Shown here: positions 1 through 64,000 of the stretch, piece after piece
Position numbering within the stretch: the first letter of the stretch is position 1
How the letters are laid out: every line of letters begins with the position of its first letter
NCBI GenBank assembly: GCA_046290225.1
Contig: JBKAGE010000077.1
Span: 96,001-160,000, forward strand
Reading direction: 5' to 3'
Origin: Bradymonadia bacterium
GTDB lineage: Bacteria; Myxococcota_A; Bradymonadia; UBA7976; UBA1532
Length of the DNA stretch: 64,000 bases
Position numbers and translations under genes: made by a program
Notes under the pieces: generated by a model
The model's input: the letters and a program-made list of their open reading frames with translations, nothing else
Databases searched by the model: none
Told to the model about the DNA's origin: nothing

Positions 1-1
1 T

Positions 2-79
2 CATCAAGATGATCGCAACCGGCCGGCGATCAGGGCTGTAGCCAACTGGATCATCGACACGCTCACCGAGGTGGGCTGA
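2..79 (+). CDS. 3' end of a gene entering the window, possibly a LysR-type regulator C-terminus
   Basis: Frame 2 reads HQDDRNRPAIRAVANWIIDTLTEVG*, resembling the LysR C-terminal helix; only 25 codons visible. Confidence 0.4.
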   Translation, partial: HQDDRNRPAIRAVANWIIDTLTEVG

Positions 80-212
80 CACAGCGCTCATGTCACCGCA
101 GAGAGATGACGATGATTCTGGTGAGGTGATGGATCTCTGACTGAGGAGGCAACCATGGCACCCGATCTTCGTATGCTCCGCGATTACACGCTCATGTTGA
201 CTGGTGTGCTGG

Positions 213-731
213 TCAGCCTGGTGATTTGATCACATACCCGGGATGCATCCGCCCCGTAGGGGGATAGAGCGCATGCTCGGTGTATCGAAAGCCCAGACCG
301 ACGAGCATCTTCTTCGAGCTCTGATTGTCTGGGTGATGCCCGGCGAACACCGCTGAGGCACCATAGACCTCGAAGGCATGTTCGAGCACGCTCTGCGCAG
401 CCTCTCGTGCAAAGCCGAGGCCCCAGTGTGCTGGCCTCAAGTGCACCCCGAACTCCACCACGTTCTTCTCAAGATCATGAGGCCGCAGCCCGGCACAGCC
501 GACGTGTGCCCCACTCTCCCGATGAAACATCGGCCAATACTGGATCCCGTGCTCGACCTGGCTCTCGATGTGCCCTTGAAGCATGGCGCTCACCTCGCCC
601 ACATCGAAGTGCCCTCGAGCGCTGATGAGCGCGGCCACACGCGGATCACCCCACAGCCCCTGGGCAAGGTCCAGATCATCTACACGCCAGAGCCGAAAGG
701 CCAGTCGAGGGGTCGGTGATGGATGCTTCAC
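213..731 (-). CDS. GNAT N-acetyltransferase, RimJ/RimL family
   Basis: TPRLAFR start, VGCAGL, EFGVHLRPAHWGLGFAREAA, HPDNQSSKKMLVGLGF; GTG start overlaps the upstream TGA (GTGA at 731-728). Confidence 0.85.
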   Translation of the reverse strand: MKHPSPTPRLAFRLWRVDDLDLAQGLWGDPRVAALISARGHFDVGEVSAMLQGHIESQVEHGIQYWPMFHRESGAHVGCAGLRPHDLEKNVVEFGVHLRPAHWGLGFAREAAQSVLEHAFEVYGASAVFAGHHPDNQSSKKMLVGLGFRYTEHALYPPTGRMHPGYVIKSPG

Positions 732-2341
732 TTGCTCCGCAACGGGCCGGCCTTTGCCTTCCAGCTGTAGATCTTTCGTTTGCGCTCGAAGATCGGCGCG
801 TCGCCTGTGCCCGGAGCCGGGCTGACGTCCGAGATCCACCAGGCGGTGAAGGCCACCACGTCTTTACCGGGCGGGATCAAACCACGCTGATGCTCGCCGT
901 TGGCGAACCACACAGCCCACTTGGCGAACAAGTGCTTCTGGAACTGCAGGCGGAACATCAGGTTCTCTTCGTAATGGGTCCAGTGCCGGAGCCGGGCATC
1001 GGCCATCTGGTCGAGGTTGGGCACCTCACCTGTTCGGGGGTCGATGTGGGTGCCGTCGTCGAGCTCGGCGTCGACGATCATCCACCCATCTTTCACCGGC
1101 GCGTCAGGGGCGAAGAGCTGCCAGCCCTGCTGGAAGTCACCGTAGTGAGAGAAGGTGTTCGCCCACGTGGGCATCTTGTGATCGGGGAACGTCTTCCTCA
1201 GCGCCCGGTTTTGGTCCATGGCCCGATGGAAGCACGACAAGAAGGCCACGACCACGAAGACCTGGGCCGCCCAGAACCGCACCGGATGGTGCTTGGGGCT
1301 GTCGGGTACCTCAATGTCGCGTACATGGGTGTGGGCCTCGAGCCAGAGCCCTACGGATCGCATGGCCCCTTCAATGGCCAGCCAGGCACCCCCGAGCTTG
1401 CCGGCGAGCCAGCGGCCGAAACGGCCGAGCAGATCGCAGTCCTGCGAGGTGAGCAGCAACATGTACGACACCGACATCATGTACGAGAACAGGCTCAGAT
1501 CGGTCACCGCGGCGATGCTCAGGTGCAGCCCGATGAGGCTCACCACAAGCACTCGACGACACCAGACCACGGCGAAGGGGGACCAGATCAGAATCGGCGC
1601 CAGGCCCTCGACGATGAGCGTGCCCCAGCTCATGGCCCACAGCACGCTCATGGGGGCCCAGCCCCGGAACCAGAAGCCGAAGTCGGTGAGGATTCGATCC
1701 TGGTGCAGCAGCCAGTAGACCGCTTCGCCCTTCATCCAGGTGTCGCCGGTCTTGTGGATGGTGTTGAAGAAGTAGATGACCGCCAACTGCATCATGAAGC
1801 CGGTGATGGCGAGGCTGCGGATGGGGGCCCGCAGCGTCTCAAGGGGCACGCCCTTTCGGGCAGCGAGCCACGCATCGACTGACCAGCTGCGCCCCAGGGG
1901 CAGGGCGATCGTCCACAGCCACCAGAGGTTGTGCACGATGTCGGCGCCGATGTGCACCACCCAGTTCCGGTTGTGGATGCTGATCATGCAGATCATGCCC
2001 AGCACCTGAAACAGGCGGGTGCGCCAGCCGGCGACAAAGGCCATCAAGATGCCCGCGGTGGCGAGGAAGAAGACCTTCACCTCCCAGACCTCGTCGAGCA
2101 TGTAGAGCAGGCTCAGGCGCTGGGGGCCCTCCCCGGTCATGTAGAGGGCGTAGTGGTTCGGCAGCACACCTTCGTTGGTGTAGAGCATGGCGATATGGGG
2201 CCATCGCTGCCAGAGGTCGATGAGACACAGCAGCCCGAAGGCCACCCGGAACACCGCCAGAGATCGCGGATCCACCGTGATCCAGGCCCGCCAGTTGAAG
2301 ATGCTCTTCTTCACCACCCCGTTCTCCACGCTCGCGTTCAT
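728..2341 (-). CDS. HTTM-domain membrane protein
   Basis: DPRSLAVFRV, GWRTR, SIHNRN, LPLGRSWSVDA, YFFNTIHKTG, QGWQLFAP motifs; multiple TM segments. Confidence 0.8.
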   Translation of the reverse strand: MNASVENGVVKKSIFNWRAWITVDPRSLAVFRVAFGLLCLIDLWQRWPHIAMLYTNEGVLPNHYALYMTGEGPQRLSLLYMLDEVWEVKVFFLATAGILMAFVAGWRTRLFQVLGMICMISIHNRNWVVHIGADIVHNLWWLWTIALPLGRSWSVDAWLAARKGVPLETLRAPIRSLAITGFMMQLAVIYFFNTIHKTGDTWMKGEAVYWLLHQDRILTDFGFWFRGWAPMSVLWAMSWGTLIVEGLAPILIWSPFAVVWCRRVLVVSLIGLHLSIAAVTDLSLFSYMMSVSYMLLLTSQDCDLLGRFGRWLAGKLGGAWLAIEGAMRSVGLWLEAHTHVRDIEVPDSPKHHPVRFWAAQVFVVVAFLSCFHRAMDQNRALRKTFPDHKMPTWANTFSHYGDFQQGWQLFAPDAPVKDGWMIVDAELDDGTHIDPRTGEVPNLDQMADARLRHWTHYEENLMFRLQFQKHLFAKWAVWFANGEHQRGLIPPGKDVVAFTAWWISDVSPAPGTGDAPIFERKRKIYSWKAKAGPLRSK

Positions 2342-5001
2342 TCCGTCTTCCGCCAGGGGTCCAGCAGGGCCTCAATGCCCGGGATGTCCTGTGGGGGCGC
2401 GAAGTGCACCCCCTGTCCGTGATCACACCCGATGTGTCGCGCGGTCTCGGCCTGATCTCGGGTCTCGATGCGCTCGGCGATCACCCGCCTGCCCAGCCGC
2501 CGGGCCGAGGCCATCAGGGCGGCGATGGCCTCTCGACCTTCTGTCTCGCGGCCCATGCTCATCAAGCGGCCTCCATCAACCTTGATCGACTCGATGGGCA
2601 GCTCGTCGAGGGCCTTCGAACTCAAGGCGCCGAGATCGTAGTCGTCGACGTTGAGCTGCACCCCGAGGCTCGACAACGGCAACAACGCCTCGGCGATGGC
2701 CTCGGCCTCTGGAGTGAGGGCCTGCTCACAGATCTCCAGACGCAGGAGCGAAGGTTTCATACGAGCGTCGGTCAAAATCGTGATGACGCGGTTGGGGAAC
2801 CGTGGATCGAGCACGCTCCGCGTGGACACGTTCACCAGCAGCTTGGGTGGGGTCATGGAATTGTTGGCCCACCGGGCGAAGGTGCGGCACGCCCGACGCA
2901 GGATCAGCTGGTCGATCTCCACGATGAGACCGGTCTCTTCTGCGGCGTCGAGGAAAGACTCGGGCTCGAGCAGACCCTGATGAGGCGAGGCCCACCGCAT
3001 GAGGGCTTCGACGGCGACGATGCGCCGGGAGTGCAGCGAGAGCACCGGCTGATACATGACCTCGAAGGCGTCAACCCGCACCGCGCGGTTCAACTCGGCC
3101 TCGAGCTGCATCAGCGCGTGGGCCTCTGCCCCGAGGGCCATACCCGCGAAGGCGTAGGTCGGATCGGTGACCTCCATGGCTCGATCCATCGCTCGGCCCG
3201 CCTCTTCGAGGTAATCTTCCGGGCGCTGGTAGCCGCTGGTGCTCAACGACACCCCGATGACCGGATGCAGCATGTAGCTGCGGCCTCCGAACTCGAAGGC
3301 ATCGGCGAAGGCCTCCCTGATCTGGGCCCCGATGCGGGCGGCGTCGGCCATGCTCTGCATCTTGGCGATGAGCAGGCCGAACTGGTGGTCGCCGATGCGG
3401 GCCACCTGGTCGTCCGGCTTGAGCAGCCCCTCGATGCGCTGAGCGATGGCGAAGGCCAGCCGCCCCTGCAGGCCCCCGGCGGGATCCCCGTCGATCTCGA
3501 AGCCCACCACGATGAGGCCGAAGATGCTGCGGATCTCGTGGGCGTCGGCCTGGCCCCTCTGGTTGCCCTTTTGCGCCGCCTGCCTCTTCTGGGCGATGGC
3601 TTGGGCCAGGGCCTTGATGAGGGCGGTGCGGTTGAGCATGCCTGTGGTGCGATCTTCGAAGATCTCGTGCACGAGCTCGTCGCGCACGGTGCGCATCTCG
3701 GTGACGTCGGTGAGCGATCCTGCGAGGCGGGTGGCTTTGCCGTCGGGGCCTCGGGTGGCCTGACCTCGGCACAGATACCACCGATAACCACCACCCTTCT
3801 GGGCGAGGCGGTGCTCGGTCTCGAACTGCGGGGTGCGGTTGTTGACGTAGGCTCTCAGAGCGCTGTGGAACGGCTTGCGATCGTCGGGGTGAATGCGCTG
3901 GAACCACGCATCGACGAGATCGGGCACCTCGTCGGACCGATGACCCAACAAGCTCTTCCACCGCGCCGAGAAGAACGCGGACTCGCTGTCCACCACCCAG
4001 TCCCACAGGCCGTCGTTCGCCCCCACGGCAGCGAGGGCGAAGCGCTCCTGGCTCTCCTGAAGCGCCGCCTCGACCTGCTGCTGCTTGTGGCTCTGAATGA
4101 TCAGCGACATGAGATCGGTGATCGAGCTGAGGAAGCTCTGCTCGTCGAGGGTCCAGCGCCGCTGCCCCTTCGTGTGCTCGCAGGCGAGCATGCCCAGCAG
4201 CTGATCACCGAGGCGCAGCGGGGCGAAGAGGGCCGACTTCACCCCTCGGGGCTTGAGGTAGCGAATGTAGAAGCGGTGGGTGTCGGCCCGGGCGGCGGGC
4301 TCATCAGCGACGATGATGCGCGCGGCGCCGAGGGTCTTGAACAGCGCCGGGAAGCCATCAGCCCGCAGGACCGGGAGCTCCTGAGTGGGCCCCTGCACCT
4401 CGGCATAAGCCTGCACTCGAGTGAGCACCTCGCCCTCGTCGTCGAAGAGCCACACCTCGCACCGGGTGGCGCTGAGGGTCTGAGCCGCCACCTGGGTGGC
4501 CTCGGCGAGGGCCACCTGCAGGTCTCCGGTGCCCGGCAACGTCGCCAAAGCCAGCAGGGCTTTCTGCTGGACCTTGAGGCGCGCCTCGCGATCGAGCAAC
4601 AACGCCATCATCCGGGCCCGCTCGATGGCGTAGCGCACCGTCTGGGCGAGGTGGGCGGGGGTGATCTCTTCTTTGTTGAGGAACTCCACGGCGGCCCCAG
4701 AGGGCAGCGCCAGATCTGCCGGAGGCCCGGGGGCGAGATCCATCAAGACGATGAAGGGCACCCGACAGCCCCGAGATACAGCCCGTTGCACCAGCTCGAG
4801 GCCATCGATCTCGCCGAGGGTGCCTTCCACGAGGCAGACGTCGACCTGCGCGCCGAGGAGCACAGGCAGCGCCTCACCGGGCGTGCAGGCGCGCTCGAGG
4901 GTGTAGTGCACACCAGGGACGTCCCGGAGGCGGGCGCGGGTGATGACGAAGTCGTCTTCATCTTCACCGACGAAGAGCAGCCGAACGTCAGGGGCACTCA
5001 C
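2338..5001 (-). CDS. REC-GAF-PAS-degenerate GGDEF-EAL c-di-GMP signalling protein
   Basis: N-terminal receiver, GAF (RRWTLDEQSF), PAS (GANDGLWDW...IHPDD), GDHQF in place of GGDEF, EAL domain (YQP...VEALMRW). Confidence 0.85.
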   Translation of the reverse strand: MSAPDVRLLFVGEDEDDFVITRARLRDVPGVHYTLERACTPGEALPVLLGAQVDVCLVEGTLGEIDGLELVQRAVSRGCRVPFIVLMDLAPGPPADLALPSGAAVEFLNKEEITPAHLAQTVRYAIERARMMALLLDREARLKVQQKALLALATLPGTGDLQVALAEATQVAAQTLSATRCEVWLFDDEGEVLTRVQAYAEVQGPTQELPVLRADGFPALFKTLGAARIIVADEPAARADTHRFYIRYLKPRGVKSALFAPLRLGDQLLGMLACEHTKGQRRWTLDEQSFLSSITDLMSLIIQSHKQQQVEAALQESQERFALAAVGANDGLWDWVVDSESAFFSARWKSLLGHRSDEVPDLVDAWFQRIHPDDRKPFHSALRAYVNNRTPQFETEHRLAQKGGGYRWYLCRGQATRGPDGKATRLAGSLTDVTEMRTVRDELVHEIFEDRTTGMLNRTALIKALAQAIAQKRQAAQKGNQRGQADAHEIRSIFGLIVVGFEIDGDPAGGLQGRLAFAIAQRIEGLLKPDDQVARIGDHQFGLLIAKMQSMADAARIGAQIREAFADAFEFGGRSYMLHPVIGVSLSTSGYQRPEDYLEEAGRAMDRAMEVTDPTYAFAGMALGAEAHALMQLEAELNRAVRVDAFEVMYQPVLSLHSRRIVAVEALMRWASPHQGLLEPESFLDAAEETGLIVEIDQLILRRACRTFARWANNSMTPPKLLVNVSTRSVLDPRFPNRVITILTDARMKPSLLRLEICEQALTPEAEAIAEALLPLSSLGVQLNVDDYDLGALSSKALDELPIESIKVDGGRLMSMGRETEGREAIAALMASARRLGRRVIAERIETRDQAETARHIGCDHGQGVHFAPPQDIPGIEALLDPWRKTE

Positions 5002-5909
5002 GGGTTCTCGGCGGTGTCAGCCTCTGGCGGGGTGTCTTCGCGCTCGGGTCGGCTGAGATCGAGGGGCGGGTGATCAGGGGCGTACTCTGCCCGATCGGCC
5101 TCGGCGAGGGTGCGGATGCCCAACATCATCTCATCGAGGATCGCGTCGAAGACCGGGCTCTTGGTGAGGTGATCGTCGACGTGCTGATCGTAGAGATCAT
5201 CGAGGTCGAGGGGCTCGCCGAAGCGGATCCGCACCGGGCCCGCGTTGGGCTTGAAGCGCTTCTTCACCTGCTCGGTGAAGCTGGAGTCGACGTTGGCGAT
5301 GAAGACCGGCACCACCGCTGCTCGGGCGCGGTGAGCGATCTCGCCGGCGCCGGGCTTCGGGGGCAGCAGGTCGTAGGGATCTTCGCTCTCGTTGCGGCGG
5401 CCCTCGGGGTGGAACCCGATGATCGCCGGCTGATCACCGTTCAGGATCTCCACACAGCGACCCACGGCATAGCGGTTGAGCGCCTTGCGGCTCTCCGCGT
5501 CCAGGCCCTTGGAGTCTTTACGGTAGATGGGCGGGTACATCGAGTACCCCGACATGGTGGCGTTGACGACGCCGCCAAGGGGCTTCTCGTAAAAGAACTT
5601 CGACCGCACCGGGAAGTAGATCTTCGGTGCCGGACTCCAGGTCTTCATCATCCGCGAGGCGACGAGATAGTAATCGAAGAAAGTTCGGTGGTTGCACACC
5701 ATGAGCACCGCACGATCCCGAGGGAGGTTGTGCTCTCCGATGAACTCTCGCTCGGCAGCGGCGGTGATCCAATAGTCGGTGAAGAACCGATGGAAGTAGC
5801 CGTTCAGGCGCTTGGAGATCGGGTACTCGTTCGCCAACGCCCCGAGCACATAGAGCGCCCGAGCTTGGGGATCGAGGGACTTCAGGAGCGTCTTGGAAGG
5901 TAGCTGCAT
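4998..5909 (-). CDS. Lysophospholipid acyltransferase (PlsC family)
   Basis: NHRTFFD (HxxxxD), FHPEGRR, VVPVFI, VRIRFGEP; start taken at MQLPSK. Confidence 0.85.
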   Translation of the reverse strand: MQLPSKTLLKSLDPQARALYVLGALANEYPISKRLNGYFHRFFTDYWITAAAEREFIGEHNLPRDRAVLMVCNHRTFFDYYLVASRMMKTWSPAPKIYFPVRSKFFYEKPLGGVVNATMSGYSMYPPIYRKDSKGLDAESRKALNRYAVGRCVEILNGDQPAIIGFHPEGRRNESEDPYDLLPPKPGAGEIAHRARAAVVPVFIANVDSSFTEQVKKRFKPNAGPVRIRFGEPLDLDDLYDQHVDDHLTKSPVFDAILDEMMLGIRTLAEADRAEYAPDHPPLDLSRPEREDTPPEADTAENP

Positions 5910-5928
5910 GGCTGGCTGATTATCCGAA

Positions 5929-6546
5929 TCACACGCGCTGGGCAAGGCCCTGTAAGGCCTGCATCAGCTGTGGATCACACGCACCATCATCTTCAAATGC
6001 TGTGAATTCAATGCCCTGGCCGATCATGGCGGCGTCGAGCAGATTGGCGAGACCCACGAGCCGCCCAGGCAACGGGATGTCGTCGCCCGAGAGCCCATAG
6101 GGCTGCCCCAGGCCGTCGAATCGCTCCCGATGATGCAAGATGGCCTCGTGGGCCAGCGCGGGCAGCGGATCGTGAGTGGTGGCCAAATCGGCGGAGACTC
6201 TCGGTGTGGGCGTGTGATCGGGCATCAGGCTCAACCCGAAGTCGTGTAACAAGCCCCCGAGGGCCACCGCCTGCAGGTACCCCTCGGAGAGCCCGAGGGT
6301 GCGCCCGAGGGAGACGGCGATGACGGCCACTCTCAGGCTGTGATGTGTCGCTCCGTCATTGCTGTGACGGGTGAGCCAGGGGCCCAAGGCGCTCGGCGTC
6401 TGATCGACGATTTCACCGGCGAGGGCCCGCAACGCCATCAAGGCGCTGGCATCTGTCGGGTGGTCGAATGCAGTCTGGAGCCGCTGGAGCGCGCTCCGGA
6501 CATCGAATGACACTGTGGGGGGTGTGCTCAAGGGGCCTCTCACCAT
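5929..6546 (-). CDS. HD-GYP-like domain protein (short, probably degenerate)
   Basis: HSLRVA, LLHDFG, HHRERFDGLGQPYGLSGDDIPLPGR; start uncertain. Confidence 0.7.
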   Translation of the reverse strand: MVRGPLSTPPTVSFDVRSALQRLQTAFDHPTDASALMALRALAGEIVDQTPSALGPWLTRHSNDGATHHSLRVAVIAVSLGRTLGLSEGYLQAVALGGLLHDFGLSLMPDHTPTPRVSADLATTHDPLPALAHEAILHHRERFDGLGQPYGLSGDDIPLPGRLVGLANLLDAAMIGQGIEFTAFEDDGACDPQLMQALQGLAQRV

Positions 6547-6598
6547 CGTCGAAGAGCAAATGTAGCATGGGCCACGACAGGCAAACACGAGGGCATCG

Positions 6599-7777
6599 AT
6601 GACCACGTCGGCATCCAACGAGGGGCCAGTGAGTCGCTGGGCGATCCCTACGCTCCTCTGCGCCAGCAGCCTGCCGATCCTCGCCGGGGCGCTGGTGGCC
6701 CCTGCCCTGCCGGGCATTCAGTCGGCCTTTGCCGATGTCGAGGGTGTGGGGCTCTGGTCCCGACTGATGCTCACCGTGCCCGCCCTCGCCGTGGCCCTCA
6801 TCGCCCTGAGCGCCGGCTGGCTCGTCGACGCCATCGGTCGCCGTCGCACGCTGGTCTACGGCCTAGTCATCTACGGCGTCGCCGGCACCAGCGGCCTGTG
6901 GCTGGGCAGCCTGCACGCTCTGCTCGTGGGGCGCCTCGCCCTGGGCATCGGGGTGGCCTTCATTATGACCTCGGCCACCACCTTGCTCGCCGATCTGGTG
7001 CCCGGCGCCGCTCGACAACGCATCATGGGCATCCAGGCGGCCTTCATCGGCATGGGTGGGCTGGTGTTCCTGCTCATCGGCGGCGCCCTGGCCGAGATCA
7101 GCTGGCGATGGCCCTTCGCGGTCTATGGCGCCTCGTGGCTGGTGGTGCTCCCAGCGCTCAAATCGCTGCCCACTGGGGCGAAGAGCGGCGGGCAAGGGCG
7201 TACGCCATGGGGCATCACCCCAGCGCTGCTGGCCCGCTGCGCTGCGGCGACGCTGTCGATGGTGCTTTTCTACACAGTGCCCGTGCAGTTGCCCTTCTTG
7301 CTCCTTGATCGCTTCGACACCGGCGGCTTCGCCTCTGGCGCAGCCATCGGCGTGATCACCCTGACGAGTTCTTCTGCCTCACTGCTCTACCCGAAGGTGC
7401 GGGCGAAGATGGATCCGGCGCCGATGCTGGCTCTGACGTTTCTGCTCATGGGCCCGGGCTTGATGCTCATCGGGGCCGACCTGGGCTGGACGGGGGTCAT
7501 CGTGGGCCTGTTGGTCATGGGGGCGGGCATGGGCCTCTTGATGCCCAACCTCACCACCTGGACGGCGGAGCAGGCGAGCCTGGCCCAGCGAGGCCGCCAC
7601 ATGGGGGCTCTCACCATGGCCTTGTTCACGGGTCAGTTCACGAGCCCGCTGGTGACGCGGCCACTGCAAGACTCTGGGGCGGGGACGATCTTCGTGGTGG
7701 GGGGCGCCACAGCGTTGGTGGCGTCTCTGGTGATCGCGTTGGTGGGCAAGCGCGCGGGCAGAGCAGCCCTTACTTGA
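6599..7777 (+). CDS. MFS transporter
   Basis: About 12 hydrophobic segments, motif A GWLVDAIGRRRTL. Confidence 0.9.
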   Translation: MTTSASNEGPVSRWAIPTLLCASSLPILAGALVAPALPGIQSAFADVEGVGLWSRLMLTVPALAVALIALSAGWLVDAIGRRRTLVYGLVIYGVAGTSGLWLGSLHALLVGRLALGIGVAFIMTSATTLLADLVPGAARQRIMGIQAAFIGMGGLVFLLIGGALAEISWRWPFAVYGASWLVVLPALKSLPTGAKSGGQGRTPWGITPALLARCAAATLSMVLFYTVPVQLPFLLLDRFDTGGFASGAAIGVITLTSSSASLLYPKVRAKMDPAPMLALTFLLMGPGLMLIGADLGWTGVIVGLLVMGAGMGLLMPNLTTWTAEQASLAQRGRHMGALTMALFTGQFTSPLVTRPLQDSGAGTIFVVGGATALVASLVIALVGKRAGRAALT

Positions 7778-8309
7778 TGCCGGGGGCCTTCATGGGGGCC
7801 TTCTTCGGCGCCATGGGCTTCTTGCCCGGGGCCTTGCTGGGGGTGGCGGGCTTCTTGGTGGCGGGCGTGACACCAGACTTGCCCATGGGGGCCTTCAACC
7901 CGCCCATGGGGGCCTTGCCGGGGCCTGCCGTCCTGCCGGCCACCTTGTGCAGCTTCACGCCACCATCCTTGAGGGCCTGCACAGTGGCGGGGCCGATGCC
8001 CTTGACCTTGGCGACGTCCTCCCAGGTCTTGAAGGGACCCTTGGCCTTCATGTGGCTCACGAGGGCCTTGGCCTTGGCGGGGCCAATGCCCTTGATGGTA
8101 ACCAGCTGAGCCTCAGTGGCGCCGTTCAGGATGATGGGGGCGCCGGTGACCTTCTCGCCGGCGGGGGTTTTCTTGGCGCCGGGCTTCTTGGTCACCTTCT
8201 GGGGGGCCATGGGCTTGCCGGCGTTCTGACCAAGGACCTTCTTCTGGGCCAGTGCGGGGCTGGCGGCGAGGGCCAGCAAAGCGACGAGGGTCAACAGACG
8301 GGCGAACAT
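7770..8309 (-). CDS. Secreted helix-hairpin-helix DNA-binding protein, ComEA-like
   Basis: Signal peptide MFARLL...ALA; LNGATEAQLVTIKGIGPAKA...VKGIGPAT tandem HhH; Lys/Pro/Ala-rich tails. Confidence 0.85.
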   Translation of the reverse strand: MFARLLTLVALLALAASPALAQKKVLGQNAGKPMAPQKVTKKPGAKKTPAGEKVTGAPIILNGATEAQLVTIKGIGPAKAKALVSHMKAKGPFKTWEDVAKVKGIGPATVQALKDGGVKLHKVAGRTAGPGKAPMGGLKAPMGKSGVTPATKKPATPSKAPGKKPMAPKKAPMKAPGIK

Positions 8310-8520
8310 ACGCTCCTCCTCATGATGTTCGTTCGATGCTCCGCCCCTCATACGCCGATCGTGACGCGCTGGAAAGCTCTCTGAAGGGGGCACCGAGGCC
8401 CTCGACGTATCTCTGGGCCATTCATGCACATACGTGTGCACAAACTGCCCATGCTCGTCGACAGCTCTACGTAAACGCGGGCCCTCGCCACCTGGCACAC
8501 ATGCTGCTCAACCCGAGGGC

Positions 8521-9462
8521 ATGAAGAACAACCCCATCCAGTTTGCCATCGTCCGCGAAGATCCTCAGGTGGAGCTGCGGGCCCTCGATCACGTCGAAGG
8601 CCCCGCCCACAGGGCTCTGATCATCGCCTCAGGGGGCTGCACCGCCCTCACCCTCGCCGGGGCCCGGCCCGAGGTGCACGTCACCGCCCTCGATCCGAAC
8701 CCCACCCAGCTCGACCTCGTACGGCGGAAGATCGAAGCCGTGCGCCGAGGGGATCTCGACGCCCTGGGGCTTTGGGCCGATCAACCCGAGCGCTTGAGCC
8801 ACTGCGGCAACTTCGAGTCGCTGTTTCGCAGCCTGCGACGCTTCGTCTTCGATCTCGTCTGCCCGGAAGCCGATATCCGGGCAGCCCTCGAAGCTGGGGA
8901 GGGCCAGGTGCTGCTCACGCAGATGCAGCAAAGCGCGTACTGGCCTGTGGCATTCCAGATGCATTTCCACGACGCCCTGCTTAAGGCCATGTTCGGCCCC
9001 GCGGCCATCCAATACGCCCCACGGGGGAGCTACCCCACGTACTTCCAGCAGGTCGTGGAGGCAGGGCTCCAGCGCGAGGACGCACGCATCAACCCGTGGC
9101 TTCATCACGTGTTGCTCGGTCATTACCTGCCCGACTGCGCGCCGGCGTGGACGCAGATGATCCCTGCGGGCGAAATCGACCTGCATCAGGGTGATCTCAC
9201 CCAGGTGGACTTCACCCCCTTCGATCTCGTGCACCTCTCCAACGTCTTCGACTGGATGGCCCCCGAGCAGGTGCGCGCCACGACGGAGCGCCTGCACACG
9301 CTGCGCCCTGGCGCGGTCGTCACCCTCAGGCAGCTCAACAACGATCGCGATCTTGCGCAGATGCTGCCGGGCTTCGACTTCGACCCTCAGCTCGACGACG
9401 CGCTGCGCGCCGCAGATCGCAGCCTCTTCTACACCCACATTCGCATTGGCCGGAGGCGCTGA
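8521..9462 (+). CDS. DUF3419 / BtaA-like SAM-dependent transferase
   Basis: FAIVREDPQVE, IASGGCTAL, ALDPNPTQL, HLSNVFDWM, DRSLFY. Confidence 0.75.
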   Translation: MKNNPIQFAIVREDPQVELRALDHVEGPAHRALIIASGGCTALTLAGARPEVHVTALDPNPTQLDLVRRKIEAVRRGDLDALGLWADQPERLSHCGNFESLFRSLRRFVFDLVCPEADIRAALEAGEGQVLLTQMQQSAYWPVAFQMHFHDALLKAMFGPAAIQYAPRGSYPTYFQQVVEAGLQREDARINPWLHHVLLGHYLPDCAPAWTQMIPAGEIDLHQGDLTQVDFTPFDLVHLSNVFDWMAPEQVRATTERLHTLRPGAVVTLRQLNNDRDLAQMLPGFDFDPQLDDALRAADRSLFYTHIRIGRRR

Positions 9463-9463
9463 C

Positions 9464-10156
9464 ATGACCCTCGAACAACACCTCGCCCTCACCGCTGAAG
9501 CCTTCGACTTGCTGGGCAACCCCTACTTCGAGGCCCTCGACGACGGCTCGATGACCCATGAGGCGTTCCTGCGCTCTCAGCGGCAGTTCTTCCACGCCGT
9601 GGACTTCTTCAACCGCCCACTGGCGGCCCTCGCGGCGCGGATCCCCCACACGGCCACCCGCATGGCGGTGGTGGCCAACGTCTGGGAAGAGCACGGCGAG
9701 GGTGATCCGAGCCGTTGGCATCGCAACACCTTCATCGAGTTACTCCGCCGACTCGGTGACGACTCTGGCGAGCCCCCGCTGATCGGCCCGGAGGTTCAGG
9801 CCTTCAACACGTTGATCATGGGGGCGAGCGACGACTACGTCCGCGGCGCGGCGTGCCTGGGGGCCATCGAGACGCTGTTCTCGGCCATCTCGGCCCGCAT
9901 CGGCGCTGGCATCGTGGGCCGCCGCTGGCTCTCGGAAGACCGCATGGTGCACTACGACGTGCATGTGGATCTCGACGTTGATCACGGCCGGGAGCTCTTC
10001 GACGTCGTACGGACAGGCTGGGATGGCCCGGAGCGTCAACGCATCATCGAAGGCATGCGCCTCGGGGTGTACGCCTTCGACGCGCTGTACCGGGGGCTCT
10101 ATATGGGCACGCTCCGCTCGGCCCCCGAAGGGCACGACGGCTGGGGGCTCCCATGA
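9464..10156 (+). CDS. Heme-oxygenase-like diiron enzyme (PqqC/CADD/TenA superfamily)
   Basis: NPYF, NVWEEHG...H, GAIE, HYDVHVDLDVDH metal-ligand pattern. Confidence 0.75.
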   Translation: MTLEQHLALTAEAFDLLGNPYFEALDDGSMTHEAFLRSQRQFFHAVDFFNRPLAALAARIPHTATRMAVVANVWEEHGEGDPSRWHRNTFIELLRRLGDDSGEPPLIGPEVQAFNTLIMGASDDYVRGAACLGAIETLFSAISARIGAGIVGRRWLSEDRMVHYDVHVDLDVDHGRELFDVVRTGWDGPERQRIIEGMRLGVYAFDALYRGLYMGTLRSAPEGHDGWGLP

Positions 10157-10953
10157 GCGTGCGCATCATCGAGATCAGCGCCGCCTCGGCACATCGTTGG
10201 GCCCACAAGGTGGCAACCTTGGAAGAGGGGGTGACCTACCCCCTGGGTGACGATCGCTTCACCTTGGATCACGGGGCGGATTACTTCGCGTTTTTCCGCC
10301 GCCTCGGTGACCTCGTCTATCTCGCCGCTGTAGAGGCGGGCGAGGTGGTGGCGGTCTTCGCCGGGGCGCTGCGAGAGGTGCCCCAGGGCGGGCGCATGGT
10401 GAAGGCCTGGTATCTGTGTGATCTGAAGGTCCGTCCGAGCCACCGCGGGCGCCGCCTGCCGCTGAAGATGCTCGCCTCGGCGCTCCCGCGACACATCGGC
10501 CGCTCGGCTCGGGGATACGGGATCACGATGAACCCACCCTCGGGGGAAAACCGGGTGGTGCGGCTGTTTCGCAGATTTCCGTTACTGCCAGTGAAGGTGG
10601 GGCCTCAGCTGCTGTTCTGGTCGCTCTCGTCGGCGCAAATGGCCGACGTGGCTGCGCTGGTGGTGCGGCATCGAGGGCCGATGGGGTTTCTGTCTCATTC
10701 GGGACGGAAGGATCTGATGCTGGAGAGCACAGGGGCGCCGATGCCTCTGTTGCACGTGCAGTTCGGGCCGCTGGCGGAGGGTGTGATCGAGAAACCCCTC
10801 GAGGGGCATGTGCACATGCTGTGTGCGCCGGAGGACGATGGGCTGGCGGATGATTTGATGGGGATGGGGCTGGCGCCCTCGGCGACGGCGACGGTGCTGC
10901 ATCACCGGATGGGCGGCACTGATTGGCGCTGGGTGCTGACGAGCGACATTTGA
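10153..10953 (+). CDS. GNAT-fold acyltransferase
   Basis: WYLCDLKVRPSHRGRRL acyl-CoA-binding motif; ATGA overlap with the upstream gene. Confidence 0.7.
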   Translation: MSVRIIEISAASAHRWAHKVATLEEGVTYPLGDDRFTLDHGADYFAFFRRLGDLVYLAAVEAGEVVAVFAGALREVPQGGRMVKAWYLCDLKVRPSHRGRRLPLKMLASALPRHIGRSARGYGITMNPPSGENRVVRLFRRFPLLPVKVGPQLLFWSLSSAQMADVAALVVRHRGPMGFLSHSGRKDLMLESTGAPMPLLHVQFGPLAEGVIEKPLEGHVHMLCAPEDDGLADDLMGMGLAPSATATVLHHRMGGTDWRWVLTSDI

Positions 10954-11004
10954 ATCACCGCGGCTATCTTGCACTTGGTGCAGAAGTGTATAGAGCAACG
11001 ATGA

Positions 11005-11190
11005 AGGTTATGGCTGAGCCTTTGTAGGCAGTCATCGCTTCGCTCTGCCTGCGTAGGCGCCGGCCTTCGGCACATCTTCGATGCGCCTCGTCGGTCGCGT
11101 ACACGTCGGCGTACTCGCTGGCGCGAGCAGGCCTCCGGGTAGGCAGGGTCGCTCAAGGCTTCGCCTTATTCGCTCGCTCCCCTGCGTAAA
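11005..11190 (+). repeat. Structured ~186-bp REP/REPIN-like repeat, left arm, locus 1
   Basis: Near reverse complement of 11674-11859 and direct homolog of 58003-58186; several GTAGGC-initiated hairpins. Confidence 0.9.
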
Positions 11191-11218
11191 GAGTCACTTT
11201 TTACCGGTACATCAGTGC

Positions 11219-11592
11219 CTACTCACTGTAGGAAACACTCTCGTTCAGGTGACGCATCAGGCCCAATATCAACCTCTTACATAAGGCAGTGTCTTTACCG
11301 AGCTGGTTGGCTTTGTGGTGGTCTACAAGATTTAAATCTGATGCCAATATCATTTGGCATTCCAACTCACACAATGACCCAAACGCGATCCCTACAAATC
11401 GACGGAAGTCTCGTGAGGTGAGTCGTCCACAGCCTTCTGCGAGATTAGAAGCGACTGACACCGCCGCCCGCCTCATCTGAGTCCTCAAACCATAGTCTTC
11501 TCGCTCTGGGGGAAATTGCTGGTGATGCTGTAGGTGTGAAGCGTGAGCGCGTGGGCTGCCTTCCAAGCGTCGAGTTCCTGATAGTTGTGCAC
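11219..11592 (-). pseudogene. Four-helix-bundle protein (23S rRNA IVS protein / Avd-like family), frameshifted
   Basis: GGAG then GTG at 11592 gives HNYQELDAWKAAHALTLHTYSITSNFPQSE; a frameshift near 11500 continues as YGLRTQMRRAAVSVASNLAEGCGR...IAFGSLCELECQ; lower GC than flanks. Confidence 0.85.
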
Positions 11593-11673
11593 AACGCACT
11601 CCATCTTGATGGTTTCAAAGGAGCACTACGCCACGGCCCAGAAAATCGTTCCGTACAATTCTGAAAGTCTCTT

Positions 11674-11859
11674 TTTACGCAGGGGAGCGAGCGAATAATG
11701 CGTCAGCATTGAGCGACCCTGCCTACCCGGAGGGGTTCCGCGCAAGCGGATGCCCGAACGTGTACGCGACCGACGAGGCGGTCCGAAGGACTGCCGAAGG
11801 CCGGCGCCTTCGCAGGCAGAGCGAAGCGATGACTGCCTACAAAGGCTCAGCCATAACCT
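11674..11859 (-). repeat. Structured ~186-bp REP/REPIN-like repeat, right arm, locus 1
   Basis: Inverted copy of 11005-11190; direct homolog of 58325-58505. Confidence 0.9.
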
Positions 11860-11872
11860 CTGCCCTCCTCAG

Positions 11873-12853
11873 CTAAAACGCAGTCAACACCTCATTCATC
11901 TGCTCGCGGCTCAGCCCCGTCCGCAACCGCCGGCGCGCCTCAGGTAAACCGCGCCACCACCCCAACACATCTGCCACCGTCTCCTCCAACGGGCGAGTCA
12001 CCAACCCAGCAGCCTGCGCCACAGCCGTAGAGAACGTCCCCGCCCCAGCGTAGTCCCCCTCCGGCGGAAGCCACGCTGGCAAATCCGCCCACGGCTGCAG
12101 CCCGAACTCGCCCAATCGGCCGGCCGGCAACCAAGTCAGATCCAGCGGACGGCCCAGAACCGTCGAAATCGCCGACATCAACCCGCCCATCGTCAGCGTG
12201 CGGGGCGGCGTCACCACGTTGAACATCCCCGAGGTCCCCGACTCCACCAGCAAACGCACGAAAGCCGCAAAGTCCCGCGCGTCCACCCACTGCACCGGAT
12301 CATCCGGCGAGCCTGGTGCGAGCAATGGCCCACCCTCACTCGCCCGCACAGGCCAGTACGTGAATCGATCCGTGTGATCCCCCGGGCCCACCACCAACCC
12401 AGGGCGCACGATGGCGTGACGATGAGACGTAGCGCTCAATGCCTGCTCACACAGCACCTTCAGGCCACCGTAATCGCCCCCCGTCGGATCCTCAGTGGCC
12501 GGATCGGACACCGTCGCCAGGGGCGCTGACTCATCTTGATCAGGCGCCGCCATGCTGGCGTAGGCCGAGATGCTCGACACGAGGCAGTAGAACCCCGGAT
12601 CCGCGAGAACTTCGAGCACCTGGTTCACCGCCCGGGGGAAGTACGCGCTCATGTCGATGGTGGCATCGAAGCTCAGCCCCTGCAGAGCCGAAACTTCGCC
12701 GCTCACACGATCACCGCGCAGGTGTGACACCCCCTGCAGCGCGTCCGGGGTTTGCCCACGGTTGAACACCGTCACGTGATGCCCCGAGACCTGAAGCGCC
12801 TCCACCACATGTGGGCCGATGAAGCGGGTGCCACCCAACACCAGGATCTGCAT
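11873..12853 (-). CDS. NAD-dependent epimerase/dehydratase family (atypical SDR)
   Basis: VLGGTRFIG Rossmann motif, YGGLK, RPGLVVGPGDHTDRFTYW. Confidence 0.9.
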   Translation of the reverse strand: MQILVLGGTRFIGPHVVEALQVSGHHVTVFNRGQTPDALQGVSHLRGDRVSGEVSALQGLSFDATIDMSAYFPRAVNQVLEVLADPGFYCLVSSISAYASMAAPDQDESAPLATVSDPATEDPTGGDYGGLKVLCEQALSATSHRHAIVRPGLVVGPGDHTDRFTYWPVRASEGGPLLAPGSPDDPVQWVDARDFAAFVRLLVESGTSGMFNVVTPPRTLTMGGLMSAISTVLGRPLDLTWLPAGRLGEFGLQPWADLPAWLPPEGDYAGAGTFSTAVAQAAGLVTRPLEETVADVLGWWRGLPEARRRLRTGLSREQMNEVLTAF

Positions 12854-12856
12854 GCC

Positions 12857-14839
12857 TTACTCCAGCGTCGTCACCAGGGTCGTCTTCACCACCAGCTTCA
12901 CAGGATCACCGTTGGCCTTGCTCGCAGCCGTGGAGATTTGCTTCAGCGTCGATGCCTGCAGCGGAGAGGGCGCCTCGATGTGCACCACCAGCCCGCCAGA
13001 GGTCAGCTCTGCCGATGTCAGCGTCGCCCCGGCCTCGCCAAAGCCCGTCTGAAGCGCCGCCATCACCGACTGCTCGGGATCATCAGCAGACTCTTTCCGG
13101 TTCTCGAAGAACATCACCGTGAGCACCACCGCCAGCACCGCCATGGCCACCATCAGCCCCGCGACGACTCGGCCTGTCCACGACTTACCGTTCACGTCTC
13201 GGGGGCGAATCCCACCAGCCCACAGGGCCACCGCAGAGCCCAGGATGATGGCCACCACGTTGGTGCCGAAGAGCAGGGCCGACTTCCAGGCCACCTCGGG
13301 GTGACCCCAGGCCAGGGTGATGCCCGTGGTGGCGATGGGCGGCACCAGGGCCGCGGCGATGCTCACCCCCGGCAGGGCCGCCAGAAGGCCTGGGCGCGAC
13401 AACGCGAAGGCCGCGGCGATGCCCGAGAGGAACGCCACCCCCAAATCGAGGATGTTCGGCGCGCCGCGGGCCAGCAGCTCGCCCGTGAGGCTGCGGGTCG
13501 GGGCCAGCAGGCCGATGATCACGCCGAGAATCAGCGCTGTGGCAAAACCCAATGCCACCGCGCGGATCGCCGTGCGCACCAGGCGCACGTTCCCTTGCAC
13601 CAGGGCCAGACCAGAGCCCAGCAGCGGCGTCATCAGCGGGGCCACCAGCATGGCCCCGATGACTACGGCCCCTGATCCCTGAATCAACCCCAGCGCGGCG
13701 ATGGCCGTGGCCAGGGAGATGAGCACCATGAAGTCGTAGCCCCAGGCGGAGCCCGTCTCCAGCCGGGACGACAGCTCGATGCGGCCCTCTCGGGTCATCT
13801 GCGGCAGCGTCAGCGCCAGCCATCGATCCGCCTGGCTCCGCAGGCGCGCACCCAGGGGACGGCGCTTGCGGATCACGCCCACCGACATGCCCTCAGCGCT
13901 GCGGATGCGGTTGTCGGGGACCGCGCCGAAGAGCACCCTCCGGGCCACCGTCCAGCGCTCTGCCCCCGTGAGCATCAGGGTGTGGGTGGCCCCCTCGTCA
14001 CCGAGCCACGTGTGGTCGTCGAGGTGGCGCTTCAGGCCCGCCCAGGGGTCCTCCCCCGCCTCGGTGTGCACCTCCACCTGCTCGTCGAGCTTCAGCTTGC
14101 ACTGCGACATCTTCCGCTCGACGATGCGCCGGCCCACGGCGTCGAAGTCCTCGACACCCTCGGAGATCGTGTTCAGCACGTGCAGACGCCCATCATCAGC
14201 GACGAGATCTCGACTGATCTTCAGCGCCGCGAGCTCTGATCCACTCGCCTCCTCTTTGATGAGGGGCACCAGAATCTGCGGCGACGGCGCCTCGGTGAGA
14301 GGCGTGGTCCGCAACAACACCACGGTGCACGGCGCCCGCTGGAACATCACCATGGGCAGACCCTCGAGGCCGCCGGCGTTGCCCTTGGGGGCCTTGGTGC
14401 AAGGCACGAGCAGGGTGTGGGTGTCTTCGAGGCACTGCATCACCCCCTCGATGGGATCAGGGTGCTGCACCCACCACAGCTCGAGCTGCGGGATCCGGGT
14501 CGAGGTCTCCTGAGAGGTCAGAACCTCACCGTCTCCACCGGCACCTGCCTCTGTGCCCTCTTCTGTGCCTTCTTCAGTGGCACCCGCCTGAGCTGACTCG
14601 GCGTGCTCCGACGGCGGGCGCCAGCACGACCACGCCGCGTCTCTCACAGCGGTGATGAGGGCCGGAGGGTCTTCTTCGCCCTCTTTGAGCAGGTTGATGG
14701 GCTCGCGGCTGCTCTGCCTGGCCTGCGAGACCACGAGCACCTCGAGGGGGGTGCCCTGAGCCTCGGCGAAGCGCCGGCCCCAGTGAATCAGGGCTAGCGC
14801 CCCTTCGGCTTTGGTGATGACGAGGCGGGTATGCATCAT
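12857..14839 (-). CDS. DUF389 membrane protein with N-terminal USP-like region
   Basis: SGAVVIGAMLVAPLMTP, ALPGVSIAAALVPP; true start probably MMHTRLV at 14839. Confidence 0.85.
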   Translation of the reverse strand: MMHTRLVITKAEGALALIHWGRRFAEAQGTPLEVLVVSQARQSSREPINLLKEGEEDPPALITAVRDAAWSCWRPPSEHAESAQAGATEEGTEEGTEAGAGGDGEVLTSQETSTRIPQLELWWVQHPDPIEGVMQCLEDTHTLLVPCTKAPKGNAGGLEGLPMVMFQRAPCTVVLLRTTPLTEAPSPQILVPLIKEEASGSELAALKISRDLVADDGRLHVLNTISEGVEDFDAVGRRIVERKMSQCKLKLDEQVEVHTEAGEDPWAGLKRHLDDHTWLGDEGATHTLMLTGAERWTVARRVLFGAVPDNRIRSAEGMSVGVIRKRRPLGARLRSQADRWLALTLPQMTREGRIELSSRLETGSAWGYDFMVLISLATAIAALGLIQGSGAVVIGAMLVAPLMTPLLGSGLALVQGNVRLVRTAIRAVALGFATALILGVIIGLLAPTRSLTGELLARGAPNILDLGVAFLSGIAAAFALSRPGLLAALPGVSIAAALVPPIATTGITLAWGHPEVAWKSALLFGTNVVAIILGSAVALWAGGIRPRDVNGKSWTGRVVAGLMVAMAVLAVVLTVMFFENRKESADDPEQSVMAALQTGFGEAGATLTSAELTSGGLVVHIEAPSPLQASTLKQISTAASKANGDPVKLVVKTTLVTTLE

Positions 14840-14869
14840 GGCCGTGGAATCTAGCTGATCGGCGCGCCC

Positions 14870-17398
14870 ATGTCTGTGCACCTGCTGCAATCGCTGCTCG
14901 CTGAGGCGAGCGCTCACCACCACCGCCGCCTGCTCGTGCTCGCAGGGCCCCGCCCGTGGGCCTTGAGCACCCTGATGGGCTGGCTCGACGCAACAGGGGT
15001 GTCCGATCCGCTGTGGGTGGTCCCGCCCGCTCAGAAGATCGATGGCATGCAGCGGTGTACTGATCCACGTCAAGCGCGCCAGCTGCTCGGTCAAGAGGCG
15101 CGCTGTGTGGTGGTCGACCTGCACGACGAGGCGGATCCTGATGTGCTCGGGGTGACCTTCGGGCTGCCCCGTGGGGCCGGACTGCTCATCTGGCTCACCC
15201 CTGATCTGGATGGCTGGGCTGCACAAGATGACCGACAGCGCGAGCGCCTCTCCGTCACGGGCTGGCCTGCAGAAGCAGTGGGCCGCCGTTGGATCGCCCG
15301 ACTGACACGACACATCGCCGACACAGTGACGGTGGTGGGCCCTGACGGCGTGATCAGCGAGGGTGTCACCCAAGGCGCACCAGCAGCGCGGCCACTTACC
15401 CCGAGCGACGATCTCTGCCTCACTGATGACCAGCGCAAGGCCGTGGCGGCGGTGAAACGCGCGTACACAGGCCGGGCGAGACGCCCTGTCGTGCTCACCG
15501 CCGATCGAGGGCGAGGCAAATCAGCGGCTCTGGGCATCGCCGCCGGTGAGTTGCTCGCGGAGAAGCCCCTTCAGATTTGTCTGACGGCCCCCTCACGACA
15601 GGCCGCCGGTGCAGTGCTGCGCCACGCCCGCCATGTCTTGGGGATGAAGGAGACGACAGCAGACATCACCACGCCTTCCGGCGGCCGGCTGTGGCTGATG
15701 TCGCCGGGCGATCTGCTCGACCTTGCCCCTGAGGCCGATCTGCTCCTGGTGGACGAAGCAGCCACCCTGCCTCTGCCGATCTTGTCCACGCTGCTCACTC
15801 GCTACCCCCGGACGGCGTTCTCCACCACCATCCACGGCTATGAGGGCACTGGGAGGGGCTTCACGGTGAAGTTCCCCGCCCTGCTCGACTCGAAAGCCCG
15901 CGGCTGGCGAGCGGTGCGCATGCAGGCCCCAGTCCGCTGGGCCCCTGACGACCCGGTGGAGGCGCTGGCCTTTCGCACATTGCTCCTCGACGCCGAGCCA
16001 CCTCCGGTGCCTGACGAGGTGCCGGCGAACCTCGCCGACGAGACCATCTTCGAGGTGGTGGATCGAGACCACCTGGCCACCGACGAAGACGATCTGCGAG
16101 ATCTCTTCGGGCTGCTCATCACCGCCCACTATCGCACTGGGCCTGCAGATCTGCTGCGCATGCTCGACGCCCCGAACATGGCGGTCATGGGTCTGCGCCA
16201 TGCCAGCCGCTGGGTCTCGGCGGCGCTGATCTCACTGGAGGGCGGCCTTTCCGAGGAGATGTGCGCCGAGACCCTCGCCGGCCGCCGCCGGCCCGCAGGT
16301 CACATGCTCCCGGAGACGCTCATTTATCACTCGGGCCTCGAGGCTGCGGGCCCACTGAAAGCCGCCCGAGTGGTACGCATCGCCACCCACCCCGGGCTGC
16401 AGGGGCACGACCTCGGCACCCGACTGCTCACGGAGCTGAAAGTGTGGGGCGTACATCAGGGCGTGGATTACCTGGGCTCGGTCTTTGGGGTGACGCCGAG
16501 ACTGCTGGGTTTCTGGACACGATCCGGGTTTCACCCTGTGCGGTTGGGGGTGAAGCGAGGCAAGAGCAGCGGGGCGTGGTCGTTGGTGGTGGTGCACTGG
16601 ATCTCCGGGCCAGGACAAAAGGCGCTCCAGGGTGAGCCTCGGCACTTCCGACATCGACTACCCCACCAACTCGCTGGACCACTTCGAGCCCTGGAGCCAG
16701 AGCTGGCCTGGCGACTGCTCTCAGCTCTCTGTGCAGGCAGTCTGACGATGGATACTCCCACTGAGCGCGATCTCGCGGAGGTCCGCCGTTGTGCTGAGAG
16801 CACTCAAGATCCAGACCTTTACCGACATGCGTGTTGGCTGACTGTGTGTTGGGGCATCTCTCATGCTGATGTGAGCCTTACACTGACGCCAGACGAGTGG
16901 TGCTGCTTGCTCCAGTACTTCGTCTACAACCACGACACGGCCTATGTAGCTGGATCCTTCAAGCTCTCAGGGCGGGGTGAGTTGATGACCTGGATACGCG
17001 ATATTCTCGGCCGACTGATTCAGACAATCGACATGCTTGATCAACAAGAGACGCTCAGAAGTCTCGCAGAGCAAAGGCTCACCTCTGATCTAGAGCTTGT
17101 GCACTTATCACTCGACGAACACAGTTGGCCAGAGCGTGTTACAGAAGTAGACCGCACACCTGAACGACTCTGGCAGTACATCGCAGCTCTGAAAACACCC
17201 CATTACAGCTGGGCTGACCGCAGGGCTCTGATGGAGCTTGTCTTGGATGTGGGTCACCCGCTCGTTCACACCCAAGTCATCGAACGTGAAGTGGTGGTGT
17301 CAAGGATCAAGCAAACCATCAAGGGTGCTCACCCAATGATGTATCTGCCCGTACTGAGTTCTTACAACTACATCCCTTGGGTCTGGGATCTGAACTGA
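14870..17398 (+). CDS. tmcA: tRNA(Met) cytidine acetyltransferase with C-terminal extension
   Basis: HHRRLLVL, LTADRGRGKSAALG, LLVDEAA, STTIHGYEGTGRGF, AHYRT, RVVRIATHP. Confidence 0.92.
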   Translation: MSVHLLQSLLAEASAHHHRRLLVLAGPRPWALSTLMGWLDATGVSDPLWVVPPAQKIDGMQRCTDPRQARQLLGQEARCVVVDLHDEADPDVLGVTFGLPRGAGLLIWLTPDLDGWAAQDDRQRERLSVTGWPAEAVGRRWIARLTRHIADTVTVVGPDGVISEGVTQGAPAARPLTPSDDLCLTDDQRKAVAAVKRAYTGRARRPVVLTADRGRGKSAALGIAAGELLAEKPLQICLTAPSRQAAGAVLRHARHVLGMKETTADITTPSGGRLWLMSPGDLLDLAPEADLLLVDEAATLPLPILSTLLTRYPRTAFSTTIHGYEGTGRGFTVKFPALLDSKARGWRAVRMQAPVRWAPDDPVEALAFRTLLLDAEPPPVPDEVPANLADETIFEVVDRDHLATDEDDLRDLFGLLITAHYRTGPADLLRMLDAPNMAVMGLRHASRWVSAALISLEGGLSEEMCAETLAGRRRPAGHMLPETLIYHSGLEAAGPLKAARVVRIATHPGLQGHDLGTRLLTELKVWGVHQGVDYLGSVFGVTPRLLGFWTRSGFHPVRLGVKRGKSSGAWSLVVVHWISGPGQKALQGEPRHFRHRLPHQLAGPLRALEPELAWRLLSALCAGSLTMDTPTERDLAEVRRCAESTQDPDLYRHACWLTVCWGISHADVSLTLTPDEWCCLLQYFVYNHDTAYVAGSFKLSGRGELMTWIRDILGRLIQTIDMLDQQETLRSLAEQRLTSDLELVHLSLDEHSWPERVTEVDRTPERLWQYIAALKTPHYSWADRRALMELVLDVGHPLVHTQVIEREVVVSRIKQTIKGAHPMMYLPVLSSYNYIPWVWDLN

Positions 17399-17420
17399 CT
17401 CCACCAGGCTGCCAATCTAT

Positions 17421-17699
17421 TTACCTGAGTTTCAGTTTCTGAATGATGCGTCTGGCCTGACCAGGGGTCGGCAGCATGATGCCTCTCACCTCGGCTCTCA
17501 ACTCGATGTATATCGACTCTCTGATCTCAGCCTCTTCATCTGTAAAAACCGCCTCATTGCAGTGCTTACACCACAGGCCGGGCTGCGAGAACTCACGGGT
17601 ACGGGAGGCGTTCCCCTCAGTGTACGTCATAGAATCTACACGCACCTCCCGAACCATCCCGAGGGCACCGCATGCTGGACATTGATTCTGCTTGCTCAT
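17421..17699 (-). pseudogene. MqsA/YgiT-type zinc-ribbon antitoxin, truncated before the HTH domain
   Basis: CPACG...WCKHCNEAVF, then TPGQARRIIQKLKLR* where the HTH normally begins; GGAGAG RBS; lower GC. Confidence 0.7.
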
Positions 17700-17830
17700 C
17701 TCGACTCTCCGATTCACAGGCACTCATCTGTATCACAGAGTGTACTGGAAGAGTCTCAAGCAGTGAGGAGAGGTGGCTCGGACGAGCCAGAGGTGGGCGT
17801 GCGAGAGAGGTGGGGCAGATCGAGTCGGGC

Positions 17831-18421
17831 TTACTTCCGCACGACCTTGCAGTTGCGAGACTCCTTCTCCACGTAGACATTCGCCCGGAGGGCGTAGCCG
17901 TTCATCGAGCTGGAGTTTTTCAGCATGCCGCCCACCTCGTCCATCACCTCAGGCAGGTTCTTGCAGTCGATCTCTTCGAGACGCTTGCTGGCCTTGCTCT
18001 TCATGGCTGCCATGGCGCTCGCCTTGAGGTTGACGCGGCTCTTGCGTGCGCCGCGGCTCTCGAGCACCAGCTCCGACTTCACGTGGCTGGCCCCCTCCTT
18101 CACGACGTAGAGGCTGCTCTCGTCCACGTTGCACTTCTCGCCTTCGAGGGTGATCTTCACCATCTGGCCATGATCGAAGCGCTTGTCTTTGGAGATCTTC
18201 TTGATCGATTGGACCACGTCGTCGCGGTTTGTGCAGAACACCCCACCGTCGACGAGGGCCTCGTTGATGCGAGCGTCAGCGTTCTGGGCACCGACCACCC
18301 GCGACTGGGGCACGGGCACCTCGACGCTGCGGCTCTGGGCACCTGCAACAGATGCCATGGCAGTCATCGCAAAAAAGCAGGCAACGCCCGAAGCGAACAG
18401 GGTCTTTTTATTCTGGCTCAT
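17831..18421 (-). CDS. Secreted hypothetical protein
   Basis: Signal peptide ending SVAGA; strong GC3 codon bias. Confidence 0.7.
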   Translation of the reverse strand: MSQNKKTLFASGVACFFAMTAMASVAGAQSRSVEVPVPQSRVVGAQNADARINEALVDGGVFCTNRDDVVQSIKKISKDKRFDHGQMVKITLEGEKCNVDESSLYVVKEGASHVKSELVLESRGARKSRVNLKASAMAAMKSKASKRLEEIDCKNLPEVMDEVGGMLKNSSSMNGYALRANVYVEKESRNCKVVRK

Positions 18422-18651
18422 GAGACCTCTTTTGCGGTGATTCCGCTGTTTCTGACACATGTAGGTGTGTCAAATGCTGGTTGCCGAGTGACACGAGAGT
18501 ATTCTGATGTTTGTGTTCGAGGGTTGTGGGTGTGTTCCTCGTTCGATGCATGGCACTCGACGCACAAAACAGTAGGCAGAACACCAGTCTTTGACAATGA
18601 CTTTTTCCACACAAACCTACATTAAACCGAATTATCTTACACTTACCTTCC

Positions 18652-21021
18652 CTATGACCCACCCCCTTTTTTCGAGGGCGCTCTGTCGCCCAAAGCCAAC
18701 AACGCCGGCAAAATGACCAAATCTCCAGGCAGGGCGCAGGCGATGGCCACCAGGACCAGCTGCCCGAAGTGGGCCGTGGCCAGAAAGGCGCTCGTGGTGA
18801 TGACCGAGACCCCGAGACAGAGCAGCACCGTGGTCATGATGATCGGCCGCCCGGTGCGCACCAGGGCCTCGTGGACCGCCTCGTGACGAGGCCGCCGACG
18901 ACGCTCCTCCCGATAGCGCACGAGGAAGTGGATCGTGTCGTCCACGGCGAGGCCCAGGGAGATCGAGAACGTGATCACTGTGGTGGTGTTGAGGGGGTAG
19001 TCGAAGAGCCCCATGAAGCCGAAGGCGCACAGCAACGGGAACATGTTGGGGATCACGCTCAACAGCCCCAGGGGCAGTGAGCGGAACAAGATCACCATGG
19101 CGAAGAAGATGATCACTGCGGCGATGCCGAGGCTGCCGAGCAGATCTTCAATGTAGTACTGCAGCGCTCTCGAGGCCACGAGGCCTTCACCGGTCAACCG
19201 CACCGACACCCCAGGCAAGTCGCCGAAGAGACGCTGCGCCTCGGCCTCGATCTCTTCGAAGAGCGGCAGAAAGTGGCCAGATCCTTTATCGGCGAGCCGA
19301 CCGCTGATGCGGATGTGTTGCCAGTCGTCCCGCATCACCCTGTGCCAGGGCAGGCCGCCCTTGGCTGACGGATCAGCGCCCATCTCCTCGATGAGCAGCG
19401 TCTGGGCCAGCTCTTCGGCGGTCCGGGGCAGGTTCGGGCTGTGGGTCGAGCCCTCGACCTCGGCCTCCACCCCTCTGAAAGCCACCCAAAGCGCTCTGAT
19501 GAAGGTGGCGGGCGACACGGTGCGGCCGGCGCCCTCGAGGCCCTCGATGTATTGCTGCAGCGCCCAGGTCCGTTGCAGCACTTCGGCGTCTTTCAAGCGG
19601 CCCGGCGCGTCACCCTTGATGCTCACGCCGAGCTCCAAAAGCCCTCCGAGGGCCTGCTCTGCCTGCATTTGCGCCTGATACAGCTCGGAGTCGGGGTGGA
19701 AGGCCTCGTGAATGCGGCTGTCGATCTGTACCTGCGTGATGCCATAGCCCAGCACGGCCACCATGGGCAGCATCGACGCCAGCCAGCGGCCCGGATGGGC
19801 TACGACACTGTCAGCGAGGGCCACGAGCACACGATCGAGCTTCGACCCCGTCGAGGTCTTCGAAGGTTGTGTGTCATTGAGCTTCAAAGGCGCGCCACGG
19901 GCGAGGATGAGCGGCACCACGGTGATGGTGGTCAGGTAGGCGAAGACGACGCCGGCGGCGGTGAGCAGACCGAACTCCCGCAAGAGGGCAGTTCGACTCA
20001 CACACAACGAGGCGAAGCCCACGGCGGTGGTGAAACTGGTGAGGAAACAGGCCCCGGCAAGCTTCACCGTGCTCCGGTGCAGAGCCACGCCACCTTCGAG
20101 GCCGCCGTCGTGCTCCTCGGCGTAGCGGGTCATCAGATGGATCGCGTCGGAGATGCCCAGGGTGAAGAGCAACAACGGCAACACATTGCTCAACAGGTTG
20201 ATGGGGGCGTCGAGATGCCCCATGAGCCCGGGCACCCACAGCAACACCAGGGCGATGGCGGCGAAAGGCGCAATCACAGCGATCCATCGCCGCCTGAAGA
20301 GCAAGTAGAGCACCCCGATGAAGAGCACCATCACGATGGGCAGCAACGTGATCTGATCGCGAATGAGCAGCCCCACGGCTTCGACGCGCAGATGAGGCAA
20401 CCCGTAGATTTGTACTGTGACCCCCTGAGGCGGCGGGTGATCGGCGACGAGCGCTTCGAGACGGGTCATGAGCGGCTCGAGCTCGGAGACCTTTCTGATG
20501 GCCTCGTCGACCTCTACGAGCACCGCAGTGGCTTTACCGTCGGTGCTGAGCAGGACCCCACCGATCAGTGGATCAGCCTGCAAAGCTGCGCCGCCTTCGA
20601 CGAGGGCGTCGAGGGTCATGGGGGCGACGATGATGGGATCGAACTCGGCCTTGGGAGGCTGAACGATGGGGGTGGTGACGATGCTCTGCACCTGCGCCAC
20701 CCAGGGCTCGGCCTGCATGCGCTCTGTGAGCGCGGCCACGTGCTCGAGGGCGGTCCGCTGCAAGGCGCCTTCGTCGTGCCGCACGATGACCATCACCAGA
20801 TCGTCGGCGTGGCCAAAGGCCTCGACCATGGACTTCTGGTAGCGATCGTCGTCGTCGCCGGTCTCGAAGAAGGCCTGGGGCGAGAAGTCGAAGCCCAGCC
20901 GCAACATGCCGGCGCCGAGGGCGAGGGTGACGCAGGCCAGCACGAGGGCCACGACTCTGCGTCGTCGCAGCATGAGGTCGATGGCCCGTTCGAGGGCCGA
21001 TGTAGGCTCTGGGGTGTTCAC
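18652..21021 (-). CDS. MMPL/RND-family exporter
   Basis: Two TM repeats; LGISDAIH, TSFTTAVGFASL, SLGLAVDDTIH. Confidence 0.9.
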   Translation of the reverse strand: MNTPEPTSALERAIDLMLRRRRVVALVLACVTLALGAGMLRLGFDFSPQAFFETGDDDDRYQKSMVEAFGHADDLVMVIVRHDEGALQRTALEHVAALTERMQAEPWVAQVQSIVTTPIVQPPKAEFDPIIVAPMTLDALVEGGAALQADPLIGGVLLSTDGKATAVLVEVDEAIRKVSELEPLMTRLEALVADHPPPQGVTVQIYGLPHLRVEAVGLLIRDQITLLPIVMVLFIGVLYLLFRRRWIAVIAPFAAIALVLLWVPGLMGHLDAPINLLSNVLPLLLFTLGISDAIHLMTRYAEEHDGGLEGGVALHRSTVKLAGACFLTSFTTAVGFASLCVSRTALLREFGLLTAAGVVFAYLTTITVVPLILARGAPLKLNDTQPSKTSTGSKLDRVLVALADSVVAHPGRWLASMLPMVAVLGYGITQVQIDSRIHEAFHPDSELYQAQMQAEQALGGLLELGVSIKGDAPGRLKDAEVLQRTWALQQYIEGLEGAGRTVSPATFIRALWVAFRGVEAEVEGSTHSPNLPRTAEELAQTLLIEEMGADPSAKGGLPWHRVMRDDWQHIRISGRLADKGSGHFLPLFEEIEAEAQRLFGDLPGVSVRLTGEGLVASRALQYYIEDLLGSLGIAAVIIFFAMVILFRSLPLGLLSVIPNMFPLLCAFGFMGLFDYPLNTTTVITFSISLGLAVDDTIHFLVRYREERRRRPRHEAVHEALVRTGRPIIMTTVLLCLGVSVITTSAFLATAHFGQLVLVAIACALPGDLVILPALLALGDRAPSKKGGGS

Positions 21022-21275
21022 GGTCTCTCTTGATGCACACGGGGGCCCGTCGTCGCGGGGAACACCCTGGCTGATGGGGTCACCTGTGACCCTCGGGTCA
21101 TGGCCGACCCGTGGAGACAGGGGAAGATATCCGGCGAGTCTCGCCGATGTGCCCTCCTGAACTCACACCATATTTCTCGATCTTCCACTTCGCCTGCTCG
21201 CCGCCTAAGTGGACGCTCAAGGGGCTCGAGATCGTCCCGATAACCAAGGGCACGTTCAACGGCAGGGCACAGACC

Positions 21276-24017
21276 ATGCGCACTCGATACCTGAAGAGCA
21301 TCCGCCATCTCTATGTACTCGCCCTTACAGTGATGTGGGGCTGTGAAACCGGAGACACGCCCGCGCGCGTGTTCACCGACGCCGCGCCGATCCCCGACGG
21401 GGCGCCATCATCCAACTCAGATGCGGGCACGCGATATGAGGCCGTAGAGGTCCCTGACGAGGTCGAGGGTGAGATCCCCGAGGCCGTGCACGGGCCTGAC
21501 GAGACGCCGCCTGCTGAAGAAGGCCCCATCGACGAAGATCCAGTCGACGCAGATCCGATCGACGAAGATCCAATCGATGAGGAGCCGATCGCTGAAGCTC
21601 CGGGAGAAGGTGCACCCAATGGGGAAGGGTCAGCCGCTGAAGAGCCAGCCGCCGAGCCCCCTGTGGAGCACCCCGGCGAAGAGCAACCAGACGCACAACA
21701 ACCCGAAGCAGAAGCGCCCGGAGCGGGGGCGCCCGCTGCGCCTGCGCCGGTGATCCGCATGCGCAATGTAGTCGCCGAGTGCGAGGGGCCGTGGGGATCA
21801 GTCGTGCGGCTCAACGCGTGTGGCAGTGAAGGTGAGGTCCTCACCTATCGCTGGCTGAGCGACGTGCCCCTGGCGCCCAGATGTGATCCAGAGGGTGTGT
21901 TCCCACTGGGCGCCCACGCCCTCACCCTGGAGATCACCGACGTGCACGGCCGTGTGAGCGCCGCCCGCGTAGAGGTGGTGGTCGAGGACACCACGCCCCC
22001 TCACGTCGAGCTGGTGCGCCTCGCCCAAGAGGACGACGATCGCTGGCGGTGGTGTCACAGGCCCAGGCAGTTCGAGGTCCTGGACATCGGCGAGGGCGAT
22101 CTGTGCGGCGCAGAGATCACCCATCGATGGCGCGTGAACGGTGTGCCTGTGCTCGAAGACTCTCGGAGGCTCACCTTCGAAGACATCGAGGCCGGCTTAC
22201 ACGGCGAGGCTGGTCTGCACAACGTGGTGGCCGAGGTCTGCGATGCCCACGGCAACTGCGCCCAGCCTCTCATCGTCGCTGGAGAGCGCCGCCCTGTGTC
22301 GGGGGACGGCTTCTTCTACGACGAGCCGGGTCGCCTCGTCGTCGATCACGCCCGTGGCGCCCTAGGTCAAGAGCGCGTGCGCATCACGCTCGAGTACATC
22401 GATCCGCTCACCGACATCTGCAACGACCCGATCTCTTGGGGCGAAGCTCTGGCGAGCTATGTGCAGGTCGGCCCCCTCGAGTTCCAGGCCCCTCGCGGAC
22501 ACTTCGAGGATCGGGCGAGCTGGGGGGTAGACCGAGCGGTCTATGCCTCTACGGCGCTCAGAGGGCGGCCCTTCCCAGAGCTCGGCGCCACGTGGCGGCT
22601 GCCCGCGGCGGACGGGATCTTGGACAGCGGCCTATGGCGAGGCCGTCAGCGCGTGACCCAACCCCCAGAGGGCTTCGTACCTGGCCAGCCCTTCACCGTG
22701 TGGCTCAACGGCGTCGAGATCCCACCGGCCGACGCGCAGCTCGACGCCGAGGCAGACACCGTGAGCACGCAGCTCAACCACCTCTCATCCATCGCCCTCG
22801 CCGCGCGCATCAACGCCATGAGCGATCTCACCGGGGTGGTGGCGTGGCCCATGCCCACGGTGGTGCCCATCATCGACGAGCCCGAGGCGGTGCGGCGCCT
22901 GGATCACATCCGCTTCTTCTCCATCAACCAAGTGGGGAGCCCCGAGCTCGTGGTCCAGCCGGGGGGCGCTGAGCTCTACCGCCAACTGCACGCCGCTGGA
23001 CGTGAGCACGGCATCGCCATCGGGGATCTGCCTGGCGTCGGTCGAGTCATTCAGGCTGACGACGGGCGCAACGTGGCGATCTTGTGCCGCGAGCAGGGCT
23101 GCGAGCGCGCGGGCATGCACACGACGGCGAAGTTCCACGGCGCGGTGTACGCCGGTGAGGTGATGTTGTGGTCTGCTGAAGCATTCCACCTCAGGATCGC
23201 GGATCAGGATCAGCGCCTCGTGCACGACGACATGGTGCACCCTACGGCCTGGAGCGGCCCCGCGGTGCGGCACGGCGGGCCCGTCTCGGAGGCCCTCATC
23301 GTCGACGAGACCCGCCGTATCGGCGGACCAGAGCTGACTGAGCAAAACCTCTCTATCAACGGCATCTCCATCGGCATACCCGGGGTCGTGCAAGACATCA
23401 TCAACGGCGGCACCGAGAGCGAGGCACCCTGGAAGGCCTACATGATCAACGAGCACGCCGACGAGACCGGGGTGATCGCTCAGCCCACCCCAGCCCGTTG
23501 GCATCGCCCAGTACAGCGCATCCGCAGGGGCACCTTGGCTGGGCGTGAGTACATATACATCAACGATGTTGAGCTCCCAGAGGTCGACTTCGAAGCGGGT
23601 GATGCCACCGGAGCCCTCGTAGAGGCATTCAACAGCGTGAGCAACGCGTCGGGCGTCGTCGCCACGATCGTCGACGGTGTGTTCGAGCTGACCACCCCCG
23701 CTGGGGAAGACATCAACATACGCAGCTCATTTCCCGAGTGGCGTGGCAACGCCAAGGGAGGCATTGAGCTCAGCAGCGGCGCGACCTTCGTCGTCGAGGG
23801 CGAGTTGTCCACCATCGGCTGGCCTGGAAGGCGGGTCATCGTGCCCTGGCCCGAAGACGGCGCCGATCATGACGCGCTGTGGACCATCGAGCACACCGGC
23901 GACATGTTCGTCTTTACCCACCGGGAGCCGCTCCCAGAGCCGCTGCGCACCCTCGACCGCGATCAACTGCGCATCAACATCGACGGCTTCTTGTTCGACT
24001 GGGAGTGGTGGTTCTGA
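21276..24017 (+). CDS. Large putative lipoprotein with acidic linker, PKD/HYR-like domain and flagellin-IN-like repeats
   Basis: Lipobox VMWGC; E/P/D-rich linker; GVFPLGAHALTLEITD...VEDTTPP; three (I/F)N...(T/S)GV(V/I)A repeats. Confidence 0.65.
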   Translation: MRTRYLKSIRHLYVLALTVMWGCETGDTPARVFTDAAPIPDGAPSSNSDAGTRYEAVEVPDEVEGEIPEAVHGPDETPPAEEGPIDEDPVDADPIDEDPIDEEPIAEAPGEGAPNGEGSAAEEPAAEPPVEHPGEEQPDAQQPEAEAPGAGAPAAPAPVIRMRNVVAECEGPWGSVVRLNACGSEGEVLTYRWLSDVPLAPRCDPEGVFPLGAHALTLEITDVHGRVSAARVEVVVEDTTPPHVELVRLAQEDDDRWRWCHRPRQFEVLDIGEGDLCGAEITHRWRVNGVPVLEDSRRLTFEDIEAGLHGEAGLHNVVAEVCDAHGNCAQPLIVAGERRPVSGDGFFYDEPGRLVVDHARGALGQERVRITLEYIDPLTDICNDPISWGEALASYVQVGPLEFQAPRGHFEDRASWGVDRAVYASTALRGRPFPELGATWRLPAADGILDSGLWRGRQRVTQPPEGFVPGQPFTVWLNGVEIPPADAQLDAEADTVSTQLNHLSSIALAARINAMSDLTGVVAWPMPTVVPIIDEPEAVRRLDHIRFFSINQVGSPELVVQPGGAELYRQLHAAGREHGIAIGDLPGVGRVIQADDGRNVAILCREQGCERAGMHTTAKFHGAVYAGEVMLWSAEAFHLRIADQDQRLVHDDMVHPTAWSGPAVRHGGPVSEALIVDETRRIGGPELTEQNLSINGISIGIPGVVQDIINGGTESEAPWKAYMINEHADETGVIAQPTPARWHRPVQRIRRGTLAGREYIYINDVELPEVDFEAGDATGALVEAFNSVSNASGVVATIVDGVFELTTPAGEDINIRSSFPEWRGNAKGGIELSSGATFVVEGELSTIGWPGRRVIVPWPEDGADHDALWTIEHTGDMFVFTHREPLPEPLRTLDRDQLRINIDGFLFDWEWWF

Positions 24018-24073
24018 GGCACGCGAGGTGATTTTCGGTGGCCGGTGCCGCCCGCAAGCGTTATGCAGTCTGC

Positions 24074-25045
24074 ATGCATTGGACGACGATCACGCTCATC
24101 TCTCTGGCCGCCCTATGGCTGCTCGCTAACTTCAGGACCCGGCGCCCTGACGGCACGCTTGTGCCCAAGGTGCACCCGTACCGGCACTTGATGCAGTACA
24201 TCATGCCCACCCGGAACGAGTCGCTGGTGTACTTCGACAGCTATGTCTACGCCGAGTCCATCGAGGCCTACCTCGAGAAGGCGGGGCCCAAGCTCGGGGC
24301 CAACATGATCCACGCCTTCATCGGGGCCCTCAACGTAGCCTTCGGGTTCCACCCCCACATGAACCGCTTCGTCGCCGGCAAGCGGCTCTACGATCGCGAC
24401 GGGCGGTGGTTCAGCTTCAGCATGAAGCGCAAGAAGATGGGCAAGAAGGCCAAGCTCTCTGCGGTGAAGATGCAGATGAAGGACGGCGAGTCTTTCGCCG
24501 ACCTCGTGGCCCGCATCAACGGCAGCATCAGCCACGAGCGCAGTGGTAAGAAGACCGCCGCCGACAAAGAGTACGATCTGTTCAAGATCTTGCCCCGCCC
24601 TCTGCTCGCTGGGGCGGCGAAGTTCCTGCGGTGGCTCGACTATTACGGGCTGCTGCCGGGCTTCTTCATCAAGGGCGACGGCATGTACACCACCTGCTTC
24701 GTGGCCAACCTCGGCAGCCTGGGCATCGCCCCGGCCTACCACCACCTGTACGAGTGGGGGAACTGCCCCATCTTCATGATGCTGGGCAAGATCGACGACA
24801 AGCCCGTCATCGAAGACGGCGAGGTGGTGGTCCGCCGGGTGCTGCACCTGCGCATCAGCCTCGACGAGCGCGTGGCCGACGCCCTCGCCGCCCACGACGG
24901 CACAAAGACCATCATCGAGATCTTGCAGAACCCCGAGAAGTGGCTCGGCTGCATCGCCGAAGACGACAGCGACGTGTTCCCCATGTGGCCCCGTAAAGAC
25001 GATGAGCCCTGCCCTGGAGACAACGCACGCCTGGCAGTGTGCTGA
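24074..25045 (+). CDS. Stand-alone 2-oxo-acid dehydrogenase E2 catalytic-domain-like acyltransferase
   Basis: FVANLGSLG, LRISLDERVADA, MPTRNES; N-terminal TM, no lipoyl domain. Confidence 0.75.
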   Translation: MHWTTITLISLAALWLLANFRTRRPDGTLVPKVHPYRHLMQYIMPTRNESLVYFDSYVYAESIEAYLEKAGPKLGANMIHAFIGALNVAFGFHPHMNRFVAGKRLYDRDGRWFSFSMKRKKMGKKAKLSAVKMQMKDGESFADLVARINGSISHERSGKKTAADKEYDLFKILPRPLLAGAAKFLRWLDYYGLLPGFFIKGDGMYTTCFVANLGSLGIAPAYHHLYEWGNCPIFMMLGKIDDKPVIEDGEVVVRRVLHLRISLDERVADALAAHDGTKTIIEILQNPEKWLGCIAEDDSDVFPMWPRKDDEPCPGDNARLAVC

Positions 25046-25067
25046 TCACCAGAGAACAGAGAGCGAG

Positions 25068-26090
25068 ATGAGCGCTGATCACCCTCACCGACGCGAAGTC
25101 CTCGCCACCCTCGGCGCCGGCGCAGCTGTGGCGGCGCTCCCTGCAGAAGCCGCCTCACCGGCGAAGCTGCTCGAAGATCAGGTGGTGCTCAGCGCCAACC
25201 CCACCACCCGCGTGCTCTACACCTGGACCACCAAAGAGCAGATCTTCGCCCTGCGTCACGGCGCGCCTCTGCTCGAGCGGGCCCGCTCGCCTCGTCATGG
25301 TCTGTCGCGGTTCGATCGCGCGCTCCGCGCCACCACCAAAGATCAGCAACACCCCCTGCACGCCCACCTGCTCAGCGACGGGTACATGTCCCGGCGGTTC
25401 GCCTGGGCCCAGCCCTGGGGCACGCTGCTCGGGTGGGGTGAAGAGACATATGGTGATCAGCTGATCCGCATCGAGCTGAAGCCCGAGGCACTCGTGGCCT
25501 CGGTCCAGACGGGTGATCGCCCCCGCCGCTGGCTCACTCACCCACACGGGCAGCCCACGCCCCGGCCGAGCGCAGCGGAGGATGTCGGCAAAATCGGTGC
25601 CGTCTTTCATATCCATGAGGGGGGTCGGTACTGCGGGCCAAGCACCCATAAACTGGTGGGCACGATGATGGTCCGCGAGGCGCCCGCTGAATGCGTCGAG
25701 GTGGGCACCTTCGGCTCAGAGAGCCGCTTCTATCGAGAGTACATCCTCTTCGATCCCGCTCAGATCGCCCGCTGGTCCTATGGCGATCGTCAATGCCGCG
25801 CAGCGCTGAGGGCGGATATCGAGCTCGTGGGCCAGCTGATTTCAGCCCAGAAACAACTCAGCGCCGAGGGCCTGCGCTGGCCGCCTGCAACAGAGGCTTG
25901 GCTCAAGCAACCCACCCCCGGGCGCCCGGTGCCGTCGATGCCCGACGAGCACCGTCTGCGGCAGCTCTACATCGGCGCCCTGCCCTGGACGTCACCGCCG
26001 TACACGCCCGAGCGCAGACAGCTCAAAGCGCTGCAGGCTGCGCTGCGCAAGGCCCTCAAATCGCAGGGCAAGCCCCTCTCGAGCCCGTGA
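25068..26090 (+). CDS. Tat-exported hypothetical protein
   Basis: HRREVLATLGAGAAVAALPAEA twin-arginine signal. Confidence 0.65.
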   Translation: MSADHPHRREVLATLGAGAAVAALPAEAASPAKLLEDQVVLSANPTTRVLYTWTTKEQIFALRHGAPLLERARSPRHGLSRFDRALRATTKDQQHPLHAHLLSDGYMSRRFAWAQPWGTLLGWGEETYGDQLIRIELKPEALVASVQTGDRPRRWLTHPHGQPTPRPSAAEDVGKIGAVFHIHEGGRYCGPSTHKLVGTMMVREAPAECVEVGTFGSESRFYREYILFDPAQIARWSYGDRQCRAALRADIELVGQLISAQKQLSAEGLRWPPATEAWLKQPTPGRPVPSMPDEHRLRQLYIGALPWTSPPYTPERRQLKALQAALRKALKSQGKPLSSP

Positions 26091-26599
26091 GGCCGCGGCG
26101 GATCCCCCGGGCGGAGGCGGTCGCGCGGATCCAGGCCGTCTATGGCGACGCTGACTGCCTCATGTGTGCCATCCTCGAAGGCCAGGGCCCACCCCCCCTC
26201 ACCGTACATCGAGGCACCCACGCCACGGTGACCCTCGCCCGCTTCGCCCGAGCGCCAGGGCACCTGATGGTTCTGTTGCACGATCATCAAACGCACGTGG
26301 CCGAGCTGGCTCCGGAGGCGTGGCTTGAGGCCTGCGTCCTGGCACAACGCGGCGCTCAGGTGATCCAACGTCTCTATGATCCTCGGCGCTGCTATGTGGC
26401 CTCACTGGGCACCGATCTCGACCACCTGCCCATGACCTGCCCCCATGTGCACGTGCACGTCATCCCCATATTCGAGTCCGGGGCCCGACCGTCGTCGGTG
26501 CTCTCCTGGTCTGATGGGGTCTGGGATGCCGACGAGGCGTGGTGGCAGGCTGAGCGGCTTCGGTTTCGTGAAGCCTGGGCGCTCACCGAAGTGTGCTGA
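26087..26599 (+). CDS. HIT family nucleotide hydrolase
   Basis: CLMC, PGHLMV, PHVHVHVIP histidine triad; GTGA overlap. Confidence 0.85.
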   Translation: MRPRRIPRAEAVARIQAVYGDADCLMCAILEGQGPPPLTVHRGTHATVTLARFARAPGHLMVLLHDHQTHVAELAPEAWLEACVLAQRGAQVIQRLYDPRRCYVASLGTDLDHLPMTCPHVHVHVIPIFESGARPSSVLSWSDGVWDADEAWWQAERLRFREAWALTEVC

Positions 26600-28007
26600 C
26601 CCGCCACTGGAACATCACGCAGGTGGCGGCGGCGGCGACGTTGAGCGAGTCGATCACCCCGAACATCGGGATCTCCACCACCAGATCAGCGGCAGCTCTC
26701 AGCGCCGGGGGCACCCCGGTGTCTTCGGCCCCCATCACGAACATCGGCCGCGGGGGCCATGGGGCCTCGTGATAGGGCACCGAGTCGGGGGTCTGCTGCA
26801 CCGCCACGATCTGGAACCCTCGGGCCCGGGCGATGCGCATCATCGCTTCGGCGTCAGGGGCCTCCCGTACCGGGATCACCCGGTCGGTCCCCCGGGCGGG
26901 GCTGCGGAACAACCCCCCCTGCCCCACGAGCCACACCTCGGCCACACCAGCGGCTTCGGCGCTGCGGACCGCGGTGCCCAGGTTCACGTCGAAGCGTGTC
27001 TGGCACAGCGCCAGGGCAGAAGGCGGTCGCTCTACCACAGGGGCGTCGTCGTCGGGGCCGATGCCATATGGAGGGCGCGCCGACACCGCGTCGAGCCAGG
27101 CGTGACGGCCCAGTCGATGCTCGATGATCTCTGGGGCGAAGGCGCCCTGCTGTGCCCGCTCTGCGAGCCAGCGCACGCCCGCATCTGCGTCTTCTCTCAA
27201 CATGAGCAGCGCAGGATCATTCGCTGGCAGCGCCCGGGCCACGGCTGCCCGAATTGCCGAATCGGGATCTCCAGCCAGCGCCCTCAAAGCAGGCAATGCC
27301 TCGGGGGCCCGGTGGGCGATGGCCCAGGCAGCGGTCACCCGGTGCTCACCCACGAGCATCGCCCGCAGAGCCTCTGGCTCGGCGATGTGGTCGAGGGCCA
27401 CGGCATCGCCCCCGTGCACCGCGGCCACCAGCGCATCATGAGCAGGCCGCGCTCTGGCCAGCGCCCGCATCAACGGCTCCGGGCAGGCTCGGCCGGCGTC
27501 TTGATGGCTCTGCACCGCTGATGCGAGGGCCTCGTCGGGCAAATCGCCCTGAGACAACAACGCCTCGGCAGCCCGACGCACCACCTCTACATCTTCGTCG
27601 GCGATGGCCTCGGTGAGGGCCTCTGCAGGGGCAGCCCGCGTAGCCGAAGCGCGGCGCACCCAGGCCGAGGGTGATCTCAACCCATCGCCCAGAGCCGGCT
27701 CGGTGGGATCTGCAAGGATGGTGAGCACTCGGGCGGCGGCCACCCGCGGTCGCTCTGCCGCCTCTTCGTCGAGCAGCAATGGCCGAAGCACCGGCCACAC
27801 GAGGGCTTGGCGCATCTCCGACAACAAGCGGGCTGCGCGGCGACGGACAGGTTTGTGGGGGGCATCGAGCAGGGTGGCGAGGGCCCGCACCGTCGTGGGC
27901 GTGCCGTGGGCGAGCAGCACCCCTCGGGCCTGGTCTCGCGCCAGGGTGTCGGGATCGTAGATCGCCTCTTCGAGGGCCTGCTCGAGCTCAGCGGCAGATA
28001 CGCCCAC
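26583..28007 (-). CDS. HEAT-repeat protein fused to a SpoU/TrmH RNA methyltransferase
   Basis: HEAT-like repeats, then NLGTAVRSAEAAG, VMGAEDTGV, EIPMFGVIDSLNVAAA. Confidence 0.85.
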   Translation of the reverse strand: MGVSAAELEQALEEAIYDPDTLARDQARGVLLAHGTPTTVRALATLLDAPHKPVRRRAARLLSEMRQALVWPVLRPLLLDEEAAERPRVAAARVLTILADPTEPALGDGLRSPSAWVRRASATRAAPAEALTEAIADEDVEVVRRAAEALLSQGDLPDEALASAVQSHQDAGRACPEPLMRALARARPAHDALVAAVHGGDAVALDHIAEPEALRAMLVGEHRVTAAWAIAHRAPEALPALRALAGDPDSAIRAAVARALPANDPALLMLREDADAGVRWLAERAQQGAFAPEIIEHRLGRHAWLDAVSARPPYGIGPDDDAPVVERPPSALALCQTRFDVNLGTAVRSAEAAGVAEVWLVGQGGLFRSPARGTDRVIPVREAPDAEAMMRIARARGFQIVAVQQTPDSVPYHEAPWPPRPMFVMGAEDTGVPPALRAAADLVVEIPMFGVIDSLNVAAAATCVMFQWRVSTLR

Positions 28008-28010
28008 GGC

Positions 28011-29612
28011 TCAGACCAGGATCCCCGCGACGCAGGCGGTCATGAAGGCGGCGAGGGTGCCGCCGAACATGGCCCTGACCCCGAGCTTGGCCAAATCGGC
28101 CCGACGCCCCGGGGCGATGCTGCCGATGCCGCCGATCTGGATGGCGATGCTGCCGAAGTTGGCAAAGCCGCACAGGGCATAGGTCACGATGGTGATGCTG
28201 CGGGGGCTCAAGGCGTCGGCGCTGGTCTTGAGCATGGCGGAGAGGTCGCCATAGGCCACGAACTCGTTGAGCACCATCTTGGTGCCGAGCAGCTGGCCCA
28301 CCTGCATGCAATCCTGACCTTCGACGCCCATCACATAAGCGAAGGGGTAGAACAGGTAACCAAAGAGCCGGTTGAGGGTGAAGACCTCCCACAGGTTGTC
28401 ATTGAAGTCCGGCGACGAGGCCCCAATGGCTGCTTGGAGCTTGCCCACACACCCAGCAGCATCCTTCCAGGGGATCTGGTCAGGATCACAGCTCTTCAAG
28501 AGGCCTGCGTCGACGCTGATGTTGCTGTTGCTGATGTAGGCCAGGGCGTCTTCGAGCACGCCGCCGTGCTGGATGTACGAGGGCATGGCGAACAGGTAGT
28601 TGACCATGGCCACGAGGGCGATGAAGGCCAACAGCATGGCACCGACGTTGAGGGCGAGCGTGAGGCCGTCACCGGCCCCCCGAGCGGCAGCGTCGATCAT
28701 GTTGGTGGTATCGGCCTTGCCAGCCTTGGCGGTGCCTCCGGCAGTCTCGGGCACCTCGGTCTCGGGCACCATGAGCTTGGCGATGACCAGGGCTGCCGGC
28801 GCCGACATGATCGAAGCGGTGAGCAGGTGGCCGGCGATGTCGGGGAAGTAGGCGCTGAGCATGCCCACATAGGCAGCAAAAACACCACCCGCCACGGTGG
28901 CGAAGCCGCCCACCATGACCGCCATCAGCTCGCTCTGGGTCATCTTGTCCACGTAGGGGCGCACGAGGAGTGGAGCCTCGGTCTGACCCACGAAGATGTT
29001 GCCCGCAGCAGAGAGCGACTCGGCGCCGCTGGTCCGCAGAGTCCGGCGCATGACCCAGGCGAGGCCACCGACGACGCGCTGCATGATGCCCAGGTGGTAG
29101 AGCACCGACATCAATGACGAGAAAAAGATGATCGTAGGCAACACCACAAAGGCCACATAGCCTTTGAAGGTCACGTCGGCGAAGAGCATCTTCGAGCCCT
29201 CGACCGTGAAGCCGATGAGGGTGTTCGCGGCGTCTTTCACCCCTGCGAAGAATGCCGCTCCGGCATCGGTCTTGAGAGCGAGCACCCCAAAGAGGAACTG
29301 CAGCCCCAGGCCGAAGATGATCACCCGCCACTCGAGCTTCTTGCGGTGGGTGCTCATGATCCAGGCGCAGCCCATCATGAAGAACAGGCCCATGAGGCTC
29401 ATCAGCCTGCTGGTGATGGGCACGTCGCCGCTGGCCGCGGCAGCGGCGCCGATGGCTTCAGAGGCCGCAGCCCCACCATCGGCTGCAGCGATGCCCCCTT
29501 GCGCGAACATGAACCCGGCGAAGGCCATGAGGCCGAAGAGAGTGGAGAGCCACATGGTCCGGAGGGTCCGCCGCCCTTGGGGCCCGAGGGGCTCGATCAG
29601 CCTGCGTCGCAT
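28011..29612 (-). CDS. Concentrative nucleoside transporter (NupC/CNT family)
   Basis: GNIFVGQTEAPL, GFATVAGGV, KMVLNEFVAY, YALCGFANFGS; start uncertain. Confidence 0.92.
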   Translation of the reverse strand: MRRRLIEPLGPQGRRTLRTMWLSTLFGLMAFAGFMFAQGGIAAADGGAAASEAIGAAAAASGDVPITSRLMSLMGLFFMMGCAWIMSTHRKKLEWRVIIFGLGLQFLFGVLALKTDAGAAFFAGVKDAANTLIGFTVEGSKMLFADVTFKGYVAFVVLPTIIFFSSLMSVLYHLGIMQRVVGGLAWVMRRTLRTSGAESLSAAGNIFVGQTEAPLLVRPYVDKMTQSELMAVMVGGFATVAGGVFAAYVGMLSAYFPDIAGHLLTASIMSAPAALVIAKLMVPETEVPETAGGTAKAGKADTTNMIDAAARGAGDGLTLALNVGAMLLAFIALVAMVNYLFAMPSYIQHGGVLEDALAYISNSNISVDAGLLKSCDPDQIPWKDAAGCVGKLQAAIGASSPDFNDNLWEVFTLNRLFGYLFYPFAYVMGVEGQDCMQVGQLLGTKMVLNEFVAYGDLSAMLKTSADALSPRSITIVTYALCGFANFGSIAIQIGGIGSIAPGRRADLAKLGVRAMFGGTLAAFMTACVAGILV

Positions 29613-29759
29613 CTGAATACCCACACACTGAGGTGAATGTCCGGGTGAACCTAGACCACGGGCCAGGTGTGCGCAATGGCCTCACACTGCGGGGCAACCC
29701 CGTGGTCGCGCGCCCGAGAATGATGTATGGCTGCGCAACTCCAACATCGAGGTGTAGTG

Positions 29760-30113
29760 ATGGCGACATATGCGTGCAGTGAGTGCGGCGTCCGTCAGGA
29801 GGGCCCAGGGGAATGCCCCGAAGGCCATGGCCCTTTGCTCGATCTCTCCGATGACGAGATCAGGGTGATGCTGGTGGAAGAAGAGGATCGACAGGCGATG
29901 CGCCGCACGCAGAAGATGGTCGCCGTGGCCATGCCCCTCGGCCTGGGCACCCTCTGGATGCTGGAGTACATCCCCGGCTTCACCAAGATCGTGAACTTCG
30001 TGCCCTTCGTGCCCTTCGCGGGCCTCATCATCTGGGCCATCTGTCTCACGGCACTGTGGCTGTTCATCCTGGGCAAGGCCTTCCCATTCAAGCGCCACTT
30101 CGCCGATCTCTGA
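29760..30113 (+). CDS. Small membrane protein with N-terminal Cys/His cluster
   Basis: CSECG...CPEGH followed by two TM helices. Confidence 0.6.
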   Translation: MATYACSECGVRQEGPGECPEGHGPLLDLSDDEIRVMLVEEEDRQAMRRTQKMVAVAMPLGLGTLWMLEYIPGFTKIVNFVPFVPFAGLIIWAICLTALWLFILGKAFPFKRHFADL

Positions 30114-30221
30114 AGCCGCGAGGCCCCTCCCCCTGCCGAGCGCAGGTGAAAACGACAAACCCTTTCATGTACCCATTTGGAACGTGTACGGTCATTGCCG
30201 TCTCTGGAGGGAGCCAAAACC

Positions 30222-30623
30222 ATGCGCCATGTGTGCTGCGTGCTGCTGATTGCGTTGTTGATGTGGGGGTGTGATCCCGACAGTGACGCCGACGACGGGG
30301 GCGTGGCAGGTGCCGGTGGCGCTGGTGCAGCAGGTGGCGCCGCGGGGGGTGGCGGCTCGGCGGACGCCGATGTCTCCTCTGATGCCGAGGTACAGCCTGA
30401 CGCCATGGTCGACGCTGACGCCGGTTTGGAGCCAGACGCCGCACGTGTACCTGATGCCGAGGTGCAGCCTGATGCAGAGGGCCTGCCCGACGCGGGTCCT
30501 CCAGGTACACCGCGCCTCGTGCGCAGCCGCATGACCTGGAGTTCGGGCCCTGCAGGCCGTGGGACCCAGGTCATGCGCTTCGAAGGTGACGGCATTCACG
30601 TCAAAGGGAGGTTGGGCCGATGA
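30222..30623 (+). CDS. Putative lipoprotein
   Basis: Lipobox LMWGC; Gly/Ala linker and PDA repeats; overlaps the next gene. Confidence 0.6.
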   Translation: MRHVCCVLLIALLMWGCDPDSDADDGGVAGAGGAGAAGGAAGGGGSADADVSSDAEVQPDAMVDADAGLEPDAARVPDAEVQPDAEGLPDAGPPGTPRLVRSRMTWSSGPAGRGTQVMRFEGDGIHVKGRLGR

Positions 30624-32182
30624 GGCTGCACACCGTCGCGCGGCTCGCTGCGCTGCTGGCCACACTGTTGACCGCGCTGTCGCTGGGGGCCGGGTCTGTC
30701 TATGCCCAGCCCGTGCTCACCTTCGAAGGCACGCTCGCCGACGACGAGGGTGATCCCATCCCCGGCCCGGTGACGCTGAGCTTCGCCTTCTATGACACCG
30801 ACGAGGGGGGCGATCCCCTCTGGGAAGAGACCTGGCCCGACACCGAGGTGGTCGATGGCGAATTCGTTGTCGAGCTTGGGGCCATCACCCCCTTCCCCGA
30901 CGGCATCTTCGTGCAACCGTCCTTGTACCTCGGCCTCACCATCGACGACGGTGAGGAGTTGAGCCCCCGTCAGGCGGTGAACCCCGTACCCCGCGCCATC
31001 GTGGCCCGAGAAGCCCTCGACGTCACCGGCCGCGACATCCACCCCAACACGGTGAGCATCGGCGACACCACGGTCATCGACGAGAACGGCCAGTGGGTGG
31101 GTGATCCCACCGGGCTCGCTGGACCGCAGGGTGAGCAGGGCCCCGCCGGTGAGCAGGGCCCTCAGGGCCTGCAAGGCGAGCAAGGGCCTCAGGGCGATCA
31201 GGGCCCTCAAGGCATCCAAGGCCAGCAGGGCCTGCAAGGCGATCAAGGCCCACAGGGTGACCAGGGGCCTCAAGGCGATCAGGGCATTCAGGGCCCTCAA
31301 GGCATCCAGGGCCCCCAGGGACCTCAGGGACCTGCCGGCGCTTCTGGGATCGATGCCATGTACGGCAACGGCTCTGGTGGAGATCTGGTCATCGACGGTG
31401 ACGTGATTTGGGATGACAACCTCGCCCCCAACGGCGACGCCTTCGAGACCATCGTGATCCCCCAGGGCAGCCGCCTCATCGTCCCCTCGGGCATGGTCCT
31501 CCGCGCGCGGACCTCCATCGACATCTCCGGTGAGCTGGTGACCTTCTCCAACAACGGCCGCGCGGGCAGCCCCGCAGCCCAGGGGCAGTCCAGCCGGGCG
31601 GCACTGGGCAACACCGGTGGCAGCGCCGCAGGTGCCTGGAACGGTCTCTCCGTCACTCACCTTGCCGGAGGCGCCGGCGCAGGCAAGGGCGCCAGCGCCG
31701 GCGGTGACAGCGGCGGCGCCGTGGGCCTGCTCAGCGGTGGCAACATCACCATCAGCGGCAGCATCCAAGCCCCCGGCAACAACGGCCGCTCCACGGCGAA
31801 CAGCGCCGGCGGCGGCGGTGGCTCTGGTGGTCTCGTGTGGCTCGGGGCCCGAGGCTCCATCAGCGTGCCTGGCGGTATCACCGTCATCGGCGGCAACGGT
31901 GGCGCCGCACAGGGCGGCAACCGCAGCGGTGGTGGTGGCGGAGGCGGCGGCTACATCATCGCGCTCAGCGGCGAGGGCGCAGATCTCGGCGACAACATCA
32001 TCCTCACTGGCGGAAGCGGCGGTGCCAGTGTCGGCAATGGCCGCGCCCCTGGCGGTGGTGGTGGAGCCCTCGGTGGCGACGGTGGCAACGGTGGCACCTC
32101 CAACGCCGCAGCCGCAGCCGGCAACGACGGCATCGTGATCAACCTGCTCGACCCCGAGCCCGCCCTGCGACTGAAGCACTGA
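30620..32182 (+). CDS. Secreted collagen-like protein with Gly-rich C-terminal domain
   Basis: Signal peptide; N-domain ending ELSPRQ; (G-X-Q)n run; repeated GGGGG motifs. Confidence 0.8.
   Translation: MRLHTVARLAALLATLLTALSLGAGSVYAQPVLTFEGTLADDEGDPIPGPVTLSFAFYDTDEGGDPLWEETWPDTEVVDGEFVVELGAITPFPDGIFVQPSLYLGLTIDDGEELSPRQAVNPVPRAIVAREALDVTGRDIHPNTVSIGDTTVIDENGQWVGDPTGLAGPQGEQGPAGEQGPQGLQGEQGPQGDQGPQGIQGQQGLQGDQGPQGDQGPQGDQGIQGPQGIQGPQGPQGPAGASGIDAMYGNGSGGDLVIDGDVIWDDNLAPNGDAFETIVIPQGSRLIVPSGMVLRARTSIDISGELVTFSNNGRAGSPAAQGQSSRAALGNTGGSAAGAWNGLSVTHLAGGAGAGKGASAGGDSGGAVGLLSGGNITISGSIQAPGNNGRSTANSAGGGGGSGGLVWLGARGSISVPGGITVIGGNGGAAQGGNRSGGGGGGGGYIIALSGEGADLGDNIILTGGSGGASVGNGRAPGGGGGALGGDGGNGGTSNAAAAAGNDGIVINLLDPEPALRLKH
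31121..31340 (+). repeat. Collagen-type 9-bp tandem repeats (G-X-Q codons)
   Basis: GPQGEQGPAGEQGPQGLQ... roughly two dozen triplets. Confidence 0.9.
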
Positions 32183-32194
32183 GGGAGAGACCCC

Positions 32195-32719
32195 ATGTCA
32201 GAGCCCTTCATCGGCCAGATCGTCATGTTCGCTGGCAACTTCGCCCCTCGGGGCTGGGCCTTTTGTGACGGCCAGCTGCTGGCCATCAACTCCAACCAGG
32301 CCCTGTTTGCGATCCTGGGCACCACCTACGGCGGTGACGGGCGCACGACCTTCGGCCTGCCCGACTTACGGGGGCGCTTCCCCATGCACCCGGGCAACGG
32401 GCCGGGCCTCAGCCCCAGGCAACTCGGCGCCCGCAGTGGTCAGGAGACGGTCACACTCAACGTGACCCAAATCCCCAGCCACAACCACAACGCCACCCTC
32501 GAGGTCAGCAACACCGCCGCAGATGATCACCAACCTGCGGGGAACTACCTCGGCGCGGCTTCAGCCGACGTCTACACCCAGACCCGCAGCGGCAATGAAA
32601 GCCTCAACAGCGGTGCCACCACGAACACGGGCGGCAACCAGCCGCACGACAACATGCCCCCCTGGCAGACCGTGAACTTCATCATCGCCCTGCAGGGCGT
32701 CTTCCCCTCGCGCAGCTGA
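32195..32719 (+). CDS. Phage tail collar domain protein (MdpB-like)
   Basis: EPFIGQIVMFAGNFAPRGWAFCDGQLL...LGTTYGGDGRTTFGLPDLRGR...PHDNMPP. Confidence 0.92.
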   Translation: MSEPFIGQIVMFAGNFAPRGWAFCDGQLLAINSNQALFAILGTTYGGDGRTTFGLPDLRGRFPMHPGNGPGLSPRQLGARSGQETVTLNVTQIPSHNHNATLEVSNTAADDHQPAGNYLGAASADVYTQTRSGNESLNSGATTNTGGNQPHDNMPPWQTVNFIIALQGVFPSRS

Positions 32720-33189
32720 TGTTGATCCGCCCCCACGTCGTTGACGACGACAGCTGGCTGCTCGCGCTGAGGCAAGCGATCAAAGCCCAGGAGATCAGGC
32801 TCTGGGGGTTGCCAGAGGCAGAGGCACAGAGCCTCGCCGCCGTTCAGACGCAGGCCTGGATGCACAGCCTCGAAGGGCGACCCCACTTCATCGTCGAGAT
32901 CGACGGGCTGCCTGTGGGGGCCGTCGTGCTCGAGCAGACCGCCCCTCACCGGGCGCATCTCGTGGACATCTCGGTCCACCCGGACTGGCAAGGGCAGGGG
33001 CTCGGACGACACATCATGGCCTGGGTGCAGCAACAGGCCTCGGAGATCGAGCTCGAGGTGATCACCCATCTCACCGGACTCGTCTCCTGGTATCAGCGTC
33101 TGGGCTTCACCGTGGTGGACGATCTCGGCCCTCACCTTCACATGCGTTGGGTTGCCCAGCCCCCGAAGGCCCTGGAGACCATGCGATGA
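32719..33189 (+). CDS. GNAT N-acetyltransferase
   Basis: HLVDISVHPDWQGQGLG, WYQRLGF. Confidence 0.85.
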   Translation: MLIRPHVVDDDSWLLALRQAIKAQEIRLWGLPEAEAQSLAAVQTQAWMHSLEGRPHFIVEIDGLPVGAVVLEQTAPHRAHLVDISVHPDWQGQGLGRHIMAWVQQQASEIELEVITHLTGLVSWYQRLGFTVVDDLGPHLHMRWVAQPPKALETMR

Positions 33190-33689
33190 GCGATCCGCTT
33201 CACAGACGCACCGTGCTCAAAGGCGCCACCGCAGCCTGCACCGCCGGGTTGCTCACCCCAACGATGGCTCAGGCCCTCGATGGCGTCGACGTCAGCGCAG
33301 CCGATGTCGCCCGAGGCGACGTGCCCATGCAGATCACCATCGAGCCGGGGCCGCTGCACGGGCTCCGCAGCGGCGGCCTCGAGATTTTGGGCCCTGCTGG
33401 GGCCACCCTCGCCTGGGCCTTCAGCGCGCCTCACTGGTCGGCGGCCGGTGTCAGCCAGCGCATCTGGGCCCACGGCGGTCGAGTGCAGCTGCGGCTCTCC
33501 GCCGACGACGGCCAGGGTGAGCAGCGCCACACGCTCTGGCTGCCGGCGCGGGTGGGGCGCACCCGCCTCTCTCTCCTGCCCAGAGCCGCCCAGCGATCCC
33601 TTCGGGGGCGCGCTGGACGCCCAGAAGGCCCTCACCTGCACATCATCCTGTCGTCAGTCACTGCGGGTGCCCTTGCACAGGGCGATTGA
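33186..33689 (+). CDS. Tat-exported hypothetical protein
   Basis: HRRTVLKGATAA twin-arginine signal; ATGA overlap. Confidence 0.6.
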   Translation: MSDPLHRRTVLKGATAACTAGLLTPTMAQALDGVDVSAADVARGDVPMQITIEPGPLHGLRSGGLEILGPAGATLAWAFSAPHWSAAGVSQRIWAHGGRVQLRLSADDGQGEQRHTLWLPARVGRTRLSLLPRAAQRSLRGRAGRPEGPHLHIILSSVTAGALAQGD

Positions 33690-33721
33690 TTTCCGCAGCT
33701 TCCCTCCTTACCTTCCCGCAG

Positions 33722-34696
33722 ATGCCCTCTTCGGCCCCAACGCTCGCCCCTCTGCTCGACCGGCGGTTCACCGTGATCACCGGCAAGGGTGGAGTGGGCA
33801 AGAGCACCGTCACCGCCCTCCTCGGTCAGCGCGCCGCCGCTGCGGGCCACCGCACGTTGATTTGCGAGCTGAACACCCAGGAGCGGGTGGCCCCCATGTT
33901 CGGCAGGCCGCCGAGTGGCAGCGAGATCACCGCCATCGTCCCCAACCTGTACTCGGTGAACATCGAGCCTCGGGCGGCCATGGAGGAGTACGCCCTGATG
34001 AAGCTCAAGATCAGGGCGATCTACCGGCTGGTCTTCGAAAACCCGCTGGTGCAGCGGTTCGTGCGCTTTATCCCGGGCATGAACGATCTGCTCATGCTGG
34101 GCAAAGCGTTCAACCACGAGCGCGAGCGCACCCGCTCGGGGCGCCCGGTCTGGGATCGCATCATCATCGACGCCCCGGCCACAGGCCACGGCATCTCGCT
34201 GCTGAGGTTGCCGCGCATCATCCGTGATGCAGTCCCTGCGGGGAACATGCACAACGAGGCCGCGGCCATGTGGAATCTGGTCACAGACCCAGAGCGTACG
34301 GCGGTGCACCTCGTCTGCCTGCCCGAAGAGCTGCCGGTACAAGAGACCCGTCAACTGCACGACGCCCTCGTAGACCAACTCGGCGTGCCCATGGGGGCGC
34401 TGTTTCTGAACATGGTGCCACCCCCCCTGCTCGATGACGGGACCCGAGTGCTCTTCGAGACGCTCTCACCGCCTGACGACGACACCGCACGCACCCTGTG
34501 GGATCTGACCACTGTCCGGCAGAAGCGCGAGGCCCTCGCCGCGGGCTATGGCGCCCAGCTCGAATCTCTGGGCATGCCTCTGGTGCAGCTGCCCACGCAG
34601 TACAGCCCGCAGTTCGGCCCCAAAGAGCTCACCCGCCTGGGTCAGGCCCTCGACCAGCAAGCCCTCGGACAGCAGCCCGGCGAGGTGCCTGCATGA
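33722..34696 (+). CDS. ArsA/GET3-family ATPase, first of pair
   Basis: TGKGGVGKST, IDAPATGHG, LPEELPVQET. Confidence 0.88.
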   Translation: MPSSAPTLAPLLDRRFTVITGKGGVGKSTVTALLGQRAAAAGHRTLICELNTQERVAPMFGRPPSGSEITAIVPNLYSVNIEPRAAMEEYALMKLKIRAIYRLVFENPLVQRFVRFIPGMNDLLMLGKAFNHERERTRSGRPVWDRIIIDAPATGHGISLLRLPRIIRDAVPAGNMHNEAAAMWNLVTDPERTAVHLVCLPEELPVQETRQLHDALVDQLGVPMGALFLNMVPPPLLDDGTRVLFETLSPPDDDTARTLWDLTTVRQKREALAAGYGAQLESLGMPLVQLPTQYSPQFGPKELTRLGQALDQQALGQQPGEVPA

Positions 34697-35811
34697 GCGC
34701 AGCCGAGCGTCTGATCAGTGAAGGTCGCCTGCTCATCACCGCCGGCGCCGGCGGCGTGGGCAAGACCACCACGGCGGCGGCCCTCGCGGTGACCGCAGCG
34801 GCCCGCGGACGCCGCACGGCCGTGATCACCATCGATCCCGCCCGACGCCTCGCCGACGCCCTGGGGCTCGACGCCCTCACCAACGCCCCCACTCAGGTCG
34901 ATCCGGCTCTCTTCGAGGCATCTGGGCTTCATGGCGCGGCGCCGTTGCACGCCTTGATGCTCGACATGAAGTCCACCAGCGACGACATGGTCCGCCGCTT
35001 CGCCCCGAGCGACGAGCAGGCCGAGCGCATCTTCGCCAACCCGTACTATCAGTCGTTCTCCAGCGCGCTCCCGGGCACCCAGGAGTACATGGCCATCGAG
35101 CGGGTGCACGGTCTGGTGAGATCGGGCGCCTTCGATCTCGTGGTCCTCGACACCCCACCGGCGGTGCACGCGCTGGACTTCCTCGACGCCCCGGACCGCC
35201 TGCTCTCCGCCTTGGACAACAAGGCCGTGGATTGGGTGCTTCGTGGCCGCGAGGGCGGTTTGCTGGGCCGATCGGCCAACCTGATCTTCAGGGCCCTCAA
35301 CAAGATGACCGGCGGGCCCTTTCTTCAAGATCTCGCCACCTTCTTGAGCACCTTCAGCGTGCTCTTCGACGCCTTCAAGGCTTCGAGCCGTGGGGTGTAC
35401 GCGCTGCTTCGGGAGCCCACGAGCGCCTTCATGATGGTGACCACGCCACACCCGGGGGCCATCGAAGAGGCCGAGGCATTCCTCGAGCAGCTCGCGAGTC
35501 GCGATCTCCACTGTGGCGCTCTAGTGCTCAACCGCGTGCACGAAGATCGACCGCTCGATCCGAGCACGCTGGGTCCGGTGCGGGCGGCGATCTCAGCCCT
35601 GCCGGCTTCAGATCAGGCCACCTTGCAGCGCCTGATGGTGCAGATGGAGGCGGGCTGGGCAGCCCACCAGCGCATGGCTCGACGCGACGCCGAGATGCTC
35701 CAGGCCCTCGACCGGCCACACCTGCCCCCAAACATCCGCATCCCCCTGTTCGCTGAAGATGTCTATGCCCTGAGCGATCTGCACCGCATCGGTGAGTTCA
35801 TGCTGGGCTGA
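34693..35811 (+). CDS. ArsA/GET3-family ATPase, second of pair
   Basis: GAGGVGKTT, TIDPARRLADALG, GTQEYMA, LDTPP. Confidence 0.88.
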   Translation: MSAAERLISEGRLLITAGAGGVGKTTTAAALAVTAAARGRRTAVITIDPARRLADALGLDALTNAPTQVDPALFEASGLHGAAPLHALMLDMKSTSDDMVRRFAPSDEQAERIFANPYYQSFSSALPGTQEYMAIERVHGLVRSGAFDLVVLDTPPAVHALDFLDAPDRLLSALDNKAVDWVLRGREGGLLGRSANLIFRALNKMTGGPFLQDLATFLSTFSVLFDAFKASSRGVYALLREPTSAFMMVTTPHPGAIEEAEAFLEQLASRDLHCGALVLNRVHEDRPLDPSTLGPVRAAISALPASDQATLQRLMVQMEAGWAAHQRMARRDAEMLQALDRPHLPPNIRIPLFAEDVYALSDLHRIGEFMLG

Positions 35812-35838
35812 TCCGCTTCACTCGAAGAGAGCACGCCC

Positions 35839-37530
35839 ATGATCATCCACCACCCCCACCCCTTCTGGTCCCAAGCCCTGCCGCACCGAGGGCGCCCTCA
35901 GACCTCACCCAGTCACGATCCTGCACATGTCGACGAGACGCTCCAGGCGTGGATGACCCAGGTGTGCCCCGAGTGCGAGGCGACCCTGCATCAGCGCCCA
36001 TCATGGCTCGATCCCATGTCTGAGCGCTGCGAGGCGCTGATGCGCGCCGCGGTGACCTGGTGGTCCGGCCCCCGGGAAGTTCACCCGAGCCCCGAGGCCC
36101 TCGGCGGGCTCGTGGCCATCGCCACCGAGAAGTCCTGGGGTCGAGGGGTGGAGGGGAGCAACACGCTGACGCTGCGCAATGGCATCGTGCCCTGGCTCTT
36201 CGCTCACTTCAGCCCGGCCCTGATCATCGAGGCCCTGGCGACAGTGACGGGGATCAGCGCGGTGAACAAGCAAGGCCCCGAAGGCACCTTCGTGGTTCTG
36301 GTGCGAGGCCACGAGGCGTGCAGCACGGATGCCGACGAGCGCCTGTGGCACGAAACGCGCCGAGGGCTGTCGGTGGCCACTGACGTGGCCTGGCAAGATG
36401 CTCTACAGGCCGCCGAGCGCGCCTTCACCGAAGCCACACCTCCGCTGAAGTGCTTCATCGCCCTGGCGTTTCCCGAGCACCGTCTCTTCGCCGAACAGGC
36501 CCTCGTCGCCATCGACACCCCACAGCTGAAGGGCTGGTTTGCCCAGCTCGAGCGATACCCTCGATCCGACGAGCCCCGGCGCCATCACCTGCGGGCCCTG
36601 CTCACAGTGTGCCCTGAGGCGCGCTGGGCCCGATGGCTCGTCGGCGCCTTTCGTGGGTGGTCTCTCGACGACGTGGCCTGCCTCGGGCTCCTTGAGAGCC
36701 TGGGCGCAGATGCGGTGCCAGTGCTGCTGTACGCCGTCGATCGATATGCCACGGAGCATGGCGGCATCTCGGGGCGTGGGGTCCTGATGGCCTTGCAAGT
36801 GGTGGAGGACGCCGACACCCTCGTCCACCTGCTGCCGCTGCTCGCCCACCGTATTTCCAGCGCCAATGACATGTCGGCGAAGCAGATCAAAGAGTACGTC
36901 CGGCTCTTGATTCAGCGCTACCCGGAGACCGCTCGCGCCGCCTTCTCCGCCTTGAACACGCCCCTCGCCCAGCAGGCCCTGGGGCTGGTGGGGCGCTGGC
37001 CTCCCCTCGGTGACGACACGGTCTCTGTAGAGGTCCTGCCCCCAATGCCACAGGGGAAAAAGCAGCCCAAGCCACCCCGGTTCGTCGTCTTGCCAGCATT
37101 GAGCCGGCCACGCACGGCCACAGGTGCGGCCCTCGACGATCCAGGCCTCACCCATTTGCTGGCTCTTGCTCGGGTATGTCCGGAGGGCAGCGCCGAGCTC
37201 GACGCGGTGTGCTCAGCCTTCACCGCCGACAGCCTCGCCGACTTCGCCTGGTCGCTTTATTTGCAGTGGACCATTCACAGCGGCGCCGCCAGCACCCGCT
37301 GGATGCCTCGAGCGCTCGTCTGGACCGCCACCGTCACCACCCTCGACCGGCTTGAGGGGGCCATCGAGAGCTGGCAAAAAAGCTCGGCGCTCAAGCTGCT
37401 TGAGCTGGCCTTGGACGTCTGTGTCGCGGTGGGCGGAGAAGCAGGGCGGGTGCAGATCGAAGCCATCATCGACGGCTCGAATCACAAGAAGGTGATCAAA
37501 CTGGGGCAGGCGCGCCTCGCGGCGCTGTGA
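35839..37530 (+). CDS. Hypothetical protein with MolR/DUF4132-associated helical region
   Basis: SLADFAWSLYLQW...RW segment resembles the region preceding DUF4132. Confidence 0.5.
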   Translation: MIIHHPHPFWSQALPHRGRPQTSPSHDPAHVDETLQAWMTQVCPECEATLHQRPSWLDPMSERCEALMRAAVTWWSGPREVHPSPEALGGLVAIATEKSWGRGVEGSNTLTLRNGIVPWLFAHFSPALIIEALATVTGISAVNKQGPEGTFVVLVRGHEACSTDADERLWHETRRGLSVATDVAWQDALQAAERAFTEATPPLKCFIALAFPEHRLFAEQALVAIDTPQLKGWFAQLERYPRSDEPRRHHLRALLTVCPEARWARWLVGAFRGWSLDDVACLGLLESLGADAVPVLLYAVDRYATEHGGISGRGVLMALQVVEDADTLVHLLPLLAHRISSANDMSAKQIKEYVRLLIQRYPETARAAFSALNTPLAQQALGLVGRWPPLGDDTVSVEVLPPMPQGKKQPKPPRFVVLPALSRPRTATGAALDDPGLTHLLALARVCPEGSAELDAVCSAFTADSLADFAWSLYLQWTIHSGAASTRWMPRALVWTATVTTLDRLEGAIESWQKSSALKLLELALDVCVAVGGEAGRVQIEAIIDGSNHKKVIKLGQARLAAL

Positions 37531-37539
37531 GGTGGCTGA

Positions 37540-40500
37540 TCAGTCCAGGCGCTGATAGGCCCGCACGTAGTCGATGAGCATCTGCTGGGGGAACTGCGTG
37601 GTGCCGTCGGGGCTGCCCACGTAGGTGCCGCCCACGGCGACGTTCAAGATCAGGAAGAACGGGTGGTCGTACACCCAGGCCGCGCCGTTGGGGAGATCGT
37701 CGACGGTGCGGGTCATGAACAGCGCGCCGTCCACGTACCAGCTGATGCTGGTGGCGTCCCACTCCACGGCGTACACGTGGAAGCCCTCGGTCAGATCGAC
37801 CTCGGCGAGGCGAGCACCGTAGAGCGACTCCCCACCTGAGTAGCCAGGGCCATGAATGGCGGCCGTCGACGTGAAGGGGTTCTGACCACGGAACTCCATG
37901 ATGTCGATCTCGCCACAGGCGGGCCAGCCCACGTCGGCGAAGTTGTCACCGAGCATCCAGAAGGCAGGCCACATGCCCTGACCACGGGGCAGCTGAATAC
38001 GCGCCTCGAAGCGGCCATACGCCTGGGCGAAGAGCCCCTCGGTCTTGATGCGGGCCGAGGTGTAGGCGTTCCCCTGGTAGGCCTCCTCGCGGGCGGTGAT
38101 CACCAGGTTGCCGTTGCCGTCGTGGGCCACGTTGTCAGTGCGGTCGGTGTTGTGCTCCAGCTGTGCGTTGCCCCAACCGTGGCCACCGACGTCATGGGTC
38201 CACTTGGTGGCGTCGACGGGGGCGCCCGCGGCGGCGTCGAACTCGTCGCTCCAGGCCAGACTCCAGCCATCTTCTGCACCGAGCACGGCGCCCAAAGCGC
38301 CGTCAGCAGCAGCGCAGGCCGAGCAACGGCTGTAGATCTCGGTGCGGGTGGTGTCGGCGTCCACCACGAACTGACGGTTGGCGAAGCCGGCACCGTCGGT
38401 GACAGGGGCACAGGCGCCGTCGCCGGCCTGTACGTCGTCGACGAGGTTCTCCTGCGCGGCCCAACCGTCGACCATGTACTTGTACTCGAGGGTGGTGCCG
38501 GCATCGAAGGCGTAGGTGGCGGTCCAGACACCGTCGCCGTCAGCGTCGCTCAGCGGGTAGCCGTCAGCGCACCAGTTACAGAACGGACCGGTGATGTAGA
38601 CGGTGTTGAAGTTGTCGGGGCCCTCGCAGTTCATGTCTACCTCGAAGGTGACGTCGTAGGTGCCGTCATTGCCACCATCACCACCATCAGCCCCAGCAGT
38701 GGGGGCCACGACGACGTTGTCCACGAGCAGCACCCCGCCGGCGTCGAAGAGCGCGCCTGCGGCGAAGTTGAAGTGGATGCTGAAGTTGGTGCCTGCCACA
38801 TCGACGTTTTGATAGTCGTAGCTGAACCGGGTCCAGGTGTTCTCGTTCAAGCCTTGGGCCTGCAAATCGAAGTAATTGGTGACGCCGACCCCCGGCAAGT
38901 TCGTCTGGGCGTGGATCGCCGACGACTGGAGCGGCGCGCCGAGGCGCACGTCGAAGCTCACCGTGATGTTCGACGAGGTGAAGTCCATGTCTGCGGCGTC
39001 GTACTGGAAGATGTAGGCGCGCCCCACCTCTTCCGTGTTCGACGCAGAGATCTGCATGGCCCCGCCGGGGTTGCCCGAACCGTCGGCCCACAGGATGACG
39101 CCATCAATGAGGGCGTCGGCCACTGGGGACCACTCATTGACCGCAGCGGCGTCGTCGAACTCGAGACGCAGCAGCTCGTCAGCGCCAGGGCCTTGAGCAT
39201 TGTCACACGCAGCGCACTGGCCATAGACGTCGTCGGCCATGGTGGCACCATTCACAGTGATCTGACGGTTGGCGAAGGTGGCGCCGTCAGTGATGGGCGC
39301 GCAGTCACCGTCGCCGATGAGGTCTTCCTGACTGACGAAGCCATCCACCATGTACTTGTATTCGAGATCACCGTCAGCGAAGGGGTAGGTCCCGGTCCAG
39401 ATGCCGTCACCGTCTGCATCGGCGAGGGGGTAGCCGTCGGCACACCAGTTACAGAACGGACCCGTCACAAACACCGTGTTGAAGTTCTCGCCAGAGCAGT
39501 TCATGTCCACGCTGAACGTCACCGGGGAATCCGCGGGCGGCGCAGGGTTACCCGTGGGGGTGATGACGATGTTGTCGATGAGCATCGCGCCGCCAGAGGC
39601 GTCCACGGCGCCAGCGGCGAAGTTGAAGTGGATGATGAAGTTGCCGTTGCCCGTGGTCACGTTCTCGTAATCGAAGCTGAAGCTCGTCCAGTCGTTCTCG
39701 TTGAGCCCCTGGGCCTGCAAATCGAAGTGGTTCGTGGCCCCCACGCCCGGCACCACAGTCTGTGCATGCACCGCCGACGCGACCAGGGGCGCTGCGAGAC
39801 GCAGATCGAAGCTCACCCTCACCGCGTCAGAGCTGAAATCGACGCCCACAGCCTCGTACTGGAAGATGAAGGCCCGGCCTGAGTTGTTGGGGTTGGTCCC
39901 CGAGATCCGCAGCGCGCCTCCGGGGTTGCCGGCACCATCGGCCCACATCAGCTCGCCGTTGTCCACCGCGTCAGCGACAGGCGTCCAGCCATTCACCGAG
40001 GCCGCGTCATCGAAGCGCTGCTCCCAGTCTGCATCTGCGGCAGGGGGGGGCTCGTTCTCGCAGGCAGTGCACTGACCATAGACATCGTCGGCGGTGGTGG
40101 CGCCGTTCACCGTGATCTGGCGGTTGGCGAAGTTAGCCCCATCGGTGATGGGGGCACAGTCGCCGTCGCCGATGAGGTCTTCCTGACTGGCGAAGCCATC
40201 CACCATGTACTTGTACTCAAGGGCGCCGTTCTCGAAGGGGTAGGTCCCCGACCAGATGCCATCGCCATCATCGTCGCTCAGCGGGTAGCCATCGGCGCAC
40301 CAGTTACAGAACGGCCCCGTGACATACACAGTCGTGAAGTCCTCACCCGAGCAGCTCATATCCACGCTGAACGTCACCTCGGGATCCGCCGGCGGAGGCT
40401 CGGCACCACCGGTGGGGGCCACAACGACGTTGTCGATGAGCAGCACCCCGCCAGCATCTGCCACAGCGCCAGCGGCGAAGTTGAAGTGGATGCTGAAGTT

Positions 40501-43500
40501 GCCGTTGCCCTGCGTCACGCCCTGGTAGTCGAAGCTGTAGCTCGTCCACCCGCCCTCGTTCAGGCCATTGGCCTGCAAGTCGAACTCGTTGACGGCACCG
40601 GCGCCCGGCAGGATCGTCTGCATGTGCACCGCCGAAGCAACCAGAGGTGCAGCGAGACGCAAGTCGAAGCTCACCGTCACGTCGGACGCGCTGAAGTTCA
40701 CGTCTGCGGCGTTGTACTGGAAAATGAAGGCCCGGCCGCTCTCGTCGGGGTTCGTCGCCGAAACCTGCAGAGCGCCACCGGGGTTACCCTGACCATCAGC
40801 CCAGCCCACGATGCCGAAGTTCTCGGCGTCGGCCACCCGGATCCAGGTGTCCACCGAGGTGGCGTCGTCAAACTCCAAGCGGAGCATCTCGCCATCCACG
40901 GGCTCCTGAGGACCGTCGTCTTCACAGGCAGAGCAGCGACCGTAGGTCTCGTCGAGCACGATGCCGTCGACGATGTTGGCCTGGCGGTTGGCAAAACCAG
41001 CACCATCAGTCACAGGTGCACAGGCGCCGTCACCGGCCTGCACGTCGTCGACGAGGTTCTCCTGGTTGGCGAAACCATCGACCATGTACTTGTACTCGAG
41101 GGGGCCTTCGGGAAACTCGTAGGTGCCCTCATAGGTGCCGTCACCATCGGGGTCAGTGAGGGGGAAGCCCTCGGCACACCAGTTACAGAACGGCCCCGTC
41201 ACGAAGACCTCGTTGAAGGCGTGCTCGGCGCAGCTCATGTCCACCCGGAACGTCGCGTTCACGTTCTGGGGGGGCACGACACCGCCGCCACCCACGAAGG
41301 TGATGTCGTCGAAGTAGTAGGTGCGAGCCTCGCCAACGTCAGGACCAGAGGTGCCGAAGTCGAAGAAGATCGACACCTTGTCGTAGGTGGCGTCGGGGTT
41401 GAGGGCCGCGGTGTCCGGGGCCTGGTTGTCGAAGTCGAAGGTCAAGGTCTCCCAGACCATGGCCTCGGTCACCGTGGCCTCGGTCTCGACAGAGATCTGG
41501 TTGTTCCGGGCGTCCTCGATCTTGAGGCGCACGGGGATGTTGGCCACGGGGGACCACACCCGAACGGTCATGCGCGTGTTCTCGGCGTCGATGGGGATCA
41601 CGCCGACATCTTCGTTGGGGCCGCTCACGGCGGTGGTGCCGGCCCAGAGCTCGGCGACCTCGGTCTTCACCACCTGCACCACGGTGTTCGCAGCGTCGGT
41701 GGGATCAGGTACCAGCTGTGAGTCGTCGGCACCGCCGAAGCCGACGGCGGCGTACACCACCTCCGGATCGTCGAAGGTGACAGTCTCGAAGACACCACGG
41801 GGCGGCGGAGGCTCACAGGCAGAGCACTGGCCGTAGACCTCGTCGAGCGTGACATCACCATTCACCATGATCTGGCGGTTGGCGAAACCTGCGCCATCAG
41901 TCACAGGGGCACAGGCACCGTCACCGGCCTGCACGTCGTCGATGAGGTTCTCCTGGTTGACGAAACCATCGACCATGTACTTGTACTCGAGGGCGCCGGC
42001 GGGGAAGGCGTAGGTGCCCTCGTAGGTACCGTCACCATCGGGATCAGTGAGGGGGAAGCCCTCGGCGCACCAGTTACAGAACGGCCCCGTCACGAAGACC
42101 TCGTTGAAGGCGTGCTCGGCACAGCCCATATCGACCCGGAAGGTCACGTCACCGCCTTCGGGCGGCGGCGGGGGGCCGTCGTTGCAAGCTTCGCACTGGC
42201 CGTACACGTCATTGGCAGCGGTGACGCCATCCACAGTGATCTGGCGGTTGGCAAAGTTGGCACCATCAGTGATGGGGGCACAGTCACCGTCGCCGATGAG
42301 ATCCTCCTGATTGGCGAAGCCATCCACCATGTACTTGTACTCGAGGTCACCGTTGGCGAAGGGGTAGGTCCCGGTCCAGATGCCGTCGCCGTCTTCGTCG
42401 CTCAGCGGGAACCCATCGCCGCACCACTCGCAGAACGGCCCGGTGACGAACACAGTGGTGAAGTCGTGCTCAGCGCAGTTCATGTTGACGCTGAACTCCA
42501 CCGAACCCTCGCCTGGGGGAGGGGGATCGATGCCGCCGCCACCAGAGGTCACGACGATGTTGTCGATGAAGAGCACCCCACCGGCATCAGCGACAGCGCC
42601 AGCGGCGAAGTTGAAGTGGATGATGAAGTTCCCGTTGCCCAGGGCGACGCCTTCGTAGTCGAAGCTGTAGTTCGTCCACCCGGCATCGTTCAGGCCGTTG
42701 TTCTGCAGGTCGAAGTGGTTGGTGGCCCCCACGCCCGGCAAGATCGTCTGTGCGTGCACAGCGGAAGCGACCAGGGGCGCGCCAAGACGCAGGTCAAAGC
42801 TCACGTTGACCTCGGCAGAGTCGAAGTCGAGCCCCACTGCCTCGTACTGGAAGATGAAGGCCCGACCATTCTCGTCGGGGTTGGTGCCCGAGACCCGCAG
42901 CGCACCACCGGGGTTGCCGGCGCCGTCGGCCCACATCACCTCGCCGTTGTCCACGGCATCAGCGACGAGCATCCAACCATTCGCCGATGCCGCGTCGTCG
43001 AAGCGCTGCTCGAACATCGCGTCGCCAGGGGGCGGCGGAGGCGGCTCGTCGCCACACCCATCACAGCGGCCATAAGTCTCGTCGAGGGTGAGGTTGCCGG
43101 CGATGTTCACCTGGCGGTTGGCGAAGTTCGCGCCGTCGGTGATAGGCGCACAGTCGCCGTTACCAGCCTGCACGTCGTCGAGCAGGTTCTCCTGATTGGC
43201 GAAGCCATCCACCATGTACTTGTACTCGAGGGCGCCGGTGGGGAACCGGAAGGTGCCCTCATAGGTGCCGTCGCCGTCGGGATCATTCAGCTGGAAGCCA
43301 TCACCGCACCAGTTACAGAACGGCCCGGTGATGAAGACCTCATTAAAGGCGTGCTCGGCGCAGCTCATGTCCACCCGGAAGGTCACATCGGCCTCTTCCG
43401 GCGGAGGCGGGGGATCATCGCCACAGTCGCTGCACTGGCCATAAGTCTCGTCGAGGGTGATGTTGCCCACGAGGTTGACCTGACGGTTGGCGAAGTTCGC

Positions 43501-45609
43501 GCCATCGGTCACCGGTGCACAAGCGCCATTGCCTGCTTGAACGTCATCGAGCAGGTTCTCCTGATTGACGAAGCCGTCGACCATGTACTTGTACTCGAGG
43601 GGACCAGAGGGGAACCGGTAGGTGCCCTCGTAGGTGCCATCACCATCAGGATCGGTGAGGGGGAAGCCTTCGCCACACCACTCACAGAAAGGCCCGGTGA
43701 CGAAGACCTCGGTGAACTCGTGCTCCGCACAGTTCATGTCTACGCGGAAGGTCACGTCGACCTCTTCGGGGGGCGGCGGGGGCTCGTCGCCACAGGCCTG
43801 ACACTGGCCATAGGTCTCAGTGAGGGTGACGTTCTCCACGAGGTTGACCTGACGGTTGGCGAAGTTCGCGCCATCGGTCACCGGCGCGCAGGCGCCGTTG
43901 CCGGCCTGCACGTCGTCGATGAGGTTCTCCTGGTTGGCGAAGCCATCCACCATGTATTTGTATTCGAGAGGGCCAGAGGGGAACTGATAGGTGCCCTCAT
44001 AGATGCCATCATTGTTGTCATCTACGAGGGGGAAGCCCTCGGCGCACCATTCACAGAAGGGCCCGGTGACGAAGACCTCGGTGAACTCATGCTCGGCACA
44101 GTTCATGTCCACCTGGAAGGTCACGTCGACGTTCTCCGGGGGATCGACGGGACCACCGGGGGGATCATCGTTCCGCCACTGCACGTCGTCGAGGTAGAAG
44201 GTCACCGTCTCGGCCTCACCGGGGTTCTCCAGGAACCAGGCGAAGCCACCCTTGATCTCCACCACCCCCTCGGGGATGAGCATGTGGCGATCTTCGGGGG
44301 TGTCGCTGAGCAGGTCGTAGCCCGTCTCCACGTTGAAGGTGTCCACCTCGTTGATGCCCGCGGCGAAGTTGGCCCGCTCGGTGCCAGTCTCGCCCCAGAC
44401 CCGGTAGCGCACGTGGGTGGCCCCGGGCTCCACCATCAGGCCCGGCAGGTCACCCCAGTTGTTCTCGGGGTGCTGGAAGAAGAAGCCCACCCAGGGGTTC
44501 CCGTTCGGGGTCCAGGTGATGCGCAGGCAGCCACCCTCAGTGGCATCCATGGCGCAGGGCTCGGCCTCGACCTCGCCGCCGCCCATGAAGCCCGACATGA
44601 CAAACTGCTCTTCGATGAAGAAGGGGAAGCCCTGTGCCGGAGGCTCACCTTCACACGCTACGAGCGTGTCGAGGGCGGCGCTGCAGTCACCTGTGGAGGC
44701 GAGGGCGTCGTCGGTGCAGGTCCAGCCGTTCTCTGCCACACAGGTGAGGTAGGCCTCCACCTCGGTGGCGCACTCACCGCCGATGCGATTGCCGCAGGCC
44801 TCTTTGCACTGCAGGTAGCCCGGCACGCCGGCGCAGTTCTCGACCGCCCGGGAAGTGGCACAGGTCACCGTGCATAGATCCACCTCGTCGGCAGGGTCTG
44901 CGAGGAACTGCAGATCGTCGATGTAGAACTCGACGGGGCCATCAGCGGCTTCGGTGAACCATGCCAGACCACCGGCGATGTCGGTGTAGGGCACCCCGGC
45001 GATGTCAAGGGTGTAAGTGGTGGGGGTGTTGGTCAGTTCGATGAACTCGGTGCTCACCGAGTATCCATCAGCAGCGCCGTAGCCTGACTGGAAGGAGACA
45101 CGCTCGCCGCCGGCAGCACCCCATGCAGTGAACTGCAACCGAGTGGCGCCCTGAGGCAGCAAGTAGCCTGGATCGTCACCCCAGTTGCCCTGGGGGCTCT
45201 GCCAGAAGACACCGCCCCAGCCATTCATACCAGGGGTGTACACGAAGTTATGGCACTCACCGACGGCACCATCAGTGCGCATGGGGCAAGTGGTGCCTGC
45301 GGTGATCCCACCGCTCTCACCATCACCCATGAAGCCACTCGGTGAGAAGTGATCGTCCAGGGCCACAGGGAGCATGCCCACAGGGCCTCCGCCGGCACCG
45401 CCCACGGCACCGCCAGCACCGCCTACGGCGCCACCTGCGCCACCAACAGCGCCACCTGCGCCACCTGCGCCACCGCCAGAGCCACCCACCGGTATGCAGC
45501 TGTCACCGCTGCGCACTCGGCCTTCGGGGCAACTCGCATCGCCACCATTGTCGGTGTCGTCGCAGGCCATGACACCTGCGCTCAGGGCAAGGGCGCCCAC
45601 GATCCTCAT
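37540..45609 (-). CDS. Giant modular GH16 beta-1,3-glucanase lipoprotein
   Basis: Lipobox VMAC; C-terminal WSDEFD...WPAFWMLG...GEIDIME; 9 copies of a ~105-aa Cys-containing module and 4 copies of a ~160-aa module; start may be 45675. Confidence 0.9.
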   Translation of the reverse strand: MRIVGALALSAGVMACDDTDNGGDASCPEGRVRSGDSCIPVGGSGGGAGGAGGAVGGAGGAVGGAGGAVGGAGGGPVGMLPVALDDHFSPSGFMGDGESGGITAGTTCPMRTDGAVGECHNFVYTPGMNGWGGVFWQSPQGNWGDDPGYLLPQGATRLQFTAWGAAGGERVSFQSGYGAADGYSVSTEFIELTNTPTTYTLDIAGVPYTDIAGGLAWFTEAADGPVEFYIDDLQFLADPADEVDLCTVTCATSRAVENCAGVPGYLQCKEACGNRIGGECATEVEAYLTCVAENGWTCTDDALASTGDCSAALDTLVACEGEPPAQGFPFFIEEQFVMSGFMGGGEVEAEPCAMDATEGGCLRITWTPNGNPWVGFFFQHPENNWGDLPGLMVEPGATHVRYRVWGETGTERANFAAGINEVDTFNVETGYDLLSDTPEDRHMLIPEGVVEIKGGFAWFLENPGEAETVTFYLDDVQWRNDDPPGGPVDPPENVDVTFQVDMNCAEHEFTEVFVTGPFCEWCAEGFPLVDDNNDGIYEGTYQFPSGPLEYKYMVDGFANQENLIDDVQAGNGACAPVTDGANFANRQVNLVENVTLTETYGQCQACGDEPPPPPEEVDVTFRVDMNCAEHEFTEVFVTGPFCEWCGEGFPLTDPDGDGTYEGTYRFPSGPLEYKYMVDGFVNQENLLDDVQAGNGACAPVTDGANFANRQVNLVGNITLDETYGQCSDCGDDPPPPPEEADVTFRVDMSCAEHAFNEVFITGPFCNWCGDGFQLNDPDGDGTYEGTFRFPTGALEYKYMVDGFANQENLLDDVQAGNGDCAPITDGANFANRQVNIAGNLTLDETYGRCDGCGDEPPPPPPGDAMFEQRFDDAASANGWMLVADAVDNGEVMWADGAGNPGGALRVSGTNPDENGRAFIFQYEAVGLDFDSAEVNVSFDLRLGAPLVASAVHAQTILPGVGATNHFDLQNNGLNDAGWTNYSFDYEGVALGNGNFIIHFNFAAGAVADAGGVLFIDNIVVTSGGGGIDPPPPGEGSVEFSVNMNCAEHDFTTVFVTGPFCEWCGDGFPLSDEDGDGIWTGTYPFANGDLEYKYMVDGFANQEDLIGDGDCAPITDGANFANRQITVDGVTAANDVYGQCEACNDGPPPPPEGGDVTFRVDMGCAEHAFNEVFVTGPFCNWCAEGFPLTDPDGDGTYEGTYAFPAGALEYKYMVDGFVNQENLIDDVQAGDGACAPVTDGAGFANRQIMVNGDVTLDEVYGQCSACEPPPPRGVFETVTFDDPEVVYAAVGFGGADDSQLVPDPTDAANTVVQVVKTEVAELWAGTTAVSGPNEDVGVIPIDAENTRMTVRVWSPVANIPVRLKIEDARNNQISVETEATVTEAMVWETLTFDFDNQAPDTAALNPDATYDKVSIFFDFGTSGPDVGEARTYYFDDITFVGGGGVVPPQNVNATFRVDMSCAEHAFNEVFVTGPFCNWCAEGFPLTDPDGDGTYEGTYEFPEGPLEYKYMVDGFANQENLVDDVQAGDGACAPVTDGAGFANRQANIVDGIVLDETYGRCSACEDDGPQEPVDGEMLRLEFDDATSVDTWIRVADAENFGIVGWADGQGNPGGALQVSATNPDESGRAFIFQYNAADVNFSASDVTVSFDLRLAAPLVASAVHMQTILPGAGAVNEFDLQANGLNEGGWTSYSFDYQGVTQGNGNFSIHFNFAAGAVADAGGVLLIDNVVVAPTGGAEPPPADPEVTFSVDMSCSGEDFTTVYVTGPFCNWCADGYPLSDDDGDGIWSGTYPFENGALEYKYMVDGFASQEDLIGDGDCAPITDGANFANRQITVNGATTADDVYGQCTACENEPPPAADADWEQRFDDAASVNGWTPVADAVDNGELMWADGAGNPGGALRISGTNPNNSGRAFIFQYEAVGVDFSSDAVRVSFDLRLAAPLVASAVHAQTVVPGVGATNHFDLQAQGLNENDWTSFSFDYENVTTGNGNFIIHFNFAAGAVDASGGAMLIDNIVITPTGNPAPPADSPVTFSVDMNCSGENFNTVFVTGPFCNWCADGYPLADADGDGIWTGTYPFADGDLEYKYMVDGFVSQEDLIGDGDCAPITDGATFANRQITVNGATMADDVYGQCAACDNAQGPGADELLRLEFDDAAAVNEWSPVADALIDGVILWADGSGNPGGAMQISASNTEEVGRAYIFQYDAADMDFTSSNITVSFDVRLGAPLQSSAIHAQTNLPGVGVTNYFDLQAQGLNENTWTRFSYDYQNVDVAGTNFSIHFNFAAGALFDAGGVLLVDNVVVAPTAGADGGDGGNDGTYDVTFEVDMNCEGPDNFNTVYITGPFCNWCADGYPLSDADGDGVWTATYAFDAGTTLEYKYMVDGWAAQENLVDDVQAGDGACAPVTDGAGFANRQFVVDADTTRTEIYSRCSACAAADGALGAVLGAEDGWSLAWSDEFDAAAGAPVDATKWTHDVGGHGWGNAQLEHNTDRTDNVAHDGNGNLVITAREEAYQGNAYTSARIKTEGLFAQAYGRFEARIQLPRGQGMWPAFWMLGDNFADVGWPACGEIDIMEFRGQNPFTSTAAIHGPGYSGGESLYGARLAEVDLTEGFHVYAVEWDATSISWYVDGALFMTRTVDDLPNGAAWVYDHPFFLILNVAVGGTYVGSPDGTTQFPQQMLIDYVRAYQRLD

Positions 45610-45674
45610 CCAGGTTCGAGGGGTCTCCACAGCATCACTCCTTGAGTGCTCTTCATCACTGATGATCTTGTGCA

Positions 45675-45697
45675 CTTTGTTCGTTAGCAGAACTAAG
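45675..45697. promoter_or_regulatory. Putative ROK-repressor operator 1
   Basis: CTTTGTTC-N7-GAACTAAG imperfect palindrome in the divergent AT-rich promoter region. Confidence 0.65.
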
Positions 45698-45753
45698 GGG
45701 TTTATGTAAACTCAATGTAAATGGCTTCTTGACATTATAAGCGGAGATTGAAA

Positions 45754-45776
45754 CTTTGTTTTCATCAAGAACAAAC
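45754..45776. promoter_or_regulatory. Putative ROK-repressor operator 2
   Basis: CTTTGTTT-N7-GAACAAAC, same spacing as operator 1; TTGACA at 45729-45734 just upstream. Confidence 0.65.
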
Positions 45777-45802
45777 TGGTGTGAACTTCACGGAGGTTTC
45801 CG

Positions 45803-47062
45803 GTGAGCGCTGAGCCGAATCACCACTTTCTGCAGTTGGAACGCGCAGAAGGCGGGCGCCTCGACAACCTGAGCATGAGGGCCCGAAACCAGGGCATGCT
45901 CTTGAGGCGTATCTGGTGCAGCGGGGCCACCTCTCGGGCTGATCTGGCTCGAGAAACAGGCTTGAGCCGATCTGCTACATCGGGCCTCGTCGAGTCTTTG
46001 CTTGAGGCAAACCTCGTCGAAGAGACCGGTGCCGGGGTCTCTCGGGGCGGGCGGCGTCCTACGCTGTTGCGTTTCGCCGACGAGGCCTACCGGATCATCG
46101 GCATCGATCTCGGCGCGTCTCACATCAGCGCTGCCATCACCAACCTGCGCGGTCGCGTCGACGCATGGGTCACTCAACCATGCCCGGTGCGCCATCAGCC
46201 CAAGATCGCCCTCGAGATGGTCAGGGGCATGGTGAGCGATCTCATGCAGGAGGCTCAGATCGCCCCTGAGGAGCTCCTCGGGGTGGGCCTCGCTGTAGCC
46301 AGCCCGGTGAACCCCAAGACGCCTGGTCGCCTGCCGCCGCTCTTCATGCCCGAGTGGCGCCGCATCAACCTGCTCACCGACTTGCAACTGCCTCACAACC
46401 CGCCGCTGCTCATCGACAACGATGCCAATGTCGGCGCCCTCGCCGAGGCCTGGTGGGGGGCCGGTAAAGATGGCTCGAGCCTGGCGTTCATCAAGCTGGG
46501 CACTGGGGTGGGCGCGGGCTTCGTCATCAACGGCCGCATCTTCCGCGGTCATGGTGGCACCGCAGGCGAGATCGGGCACATGGTCATCGACCCGCATGGC
46601 CCCGAATGTGTGTGCGGCCTCAAGGGCTGCCTGGTGACCTTCCTGGGTACGCCGGCCCTTCTGGCTTCGGCCAGGAAAGCGGCGCAGCAGCCCGACAGCC
46701 ACCTCGTGGCCCACGAGGTCGACTTGAACCACCTGCTCGCGGCGGTGAGAGAGGGTGATCGAGCCGCTCGAGCGGTGATCACTGAAGCCGCTCAACGCCT
46801 CGGCCTCGCCGTGGCGGGCCTGCTCAACCTCATGAACCCCGAGGTGGTGGTCCTCGGTGGGCAGCTCGCGTCTGCCGGCGACGCCCTGCTGCACCCCCTT
46901 CGAGAGCGCGTACAGCGCCGCAGCTTCTGGACCGCTGTGTCCCACAGCCGAATCGTCGCCAGCGAGCTCGGCGCTCGGGATGTCGCCCTCGGCGCAGCCA
47001 CCCTGGTGTTGCAGGAGTCACTGCTCGACCCGGGGCGATTCTTTGACGGATGGAGAGTGTGA
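45803..47062 (+). CDS. ROK-family transcriptional repressor (XylR/NagC-like)
   Basis: SRADLARETGLSRS HTH, GIDLG, IDNDANVGALAE, GEIGHM...CVCGLKGCL. Confidence 0.92.
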   Translation: MSAEPNHHFLQLERAEGGRLDNLSMRARNQGMLLRRIWCSGATSRADLARETGLSRSATSGLVESLLEANLVEETGAGVSRGGRRPTLLRFADEAYRIIGIDLGASHISAAITNLRGRVDAWVTQPCPVRHQPKIALEMVRGMVSDLMQEAQIAPEELLGVGLAVASPVNPKTPGRLPPLFMPEWRRINLLTDLQLPHNPPLLIDNDANVGALAEAWWGAGKDGSSLAFIKLGTGVGAGFVINGRIFRGHGGTAGEIGHMVIDPHGPECVCGLKGCLVTFLGTPALLASARKAAQQPDSHLVAHEVDLNHLLAAVREGDRAARAVITEAAQRLGLAVAGLLNLMNPEVVVLGGQLASAGDALLHPLRERVQRRSFWTAVSHSRIVASELGARDVALGAATLVLQESLLDPGRFFDGWRV

Positions 47063-47940
47063 TGGTGCACGCAAACCTGATGCCCCGCCTCGGCCTCCGA
47101 GCATGTGTCTGTGCAGGTGCCCTCGCCCTGTCGATGCTCGGCTGTGGCGATGGCGAGACCCCTGCCCCGCAACAGCCAGAGGTCCCCGATGCAGGGCTCG
47201 CCCCTCAAACCGGCTGGCGCCTGACCTGGAGCGACGAGTTCGACGCCCCAGCAGGTAGCCCCATCGATCCAGAGAAGTGGGTGCACGACATCGGCGGCGG
47301 CGGTTGGGGCAATCAGCAGCTCGAGTTCAACTCCGATCGCACGGAGAACGTGGCCCACGACGGCAACGGCAACCTGGTCTTCACCGCCATCCAAGAAGAC
47401 TTCATGGGCAACAGCCACACCTCGGCTCGTATCAAGACCGAGGGGCTCTTCAGCCAGCGCTACGGCCGCTTCGAGGCCCGGATCCAGCTGCCTCGCGGCC
47501 AGGGCCTGTGGCCCGCCTTCTGGATGCTCGGCGACGACATCAGCACCGTGGGATGGCCCGAGTGCGGTGAGATCGACATCATGGAGTTCCGCGGCCAGAA
47601 CCCCCTGGAGTCCACGGGGGCGATCCACGGGCCGGGGCACTCCGCGGGGCAAGCCTATGGCGGCTTGCGCAGGTCAGACTCCGATTTGACCGAGGGCTTC
47701 CACGTGTACGCCGTGGAGTGGAGCGAAGACTCCATCGTCTGGTCTGTGGACGACGACGTGTTCCTTCGAGCCACCCCCGAGAGCCTGCCCAAGGGCTCTC
47801 CCTGGTCCTTCGACGACACCTTCTTCCTGATTCTGAACGTCGCTGTGGGCGGCACCTATGTGGGCAACCCCGACGACACCACGGTGTTCCCCCAGCGCAT
47901 GCTGGTGGACTACGTGCGGGTCTACGAGGCCGAGCGCTGA
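47050..47940 (+). CDS. GH16 beta-1,3-glucanase lipoprotein
   Basis: Lipobox MLGC; WPAFWMLG, GEIDIME; start uncertain. Confidence 0.92.
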   Translation: MESVMVHANLMPRLGLRACVCAGALALSMLGCGDGETPAPQQPEVPDAGLAPQTGWRLTWSDEFDAPAGSPIDPEKWVHDIGGGGWGNQQLEFNSDRTENVAHDGNGNLVFTAIQEDFMGNSHTSARIKTEGLFSQRYGRFEARIQLPRGQGLWPAFWMLGDDISTVGWPECGEIDIMEFRGQNPLESTGAIHGPGHSAGQAYGGLRRSDSDLTEGFHVYAVEWSEDSIVWSVDDDVFLRATPESLPKGSPWSFDDTFFLILNVAVGGTYVGNPDDTTVFPQRMLVDYVRVYEAER

Positions 47941-47941
47941 C

Positions 47942-49300
47942 ATGACCACCCCGACGCTGCTGTTTCCCAATGACTTCCTGTGGGGCGTCGCCACCTCTTC
48001 GTATCAGATCGAAGGGGCCGCCGAGGTCGATGGCCGCGGGGCATCGATTTGGGACACGTTCTGTGCGCAGTCGGGCACCATCGCAGACAGCAGCAATGGC
48101 GCGGTGGCATGTGATCACTATCACCGCTGGCAAGAAGACATCGGCCTGCTGGCCCGGATGGGTGTCCAGGCCTATCGCTTCTCGGTGGCCTGGCCTCGGG
48201 TGATGCCCGAGGGCCGTGGGCGAGTGGAGCAGCGAGGGCTCGACTTCTACAGCCAGCTCGTCGACGCCTTGCTCGAGCAGGGCATCGAGCCCTGGGTCAC
48301 CCTCTATCACTGGGATCTGCCCCAGGCACTGCAAGACACAGGCGGCTGGGTGGCCCGTTCTACGGCAGAGGCCTTCGCCGAATACACCGAGGTGGTGGTG
48401 AAGACCCTCGGTGACCGGGTCAAGGGCTGGATCACCCACAACGAGCCCTGGTGTGCCTCAGTTCTGGGACATCTGAAGGGTCATCACGCCCCTGGGATCA
48501 CCGACCCTTACGCTCATCTGACTTCGAGCCATCACATTCTGCTCAGCCATGGTCTCGCCATGCCGGTGATCCGGCAGCTGGCGCCGGGGGTGCCTGCAGG
48601 CATCACGCTGAACCTCTCCCCCGTGGTGCCGGCATCGCCGAGCGTCGCGGACGCCGAGGCCGCCCAGCACGCGGACGCGATGCTCAACCGCTGGTACCTC
48701 GACCCCATCTCGGGTCGGGGGTACCCCGAGGAGACGCTGCGCCGTTATCGAGACGAAGGCTACGTCGACGACTGGAGCTTCCTGCACGATGGAGATCTGC
48801 AGACGATGGCCGCCACCGTCGACTTCCTGGGCATCAACTATTACTCACGTGAGATCGTGCGCAGCGATCGGGTGCCCGCCTCGGAGAACGCGCCAGTGAC
48901 GGTGCGCAAGCAGGGTGAGCTCACCGATATGGGGTGGGAAATTCACCCCGACGGCATCCGCACATTGCTAGAACGCGTGCACCGCGACTACGCGTTCCCC
49001 ACACTCTACATCACCGAGAACGGCGCCGCGTACGACACAGGCCCTGAGGCCGATGGCCGGGTCCGGGATGTACGCCGACAGGCCTATCTCCACCAACACC
49101 TCGAGGCCTGCCATCGGGCCATGGCCGTCGGGGTGCCACTTCAGGGCTACTTCGCGTGGTCCTTCATCGACAATTTCGAATGGGCGTTCGGCTACGAAAA
49201 GCGCTTCGGCCTCGTGCACGTCGATTACGAGACGCAGAAACGCACCCTCAAGGACAGCGCCCACTGGTACCGGGATGTCATCAAGCAAGGAGGTCTCTGA
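47942..49300 (+). CDS. GH1 beta-glucosidase
   Basis: FLWGVATSSYQIEG, THNEP, YITENG, WSFIDNFEW. Confidence 0.95.
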   Translation: MTTPTLLFPNDFLWGVATSSYQIEGAAEVDGRGASIWDTFCAQSGTIADSSNGAVACDHYHRWQEDIGLLARMGVQAYRFSVAWPRVMPEGRGRVEQRGLDFYSQLVDALLEQGIEPWVTLYHWDLPQALQDTGGWVARSTAEAFAEYTEVVVKTLGDRVKGWITHNEPWCASVLGHLKGHHAPGITDPYAHLTSSHHILLSHGLAMPVIRQLAPGVPAGITLNLSPVVPASPSVADAEAAQHADAMLNRWYLDPISGRGYPEETLRRYRDEGYVDDWSFLHDGDLQTMAATVDFLGINYYSREIVRSDRVPASENAPVTVRKQGELTDMGWEIHPDGIRTLLERVHRDYAFPTLYITENGAAYDTGPEADGRVRDVRRQAYLHQHLEACHRAMAVGVPLQGYFAWSFIDNFEWAFGYEKRFGLVHVDYETQKRTLKDSAHWYRDVIKQGGL

Positions 49301-52300
49301 TGAGAGCCCTACTCGCCCTGCTGGGGGCCGTGGCCCTCACTGGCGTCGCCACAGGCGCCGCTTGGGGCGCACCCAACGACGTCAAGACCGTCAAGGACGA
49401 AGGCGGCTGGCGGCTGATGGTCGACGGCAAGCCGACGATGGTCTTCGGCATGAACTGGGGATACATCCCCATCGGGCAGAACTATTCGTGGGTGCTCTGG
49501 CATCAGCCGGACGACGTCATCGAAGACGCCCTGCGCCGTGAGATGCCCCTGCTGCAAGGCATGGGCGTCAACGCGATCCGACAGTACCCCGACATCCCGT
49601 CGAAGTGGGTCACCTGGATCTACGAGAACTACGGCATCTACACCGTGGTGAACCACACCCTGGGCCGCTACGGCTTCTCGGTGGACGGGGTCTGGGTGCC
49701 CAACACCGACTACTCTGATCCTGCGACCCGCAAGGCCATCATGGCCGACGTCGACGCCATGGTGAGCCGATACAAGGACACCCGCGGTGTGCTGATGTAC
49801 ATGCTGGGCAACGAGAACAACTACGGCCTGGTCTGGACCTCCTTCGAGGCGGAGAACCTGCCCACCGCCGCGGCCAAAGACGAGGCCCGGGCGGAGCCGC
49901 TCTACACCCTCTTTGGCGAGTCGGCTACCCGCATCAAAGCCGTGGACAAGCATCACCCCGTGTCGATGGCCAACGGCGACATGGGCTACGTCGAGCTCAT
50001 CGCCAAGCACTGCAAAGACATCGACGTCTTCGGCTCGAACGTCTACCGCGGCAAGTCGTCGCGCGATCTGTTCGACAAGGTGGACGAGATCCTCGATCGG
50101 CCTTTCATGTACACCGAGTTCGGGTCCGACGCCTTCAACGCCCGTACTGATCAAGAAGACGCCAACGCCCAGGCAGAGTATTTGCGCCTGCAGTGGCAGG
50201 AGATCTACGAGCACGCCCACGGCAAGGGCCGCAGCGGCGTGGCCATCGGCGGCATGATCTTCCAGTGGAGCGACGGCTGGTGGAAGCACAAGCAGGTGGA
50301 GAACCTCGATGTGCACGACAACACCGCCACCTGGGCCACGGGGGCCTACCCCCACGACTTTGTCGAGGGCCAGAACAACATGAACGAGGAGTGGTTCGGC
50401 ATCGCCGCCAAGACCTTCCCCGACGATCGGGGGGTCTTCGATGTGCAACCCCGAACGGCCTACTACCTGCTCAAAGAGGCCTTCAAACTCGACCCGTATG
50501 CCGAAGACACCACCCCGGAGCGCATCAAGGCCCACTTCGGCGCCCTGAAGCCCATCGATTACGAGGCTGATTACAAGGCTGACCGGGCCCTCGCCCTGGC
50601 CAAGGACAACGCCAAGTACCGCATCAGCCGCCTCGAGCTGCGGCTGGAGTCGATCTACTCCGCCGGTGATGACCGCACGGTGCGCGACTCGCGCACCCTC
50701 GTCGATCACACGCAGAGCGCCTTCTTCGACATCACCGCGGAGCCCAACTCCGATGTCCGTGGCCGGGTGTCGTTCAACGTGCTCGGCGACGTGGCCCAGA
50801 ACCGCCTCAACGACATTTTCTACGAGAACCGCGGCCGTGACCTGCGCACAGATCCGGACGCCCTGCCCACCGAGGAGACTCAAGATCTCAGCGGTCTGGA
50901 GCGGGTGGCGATCTATCAGGCAGAGCTCGAGATCAAGCAGGACTACTACAACCTCAAGGGCTATTACCGCGTCGGCCACTTCCACTGGGGCGACGAGGGC
51001 GACTTCTTCGGGCTCTATCCGGAGGCCTACTACGGGCCCTTCCCCGACATCTACAACGCCAACACCCCCATCGGCTTCGAGTTCGAGGGCAAGAAGGTGC
51101 TCGACGGCCTCAAGCTGGCCTTCGGCCCCGAGATGTACTGGGGCGCCAACCCCGGCATCATCGCGAAGTACCACCGCAAGTTCGGCGGCTTCGAGTTCGC
51201 CCTGATGCACCACGAAGATCTGGGCACCAACGCCACGAGCGGCACCTCGAACGTGATCCCCATCCGCCGCAGCCGCCGGTCCTCGCTGACCTTCGGCTAC
51301 AGCGACGGCGGCCTGCGCATCGACGCCGGCGTGCTGGCCTCGGGCAGCGATCGCATCGGGGAGCAGTTCTTCTGGACCGAAGAGGTGAGCGGCCGCGGCT
51401 ACCGCGACACCGGCCTCGCCCTCTACGACGACGAGATCACCTTCCTCGACACCCTCGGTGGCAAGGCTCGCGTCACCTACCTCGGCGGCTGGTGGCAGGC
51501 CTACGTGCACGGGGTCTTCAAGGGCCTCGTCTCCGCGGCAGGCGCAGATCCGCGTCAGCGCTTCACGGGCTGGAGCCTGAACGAGAGCGGAAACGGCAAC
51601 CAGATCGGCGGCCTCGCCGGGGTGGCTATGACCTTCGGCTCGTTCCAGATCGCCCCTCACATGCTCTGGCAGAAGCCCCTCGTGGGGCCCATCGATCCCA
51701 CGGGTGACTTCTACAGCGCCAACAGCGGCATCTACTACCCGGGCATGCGGGCGCGAAACCAGCTCGACGACGCCTTCGCGGTCCTCGACAACCGGGAGAC
51801 CCTCGGCGTCGAGCTGCTGTTGGTGTGGGATCCGACCCCCGGCACCTGGTTCTGGCAGTTCGACAACCCGATCCGCGAGGACGCGCCCTTCGCTGCAGCC
51901 CTCGACCTGGTCTATCGCCACCAGCCCACCACCCGCGACGCCCGCTTCGGGGTGAACGAAGACGGCCTGTTCTTCGCGTTCCCCGGGGCACCCGAAGCCG
52001 AGGATGTCTGGGACGTCACCGGCCGCTGGGTGGCCAACCCCGGCGGCGGTGTCCGCCTCATCGGCAACGTGTTCGGTGGCAAGGGGCAGTCCCGCGGCGT
52101 CGACGAGCGCCTCATCTTCCGCTACGGCGCCGACGTCAGGCTGATCCGCCTGCCCTTCGACGTGATGCTCTCTGCAGCCATCGACGACTGGGGCCCGTAC
52201 GACTTCCACAAAGACTTCAACCAGACCTTCCCTTTCCAGGGGAACGCCGACTTCGCCTATGTCATGGGGATGAAAGACCTCCAGATCTCTCGCGTCAAAT

Positions 52301-52425
52301 TCGGCCTCCGTGGCATCTTCAGAACACTGGACGAGAACTCTGGTGAGTATGTCGTCGACCCCAACAACCCCGGCGCCCTCGGCCAGGAGTGGGAAGTTGG
52401 CTCTTACATCCACCTGAACCTGTGA
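49300..52425 (+). CDS. Clan GH-A (GH2-like) TIM-barrel glycosidase fused to a probable outer-membrane beta-barrel
   Basis: Signal peptide; GVNAIRQY, LGNENN, YTEFG, EEWFG; about 600-aa aromatic, beta-strand-rich C-terminal half. Confidence 0.75.
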   Translation: MRALLALLGAVALTGVATGAAWGAPNDVKTVKDEGGWRLMVDGKPTMVFGMNWGYIPIGQNYSWVLWHQPDDVIEDALRREMPLLQGMGVNAIRQYPDIPSKWVTWIYENYGIYTVVNHTLGRYGFSVDGVWVPNTDYSDPATRKAIMADVDAMVSRYKDTRGVLMYMLGNENNYGLVWTSFEAENLPTAAAKDEARAEPLYTLFGESATRIKAVDKHHPVSMANGDMGYVELIAKHCKDIDVFGSNVYRGKSSRDLFDKVDEILDRPFMYTEFGSDAFNARTDQEDANAQAEYLRLQWQEIYEHAHGKGRSGVAIGGMIFQWSDGWWKHKQVENLDVHDNTATWATGAYPHDFVEGQNNMNEEWFGIAAKTFPDDRGVFDVQPRTAYYLLKEAFKLDPYAEDTTPERIKAHFGALKPIDYEADYKADRALALAKDNAKYRISRLELRLESIYSAGDDRTVRDSRTLVDHTQSAFFDITAEPNSDVRGRVSFNVLGDVAQNRLNDIFYENRGRDLRTDPDALPTEETQDLSGLERVAIYQAELEIKQDYYNLKGYYRVGHFHWGDEGDFFGLYPEAYYGPFPDIYNANTPIGFEFEGKKVLDGLKLAFGPEMYWGANPGIIAKYHRKFGGFEFALMHHEDLGTNATSGTSNVIPIRRSRRSSLTFGYSDGGLRIDAGVLASGSDRIGEQFFWTEEVSGRGYRDTGLALYDDEITFLDTLGGKARVTYLGGWWQAYVHGVFKGLVSAAGADPRQRFTGWSLNESGNGNQIGGLAGVAMTFGSFQIAPHMLWQKPLVGPIDPTGDFYSANSGIYYPGMRARNQLDDAFAVLDNRETLGVELLLVWDPTPGTWFWQFDNPIREDAPFAAALDLVYRHQPTTRDARFGVNEDGLFFAFPGAPEAEDVWDVTGRWVANPGGGVRLIGNVFGGKGQSRGVDERLIFRYGADVRLIRLPFDVMLSAAIDDWGPYDFHKDFNQTFPFQGNADFAYVMGMKDLQISRVKFGLRGIFRTLDENSGEYVVDPNNPGALGQEWEVGSYIHLNL

Positions 52426-52433
52426 GGCCCACC

Positions 52434-53036
52434 ATGCGACACAACTCTTTGGCAGTATGTGCCATCGTTGCCCTCTCGGGGGCGCTCTTGGGTGGCTGTG
52501 TAGACGCCCCGGATTACTTCTACGCCGAGAAGGTCACAGATCAGCAGTTCGTGCCCCTGAACACGACGGTGGGTGTGTACCCGGACGACACGGTGGTCAT
52601 CGACCCCAACAATCCCTTCCGGAACTATGGCATCGGCGCCGAGACCAAATGGGACATCGAGGGCGATGGTGATCCGGTGGCGGGCTTCTATAGCTGGGCC
52701 ACGCTGCTGACGCAGATCCCCACGGGGGAGCATCAGTACTACGCTGCGCTGAACATGAAGGCCATCTACGAGTCGGGGCAGACCGCCGACGAGCACATCG
52801 AGGCCACACGAGAGCTCGCCATCGCCGGGTTCCGCTCGTTGCTGGAGAACTTCCCCGAGTCGGTGACCTTCGATCCGACGGGTACCCAGGCCTTCCCCCT
52901 CTCCACACCGGCGCTGCAAGCGCTCATCGACCTGGACTCTTCTGCGCCGGGCTGGGCCCTGGTCACGACCCCCGAGGGTTTCCCAGTGGCGGTGAAGGTG
53001 GCCGACGTGCCCCCGCCCGCCGAGGAGGACGAATGA
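52434..53036 (+). CDS. Lipoprotein in glucan locus
   Basis: Lipobox LGGC; operonic position. Confidence 0.75.
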   Translation: MRHNSLAVCAIVALSGALLGGCVDAPDYFYAEKVTDQQFVPLNTTVGVYPDDTVVIDPNNPFRNYGIGAETKWDIEGDGDPVAGFYSWATLLTQIPTGEHQYYAALNMKAIYESGQTADEHIEATRELAIAGFRSLLENFPESVTFDPTGTQAFPLSTPALQALIDLDSSAPGWALVTTPEGFPVAVKVADVPPPAEEDE

Positions 53037-53704
53037 TGCGGTCTCTCTACCGAGCGCTCTGTTGCGCCACGGCGATGCTGGCCCTCACCGCCTGCCGCGG
53101 TGACTCGGGGCCCGATGACTACGCCAGCCAGGAGATCATCCCCGACGCTTTCCTGCCCATCGACGCCAGCATCGTCGAGGGCGAGGAGCGCCTGAACATG
53201 GGGCTGTTCTACGAGGGTCCTGCCATGGACCAGGCGGTGATCGACGGCACAAACAACTTCTTCTATGTGTACGAGAGCACTTTCTCGCTCGTGCCCGAGG
53301 CCCGCGATCGCGTCGAAGGCAGCGCCAGCGATCGCCTCAACCACGGCGGCGGTCCCTGGTGGGGCGGCGGCATCCACTGGGAGAACGCCCCCCGGGACAT
53401 CACCCGCTACACCAACCTGCACATCAGCTTGAAGTCGAACTTCGCGAGCTACGCGGGTTTGCGCATGGCCATGCAGGACACCGCCGGCGGCCGGGCCCTC
53501 GTCACCTTCTCTGATTACGGCTTCGCCGCGGACGGTGAGTGGCACTCGATGGTGATCCCCCTGCAGGACTTCGCCGACGCCGGGGTCGATCTGACCACGG
53601 TGGAGATCGCCATCGCCTTCGACGGCGACGCAGGCGAGCGCGGCGAGAGCGTGCTCGTCGACGGTCTGTTCCTCAGCGCCCCCTCAGCGAGCGACGCCAA
53701 CTGA
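53033..53704 (+). CDS. Lipoprotein with probable carbohydrate-binding beta-sandwich
   Basis: Lipobox LTAC; WWGGGI, DGEWHSMVIPLQDF...GVDLTTV. Confidence 0.7.
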   Translation: MMRSLYRALCCATAMLALTACRGDSGPDDYASQEIIPDAFLPIDASIVEGEERLNMGLFYEGPAMDQAVIDGTNNFFYVYESTFSLVPEARDRVEGSASDRLNHGGGPWWGGGIHWENAPRDITRYTNLHISLKSNFASYAGLRMAMQDTAGGRALVTFSDYGFAADGEWHSMVIPLQDFADAGVDLTTVEIAIAFDGDAGERGESVLVDGLFLSAPSASDAN

Positions 53705-53767
53705 TCGCGCCAACGTGCCTGCTCACGATGGATGCCTCCCCCCTGTCTCTGCCTGCCTTCATTGCCT

Positions 53768-53783
53768 GCAATGTCTGCATTGC
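53768..53783. promoter_or_regulatory. Inverted repeat, candidate antitoxin operator
   Basis: GCAATG-N4-CATTGC within a cluster of TGC repeats about 40 bp before the RHH gene. Confidence 0.45.
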
Positions 53784-53822
53784 CTACACTGATGCAATTG
53801 TCACTCATCGACAGGTGGTTTC

Positions 53823-54104
53823 ATGACACAGCTCACGATCCACAAACTGGATGATGCCCTCGTACGCGCTCTCAGAGTCCGTGCGGCAGAGCGGGGCCAC
53901 TCCATAGAAGCTGAGGTTCGCGCCATCCTGCATGAAGTCCTCATGTCACGCCCCGACGAGCGCGCCTTAGTCGATCACATTCTCGCGATGCCTACTGATG
54001 CCACCGAGGAAGATCCATTCCCCAGGCTGAACGACGTATGCGACGTGATTCGCACCCGCACACGCATCGTGAATCCATTTGAATCAACAACTGAGCCGCA
54101 ATGA
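53823..54104 (+). CDS. FitA/StbC-like ribbon-helix-helix antitoxin fused to a PIN-toxin tail remnant
   Basis: MTQLTIHKLDDALVRALRVRAAERGHSIEAEVRAIL; tail RTRTRIVNPFE. Confidence 0.8.
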   Translation: MTQLTIHKLDDALVRALRVRAAERGHSIEAEVRAILHEVLMSRPDERALVDHILAMPTDATEEDPFPRLNDVCDVIRTRTRIVNPFESTTEPQ

Positions 54105-54718
54105 CAACACCACTGCGGACCCGCCGTGTCCATGCCCTGAACACCCTGAAATGGCTGGCGCCTTTCCTGTTCATCCTGATGGGTCACGGCAGCTGCGGTC
54201 CCCGAGGGCCAGAGGCGGCGTTGGCCACGTTGATGAGCGTGCCAGCGGTGTTGCTGGTGGGCTGTCTACTCCTCTTCAGCCTCGAAGCGCCCTGGGCACG
54301 CATCTCACCCCCCCGTACGGTGAAGACCTCCCCCTGGCGCAGATGGCAGTGGCTGCTCGGCGGCAGCCTGCTCTTCTCTCTGATCTGCCTGTTCGTGCCT
54401 CTGGGCCGGGAAGCCGTGGAGTGGTCGCTCTTCGCGGTGCCGGTCTTTGGTGGCTCCTGGCTGACCTTCATGCTGATCGCGTGGCGTTATCTACGCCACA
54501 TCGATCCCACAGGTGCACGGGCAGTGCGTGCGTCACCGGTCATCGCGCTGGGCATCACGCTGTGGCCGGTGATCCCGCTTTTTGCATCTTCGGGTGAAGC
54601 CCCCGGCGAGCTGCTGGCCTTCTGGTTCTACACCGGCGTGCTCGGCGCAGTGGGTGGGGTGATCTGGCTACTGCTCATGGCCGAAGCGTGGTGGCGCGCG
54701 CTGCACACGGACAGGTAG
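54101..54718 (+). CDS. Hypothetical membrane protein
   Basis: About six hydrophobic segments; ATGA overlap. Confidence 0.65.
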   Translation: MTTPLRTRRVHALNTLKWLAPFLFILMGHGSCGPRGPEAALATLMSVPAVLLVGCLLLFSLEAPWARISPPRTVKTSPWRRWQWLLGGSLLFSLICLFVPLGREAVEWSLFAVPVFGGSWLTFMLIAWRYLRHIDPTGARAVRASPVIALGITLWPVIPLFASSGEAPGELLAFWFYTGVLGAVGGVIWLLLMAEAWWRALHTDR

Positions 54719-54838
54719 TTTGGCCTCACCCGGCCGCTCAACCTCGGACAAAAACTCGTCGAAAGATCTCAGCATCGGGAACGTGTTCCCCTGGAAGGCG
54801 TCAAACCAGTACGCTGACCCTGCACTGCCGAGGAGACC

Positions 54839-56179
54839 GTGATGTCCCTGCTCTCGACCACTCTGCGCCCCATGGCCCGCTTCGGCCTCCCTGCGATCCT
54901 GGGCTTCGCGGGTCTCGCCGGCTGCGGCGCTCGCCCTGCACCTCAGCAGGAGACCCCCAAACAAGTGGTGGAGATGGACTCGATGGTCATCGAGTACCAG
55001 GGAGAGCAGGACGGCAAGTCGGTGACTGTGGCCTTCGACGATGCGGCGCTCTTCACCGAAGCCAAGGGCTACTTCGACGGTCAGAAGTTCGAAGAGGCCC
55101 AAGCAAGCTACGGCAAGCTGCTCAAGTATTTTCCCAAGAGCAGCTATGTGCACGCCGCGCTCTACAACCGGGGGCTGTGTTTCGAGCACTTGAAGCAGTA
55201 CGGCGAGGCTGCCAACCACTTCCGCCGGTACATTCAGCTGTCGAAGAGCCTCGAAGACCAGCGCGACGGTGAGTTCCGCTGGGGCTACAACCTGATCAAG
55301 ACCGAGGACTGGCCCACGGCCCTCGATCTCTACAATCGGCTGCTCAAAGATCCTCAGGGCCTCGGGGAGGCCGATCTCGCCGAGGCATATCTGCGCCGGG
55401 CCACGGCCCTCACGGCCATGGATCAGTTCGGCGAGTCAGAACGGGATCTCAAGAAGTCGATGCGCCTCATCGAGAAGGCCTACAGCGGGGTCACCGAAGG
55501 CAACCCGCTCTATGCCGAGGCCCACTTCCGCCGGGGCCAGATCTACGAGACGCTGTTCCGCAAAGTGCAGCTCAAGCTGCCCGCAGAGCAGATGAAGGTC
55601 GATCTACAGGACAAGGTGCGTTTCTTCAGGCAGTCGCAGTCGAGCTATCTCGACGCCCTCAACGTACGCGAGCCCTTCTGGGCCACGGCGGCAGGCTTCA
55701 AGCTCGGCGAGCTGTACGAGGTGTTCTACATGCACATCTTGCAGTCCGAGGTGCCCGACGAGTTCGATGACGAGACCCGACGCTTCTACTTCGTCGAGCT
55801 CAAGCGCAAGCTGCGCCCCCTCATGGAGCAGGCGCTGACGATCTACGAGAAGAACATCAGCATGAGCCAGCGGGTGGGCACGGAGAACGAGTGGGTGAGC
55901 GAGACCGACGCCCGCATGGCCCGGCTGCGCGATCTCCTGGAGGCGAGTCTCAAGGAAGAGAAGGCCATGGAAGAAGAGGAGCGGGCCTACGAAGAGGCCC
56001 AGAAAGCCCGGAAGTCGAAGAAGGGCAAGGGCAAGCCTCAGGCTTCCCGGGTCGACCTGAACGCCGCGCCGGTTGCGAGCCGTGGTTTGACGCCCCGAGA
56101 CATGCTGTCGCCGCGTCGGGCAGTGGCCCACCAACCTGCAGGCCGCCCGGGGAGTATCTCAAGTCGCGCAGGGGAGTAA
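54839..56179 (+). CDS. TPR-repeat lipoprotein
   Basis: Lipobox LAGC; ALYNRGLCFE and further TPR-like repeats. Confidence 0.8.
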   Translation: MMSLLSTTLRPMARFGLPAILGFAGLAGCGARPAPQQETPKQVVEMDSMVIEYQGEQDGKSVTVAFDDAALFTEAKGYFDGQKFEEAQASYGKLLKYFPKSSYVHAALYNRGLCFEHLKQYGEAANHFRRYIQLSKSLEDQRDGEFRWGYNLIKTEDWPTALDLYNRLLKDPQGLGEADLAEAYLRRATALTAMDQFGESERDLKKSMRLIEKAYSGVTEGNPLYAEAHFRRGQIYETLFRKVQLKLPAEQMKVDLQDKVRFFRQSQSSYLDALNVREPFWATAAGFKLGELYEVFYMHILQSEVPDEFDDETRRFYFVELKRKLRPLMEQALTIYEKNISMSQRVGTENEWVSETDARMARLRDLLEASLKEEKAMEEEERAYEEAQKARKSKKGKGKPQASRVDLNAAPVASRGLTPRDMLSPRRAVAHQPAGRPGSISSRAGE

Positions 56180-56232
56180 GAGGTCAGAACACAACGGCGG
56201 ACCTCTAATTCGAACTTTTTTGCACCGACGGC

Positions 56233-56260
56233 TTGACTCTCATCTATCAACCACTACACT
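56233..56260 (+). promoter_or_regulatory. sigma70-type promoter
   Basis: TTGACT-N16-TACACT. Confidence 0.65.
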
Positions 56261-56300
56261 CACAATCACTCAACAGAAGAACACCACGGAGCCTTTCGAG

Positions 56301-56381
56301 ATGACAGCACTCTTCCACACTGATGATCATGGTCGATGGTGGCCCATGACCCGGAGTGGGGGTGCTTTCTCGACGTGTTGA
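56301..56381 (+). CDS. Putative Trp leader peptide MTALFHTDDHGRWWPMTRSGGAFSTC
   Basis: GGAG at 56288-56291; tandem TGG TGG at 56337-56342; overlaps an antiterminator hairpin; below the ORF-track cut-off. Confidence 0.75.
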   Translation: MTALFHTDDHGRWWPMTRSGGAFSTC

Positions 56382-56405
56382 GCTGACTGGCTCCACGCTT
56401 CGTCC

Positions 56406-56444
56406 AAGCCCCCTCTGGCCATGTGCTCGAGGGGGTTTTCTTTT
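56406..56444 (+). terminator. Intrinsic terminator (attenuator) upstream of the tRNA
   Basis: AAGCCCCCTC-N13-GAGGGGGTTT 10-bp stem running into TTTTCTTTT. Confidence 0.85.
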
Positions 56445-56518
56445 GCCTTTCAAGCCCTTGACCACACGCCCCCACCGCTCCGGGTCGCCCCCATGCCTCC
56501 ACAATCAGGTGTCGTTAT

Positions 56519-56589
56519 AGGCCGGGCGCTGGGCGCAGGTAGGACTCCAAATCCAACCATGGAGGGTTCGATCCCCTCCCGGCCTGCCA
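56519..56589 (+). tRNA. tRNA-Trp (CCA), non-canonical with shortened D-arm, 71 nt
   Basis: Acceptor AGGCCGG/CCGGCCT, discriminator G, encoded CCA; anticodon loop CTCCAAA; T-arm GAGGG-TTCGATC-CCCTC. Confidence 0.88.
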
Positions 56590-56745
56590 TCACTCATATT
56601 GATACATGCGCGCGACCCAAACATGTATTAAACGCAACACTTGCACCACACCACAAGTGTATCAAAACTGAGTACCCTCCACAGGGTTGACGTACGTACA
56701 CATCCGGACCCAACCTGCACCTCCCACGGATGCAGTGAGAGGCAC

Positions 56746-57360
56746 ATGCCCGCCATCGACGAGAAGACCCAGCGCAGGCTGGAAGAGATCTTGGGTCATG
56801 CCCTCCCAAAAACCGCCTCAGGGGCTCTCGACCTGCGCGACGCCGATCTTCGAGAGGCTGAGCTCGAAGACGCCCACCTCCAAGGCGCCCACCTTCAAAA
56901 GGCCGACTTCCAAGACGCTCACCTGAACTGCGCGAACCTTCAGGCAGCCCAACTTCGCGGAGCAGACTTCCAATATGCTGATCTGAGTGACGTCGACTTT
57001 CGCGGCGCTGATCTCCGAGATGCGGGCTTCGAAGACGCCGACATTCAAGAAGCTGATTTCCGAGGGGCCCACCTCACGGGGGCCACAGGGCTCCCCGACT
57101 GGGTGATGCGCGGGCTCGACTCGGCCGGGCGCTTCACGCTCACGCAGCTGGTCTCGGCCATCAGGTCAGGCTTCGGTGAACTCTCGGGGGCCAACCTGCG
57201 CGAAGCCGACCTTCGAGGGGTCGCGCTCCAACACGCTGATCTCTGGGGCGCCAACCTGCAGGGCGCAATCCGCAGCGCAGAGGATCTGGTCCCTGAAGGC
57301 TGGACAGCACAACCCCGCTCAGATGATCCTGACAGCGTCTCCCTGCACAGAGCGAGCTGA
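56746..57360 (+). CDS. Pentapeptide-repeat protein
   Basis: A(D/N/H)L(R/Q)x repeats; start MPAIDE after GAGAGG. Confidence 0.88.
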   Translation: MPAIDEKTQRRLEEILGHALPKTASGALDLRDADLREAELEDAHLQGAHLQKADFQDAHLNCANLQAAQLRGADFQYADLSDVDFRGADLRDAGFEDADIQEADFRGAHLTGATGLPDWVMRGLDSAGRFTLTQLVSAIRSGFGELSGANLREADLRGVALQHADLWGANLQGAIRSAEDLVPEGWTAQPRSDDPDSVSLHRAS

Positions 57361-57362
57361 GG

Positions 57363-57968
57363 GTGAGGTGGCTCGACAACATCCGCCACGCCAAGCGACT
57401 GTATCGCGCTGATCCCGGGGCGCATCTGGGCGACGTCGCTGTGCTCAAGTGCGACGCTTTTGGCGTAGACGTTCGGCCACCTCTCCGAGAAGCGCTGGCC
57501 CCTGTGCGCGGGTGGATCCCAGAGGTCGATTTGGATCGACTCGCCGAGCTGCCGCCGAACACGTTTGGCCACGCTCTGGCCCGCTTCATGCGCCAGAACC
57601 AGCTGCACCCCTTCGTCATCACCGACGAGATCCCTGATGACATGCGCCGGCGAAATGCCTTTGGCATCCGCTACGCCACGACCCACGACATGTTCCACGT
57701 GTTGCTGGACTTCGACACCACCTGGGTGGGCGAGATGGGCGTGCTGGCCTTCGCGGTGGGTCAACGCTACACACGCTGGCAGGCCCTCGGCGCTGCCCTC
57801 GCGTGGCTCATCTACTCGGTGCGCTCGGGCTTCAAGCTGCGAGCGCTCTGGCGCGCATGGCGTCGCGGACGCGCTGCGGGCCGTCGAGCCCCCTTCTTGT
57901 TGGGCCTGCGTCTGGAAGAGCGGTTCGAGAGCGACTTGAACGCTCTACGTCGAGAGCTGAGGCTTTGA
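57363..57968 (+). CDS. Coq4-family protein
   Basis: LDRLAELPPNTFG, THDMFHVL...GE (HDxxH...E). Confidence 0.8.
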   Translation: MRWLDNIRHAKRLYRADPGAHLGDVAVLKCDAFGVDVRPPLREALAPVRGWIPEVDLDRLAELPPNTFGHALARFMRQNQLHPFVITDEIPDDMRRRNAFGIRYATTHDMFHVLLDFDTTWVGEMGVLAFAVGQRYTRWQALGAALAWLIYSVRSGFKLRALWRAWRRGRAAGRRAPFLLGLRLEERFESDLNALRRELRL

Positions 57969-58002
57969 CGTACTGGTTACGCGTCGAAGTGGGCAATTGT
58001 GA

Positions 58003-58186
58003 AGGCTGTGGCTGAGCCTTTGTAGGCAGTCGTCGCTGCGCTCCGCCTGCGTAGGCAGCTCTGTCGGCCGGCCTTCGGCCCGCCTTGGAGCTGCGTACAC
58101 GTCGGCACGCTCGCTGGCGCGAGCAGGCCTCCGGGTAGGCAGGGTCGCTCAAGGCTTCGCCTTATTCGCTCGCTCCCCTGCGTAAA
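58003..58186 (+). repeat. Structured REP/REPIN-like repeat, left arm, locus 2
   Basis: Direct homolog of 11005-11190; 3' half nearly identical. Confidence 0.9.
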
Positions 58187-58324
58187 AAGTCAGTTCTGGT
58201 GTGGCGTTTGTGCTGCTTCCAACACTGTTGAGGCTTTCGCCGAGCGCTGAGGCTCAGAGGCTTGCACGTTCGCGGTAGGTCGAGTCCCAGGGGGCTTCAG
58301 CAACAAGATGCAGAAGAAGCTCTA

Positions 58325-58505
58325 TACGCAGGGGAGCGAGCAAGAAGGGCGAAGCCCTGAGCGACCCTGCCTACCCGGAGGGGTTCCGCGTAAGCGGATG
58401 CCCGAACGTGTACGCGCCAGACGAGGCGGTCCGCAGGACTGCCGAAGGCCGGCGCCTACGCAGGCAGAGCGAAGCGATGACTGCCTACCAAGGCTCAGCC
58501 ACAAC
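58325..58505 (-). repeat. Structured REP/REPIN-like repeat, right arm, locus 2
   Basis: Direct homolog of 11674-11859. Confidence 0.9.
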
Positions 58506-58647
58506 GCCCGTCACAGACCAGTGACGGCCTCGACCAACCCGCCAAGGCCAAACAAAAAAGACAAATCCAACCCACCTGAGAAAAGAAGATCTCGCCCACC
58601 CTGTAACCCCCTCCTGAGCACCAAACACACCTTCTCAGGAGGATCAC

Positions 58648-59295
58648 ATGACCATTCGAAACACCACACGCGCCCTGACCTCGAGCGCCCTCGCCTTCGC
58701 CGCCCTGTTGATCTCGACGACGGCCCTCGCCGCCCCCGAGACCCATGACGGCTTCTCGTTCCAGGCGAACCTCGGCCCGGCGGTACAGTCATGGCAGCTG
58801 GAATTCGACAACGGCGGCGGCGATGAGCGCTACGCCGTCAGCGGTGAGGGCATGCTCTTCGACTTCACCTTCGGCGGCGCCGTCACAGAAAATTTGATCT
58901 TGTTCGGACAGCTCAGCACCGTCTCCACCGTGGGCCCCGACATCGAACTCGAATCCAATGGCAGAGCCCGCACCTTCAGGGATGACACCATCGCGGCGAC
59001 GGCGACGTCGTACGGCTTCGGCGCGATGTACTACATCCCATCGCTCAACATGTACGCGGGGGGTTCGGTCCTCACCACCCGGGCGCGCCTTGGGGCCCAT
59101 GGCCTCACCACCACCAGTGATCGAGGCCTCGGGCTGCACCTGCGTGTGGGCAAGGAGTGGTGGGTGAGTGAAGATTGGGGCCTGGGCATCGCCGCCCACG
59201 CCTTCGGCAACCAGATCCCCACCACCCACACCGATGAGGGTGAGCAGATGGGGATGACCACCTTCGCTCTGACTTTCTCGGCGACCTACAACTGA
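58648..59295 (+). CDS. Small outer-membrane beta-barrel protein
   Basis: Signal peptide; THDGF, VGKEWWVSEDWGLG, C-terminal FSATYN. Confidence 0.75.
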   Translation: MTIRNTTRALTSSALAFAALLISTTALAAPETHDGFSFQANLGPAVQSWQLEFDNGGGDERYAVSGEGMLFDFTFGGAVTENLILFGQLSTVSTVGPDIELESNGRARTFRDDTIAATATSYGFGAMYYIPSLNMYAGGSVLTTRARLGAHGLTTTSDRGLGLHLRVGKEWWVSEDWGLGIAAHAFGNQIPTTHTDEGEQMGMTTFALTFSATYN

Positions 59296-59411
59296 TCGCA
59301 TCGGGGCTCTCCCCAGCCCCCGCTCAGCAGAAGCCCCCGGTCGACGCCGTGACTCTCCCAATCCACGACATCAACCGGGGGACGACGCGTCTCTCCCCGT
59401 ATGATCTCTGC

Positions 59412-60101
59412 TCAGCCGCCGAGGGTCTCGGCGATGCCACCGAAGCCACCGTGAACACCCGTGGCGTCCTGACACTCACAGGTCTTGGGGTAGCTCTTGC
59501 AGCGCTTGTTGGTGCCACAGCAGCACGAGGCGCTGCCGTCGTCGGACTCACAGTAGGTCCCGGAGCACCCGTTGCCGCCCTCGTAACCCAGGCGAGGCAG
59601 GTTGAGGCTGGCCCCACCAAAGCTGCGGCTGAAGCTCAGGGCGCTCTTGCTCACCCCAGTGCCATCGGCGGGCTGATCGAGGCTCGGCAGCTGGGCCACA
59701 GTGTCGGCGTGCACCAGCATGGTGGCGGTGGCGTCGAAGTCGGCCAGGGCGTCGGCGCAGGGCGCCTCGGCGCTGTAGTGGCTGCGCTCACCATCGCCGA
59801 AGGTCCACGCCTCGGCGGACTGCTCCATCACGAGGAAGTCATCACCGCAGACGACATCGAACTGCGCCAGCTCGGGGCTCTGGTCGATGGACAGGCTGCA
59901 GATCTCGGCACCGTCGATTTGCAGTTCGAAGACGTCGACGCCCTTGATGTGTTGTGCATCGAGCACGGTGATCTGGTGGCTGTTGCCCTCGAGATCCTGC
60001 GCGGTGAAGCCCACCTGGCTCTCCCCCTCGGGGGTGCCACAAGCGGCCAGGGCGATGGTGGACAGGGCAAACAGGTTCCGTACGGCACTCATGAAACGCA
60101 T
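59412..60101 (-). CDS. Lipoprotein with Cys-rich C-terminal module
   Basis: Lipobox LAAC; GGAG RBS; eight Cys in the C-terminal segment. Confidence 0.7.
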   Translation of the reverse strand: MRFMSAVRNLFALSTIALAACGTPEGESQVGFTAQDLEGNSHQITVLDAQHIKGVDVFELQIDGAEICSLSIDQSPELAQFDVVCGDDFLVMEQSAEAWTFGDGERSHYSAEAPCADALADFDATATMLVHADTVAQLPSLDQPADGTGVSKSALSFSRSFGGASLNLPRLGYEGGNGCSGTYCESDDGSASCCCGTNKRCKSYPKTCECQDATGVHGGFGGIAETLGG

Positions 60102-60267
60102 GGTGAACTCCCTCATGTGATGTGTGTTCGAGCCGACCCCTCGCCGGCCTCATAAGTGGATTCGCTCGCCCTGCGAAATCTCTGACAAAAAATTTTCGAT
60201 TTTCGAAAAAAGGCCGCACATCGTGGGCAGTGACGATGTAACCACGCCTTCCTGCTGGGGCCTGCTC

Positions 60268-61185
60268 TTACCGGCGTACGGTGGGGATCTCGCTGAACCT
60301 CGCCTTGAAGAAGTCGATGAAGGCCCGATGCCTCGGAGCCAGGCGGTGGGCCTCGGGGTAGACCACGTGCATTGGCAGCGCTGGCGGCAGCCAGTCGTCG
60401 AGCACCGTTTCCAAACCTTGAGGGGCGAGGTGGGGGCCGTCGGGCTCGCTGCAGAACAACCAGCTCGGGGCCAGGGCCACCCCGAGGCCCGAGAGCGCCG
60501 CCGCCCGAATCGCCTCGGCGCTGTCAGTACTCACCCTGCCCTTCACGGGGACCTCGATGATCCCTTCGGGGCCCTCGAACCGCCAGCGCGGACCCGATGC
60601 CGACCCGTTGAAGACGACGCAGTCGTGGTGGACGAGATCATGTGGGTGACTCGGCCGGCCCCGACGATCGAGATAAGTCGACTCTGCGATGGCGATGCGC
60701 TGGGTGCGGCCCACGCGGACGGCCTTGAGCGCGTTGTCGGTCAGTTGCCCGATGCGAACAGCGAGATCGATCCCCGAGGCCACGAGGTCGACGACTTGAT
60801 CACTCATCGAGAGCTCTACCTGCACGCCGGGGTGTTCGGCCATGAAGGCCGGCAGGTGCGTCATGATCACCAGACGCCCGAATGCCGCTGGGCACGCCAC
60901 CTTGATCACCCCTTCGACGGCCTGTTGTCGCCGACCCATCTCCGACTCCACGGCGTCGAGCTCTGCGATCAGCCGCTTGCAGGTCTGGTAGTAGCGTGCC
61001 CCCTCGTCGGTGGGTGTGATGTGGCGGGTGGTCCGGTGAAGCAGCCGCGCGCCGAGGTGCGCCTCAAGCTCGGCGATGCGCCGGCTCACCGTGGGTTGGG
61101 AGCTGCCCACCTCACGGGCCACGGCGGTGAAACTCTGCCGCTCCACCACTCGGGTGAACAGCTGCATGGCTTCCAGTCGATCCAT
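60268..61185 (-). CDS. LysR-family regulator (CrgA/DmlR-like)
   Basis: MDRLEAMQLF...SFTAVARE...LEAHLGARLLHRTTR; DLAVRIG. Confidence 0.95.
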   Translation of the reverse strand: MDRLEAMQLFTRVVERQSFTAVAREVGSSQPTVSRRIAELEAHLGARLLHRTTRHITPTDEGARYYQTCKRLIAELDAVESEMGRRQQAVEGVIKVACPAAFGRLVIMTHLPAFMAEHPGVQVELSMSDQVVDLVASGIDLAVRIGQLTDNALKAVRVGRTQRIAIAESTYLDRRGRPSHPHDLVHHDCVVFNGSASGPRWRFEGPEGIIEVPVKGRVSTDSAEAIRAAALSGLGVALAPSWLFCSEPDGPHLAPQGLETVLDDWLPPALPMHVVYPEAHRLAPRHRAFIDFFKARFSEIPTVRR

Positions 61186-61187
61186 TG

Positions 61188-61202
61188 ATTCACTCAGCGA
61201 AT
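61188..61202. promoter_or_regulatory. LysR T-N11-A box
   Basis: ATTC-N7-GAAT between the divergent LysR and YHS genes. Confidence 0.55.
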
Positions 61203-61298
61203 GGGTATCATTCAAAAACAGGCCGTTACCGACAAAAAAAGCATGCGTAAAGATGAGCGAGTCAGCAATCAAAACCCTTCTCACACGGAGACTGAACC

Positions 61299-61781
61299 AT
61301 GCGTCATCTGCTGAGCCTGCTGCCCGCCCTCCTCGCTTTCTCGACCCTCGCCACCACCGCCAGCGCCGCTCCGGCGGCCAAGGAGATGGCCCGCCACGCC
61401 GAGAAGAGCGCGGCGCTGGGCGGCTACTGCCCCGTGGCCTATGCCATGGCGGGCAAGGCCATCAAGGGCGACAAGGCCTACGCCTCGACCCACGATGGCA
61501 AGACCTACTGGTTCGTGAACGCTGATGCGAAGGCCGCTTTCGACAAGAGCCCCGAGAAGTTCCTGCCGGAATATGCAGGGTACTGCGCCACGGGCATCGC
61601 CTTTGGTCAGAAAGTCGCAGTGGATCCCACGCAGTTCTCGGTACGCGAGGGCCGCGTGTTCCTCTTCAGCAACGCCGAGACCAAGGCGATGTTCGATCGA
61701 GACGCCGAGAAGCTCACCACCAAAGCCGACACGCAGTGGAAGGCCATCAGCGCGCAGCACTCCTCGCTCCAAGGGCGCTAA
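61299..61781 (+). CDS. Secreted YHS-domain protein
   Basis: GGYCPVAY, GKTYWF, PEKFLPEYAGYCA. Confidence 0.85.
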   Translation: MRHLLSLLPALLAFSTLATTASAAPAAKEMARHAEKSAALGGYCPVAYAMAGKAIKGDKAYASTHDGKTYWFVNADAKAAFDKSPEKFLPEYAGYCATGIAFGQKVAVDPTQFSVREGRVFLFSNAETKAMFDRDAEKLTTKADTQWKAISAQHSSLQGR

Positions 61782-61852
61782 GAGGCCCTAACAAAACAGC
61801 TCCCGTCGCCAGCCTGAGGTAGAGTGCCCCACTCTGCCGAAGGAGCCTGGCC

Positions 61853-62929
61853 GTGCACCGCCTCTGCATTCTGCTCACCCTCGCGCTTTTCTCAGGGTGT
61901 GACGACGCGTCCTCGGATGATCCGCCGCGATCTGACGCTGAGCCCATAGCAGATGCGATGCCCGACTCGGGCGACCCCCAAGTGGACATGGGCACCCCTG
62001 ACGCGACCTCACCTGATGCGGGGCCACCTGAGACTGACACCTGGCGCCGGCCTGAAAACCGCACCGCCTGTGATGATGGCTATGGCCGCCCTGAAGAGAC
62101 GGGCACGCTGAGCTCTGGTCTGAAGGAGATCTCCGGCCTGGCCACCTCGGCCCTCGGGCCTGATCGCCTCTGGGCCCACAACGACTCTGGTGACGAGGCG
62201 CGGTTGTATGGCCTCGACACTGAGGGCAGGGTGGTAGAGCAGGTGACGCTGCTCCGCAAAGACGGCTCATCGGTGACGGCGGTGGACTTCGAAGATCTCG
62301 CCGCGGCCCCGTGTCCAGACGGCAATGGGGCCTGCCTTTGGGTGGCCGACATCGGAGACAACCCGATGAACCGGGACGGCGAAGACCGCCTCGAGCCCCG
62401 GCTCTACATCGCCCGAGAGCCCCCGCCCGGCATCGACACTCTCGAGGTCGACTGGCACATCACGCTGGACTATCCCCGAGCCCCCATGGACTCGGAGGCG
62501 CTGGTGGTGGCGCCTGACGGTCAACGCTTCGCCATCATCGAGAAGATCGACGACGCCGAGGCCGAGGTGCTCCTGTCAGAGGGTGTCCTGCCCACAGAAG
62601 GGACACTGTCGATGGTGAGCGTGGGCCGCCTTCGGAGCCCTGGGGTACAGGTCGAGCGCGGCCGGATGATCACCGCAGCAGATCTGCACCCCACAGGCAC
62701 ACGGCTGGCGGTTCGGGTGTACACAGGCACATTCGAGGCCACCCTCGATGGCGGCTTCGACGCGTTGCGCGCCCCTGAAGATCTGACCTTTGAGCGCGTA
62801 GCGCTGGGGCCACTCTCCGAGCCTCAGGGCGAGGCAGTCACCTATGACGGCCTGGGCACTGGGTTGTGGACGGCCTCGGAGAGCGACGACACCCCACAAC
62901 CGCTGCACCACTATCCCTGTCAGGACTGA
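61853..62929 (+). CDS. Lipoprotein with probable beta-propeller
   Basis: Lipobox FSGC; EISGL, WAHNDSG, DFEDLA, ADIGDN, QGEAV. Confidence 0.7.
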   Translation: MHRLCILLTLALFSGCDDASSDDPPRSDAEPIADAMPDSGDPQVDMGTPDATSPDAGPPETDTWRRPENRTACDDGYGRPEETGTLSSGLKEISGLATSALGPDRLWAHNDSGDEARLYGLDTEGRVVEQVTLLRKDGSSVTAVDFEDLAAAPCPDGNGACLWVADIGDNPMNRDGEDRLEPRLYIAREPPPGIDTLEVDWHITLDYPRAPMDSEALVVAPDGQRFAIIEKIDDAEAEVLLSEGVLPTEGTLSMVSVGRLRSPGVQVERGRMITAADLHPTGTRLAVRVYTGTFEATLDGGFDALRAPEDLTFERVALGPLSEPQGEAVTYDGLGTGLWTASESDDTPQPLHHYPCQD

Positions 62930-62932
62930 TCG

Positions 62933-64000
62933 ATGGGCATCATCGAGCGCATCACCCGCAACCCCTGGCCGAGCATCGTCGCCGCCCTGGCCGTGACGCT
63001 GTTCAGCGCTCTGGGCGCCCTGAACCTGCAGATTTTCACCGCCCGCAAGGCGCTGTTCCCCAAAGACACCCCAGAGCTGGTGCGCCTTGAGCGCTTTTTG
63101 ACGAAGTTCGGCGCCGCCACAGATCTCATTGTGGTCCTCGACGGCGGTGATCGGGCGACTCGAAACGCCTTCGCTGAAGAGCTCTCGATGATGCTCACAG
63201 CTGATCCGCGCATCAGATCGGCGACCTGGAAGATCGATCCGGACTTTTTCTTCGATCGCCTCTGGCTGCTGCTGCCCCAAGAGGTCATGGCCTCGTTGGC
63301 CAAGGCGCTGCCTCAACTCGAGCCGTTGCCCAAAGATCACGTCACAGAGCTGATGAACTTCGGCATGGGCAAGCTGCCACCACTCTCCGAAGAGCAGTTC
63401 GACGTACTGCTGCAGCAGGCAGAGGCCGCCCTCAAGGTGACGTCTCTGCTCGGAGATCCGCTGCGCTTCGTGCCCGATGCCGAGCGCGTGGAGGGGGCTC
63501 TGGTGGGGGCGGCGACGATCTGGAGTCGCTGGCTCGCCGACGAGACGGCCCCGAAGACCCTCGATCTGGGGCCCTTGCTCGAAGGCGTGGGGGCCGCCCA
63601 GCTCGTCGACGGCACCTTCACGAGCCACGACGGCACGCTGTCGTTCATCTTCGTACGGCCCACGGACATCTCCGAGGAGCTCACCTCCCTCGGGCCCTTC
63701 GTAGAAACCACTCGAAACATCGTAGATCGAGCGACCGCGAGCTGGCATGCCGCCGATCGTGGCCCACCGACGACTGCCCTCACGGGCATGCCCGCGGTGG
63801 TCTACGAGGAGTTCTCCACCCTGCAGGCCGACGTGCCCAAGGTGGCGGCCATCGCAGGCAGCCTCATCGTGCTGCTGATCCTCGGCTGGCTGCGCTCGAT
63901 CCGCCGCGCTGTGGCGATCTTCGTGCCCATGGGCCTCGGGGTGGTCTGGAGCCTGGGACTGGTCTGGTTGACCGTGGGCCACCTCACCCTGCTCACCTCG
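62933..64000 (+). CDS. MMPL/RND-family transporter (partial, runs off window)
   Basis: Open frame from MGIIERITRNPW; N-terminal TM, large periplasmic domain, LTGMPAVVYEE then TM helices; absent from the ORF track because it has no stop in the window. Confidence 0.8.
   Translation, partial: MGIIERITRNPWPSIVAALAVTLFSALGALNLQIFTARKALFPKDTPELVRLERFLTKFGAATDLIVVLDGGDRATRNAFAEELSMMLTADPRIRSATWKIDPDFFFDRLWLLLPQEVMASLAKALPQLEPLPKDHVTELMNFGMGKLPPLSEEQFDVLLQQAEAALKVTSLLGDPLRFVPDAERVEGALVGAATIWSRWLADETAPKTLDLGPLLEGVGAAQLVDGTFTSHDGTLSFIFVRPTDISEELTSLGPFVETTRNIVDRATASWHAADRGPPTTALTGMPAVVYEEFSTLQADVPKVAAIAGSLIVLLILGWLRSIRRAVAIFVPMGLGVVWSLGLVWLTVGHLTLLTS

Follow-up and report, generated by a model that had tools for sequence, protein, structure and literature searches.

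Leader-peptide attenuation is a textbook mode of control for genes of amino-acid synthesis, amino-acid transport and a few synthetases, which raises the question of why a leader ORF with two adjacent Trp codons and a U-tailed terminator should stand in front of a tRNA-Trp gene in the 64,000-nucleotide stretch of DNA analysed here (hereafter the window). The initial annotation of this DNA had read the locus as a feedback attenuator that makes a spare tRNA-Trp, and this proposal gains support from paralogy, namely from four codon-matched sister units in the same genome. Our literature searches turned up no earlier report of tRNA genes controlled by a leader peptide. Judging from the sequence, we consider it rather likely that the window carries a ribosome-mediated transcription attenuator gating a supernumerary, structurally unusual tRNA-Trp, and back-up tRNAs of this type are probably made only when ribosomes read their cognate codons slowly.

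All features of the window described below lie on the forward strand. A sigma-70-like promoter (-35 TTGACT, 16-nt spacer, -10 TACACT) occupies positions 56233-56260, as had been annotated, and agrees with the consensus at 9 of 12 positions; the region 55500-57500 contains 2 promoter-like sites, while 0.1 would be expected from shuffled sequences. The -35 and -10 types of this promoter are also seen ahead of a paralogous leader on contig C37, and the 10-nt block at 56266-56275, just after the -10, is identical to the 5' end of that leader, which heads a Leu/Ser/Thr/Tyr unit. The Shine-Dalgarno block at 56286-56296 is common to the window leader and those on contigs C20 and C79 (GGAGCC..TT), and its distance to the start codon is 9, 9 and 8 nt in the window, C20 and C79 leaders, respectively. 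In the window, the GGAG at 56288-56291 precedes by 9 nt the ATG at 56301 that opens a leader ORF of 26 codons (56301-56381, TGA stop at 56379-56381), which is predicted to be translated. Its codons 13-14 are the tandem TGG TGG at 56337-56342, the proposed sensing site and the only leader codons read by the downstream tRNA (2/25); the ribosome-binding site, the ORF and the tandem codons all lie where the initial annotation had placed them. The U-tailed terminator claimed at 56406-56444 was likewise recovered (stem 56406-56438 plus a U-run to 56444, -21.2 kcal/mol), with 8 pairs at a probability of at least 0.93; it is absent from a simple terminator scan because its loop exceeds the limit of that scan.

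A 74-nt spacer (56445-56518) separates this terminator from the tRNA gene. A promoter of the tRNA's own in this spacer had been named as evidence that would speak against attenuation, and our promoter scan found no promoter-like site there, although the spacer has space for a promoter of a type outside the scan's model. This space would suit a different reading, in which promoter, small ORF and terminator make up an independent short transcript, be it a small protein gene or an sRNA, while the tRNA is transcribed from the spacer and the two Trp codons are coincidental. A terminated attenuator RNA can indeed act in trans, as does rnTrpL of Sinorhizobium meliloti according to the available part of PMC6614838. 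The Trp content of the leader (2/25 codons) gives a raw binomial p of 0.037 that is lost after correction. In an unbiased scan covering each of the genome's 47 tRNA units, the window unit fell outside the 14 best of 47, and a chance W-rich ORF, situated 799-847 nt ahead of the canonical tRNA-Trp and by its position probably within a gene, scored higher. Taken alone, the enrichment in Trp codons is not significant. We nevertheless hold the independent transcript to be unlikely, and the arguments against it come, besides the promoter scan, from the sister units and from related tRNAs elsewhere, both treated below.

The RNA of the leader can adopt alternative folds in silico. Segment 2, a G-rich tract at 56354-56367, provides the 5' strand of an irregular antiterminator hairpin (56358-56414, -29.0 kcal/mol) that holds the leader stop codon and takes up 9 of the 10 bases of the terminator 5' arm, in agreement with the initial description of a hairpin sequestering that arm. 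This hairpin is the minimum-energy fold of 56356-56424, the RNA that exists before the 3' arm of the terminator; among 500 dinucleotide shuffles, its pairing was reached in 30 and its energy in 5. In minimum-energy folds without a ribosome, segment 2 pairs instead with segment 1 (56307-56318), which would thus act as an anti-antiterminator, and the Trp codons are placed between these two segments. Folding with ribosome footprints, a check that had been suggested, gave results that depend on the masking: the antiterminator appears in the model when segment 1 is masked as well or when RNA preceding the stall is left out, but masking one stalled ribosome leaves segment 2 on segment 1, and termination is then predicted. 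The fold model would therefore need the assumption that pairing is impossible between segments on either side of a ribosome. When the mask is placed at the stop codon, the modelled G-tract can still form pairs with the terminator arm. Equilibrium folds at full length always contain the terminator, as an independent short transcript would also have it. Only a stall in mid-ORF, where the two Trp codons lie, leaves segment 2 free in the fold model.

According to the attenuation model, transcription would begin at the promoter at 56233-56260 and a ribosome would translate the 26-codon leader. When Trp-tRNA is plentiful, the ribosome would reach the TGA at 56379 and mask the inner portion of the antiterminator; the terminator at 56406-56444 would then form, and transcription would halt about 75 nt short of the tRNA. 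When UGG is decoded slowly, the ribosome would stall at 56337-56342 and leave segment 2 (56354-56367) free to pair with the terminator 5' arm in the antiterminator (56358-56414), upon which RNA polymerase would read through into the tRNA gene, and the resulting tRNA would be charged and used in decoding. In untranslated RNA, segment 2 would be held on segment 1 (56307-56318) and transcription would terminate, as in the E. coli trp leader. The trpL leader of E. coli has a short ORF with two adjacent Trp codons, exclusive 1:2, 2:3 and 3:4 helices and a U-tailed terminator, and it terminates both with a ribosome at the stop codon and as untranslated RNA. The window leader resembles it in its short ORF with tandem Trp codons, in its four pairing segments as folded in silico and in its U-tailed terminator. 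However, the Trp codons lie inside segment 1 in trpL and between segments 1 and 2 here, the leader is 26 codons long, and the product is a tRNA gene rather than biosynthetic enzymes. An Rfam search of the window at gathering score gave no match to any leader family, including Trp_leader, and in 56100-56800 neither a leader family nor a T-box was matched even at E-values up to 10.

The genome contains four further units in which a leader ORF is followed by a terminator and then by tRNA genes, all with leaders on the reverse strand of their contigs. The C37 leader (79230-79337) precedes 10 tRNAs for Leu, Ser, Thr and Tyr, the C20 leader (1499-1606) 9 tRNAs for Val, Arg, Lys and Ile, the C42 leader (93743-93841) 7 tRNAs for Asp, Glu, Phe and Gln, and the C79 leader (73494-73673) 7 tRNAs for Thr, Gly and Ala. 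Residues cognate to the downstream tRNAs make up 21/34, 20/34, 17/31 and 24/58 codons of the C37, C20, C42 and C79 leaders, with binomial p values of 4e-7, 2e-6, 2e-5 and 0.014, respectively, where the C42 and C79 ORFs carry a selection effect, having been chosen by enrichment, and C79 alone is not significant. The C37, C20 and C42 leaders survived Bonferroni correction in the unbiased scan of the 47 tRNA units, which also yielded clear false positives in coding regions (C35, C34). Among 120 permutations of leaders and arrays, the true pairing gave the best amino-acid match. At the codon level, the leaders use 11/14 (C37), 10/12 (C20), 7/8 (C42), 9/11 (C79) and 1/1 (window) of the codons readable by their arrays, a sum reached by 1 of 120 permutations. 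On C34, a Pro-rich ORF ahead of a tRNA-Pro looked like another unit with a single tRNA but was rejected: the ORF is an alternative frame of a coding region, and an ordinary promoter adjoins the tRNA.

The paralogues also have the geometry of a switch. In each of them, the 5' arm of the terminator pairs with the stretch 2-19 bases ahead of the leader stop codon, the site of a terminating ribosome, through 11, 9, 10 and 11 arm bases in C37, C20, C42 and C79, which were reached by 2, 13, 4 and 0 of 200 shuffles, respectively, and G-rich tracts analogous to segment 2 end all four leader ORFs. The window leader has short sequence blocks in common with three of them (C37, C20, C79), while BLAST of the window leader against its own genome found no second copy beyond words of 14-31 nt. 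Taken together, these comparisons make it likely that the window unit belongs to a set of at least five switches, each codon-matched to its spare tRNA block, and that it is the one with a single tRNA. The pairing of Trp leader and tRNA stands as first described, although the case is not the singular one it had seemed to be. An independent short transcript is hard to reconcile with a layout that recurs four times in the genome with a codon content tracking the downstream tRNAs.

The same comparisons bear on a less specific form of control, in which the leader would be a general sensor of slowed translation, as under ribosome-targeting antibiotics or global stress, a stall anywhere in the ORF would open the switch, and the two Trp codons would be incidental. 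We consider this improbable, since no leader is enriched for any tRNA set but its own, the enrichment for the amino acids of any other array being at or below background (at most 1.4-fold throughout), which is unexpected for a non-specific stall sensor, and since only a stall at the Trp codons in mid-ORF frees segment 2. It draws on tRNA arrays of the Anabaena L-array type, which are induced by translation inhibitors according to the available text of PMC8421152, and on metagenomic arrays headed by a tRNA of the window family, in which a uORF of mixed composition precedes a nearly complete set of tRNAs.

The initial annotation had placed a tRNA with the cognate CCA anticodon about 75 nt downstream of the terminator. 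ARAGORN indeed calls a tRNA-Trp(CCA) of 71 nt at 56519-56589, starting 74 nt after the terminator U-run, but this tRNA is not canonical. Only 14 nt lie between its acceptor and anticodon stems, and its D-arm, drawn by ARAGORN as a 3-bp stem with a 4-nt loop, is below the normal size of a 4-bp stem and a 7-11-nt loop. It falls below the gathering cut-off of the Rfam tRNA model RF00005 (29 bits) and is absent among the 90 matches of that model in its own genome; its best Rfam match is tRNA-Sec, with 30.5 bits, below the cut-off of 47. The variable loop is short and the anticodon stem carries an A/A mismatch, while the 7/5 acceptor/T branch is normal and a perfect 7-bp acceptor stem, the T arm, the anticodon loop, the discriminator G and the encoded CCA end are retained. 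The canonical tRNA-Trp, for which a check had been advised, was found elsewhere in the genome (G000:C78:276670-276743), and the window tRNA differs from it throughout.

The window tRNA belongs to a covarying family, compared here in 25 distinct sequences. In this alignment, 93.8% of the cells are paired and 13 of 20 pairs have changed on both sides, so that the acceptor, anticodon and T stems of the cloverleaf are maintained through compensatory change; the three invariant D-stem pairs are a consequence of the design of the search pattern. Of five measures of covariation, four were reached by 0/500 shuffles and the fifth by 1/500, and slid controls were 35-50% paired. This pattern indicates that the family is under selection as a tRNA. 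The anticodon loop is invariant, the CCA anticodon and discriminator G occur in 25/25 sequences, and A1-U72 occurs in 22/25, the window copy included. The bacterial TrpRS identity set comprises the anticodon CCA, discriminator G73 and A1-U72, and the window tRNA, a putative Trp acceptor, has all of these nucleotides.

Among the 47 family loci, 36 have at least one further tRNA gene, whereas the window tRNA is the sole tRNA in the 64-kb window and so lies outside any dense array. Strong matches to the family model occur sporadically, in 3 of 113 genomes of the class. By these comparisons the window tRNA is from a family found mostly in horizontally spread tRNA arrays and not an ordinary duplicate. 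Its solitary position among relatives that mostly sit in arrays, together with the sporadic distribution, the score below the Rfam tRNA cut-off and the A/A mismatch, could also be expected of a decaying, functionless remnant, either the stranded fragment of a tRNA array that was acquired horizontally and was once larger, or the leftover of an integration site. The second of these forms was rejected, because both halves of the paired acceptor stem are present and the sequence differs throughout from the canonical tRNA-Trp. Decay as such appears very unlikely: the window copy is the best of all matches to the family model R1 (88.4 bits), the tRNA keeps the stem, arm, loop and end features listed above, and the promoter, GGAG, ORF and terminator are intact. 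Around the locus, blastn of 55000-58000 against a phage collection gave no match, and the neighbouring FitA-like protein, its 205-aa partner and a pentapeptide-repeat protein yielded no informative family beyond their Pfam names.

The initial annotation had proposed testing homologous tRNAs in related genomes for a Trp-rich uORF and a terminator upstream. The layout of uORF and terminator does recur, but no tandem Trp codons and no orthologous leader were found. At the DNA level, no orthologue of the window leader was found in 60 relatives or in 112 other genomes of the class, all of other genera; apart from canonical tRNA-Trp genes, these searches yielded a single homologous tRNA (G095) and, in a coding region, a single match attributed to chance (L017). 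Neither did the C37 and C20 leaders have DNA-level orthologues in the class, where only short matches to their terminator parts were found, which we treated as chance because the six loci checked had no tRNA. Genomes G095 and G099 have a promoter, a uORF and a terminator, and then a tRNA of the window family. Such a tRNA also comes first in 14 metagenomic or genomic arrays of one lineage, of which 12 show a promoter, a GGAG, a uORF of 54-56 codons and a terminator at a distance of about 20 nt from the tRNA. The uORFs before related tRNAs have one or two separate Trp codons. In the metagenomic lineage the uORF frame is preserved by 3n indels, and its substitutions are without third-position excess (344/443/371), with 190 synonymous vs 679 non-synonymous codon differences. 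In G099 and this lineage the gap between terminator and tRNA is only 15-20 nt, so there is no room for a promoter, which argues further against separate transcription of leader and tRNA.

Since an extra tRNA is no cure for the lack of an amino acid, a circuit of the proposed kind most likely serves to replace scarce or damaged tRNA. More tentatively, and with somewhat less than even confidence, we suggest that the genome maintains a modular back-up decoding system, in which at least five spare tRNA blocks, each behind a leader written in exactly its codons, would be transcribed only upon slow decoding of those codons and would sense tRNA loss or damage, such as that caused by anticodon nucleases from competitors, phages or toxin-antitoxin modules, with the Trp unit as its minimal form. 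D-arm changes in tRNA-Trp are known to alter the decoding of UGA. The remodelled D-arm here may protect the replacement tRNA from the agent that inactivates the housekeeping tRNA-Trp, or it may alter what the replacement decodes. With tRNAs as the regulated products, the circuit would close directly on the decoder that it measures. If correct, the model would provide a simple sensor of tRNA depletion and natural codon-specific switches for synthetic biology, and the window unit, which combines a single amino acid with two codons and a single tRNA, would be the cleanest test case of the set.

Similar logic is known from multivalent attenuators such as the thr, ilvGMEDA and ilvBN leaders, whose composition mirrors the amino acids sensed, and the pheM leader of pheST demonstrates that genes of the translation apparatus can be controlled by leader-peptide attenuation. 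The sister leaders resemble the multivalent ones in reading 3-4 amino acids each, but they sample nearly every array-readable codon rather than using runs of single codons, and what they would control are the decoders themselves. A T-box recognises uncharged tRNA by direct binding and has no need of translation. Terminator read-through upon shortage of one charged tRNA species, as proposed here, would be common to both, whereas the control in the window would rely on translation.

The model would also account for the induction of supernumerary tRNA genes and arrays that are otherwise silent. The one array that has been studied is the inducible L-array or trn operon of Anabaena sp. PCC 7120, for which the available text of PMC8421152 proposes control via direct repeats in the promoter and a presumed repressor; the words attenuat-, terminator and leader are absent from its main text as available. 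Like the L-array as described there, the tRNA genes considered here are supernumerary, horizontally spread, apart from the housekeeping set and, in our proposal, on when translation is impaired, and relatives of the window tRNA sit in such arrays. They differ in that control would lie in a leader predicted to be translated and in a terminator, and in that the units are split by amino-acid group, one of them with a single tRNA.

As for the tRNA itself, the available parts of two reports describe other unusual forms, namely allo-tRNAs with 8/4 or 9/3 acceptor/T branches in bacteria (PMC5389517) and tRNA-Trp(CCA) with 4-bp anticodon stems, with Myxococcota among the phyla that have unusual tRNA-Trp (PMC13092985). 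The window tRNA is similar to the forms described there in its non-standard cloverleaf, its patchy distribution and its being missed or mis-scored by standard models. It departs from the canonical form in its 14-nt D region, which does not appear in the descriptions in those parts of PMC5389517 and PMC13092985, and the short-D-arm tRNA-Trp family represents a conserved bacterial tRNA form overlooked by standard tRNA models.

We located on the forward strand of the window every element that the initial annotation had read as a trpL-type leader-peptide attenuator gating a spare tRNA-Trp, each in the position assigned to it there: a sigma-70-like promoter (TTGACT-N16-TACACT, 56233-56260), a GGAG ribosome-binding site (56288-56291) nine bases 5' of the start codon, a 26-codon leader ORF from ATG 56301 to TGA 56379-56381 with tandem Trp codons (TGG TGG, 56337-56342; WW below), a terminator made of a strong hairpin and a U-run (56406-56444, -21.2 kcal/mol by folding), and a tRNA-Trp(CCA) gene (56519-56589), the sole tRNA that ARAGORN predicts in the 64-kb window. 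The promoter scan over 2 kb returned two such sites versus 0.1 expected from shuffles, while a simple terminator scan passed over the hairpin because of its long loop. A TPR protein gene ends upstream of the unit at 56179, and downstream of the tRNA are genes for a pentapeptide-repeat protein (56746-57360) and a Coq4-like protein; as had been claimed, the unit is not followed by any gene for Trp biosynthesis, Trp transport or a Trp synthetase. Two short perfect hairpins without U-runs at 56601-56659, an AT-richer stretch between the tRNA and the pentapeptide-repeat gene, could be processing or termination signals. About 1.7 kb upstream of the unit, 53823-54718 holds what may be a toxin-antitoxin pair, namely, a FitA-like ribbon-helix-helix antitoxin gene (PF22513) and a 205-aa ORF that share 4 nt; the ORF is matched by neither Pfam nor NCBIfam.

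We inspected the regions upstream of the other tRNA clusters in the same genome and found two in which the first tRNA comes after a short ORF, equipped with a promoter and a ribosome-binding site, and a strong U-tailed terminator. At C37:77269-79067, an array of Leu, Ser, Thr, Tyr, Ser, Leu, Ser, Tyr, Ser and Leu tRNAs follows a 35-codon ORF with 11 Ser, 8 Leu, 1 Thr and 1 Tyr codons, and at C20:227-1226, an array of Val, Arg, Lys, Arg, Ile, Val, Arg, Lys and Arg tRNAs follows another 35-codon ORF, in which Arg, Val, Lys and Ile take up 20 of the 34 codons after the start. An enrichment scan supplied two more leader ORFs, each with a terminator behind it, namely, a 32-codon ORF (cognate residues 17/31) before an Asp, Glu, Phe, Gln, Asp, Glu, Gln array (C42:92366-93501) and a 59-codon ORF (24/58) before a Thr, Gly, Ala array (C79:72099-73132). 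Since these two leaders were chosen by their enrichment, their p-values are inflated; the enrichment of the C42 leader survives correction (6.5e-4), and that of the C79 leader alone fails. An unbiased scan, which covered 47 tRNA units of the genome and yields false positives in coding regions, placed the window's unit outside the best 14, and the enrichment of WW alone is weak, with a raw p of 0.037.

When the five leaders were tabulated against the five tRNA sets, all diagonal cells were enriched (6.6-, 2.9-, 2.8-, 2.8- and 1.5-fold) versus at most 1.4-fold in every off-diagonal cell, and the true assignment of leaders to arrays was the single best of 120 permutations for amino-acid matching. 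Under wobble rules, the tRNAs of each array can read 20/34 (C37), 19/34 (C20), 17/31 (C42), 21/58 (C79) and 2/25 (window) codons of their own leader, which uses 11/14, 10/12, 7/8, 9/11 and 1/1 of the readable codons, respectively; the observed sum for codon matching was reached by only one of 120 permutations. The window's and C37 leaders also have a 10-nt block in common (56266-56275), and a GGAGCC..TT ribosome-binding block is common to the window's, C20 and C79 leaders; we therefore take the five units to be related, not just similar. This comparison amends the initial annotation, in that the genome has at least five predicted codon-matched switches, the window's unit among them. Its spare tRNA genes fall into amino-acid-group blocks, each with its own codon-matched leader upstream. 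Several tRNAs of the C37 array score low on the Rfam tRNA model, and three are better matched by tRNA-Sec.

We folded the RNA of the four sister units as present before synthesis of the terminator 3' arm. The terminator 5' arm pairs with a tract rich in G that precedes the stop codon of the leader by 2-19 nt, with 11, 9, 10 and 11 arm bases paired, values reached by 2, 13, 4 and 0 of 200 shuffles, respectively. Since this tract is the seat of a terminating ribosome, a ribosome at the stop codon should free the arm for the terminator, and a stall farther upstream should keep the antiterminator in place. In the fold of the window's untranslated RNA, the G-rich 5' strand of the antiterminator (segment 2, 56354-56367) pairs with an anti-antiterminator (segment 1, 56307-56318), and the terminator arm is free. 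When only the RNA downstream of a WW-stalled ribosome is folded, the antiterminator (56358-56414) is the minimum-energy structure at -29.0 kcal/mol and occupies 9 of the 10 terminator-arm bases, its pairing being reached by 30 and its energy by 5 of 500 shuffles. These predicted folds would follow the four-segment logic of the E. coli trp leader.

The initial annotation had proposed that a ribosome stalled at WW leaves the antiterminator free and that one reaching the stop codon melts it. The antiterminator was recovered on RNA from which the upstream part was excluded, but not when the mask covered a single WW-stalled ribosome, across which the model continues to pair segment 1 with segment 2; the antiterminator formed in masked folds only when segment 1 was also masked, e.g., by a queued ribosome. 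We infer that segments within 4 nt of either ribosome edge are unable to pair. With the ribosome masked at the stop codon, the model still lets the G-tract touch the arm. The terminator is present in every full-length equilibrium fold, and therefore the switch must be kinetic, as in known attenuators. An unrecognised promoter might instead lie in the 74-nt spacer between terminator and tRNA; paralogy with the four codon-matched sister units and the modelled switch geometry support the attenuator interpretation, and a leader-peptide attenuator probably gates the window's tRNA-Trp.

The tRNA itself is unusual. Rfam at its gathering score gives no match anywhere in the window, and the gene is missing from the 90 RF00005 matches in the genome, its best Rfam match being tRNA-Sec (30.5 bits versus a cut-off of 47). 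In the ARAGORN drawing, the 7-bp acceptor stem, the T arm and the anticodon arm (stem at 56540-56556, with one A/A mismatch) are normal, but only 14 nt separate the acceptor and anticodon stems, drawn with a 3-bp D stem and a 4-nt loop. The genome (8.58 Mb, 83 contigs, 96 ARAGORN tRNAs) does contain a separate canonical tRNA-Trp of 74 nt (C78:276670-276743), for which the initial annotation had suggested looking. A W-rich ORF 799-847 nt upstream of that canonical gene, by its position inside a gene, counts among the false positives of the unbiased scan. The window's tRNA is a non-canonical, array-type species, which revises the earlier reading. A 2026 study (PMC13092985) links tRNA-Trp(CCA) with 4-bp anticodon stems, and also D-arm changes, to UGA reading; the window's leader ORF terminates in TGA. 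ARAGORN also predicts in this genome a CTA-anticodon tRNA labelled Pyl (C14:27995-28067), possibly an amber suppressor, and a tRNA-Sec (C75:162683-162772).

A homologue found in another genome of the class (G095) shares the D region, and its other stems all carry compensatory changes. A pattern scan of genome contigs gave 50 loci, comprising 11 with a short-D-arm tRNA-Trp and 39 chance matches, and one of metagenome contigs gave 39, of which four lack tRNA features and one is cut. From the 29 distinct family sequences, we aligned 24 with the window's copy (25 rows), leaving out L086, a near-duplicate of retained rows, and four sequences whose ends fall outside the 68-nt register (L031, L080, L090 and L091). 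Standard pairs fill 93.8% of cells versus 35-50% in slid controls, and both partners vary in 13 of the 20 pairs, a count reached by one of 500 shuffles; none of the 500 reached the other four of five covariation measures. As the D region was set by the search pattern, the three invariant D-stem pairs are uninformative. No variation occurs in the anticodon loop, with its CCA, or at the discriminator G, and A1-U72 occurs in 22 of the 25 sequences. Pair 26:34 is unpaired in 7/25 members.

Scored with a model of the family (R1), the window's copy reaches 88.4 bits versus 33.7 bits for the canonical tRNA-Trp. Among 113 genomes of the class, strong matches occur only in the window's genome, G095 (84.3 bits) and G099 (65.1 bits), and the family is therefore sporadic there; the other 31 genomes with a match score 36-42 bits over about 73 nt, and the weak matches inspected (L010, L011 and L015) are canonical tRNA-Trp genes. 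Most members lie within dense tRNA arrays of Myxococcota metagenome bins, one in a Longimicrobiales bin (L031), one in a Nocardioides genome (L072), and some directly after protein genes on metagenome contigs (L073, L083, L095, L090, L093, L105 and L110). Covariation and distribution thus indicate that the short-D-arm tRNA-Trp family is real and widespread. The Rfam tRNA model overlooks the window's copy of this conserved tRNA-Trp(CCA) form with a 14-nt D region.

We found no orthologue of the leader in the 112 other genomes of the class, and among the loci compared, tandem Trp codons occur only in the window's leader. In G095 and G099, a uORF of 60-68 codons, two of them separate Trp codons, lies between a promoter and a terminator, and the tRNA behind them is followed by an HNH endonuclease gene; the HNH-type endonuclease-like ORF after the tRNA in both (L014 and L116) makes the locus orthologous between them. 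The pentapeptide-repeat gene takes the place of this ORF in the window. One metagenomic lineage contributes 14 loci whose arrays, near-complete tRNA sets, start at a short-D-arm tRNA-Trp. In the 12 with enough upstream sequence, a promoter, GGAG and a uORF precede a terminator that lies about 20 nt from the tRNA; their uORF (54-56 codons, frame kept by two 3n indels) is mixed in composition and has Trp codons singly, at one or two places. It has no excess of third-position substitutions, and the act of translation rather than the peptide would matter here. The predicted promoter-uORF-terminator-tRNA architecture thus recurs with unrelated leaders.

The proposed mechanism is that of a classical leader-peptide attenuator, the difference being a tRNA gene as the regulated product. 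A broad survey of premature terminators leaves tRNA genes unmentioned (PMC2965389), and full-text searches of openly accessible articles yielded no paper joining tRNA-array with leader-peptide or attenuator terms. The window's unit is very convenient to test. A silent tRNA array in Anabaena, the L-array, is induced by translation stress through promoter repeats (PMC8421152); that paper's main text is without the words attenuator, terminator and leader. At locus L024, whose array starts with a short-D-arm tRNA-Trp, a repeat of roughly 21 nt occurs in about eight tandem copies, some 250-450 nt upstream of that tRNA, and recalls the direct repeats in the promoter controlling the Anabaena array (PMC8421152).

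What the first reader, a model, noticed from the sequence alone, without database searches (positions are those of the whole stretch)
56519..56589. Non-canonical 71-nt tRNA-Trp with minimal D-arm but intact TrpRS identity elements
Seen: perfect 7-bp acceptor stem, perfect T-arm and encoded CCA. Only 14 nt (GCGCTGGGCGCAGG) lie between acceptor and anticodon stems versus about 19 normally, and there is no U8. The D region can fold as GCGC-UGG-GCGC or CUG-GGCG-CAG. The anticodon stem has an A-A mismatch but can extend by two G-C pairs. Established: A1-U72, G2-C71, G3-C70, G73 and anticodon CCA are bacterial TrpRS determinants, and all are retained. Inference: selectively maintained rather than decayed. 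It could resist nucleases, need fewer modifications, or act as a non-ribosomal Trp donor.
Basis: partly seen in the sequence, partly recalled or inferred. Interest (0 to 1): 0.72.

Follow-up and report, generated by a model that had tools for sequence, protein, structure and literature searches.

The report
Compact tRNA-Trp of mobile tRNA arrays
This is a real, intact tryptophan tRNA gene with an unusually small D-arm, and it belongs to a conserved family of compact tRNAs carried by horizontally spread tRNA gene arrays and phages, here sitting alone beside a normal tRNA-Trp elsewhere in the genome.

Summary
Window 56519-56589 (+) is a 71-nt tRNA-Trp(CCA) gene with no 8/9 linker, a 4-bp D stem capped by a 3-nt UGG loop, a 7-bp anticodon stem with one A:A mismatch, a 3-nt variable loop, a normal T arm, G73 and an encoded CCA. 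ARAGORN calls it; Rfam's tRNA model does not reach threshold.

It is not a one-off. A pattern scan found 16 bacterial genome contigs from MAGs labelled with several phyla, 11 viral contigs and 1 metagenome contig with the same architecture. On 22 distinct sequences, 95.7% of cells pair (73.4% when shuffled) and 17 of 23 pairs change on both sides, including 3 of 4 D-stem pairs.

In 15 of 16 genome loci the homolog has other tRNA genes within 3 kb, often next to HNH endonuclease and RtcB/RtcA genes. That matches published "L-arrays". The window copy is solitary, absent from 27 same-family and 150 same-phylum genomes searched, and supernumerary to a canonical 74-nt tRNA-Trp.

Best reading (0.6): a horizontally acquired, functional accessory tRNA-Trp with a compact core like tRNAPyl and mitochondrial tRNASer(UCN). 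Expression and charging are untested. I found no description of this form in the papers searched. I rate it a new variant of a known kind.

The parts
56519..56589 (+). Compact tRNA-Trp(CCA) gene, 71 nt including the encoded CCA
   Evidence: ARAGORN. Family model R2 scores it at 89.2 bits. Sequence read.
56519..56525 (+). Acceptor stem 5' strand, AGGCCGG. It pairs with 56579-56585.
   Evidence: All 7 pairs are Watson-Crick in the window. In the family, pairs 4-7 change on both sides. Pair 7:66 is unpaired in 9 of 22 relatives but is paired here.
56526..56536 (+). D hairpin GCGC-UGG-GCGC, which follows the acceptor stem with no linker nucleotides (no U8 or N9)
   Evidence: The helix is 100% paired on 22 sequences and 3 of 4 pairs change on both sides. 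The GG of the loop is invariant although the search pattern did not force it.
56537..56537 (+). Single A between the D stem and the anticodon stem
   Evidence: Sequence and alignment.
56538..56558 (+). Anticodon arm: 7-bp stem GGUAGGA/UCCAACC with an A:A mismatch at 56541:56555, loop CUCCAAA, anticodon CCA at 56547-56549
   Evidence: All 7 stem pairs change on both sides across the family. The position of the A:A mismatch is non-standard in 4 of 22 members.
56559..56561 (+). 3-nt variable loop, AUG
   Evidence: 2 to 3 nt in the aligned relatives.
56562..56578 (+). T arm GAGGG-UUCGAUC-CCCUC
   Evidence: The helix is 100% paired and 3 of 5 pairs change on both sides.
56579..56589 (+). Acceptor stem 3' strand CCGGCCU, discriminator G (56586) and encoded CCA (56587-56589)
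54839..56179 (+). Upstream TPR-repeat gene. It is a conserved core gene that marks the chromosomal insertion point. It is context, not part of the RNA.
   Evidence: Pfam TPR families. Matches in 26 of 27 same-family genomes, best match 36-57% identity. None of the 9 orthologous loci fetched has a tRNA.

Best explanation
The locus encodes a functional, supernumerary elongator tRNA-Trp of a compact-core type. [quoted passage not shown]

The core is rebuilt rather than decayed. The two linker nucleotides 8 and 9 are gone. The D arm is a 4-bp stem closed by a 3-nt loop that keeps the two G residues, which in canonical tRNAs contact the T loop. The anticodon stem is lengthened to 6-7 bp and the variable loop is cut to 3 nt. 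tRNAPyl and mammalian mitochondrial tRNASer(UCN) have the same design, and both fold into an L shape and work on ribosomes.

Inferred steps: the RNA is transcribed and trimmed. It is then charged by the genome's single TrpRS through G73, A1-U72, G2-C71, G3-C70 and the CCA anticodon, and it reads UGG. Because Trp has only one codon, its value would be as a backup or extra supply, for example under translational stress or attack on tRNAs, not codon compensation.

This copy reached its present site by horizontal transfer and now sits alone, away from any array.

Shown here: the sequence and structure, conservation with covariation, array and phage context of relatives, its supernumerary status, and its absence from the relatives searched. 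Inferred, not shown: expression, charging, ribosomal use and selective benefit.
For: - **Detection.** ARAGORN calls tRNA-Trp. The family model scores the window copy at 89.2 bits, near the top of the 75-89 bit range of 15 of the 16 genome-contig homologs (the 16th scores 51.0).
- **Homologs.** The pattern scan gave 16 genome contigs, 11 viral contigs and 1 metagenome contig with the same architecture.
- **Covariation.** On 22 distinct sequences, 95.7% of cells pair against 73.4% when shuffled and 36-48% when partners are slid. 17 of 23 pairs change on both sides.
- **Context of homologs.** 15 of 16 genome loci hold at least 2 other tRNA genes within 3 kb, and 12 of 16 hold at least 8. The metagenome hit sits in an 18-tRNA array. 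HNH endonuclease genes occur in 7 of 16 loci, RtcB in 4 of 16 and RtcA in 2 of 16.
- **Match to published L-arrays.** The paper PMC8421152 reports HNH conserved upstream of L-arrays, rtcB as a neighbour, spread by horizontal transfer, and 23 of 26 array tRNAs charged in vivo in Anabaena.
- **Supernumerary.** The genome has a canonical 74-nt tRNA-Trp at C78. 9 of the 16 array-bearing genomes also have a canonical tRNA-Trp elsewhere.
- **Sporadic distribution.** No compact Trp was found in 27 same-family genomes or 150 other same-phylum genomes. None of 9 orthologous flank loci has a tRNA.
- **One TrpRS.** Only one trpS gene is present.
- **Structural precedents.** Features of tRNAPyl and mt-tRNASer(UCN) were read in passages of PMC7609411.
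Against: - There is no evidence of expression or charging. No RNA run is on record for this organism.
- The only L-array studied experimentally, on Anabaena pCC7120delta, has no tRNA-Trp, so the published evidence of function does not cover this type.
- The window copy is solitary. No HNH or RtcB gene is nearby.
- It has an A:A mismatch inside the anticodon stem, and Rfam's tRNA model rejects it.
- The acceptor end nucleotides, the anticodon loop, the T loop and the G/C-only D stem were forced by my search pattern. Their conservation among hits is therefore not evidence.
- A paired 7:66 with no linker nucleotides, as in this copy, may be sterically awkward. That pair is open in 9 of 22 relatives.
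- In the phylum search only 34 candidates per genome were scored.
Confidence: 0.6

Rival explanations
1. It is a silent relic: a pseudo-tRNA left from a once-acquired array or phage, still intact only because the transfer was recent. It is neither expressed nor used.
For: It is solitary, with no array, HNH or RtcB gene nearby. It was not found in any relative searched. It has an A:A mismatch in the anticodon stem. The promoter scan found only weak sigma-70-like sites about 190-290 nt upstream. L-arrays are reported to be mostly silent (PMC8421152, section 26).
Against: 22 of 23 pairs and every family-invariant base are intact, and its model score is near the top of the family range. A non-standard pair at the mismatch position occurs in 4 of 22 members, so it is tolerated. 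No decayed tRNA remnants flank it even at lowered ARAGORN thresholds.
Confidence: 0.2
2. It is a tRNA-like RNA with a role outside translation. It could be a decoy or sponge for tRNA-cutting toxins or defence nucleases, a sensor tied to RNA repair, or a Trp donor for a non-ribosomal enzyme.
For: Relatives sit beside RtcB/RtcA RNA-repair genes. One array also holds a Y-RNA-like YrlA. The authors of PMC8421152 themselves suggest that array tRNAs may act as sponges for toxin RNases. Phage tRNAs are reported to counter tRNA-targeting defences (PMC10264068 and PMC11555353, search listing only; PMC13096335, passages). A FitA-like antitoxin gene lies 2.4 kb upstream.
Against: The family keeps a full tRNA design: a 7-nt anticodon loop, G73, the T loop and an acceptor stem. 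The window holds no cyclodipeptide synthase, PEARL, Fem-type or L/F-transferase-like gene next to it. The partner of the FitA-like gene matches no family.
Confidence: 0.15
3. It is an integration-site product: a tRNA gene rebuilt or duplicated at the edge of an integrated mobile element.
For: The downstream genes are variable. The Coq4-like gene matches only 2 of 27 family genomes. The 100 nt after the tRNA are AT-rich for this genome.
Against: There is no repeat of the tRNA 3' end anywhere in the 64-kb window at up to 3 mismatches. No integrase or other mobility gene was found among the neighbours scanned. Both halves match the compact family.
Confidence: 0.04

Closest known systems
[quoted passage not shown] 2021, PMC8421152; Tran et al. 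2016, PMC4758250)
   Same: The homologs lie in dense same-strand tRNA arrays, with HNH endonuclease and RtcB genes nearby. They are supernumerary to housekeeping tRNAs and are scattered across MAGs labelled with several phyla and across viral contigs.
   Different: The window copy stands alone, with no array or HNH gene. In the parts of these papers I read, no tRNA-Trp structure is described: the terms Trp, D-arm and cloverleaf occur 0 times in PMC8421152. The Anabaena array that was tested has no tRNA-Trp.
tRNAPyl, especially the M. alvus type, and mammalian mitochondrial tRNASer(UCN) (review PMC7609411, passages read)
   Same: 0-1 nt between the acceptor and D stems, a very small D loop, an anticodon stem of 6 bp or more, and a 3-nt variable loop. 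Like mt-tRNASer(UCN), it keeps the GG of the D loop and the T-loop sequence.
   Different: The anticodon is CCA and the acceptor end is Trp-type, not CUA or Ser. The D loop has 3 nt rather than 4-5. The anticodon stem has 7 bp. It is bacterial or phage-borne. No dedicated synthetase is present; there is one ordinary trpS.
Canonical bacterial tRNA-Trp (the genome's own copy at C78:276670-276743)
   Same: A1-U72, G2-C71, G3-C70, G73, the CUCCAAA anticodon loop and the UUCGA T loop.
   Different: 5 fewer nucleotides in the 5' half, with the anticodon at position 29 instead of 34. There is no U8 and no A14. The D loop has 3 nt. The anticodon stem is extended. Rfam RF00005 misses it.
tRNA-Sec and allo-tRNA-like forms (the best Rfam clan hit)
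   Same: Short D loop and long anticodon stem. Weak match to RF01852, 30.5 bits.
   Different: No long variable arm and no UCA anticodon. Covariation supports a 7/5 acceptor/T arrangement, not 8/5 or 9/4: the T-stem pair 44:60 changes on both sides in 10 of 22 sequences. The score is below the gathering threshold of 47.

Membership tests
tRNA (Rfam RF00005; canonical cloverleaf) | Reaches the family's gathering score | tested here: not met
   No Rfam hit at gathering threshold in the window. The compact Trp genes in L053 and L104 are also not hit. The best hit within the tRNA clan is tRNA-Sec at 30.5 bits against 47.
tRNA (Rfam RF00005; canonical cloverleaf) | Four-helix cloverleaf supported by covariation | tested here: met
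   95.7% of cells pair and 17 of 23 pairs change on both sides across 22 sequences.
tRNA (Rfam RF00005; canonical cloverleaf) | Conserved core nucleotides U8 and A14, and a two-nucleotide 8/9 linker | tested here: not met
   The D stem starts directly after position 7. Position 8 is G and the D loop is UGG.
tRNA (Rfam RF00005; canonical cloverleaf) | GG in the D loop and a UUCRA T loop for the elbow contact | tested here: met
   GG is invariant in 22 of 22 sequences and was not forced by the pattern. The T loop is present but was forced by the pattern.
Bacterial tRNA-Trp identity set | Anticodon CCA, G73, A1-U72, G2-C71 and G3-C70. This list is recalled from the literature on E. coli TrpRS and was not checked in a paper here. 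| tested here: met
   All are present in the window sequence. A relative found without this constraint has C2:G71.
Bacterial tRNA-Trp identity set | Aminoacylation by TrpRS | not testable with these tools
   The genome has one trpS gene, at C42:6480-7424.
L-array (long tRNA gene array) member | Lies in a dense same-strand array of many tRNA genes | tested here: not met
   It is the only tRNA in the 64-kb window, and lowered thresholds reveal no remnants. Homologs do meet this feature: 12 of 16 loci hold at least 8 other tRNA genes.
L-array (long tRNA gene array) member | HNH homing endonuclease or RtcB gene in the neighbourhood | tested here: not met
   In the own genome, HNH_5 matches lie only on C36 and C34, and RtcB on C51, C8 and C54. 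Among homolog loci, HNH occurs in 7 of 16 and RtcB in 4 of 16.
L-array (long tRNA gene array) member | Supernumerary to the housekeeping set, with a sporadic phylogenetic distribution | tested here: met
   A canonical Trp is present. No compact Trp in 27 family genomes or 150 phylum genomes.
tRNAPyl / mt-tRNASer(UCN) compact-core type | At most 1 linker nucleotide, D loop of at most 5 nt, anticodon stem of at least 6 bp, 3-nt variable loop | tested here: met
   The window copy has 0 linker nt, a 3-nt D loop, a 7-bp stem and a 3-nt variable loop. The reference features were read in PMC7609411.
tRNAPyl / mt-tRNASer(UCN) compact-core type | CUA anticodon with PylRS, or a mitochondrial Ser identity | tested here: not met
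   The anticodon is CCA and the acceptor end is Trp-type. The presence of PylRS was not searched.
tRNA-Sec (RF01852) | 13-bp acceptor/T domain (8/5 or 9/4), long variable arm, UCA anticodon | tested here: not met
   A 7/5 arrangement is supported by covariation. The variable loop is 3 nt, the anticodon is CCA, and the score is below threshold.

The most novel reading that the evidence does not exclude
Compaction of the tRNA core may be a systematic adaptation of tRNAs carried by arrays and phages: no 8/9 linker, a 3-5 nt D loop that keeps GG, a 6-7 bp anticodon stem and a short variable loop. In the same arrays my structural scan also found this design in genes with Cys, Arg, Ala, Met, Gly and His anticodons. 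On this reading they are "stealth" tRNAs. Their altered D arm and elbow would escape tRNA-targeting toxins, defence nucleases or host modification and regulation, while still serving the synthetase, EF-Tu and the ribosome. The window copy would be such a nuclease-proof backup tRNA-Trp, domesticated by a probable Myxococcota host.
Probability: 0.2. Interest if true: 0.8.

Novelty: new variant of a known kind. Interest (0 to 1): 0.55.

Why it matters
Three reasons.

- **tRNA structure.** If it is charged and used, this family shows that bacterial and phage translation accepts a tRNA with no 8/9 linker and a three-nucleotide D loop. That design was known mainly from tRNAPyl and mitochondria. It would give a natural compact scaffold for tRNA engineering.
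- **Role of tRNA arrays.** It ties a structural peculiarity to horizontally spread tRNA arrays and phage tRNA clusters, whose role is debated (stress backup or counter-defence).
- **Annotation.** Rfam's tRNA model missed 3 of 3 compact Trp genes tested, and ARAGORN missed 5 of 16. Trp may therefore be under-counted in arrays. Tran et al. (PMC4758250) list it among the rarest array isotypes, at 2%. The link between that figure and detection failure is my inference.

Tried and rejected
- **BLAST against named collections.** The tRNA region against named phages gave only 3'-half matches to canonical 76-77 nt tRNA-Trp genes (XacN1, RcXuper) and unannotated Bacillus phage sites. There was no hit in plasmids. 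Two viral family members used as queries found no named phage.
- **BLAST against 60 relatives.** 13 of the 14 other matching loci overlapped canonical-length tRNA-Trp genes or a cut fragment at a locus end; one (L006) matched only the 5' part and has no tRNA call.
- **Single-sequence model R1 on 27 family genomes.** It found only canonical-length tRNAs, best 46.3 bits.
- **Sequencing runs.** No RNA holder was listed, and the two DNA metagenome runs held only a small share of the words.
- **Att-site idea.** There is no repeat of the 3' end in the window.
- **Decayed-array idea.** Lowered ARAGORN thresholds gave only two weak calls, at about 54.07-54.15 kb and 59.74-59.82 kb. I took them as spurious.
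- **Dedicated second TrpRS.** Only one trpS gene is present.
- **The experimentally studied Anabaena array.** It contains 24 ARAGORN tRNAs and no Trp. The best R2 hit there is 31.1 bits, an Arg tRNA.
- **Coq4-like gene.** One lies next to the tRNA and another lies on pCC7120delta, but they share only 26% identity, so I take this as coincidence.
- **Alternative folds.** The 8/4- or 9/4-type fold suggested by the tRNA-Sec model alignment is rejected by T-stem covariation. The alternative D helix CUG/CAG is the weaker of the two.
- **Metagenome scan.** A pattern close to the window's D and anticodon arms gave one hit only.
- **Earlier findings.** The look-up returned nothing.
- **Not used.** No structure or complex prediction was run; they do not apply to an RNA.

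Full report
**The observation.** Window 56519-56589 (+) reads as follows.

| Element | Sequence |
|---|---|
| Acceptor stem, 5' strand | AGGCCGG |
| D hairpin | GCGC-TGG-GCGC |
| Linker | A |
| Anticodon stem, 5' strand | GGTAGGA |
| Anticodon loop | CTCCAAA |
| Anticodon stem, 3' strand | TCCAACC |
| Variable loop | ATG |
| T arm | GAGGG-TTCGATC-CCCTC |
| Acceptor stem, 3' strand | CCGGCCT |
| Discriminator and tail | G, CCA |

- a perfect 7-bp acceptor stem and a perfect T arm;
- an encoded CCA;
- 14 nt where about 19 are usual, and G rather than U at position 8;
- an A:A mismatch in the anticodon stem, which two more G-C pairs can extend.

ARAGORN calls tRNA-Trp(cca) at these coordinates and finds no other tRNA in the 64 kb. 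Rfam finds nothing at gathering thresholds. With loose thresholds the best hit within the tRNA clan is tRNA-Sec, at 30.5 bits against a cut-off of 47. The minimum-free-energy fold is the compact cloverleaf, but the energy is not unusual for the base composition (z = -0.96). Folding energy alone therefore proves nothing.

**The genome.** The window is G000:C77:96001-160000, in an 8.58-Mb, 83-contig assembly of about 65% G+C.
- The relatives of a neighbouring protein are mostly Myxococcota. This is a lead from automatic cluster taxa, not a classification.
- ARAGORN finds 96 tRNA genes in the genome. They include a canonical 74-nt tRNA-Trp at C78:276670-276743, which sits in a cluster with Thr, Gly, Tyr and Thr genes. 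The compact gene is therefore supernumerary.
- There is one trpS gene.
- Around the tRNA lie ordinary chromosomal genes. Upstream are glycoside hydrolases, a FitA-like antitoxin with an unassigned partner, and a TPR protein. Downstream are a pentapeptide-repeat protein, a Coq4-like protein and a LysR regulator.
- None of the neighbours scanned is an integrase, an HNH endonuclease, an RtcB or a tRNA-dependent enzyme. In the whole genome, HNH_5 and RtcB matches lie on other contigs.

**Close relatives lack it.**
- BLAST against 60 relatives hit canonical-length tRNA-Trp genes in most matching loci and no compact gene.
- A model built from the window sequence alone found only 75-77 nt tRNAs in 27 same-family genomes, best 46.3 bits against 106.7 for itself.
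- The family model R2 found no match at E <= 1e-8 in 150 other genomes sampled from the phylum. Only 34 candidates per genome were scored in that search.
- The upstream TPR gene has matches in 26 of 27 family genomes. None of the 9 orthologous loci I fetched has a tRNA beside it.
- The downstream Coq4-like gene matches only 2 of 27 family genomes.
- No same-genus genome is held in the collection.

**It is not an orphan.** I scanned one genome per species (185,579 species) with a pattern that fixed five things: the AGG...CCTG ends, the CTCCAAA loop, the GGTTCGA..CC T loop, the spacing, and a G/C-only 4+4 D stem with a 3-5 nt loop.
- The scan gave 16 contigs. They come from MAGs labelled Myxococcota (several families), Planctomycetota, Actinomycetes/Acidimicrobiaceae and Proteobacteria.
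- The same pattern found 11 IMG/VR viral contigs with G+C from 0.37 to 0.64.
- A different pattern, taken from the window's D and anticodon arms, found one metagenome contig.

The fixed features cannot count as conserved. The free positions can.

**Covariation.**

| Measure | 17 sequences | 22 distinct sequences |
|---|---|---|
| Cells forming a standard pair | 94.4% | 95.7% |
| Same, partners shuffled | 76.8% | 73.4% |
| Same, partners slid by 1-3 columns | 37-51% | 36-48% |
| Pairs with changes on both sides | 15 of 23 | 17 of 23 |

For the 22-sequence set I dropped three length variants (L056, L091, L099) and three exact duplicates (L094, L095, L097) before counting.
- The D helix is fully paired on the 22 sequences, and 3 of its 4 pairs change on both sides. 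The pair types seen are GCGC/GCGC, GGGC/GCCC, GGCC/GGCC and CCGC/GCGG.
- The two extra anticodon-stem pairs hold in 21 and 22 of the 22 sequences.
- The GG of the D loop is invariant, although the pattern left the loop free.
- The window's A:A falls at a position that is non-standard in 4 of 22 members. Pair 7:66 is open in 9 of 22.
- The window copy scores 89.2 bits on the family model, near the top of the family range. It was itself one of the 17 training sequences.
- Its nearest relatives, at 81-82% identity, are in arrays of MAGs labelled delta proteobacterium and Myxococcaceae.

**Context of the relatives.**
- In 15 of 16 genome loci at least two other tRNA genes lie within 3 kb. In 12 of 16 there are eight or more, up to 31.
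- The metagenome hit sits in an 18-tRNA array.
- Three viral contigs carry 8, 10 and 13 ARAGORN tRNA genes in the fetched locus, and a fourth carries 4.
- HNH endonuclease genes occur in 7 of 16 loci, RtcB in 4 and RtcA in 2.
- At least 9 of the 16 genomes also have a canonical 74-76 nt tRNA-Trp elsewhere. In the other 7 the next-best model hit was another tRNA, which in incomplete MAGs shows nothing.

**Published L-arrays.** This matches the "L-arrays" of Santamaria-Gomez et al. 2021 (PMC8421152). I read the abstract, sections 18, 21 and 26, and passages found by term search. The paper describes:
- long arrays that spread by horizontal transfer and add supernumerary tRNAs;
- an HNH homing endonuclease conserved upstream;
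- rtcB as a neighbour and a co-regulated gene;
- in Anabaena, 23 of 26 array tRNAs charged in vivo, and the array induced by translational stress.

That paper has no occurrence of Trp, D-arm or cloverleaf. The Anabaena array itself has no tRNA-Trp. Tran et al. 2016 (PMC4758250, passages only) list tRNA-Trp among the rarest array isotypes.

**How the design compares.** According to passages of the review PMC7609411:
- tRNAPyl has a 6-bp anticodon stem, a 3-nt variable arm, one linker nucleotide or none (M. alvus) and a 4-5 nt D loop;
- mammalian mt-tRNASer(UCN) shares these traits and keeps G18, G19 and the T-loop sequence;
- both fold into an L shape and function in translation.

The compact tRNA-Trp uses the same solution, with an even smaller D loop and a 7-bp stem. 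It works like that type but is not a member: its anticodon and acceptor end are Trp-type.

My own structural scan of the array loci, with the anticodon left free, found similar compact designs in genes with Cys, Arg, Ala, Met, Gly and His anticodons. In the 8.58-Mb genome of the window it found only this Trp gene, plus one spurious alternative register on a canonical Glu tRNA.

**Reading.** I think it most likely (0.6) that this is a functional accessory tRNA-Trp of the array and phage lineage, acquired horizontally and now solitary. It would be charged by the single TrpRS and read UGG. With only one Trp codon, its value would be supply or robustness, not codon matching.

The rivals are a silent relic (0.2), a non-translational decoy, sensor or donor (0.15), and an integration-site product (0.04). 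No repeat of the tRNA 3' end supports the last.

Expression could not be assessed; no RNA run is listed for this organism.

**Novelty search.** I found no description of a compact bacterial or phage tRNA-Trp in:
- four further full-text searches;
- the two searches on arrays;
- the passages I read of PMC7609411 and PMC4758250.

Subscription journals and supplements were not seen. Papers on phage tRNAs countering tRNA-targeting defences were seen only as a search listing (PMC10264068, PMC11555353) or as passages (PMC13096335).

Noticed in passing
G000 contigs C20:227-1226, C24:180-334, C37:77269-79067, C42:92366-93501, C44:41225-41498, C79:72099-73132: The genome holds about 40 extra tRNA genes in several clusters, grouped by amino acid: Val/Arg/Lys/Ile; the long-arm Leu/Ser/Tyr; Gln/Glu/Asp/Phe; Asn/His; Thr/Gly/Ala. 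Together with the window's Trp and scattered second Cys and Pro genes (C42, C34) they nearly duplicate the housekeeping set; I saw no extra Met. These are canonical-length tRNAs. No HNH or RtcB gene lies on those contigs.
   Followed up: partly
G000:C14:27995-28067 (-): A 73-nt tRNA with a CTA anticodon, which ARAGORN labels Pyl. It is a possible amber suppressor.
   Followed up: no
G000:C37:77832-77917 (-): A long-variable-arm tRNA very like the neighbouring tRNA-Tyr genes. ARAGORN calls it with a TGT (Thr) anticodon. It lies inside the Leu/Ser/Tyr cluster.
   Followed up: no
L104:2298-2430 (-): A YrlA (Y-RNA-like) match at 70.1 bits, against a gathering score of 69, lies inside an 18-tRNA array of a metagenome contig. 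This links arrays to the Ro/RtcB RNA-repair theme.
   Followed up: no
L048:3360-3427, L060:2409-2476, L051:3611-3754, L055:4024-4638, L050:3181-3249 and others: Other array tRNAs, with Cys, Arg, Ala, Met, Gly and His anticodons, share the compact design: 0-1 linker nt, a 3-5 nt D loop containing GG, a 6-7 bp anticodon stem and a 2-4 nt variable loop.
   Followed up: partly
L060:1250-1322 (-): A 73-nt tRNA with a TCA anticodon, which ARAGORN labels SeC, lies within a tRNA array. It is normal in length, so it may be an opal suppressor rather than a tRNA-Sec.
   Followed up: no
L053:2377-3068: Here the compact tRNA-Trp is the only tRNA in the locus, but it abuts an HNH endonuclease gene on the same strand. 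This looks like a minimal HNH plus tRNA module.
   Followed up: no
window 56590-56680: An AT-rich stretch directly after the tRNA holds two 7-bp inverted repeats, ATACATG..CATGTAT and ACACTTG..CAAGTGT. They could be operator or terminator sites for the tRNA or for the downstream pentapeptide-repeat gene.
   Followed up: no
window 53823-54718 (+): A FitA-like ribbon-helix-helix antitoxin gene overlaps the start of a 205-aa ORF that matches no Pfam or NCBIfam family. The ORF is a candidate new toxin partner.
   Followed up: partly
window 57363-57968 (+) and NC_003273.1:32364-33017: A Coq4-family gene lies next to the window tRNA, and another lies on the Anabaena plasmid that carries the L-array. 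They share only 26% identity, so this is probably coincidence.
   Followed up: yes
L050:957-1002 (-): An Acido-Lenti-1 RNA match at 59.2 bits lies near the array in a MAG labelled Planctomycetota.
   Followed up: no
window 30590-32719 (+): A collagen-repeat protein is followed by a protein with a phage tail collar domain, in an otherwise chromosomal region.
   Followed up: no
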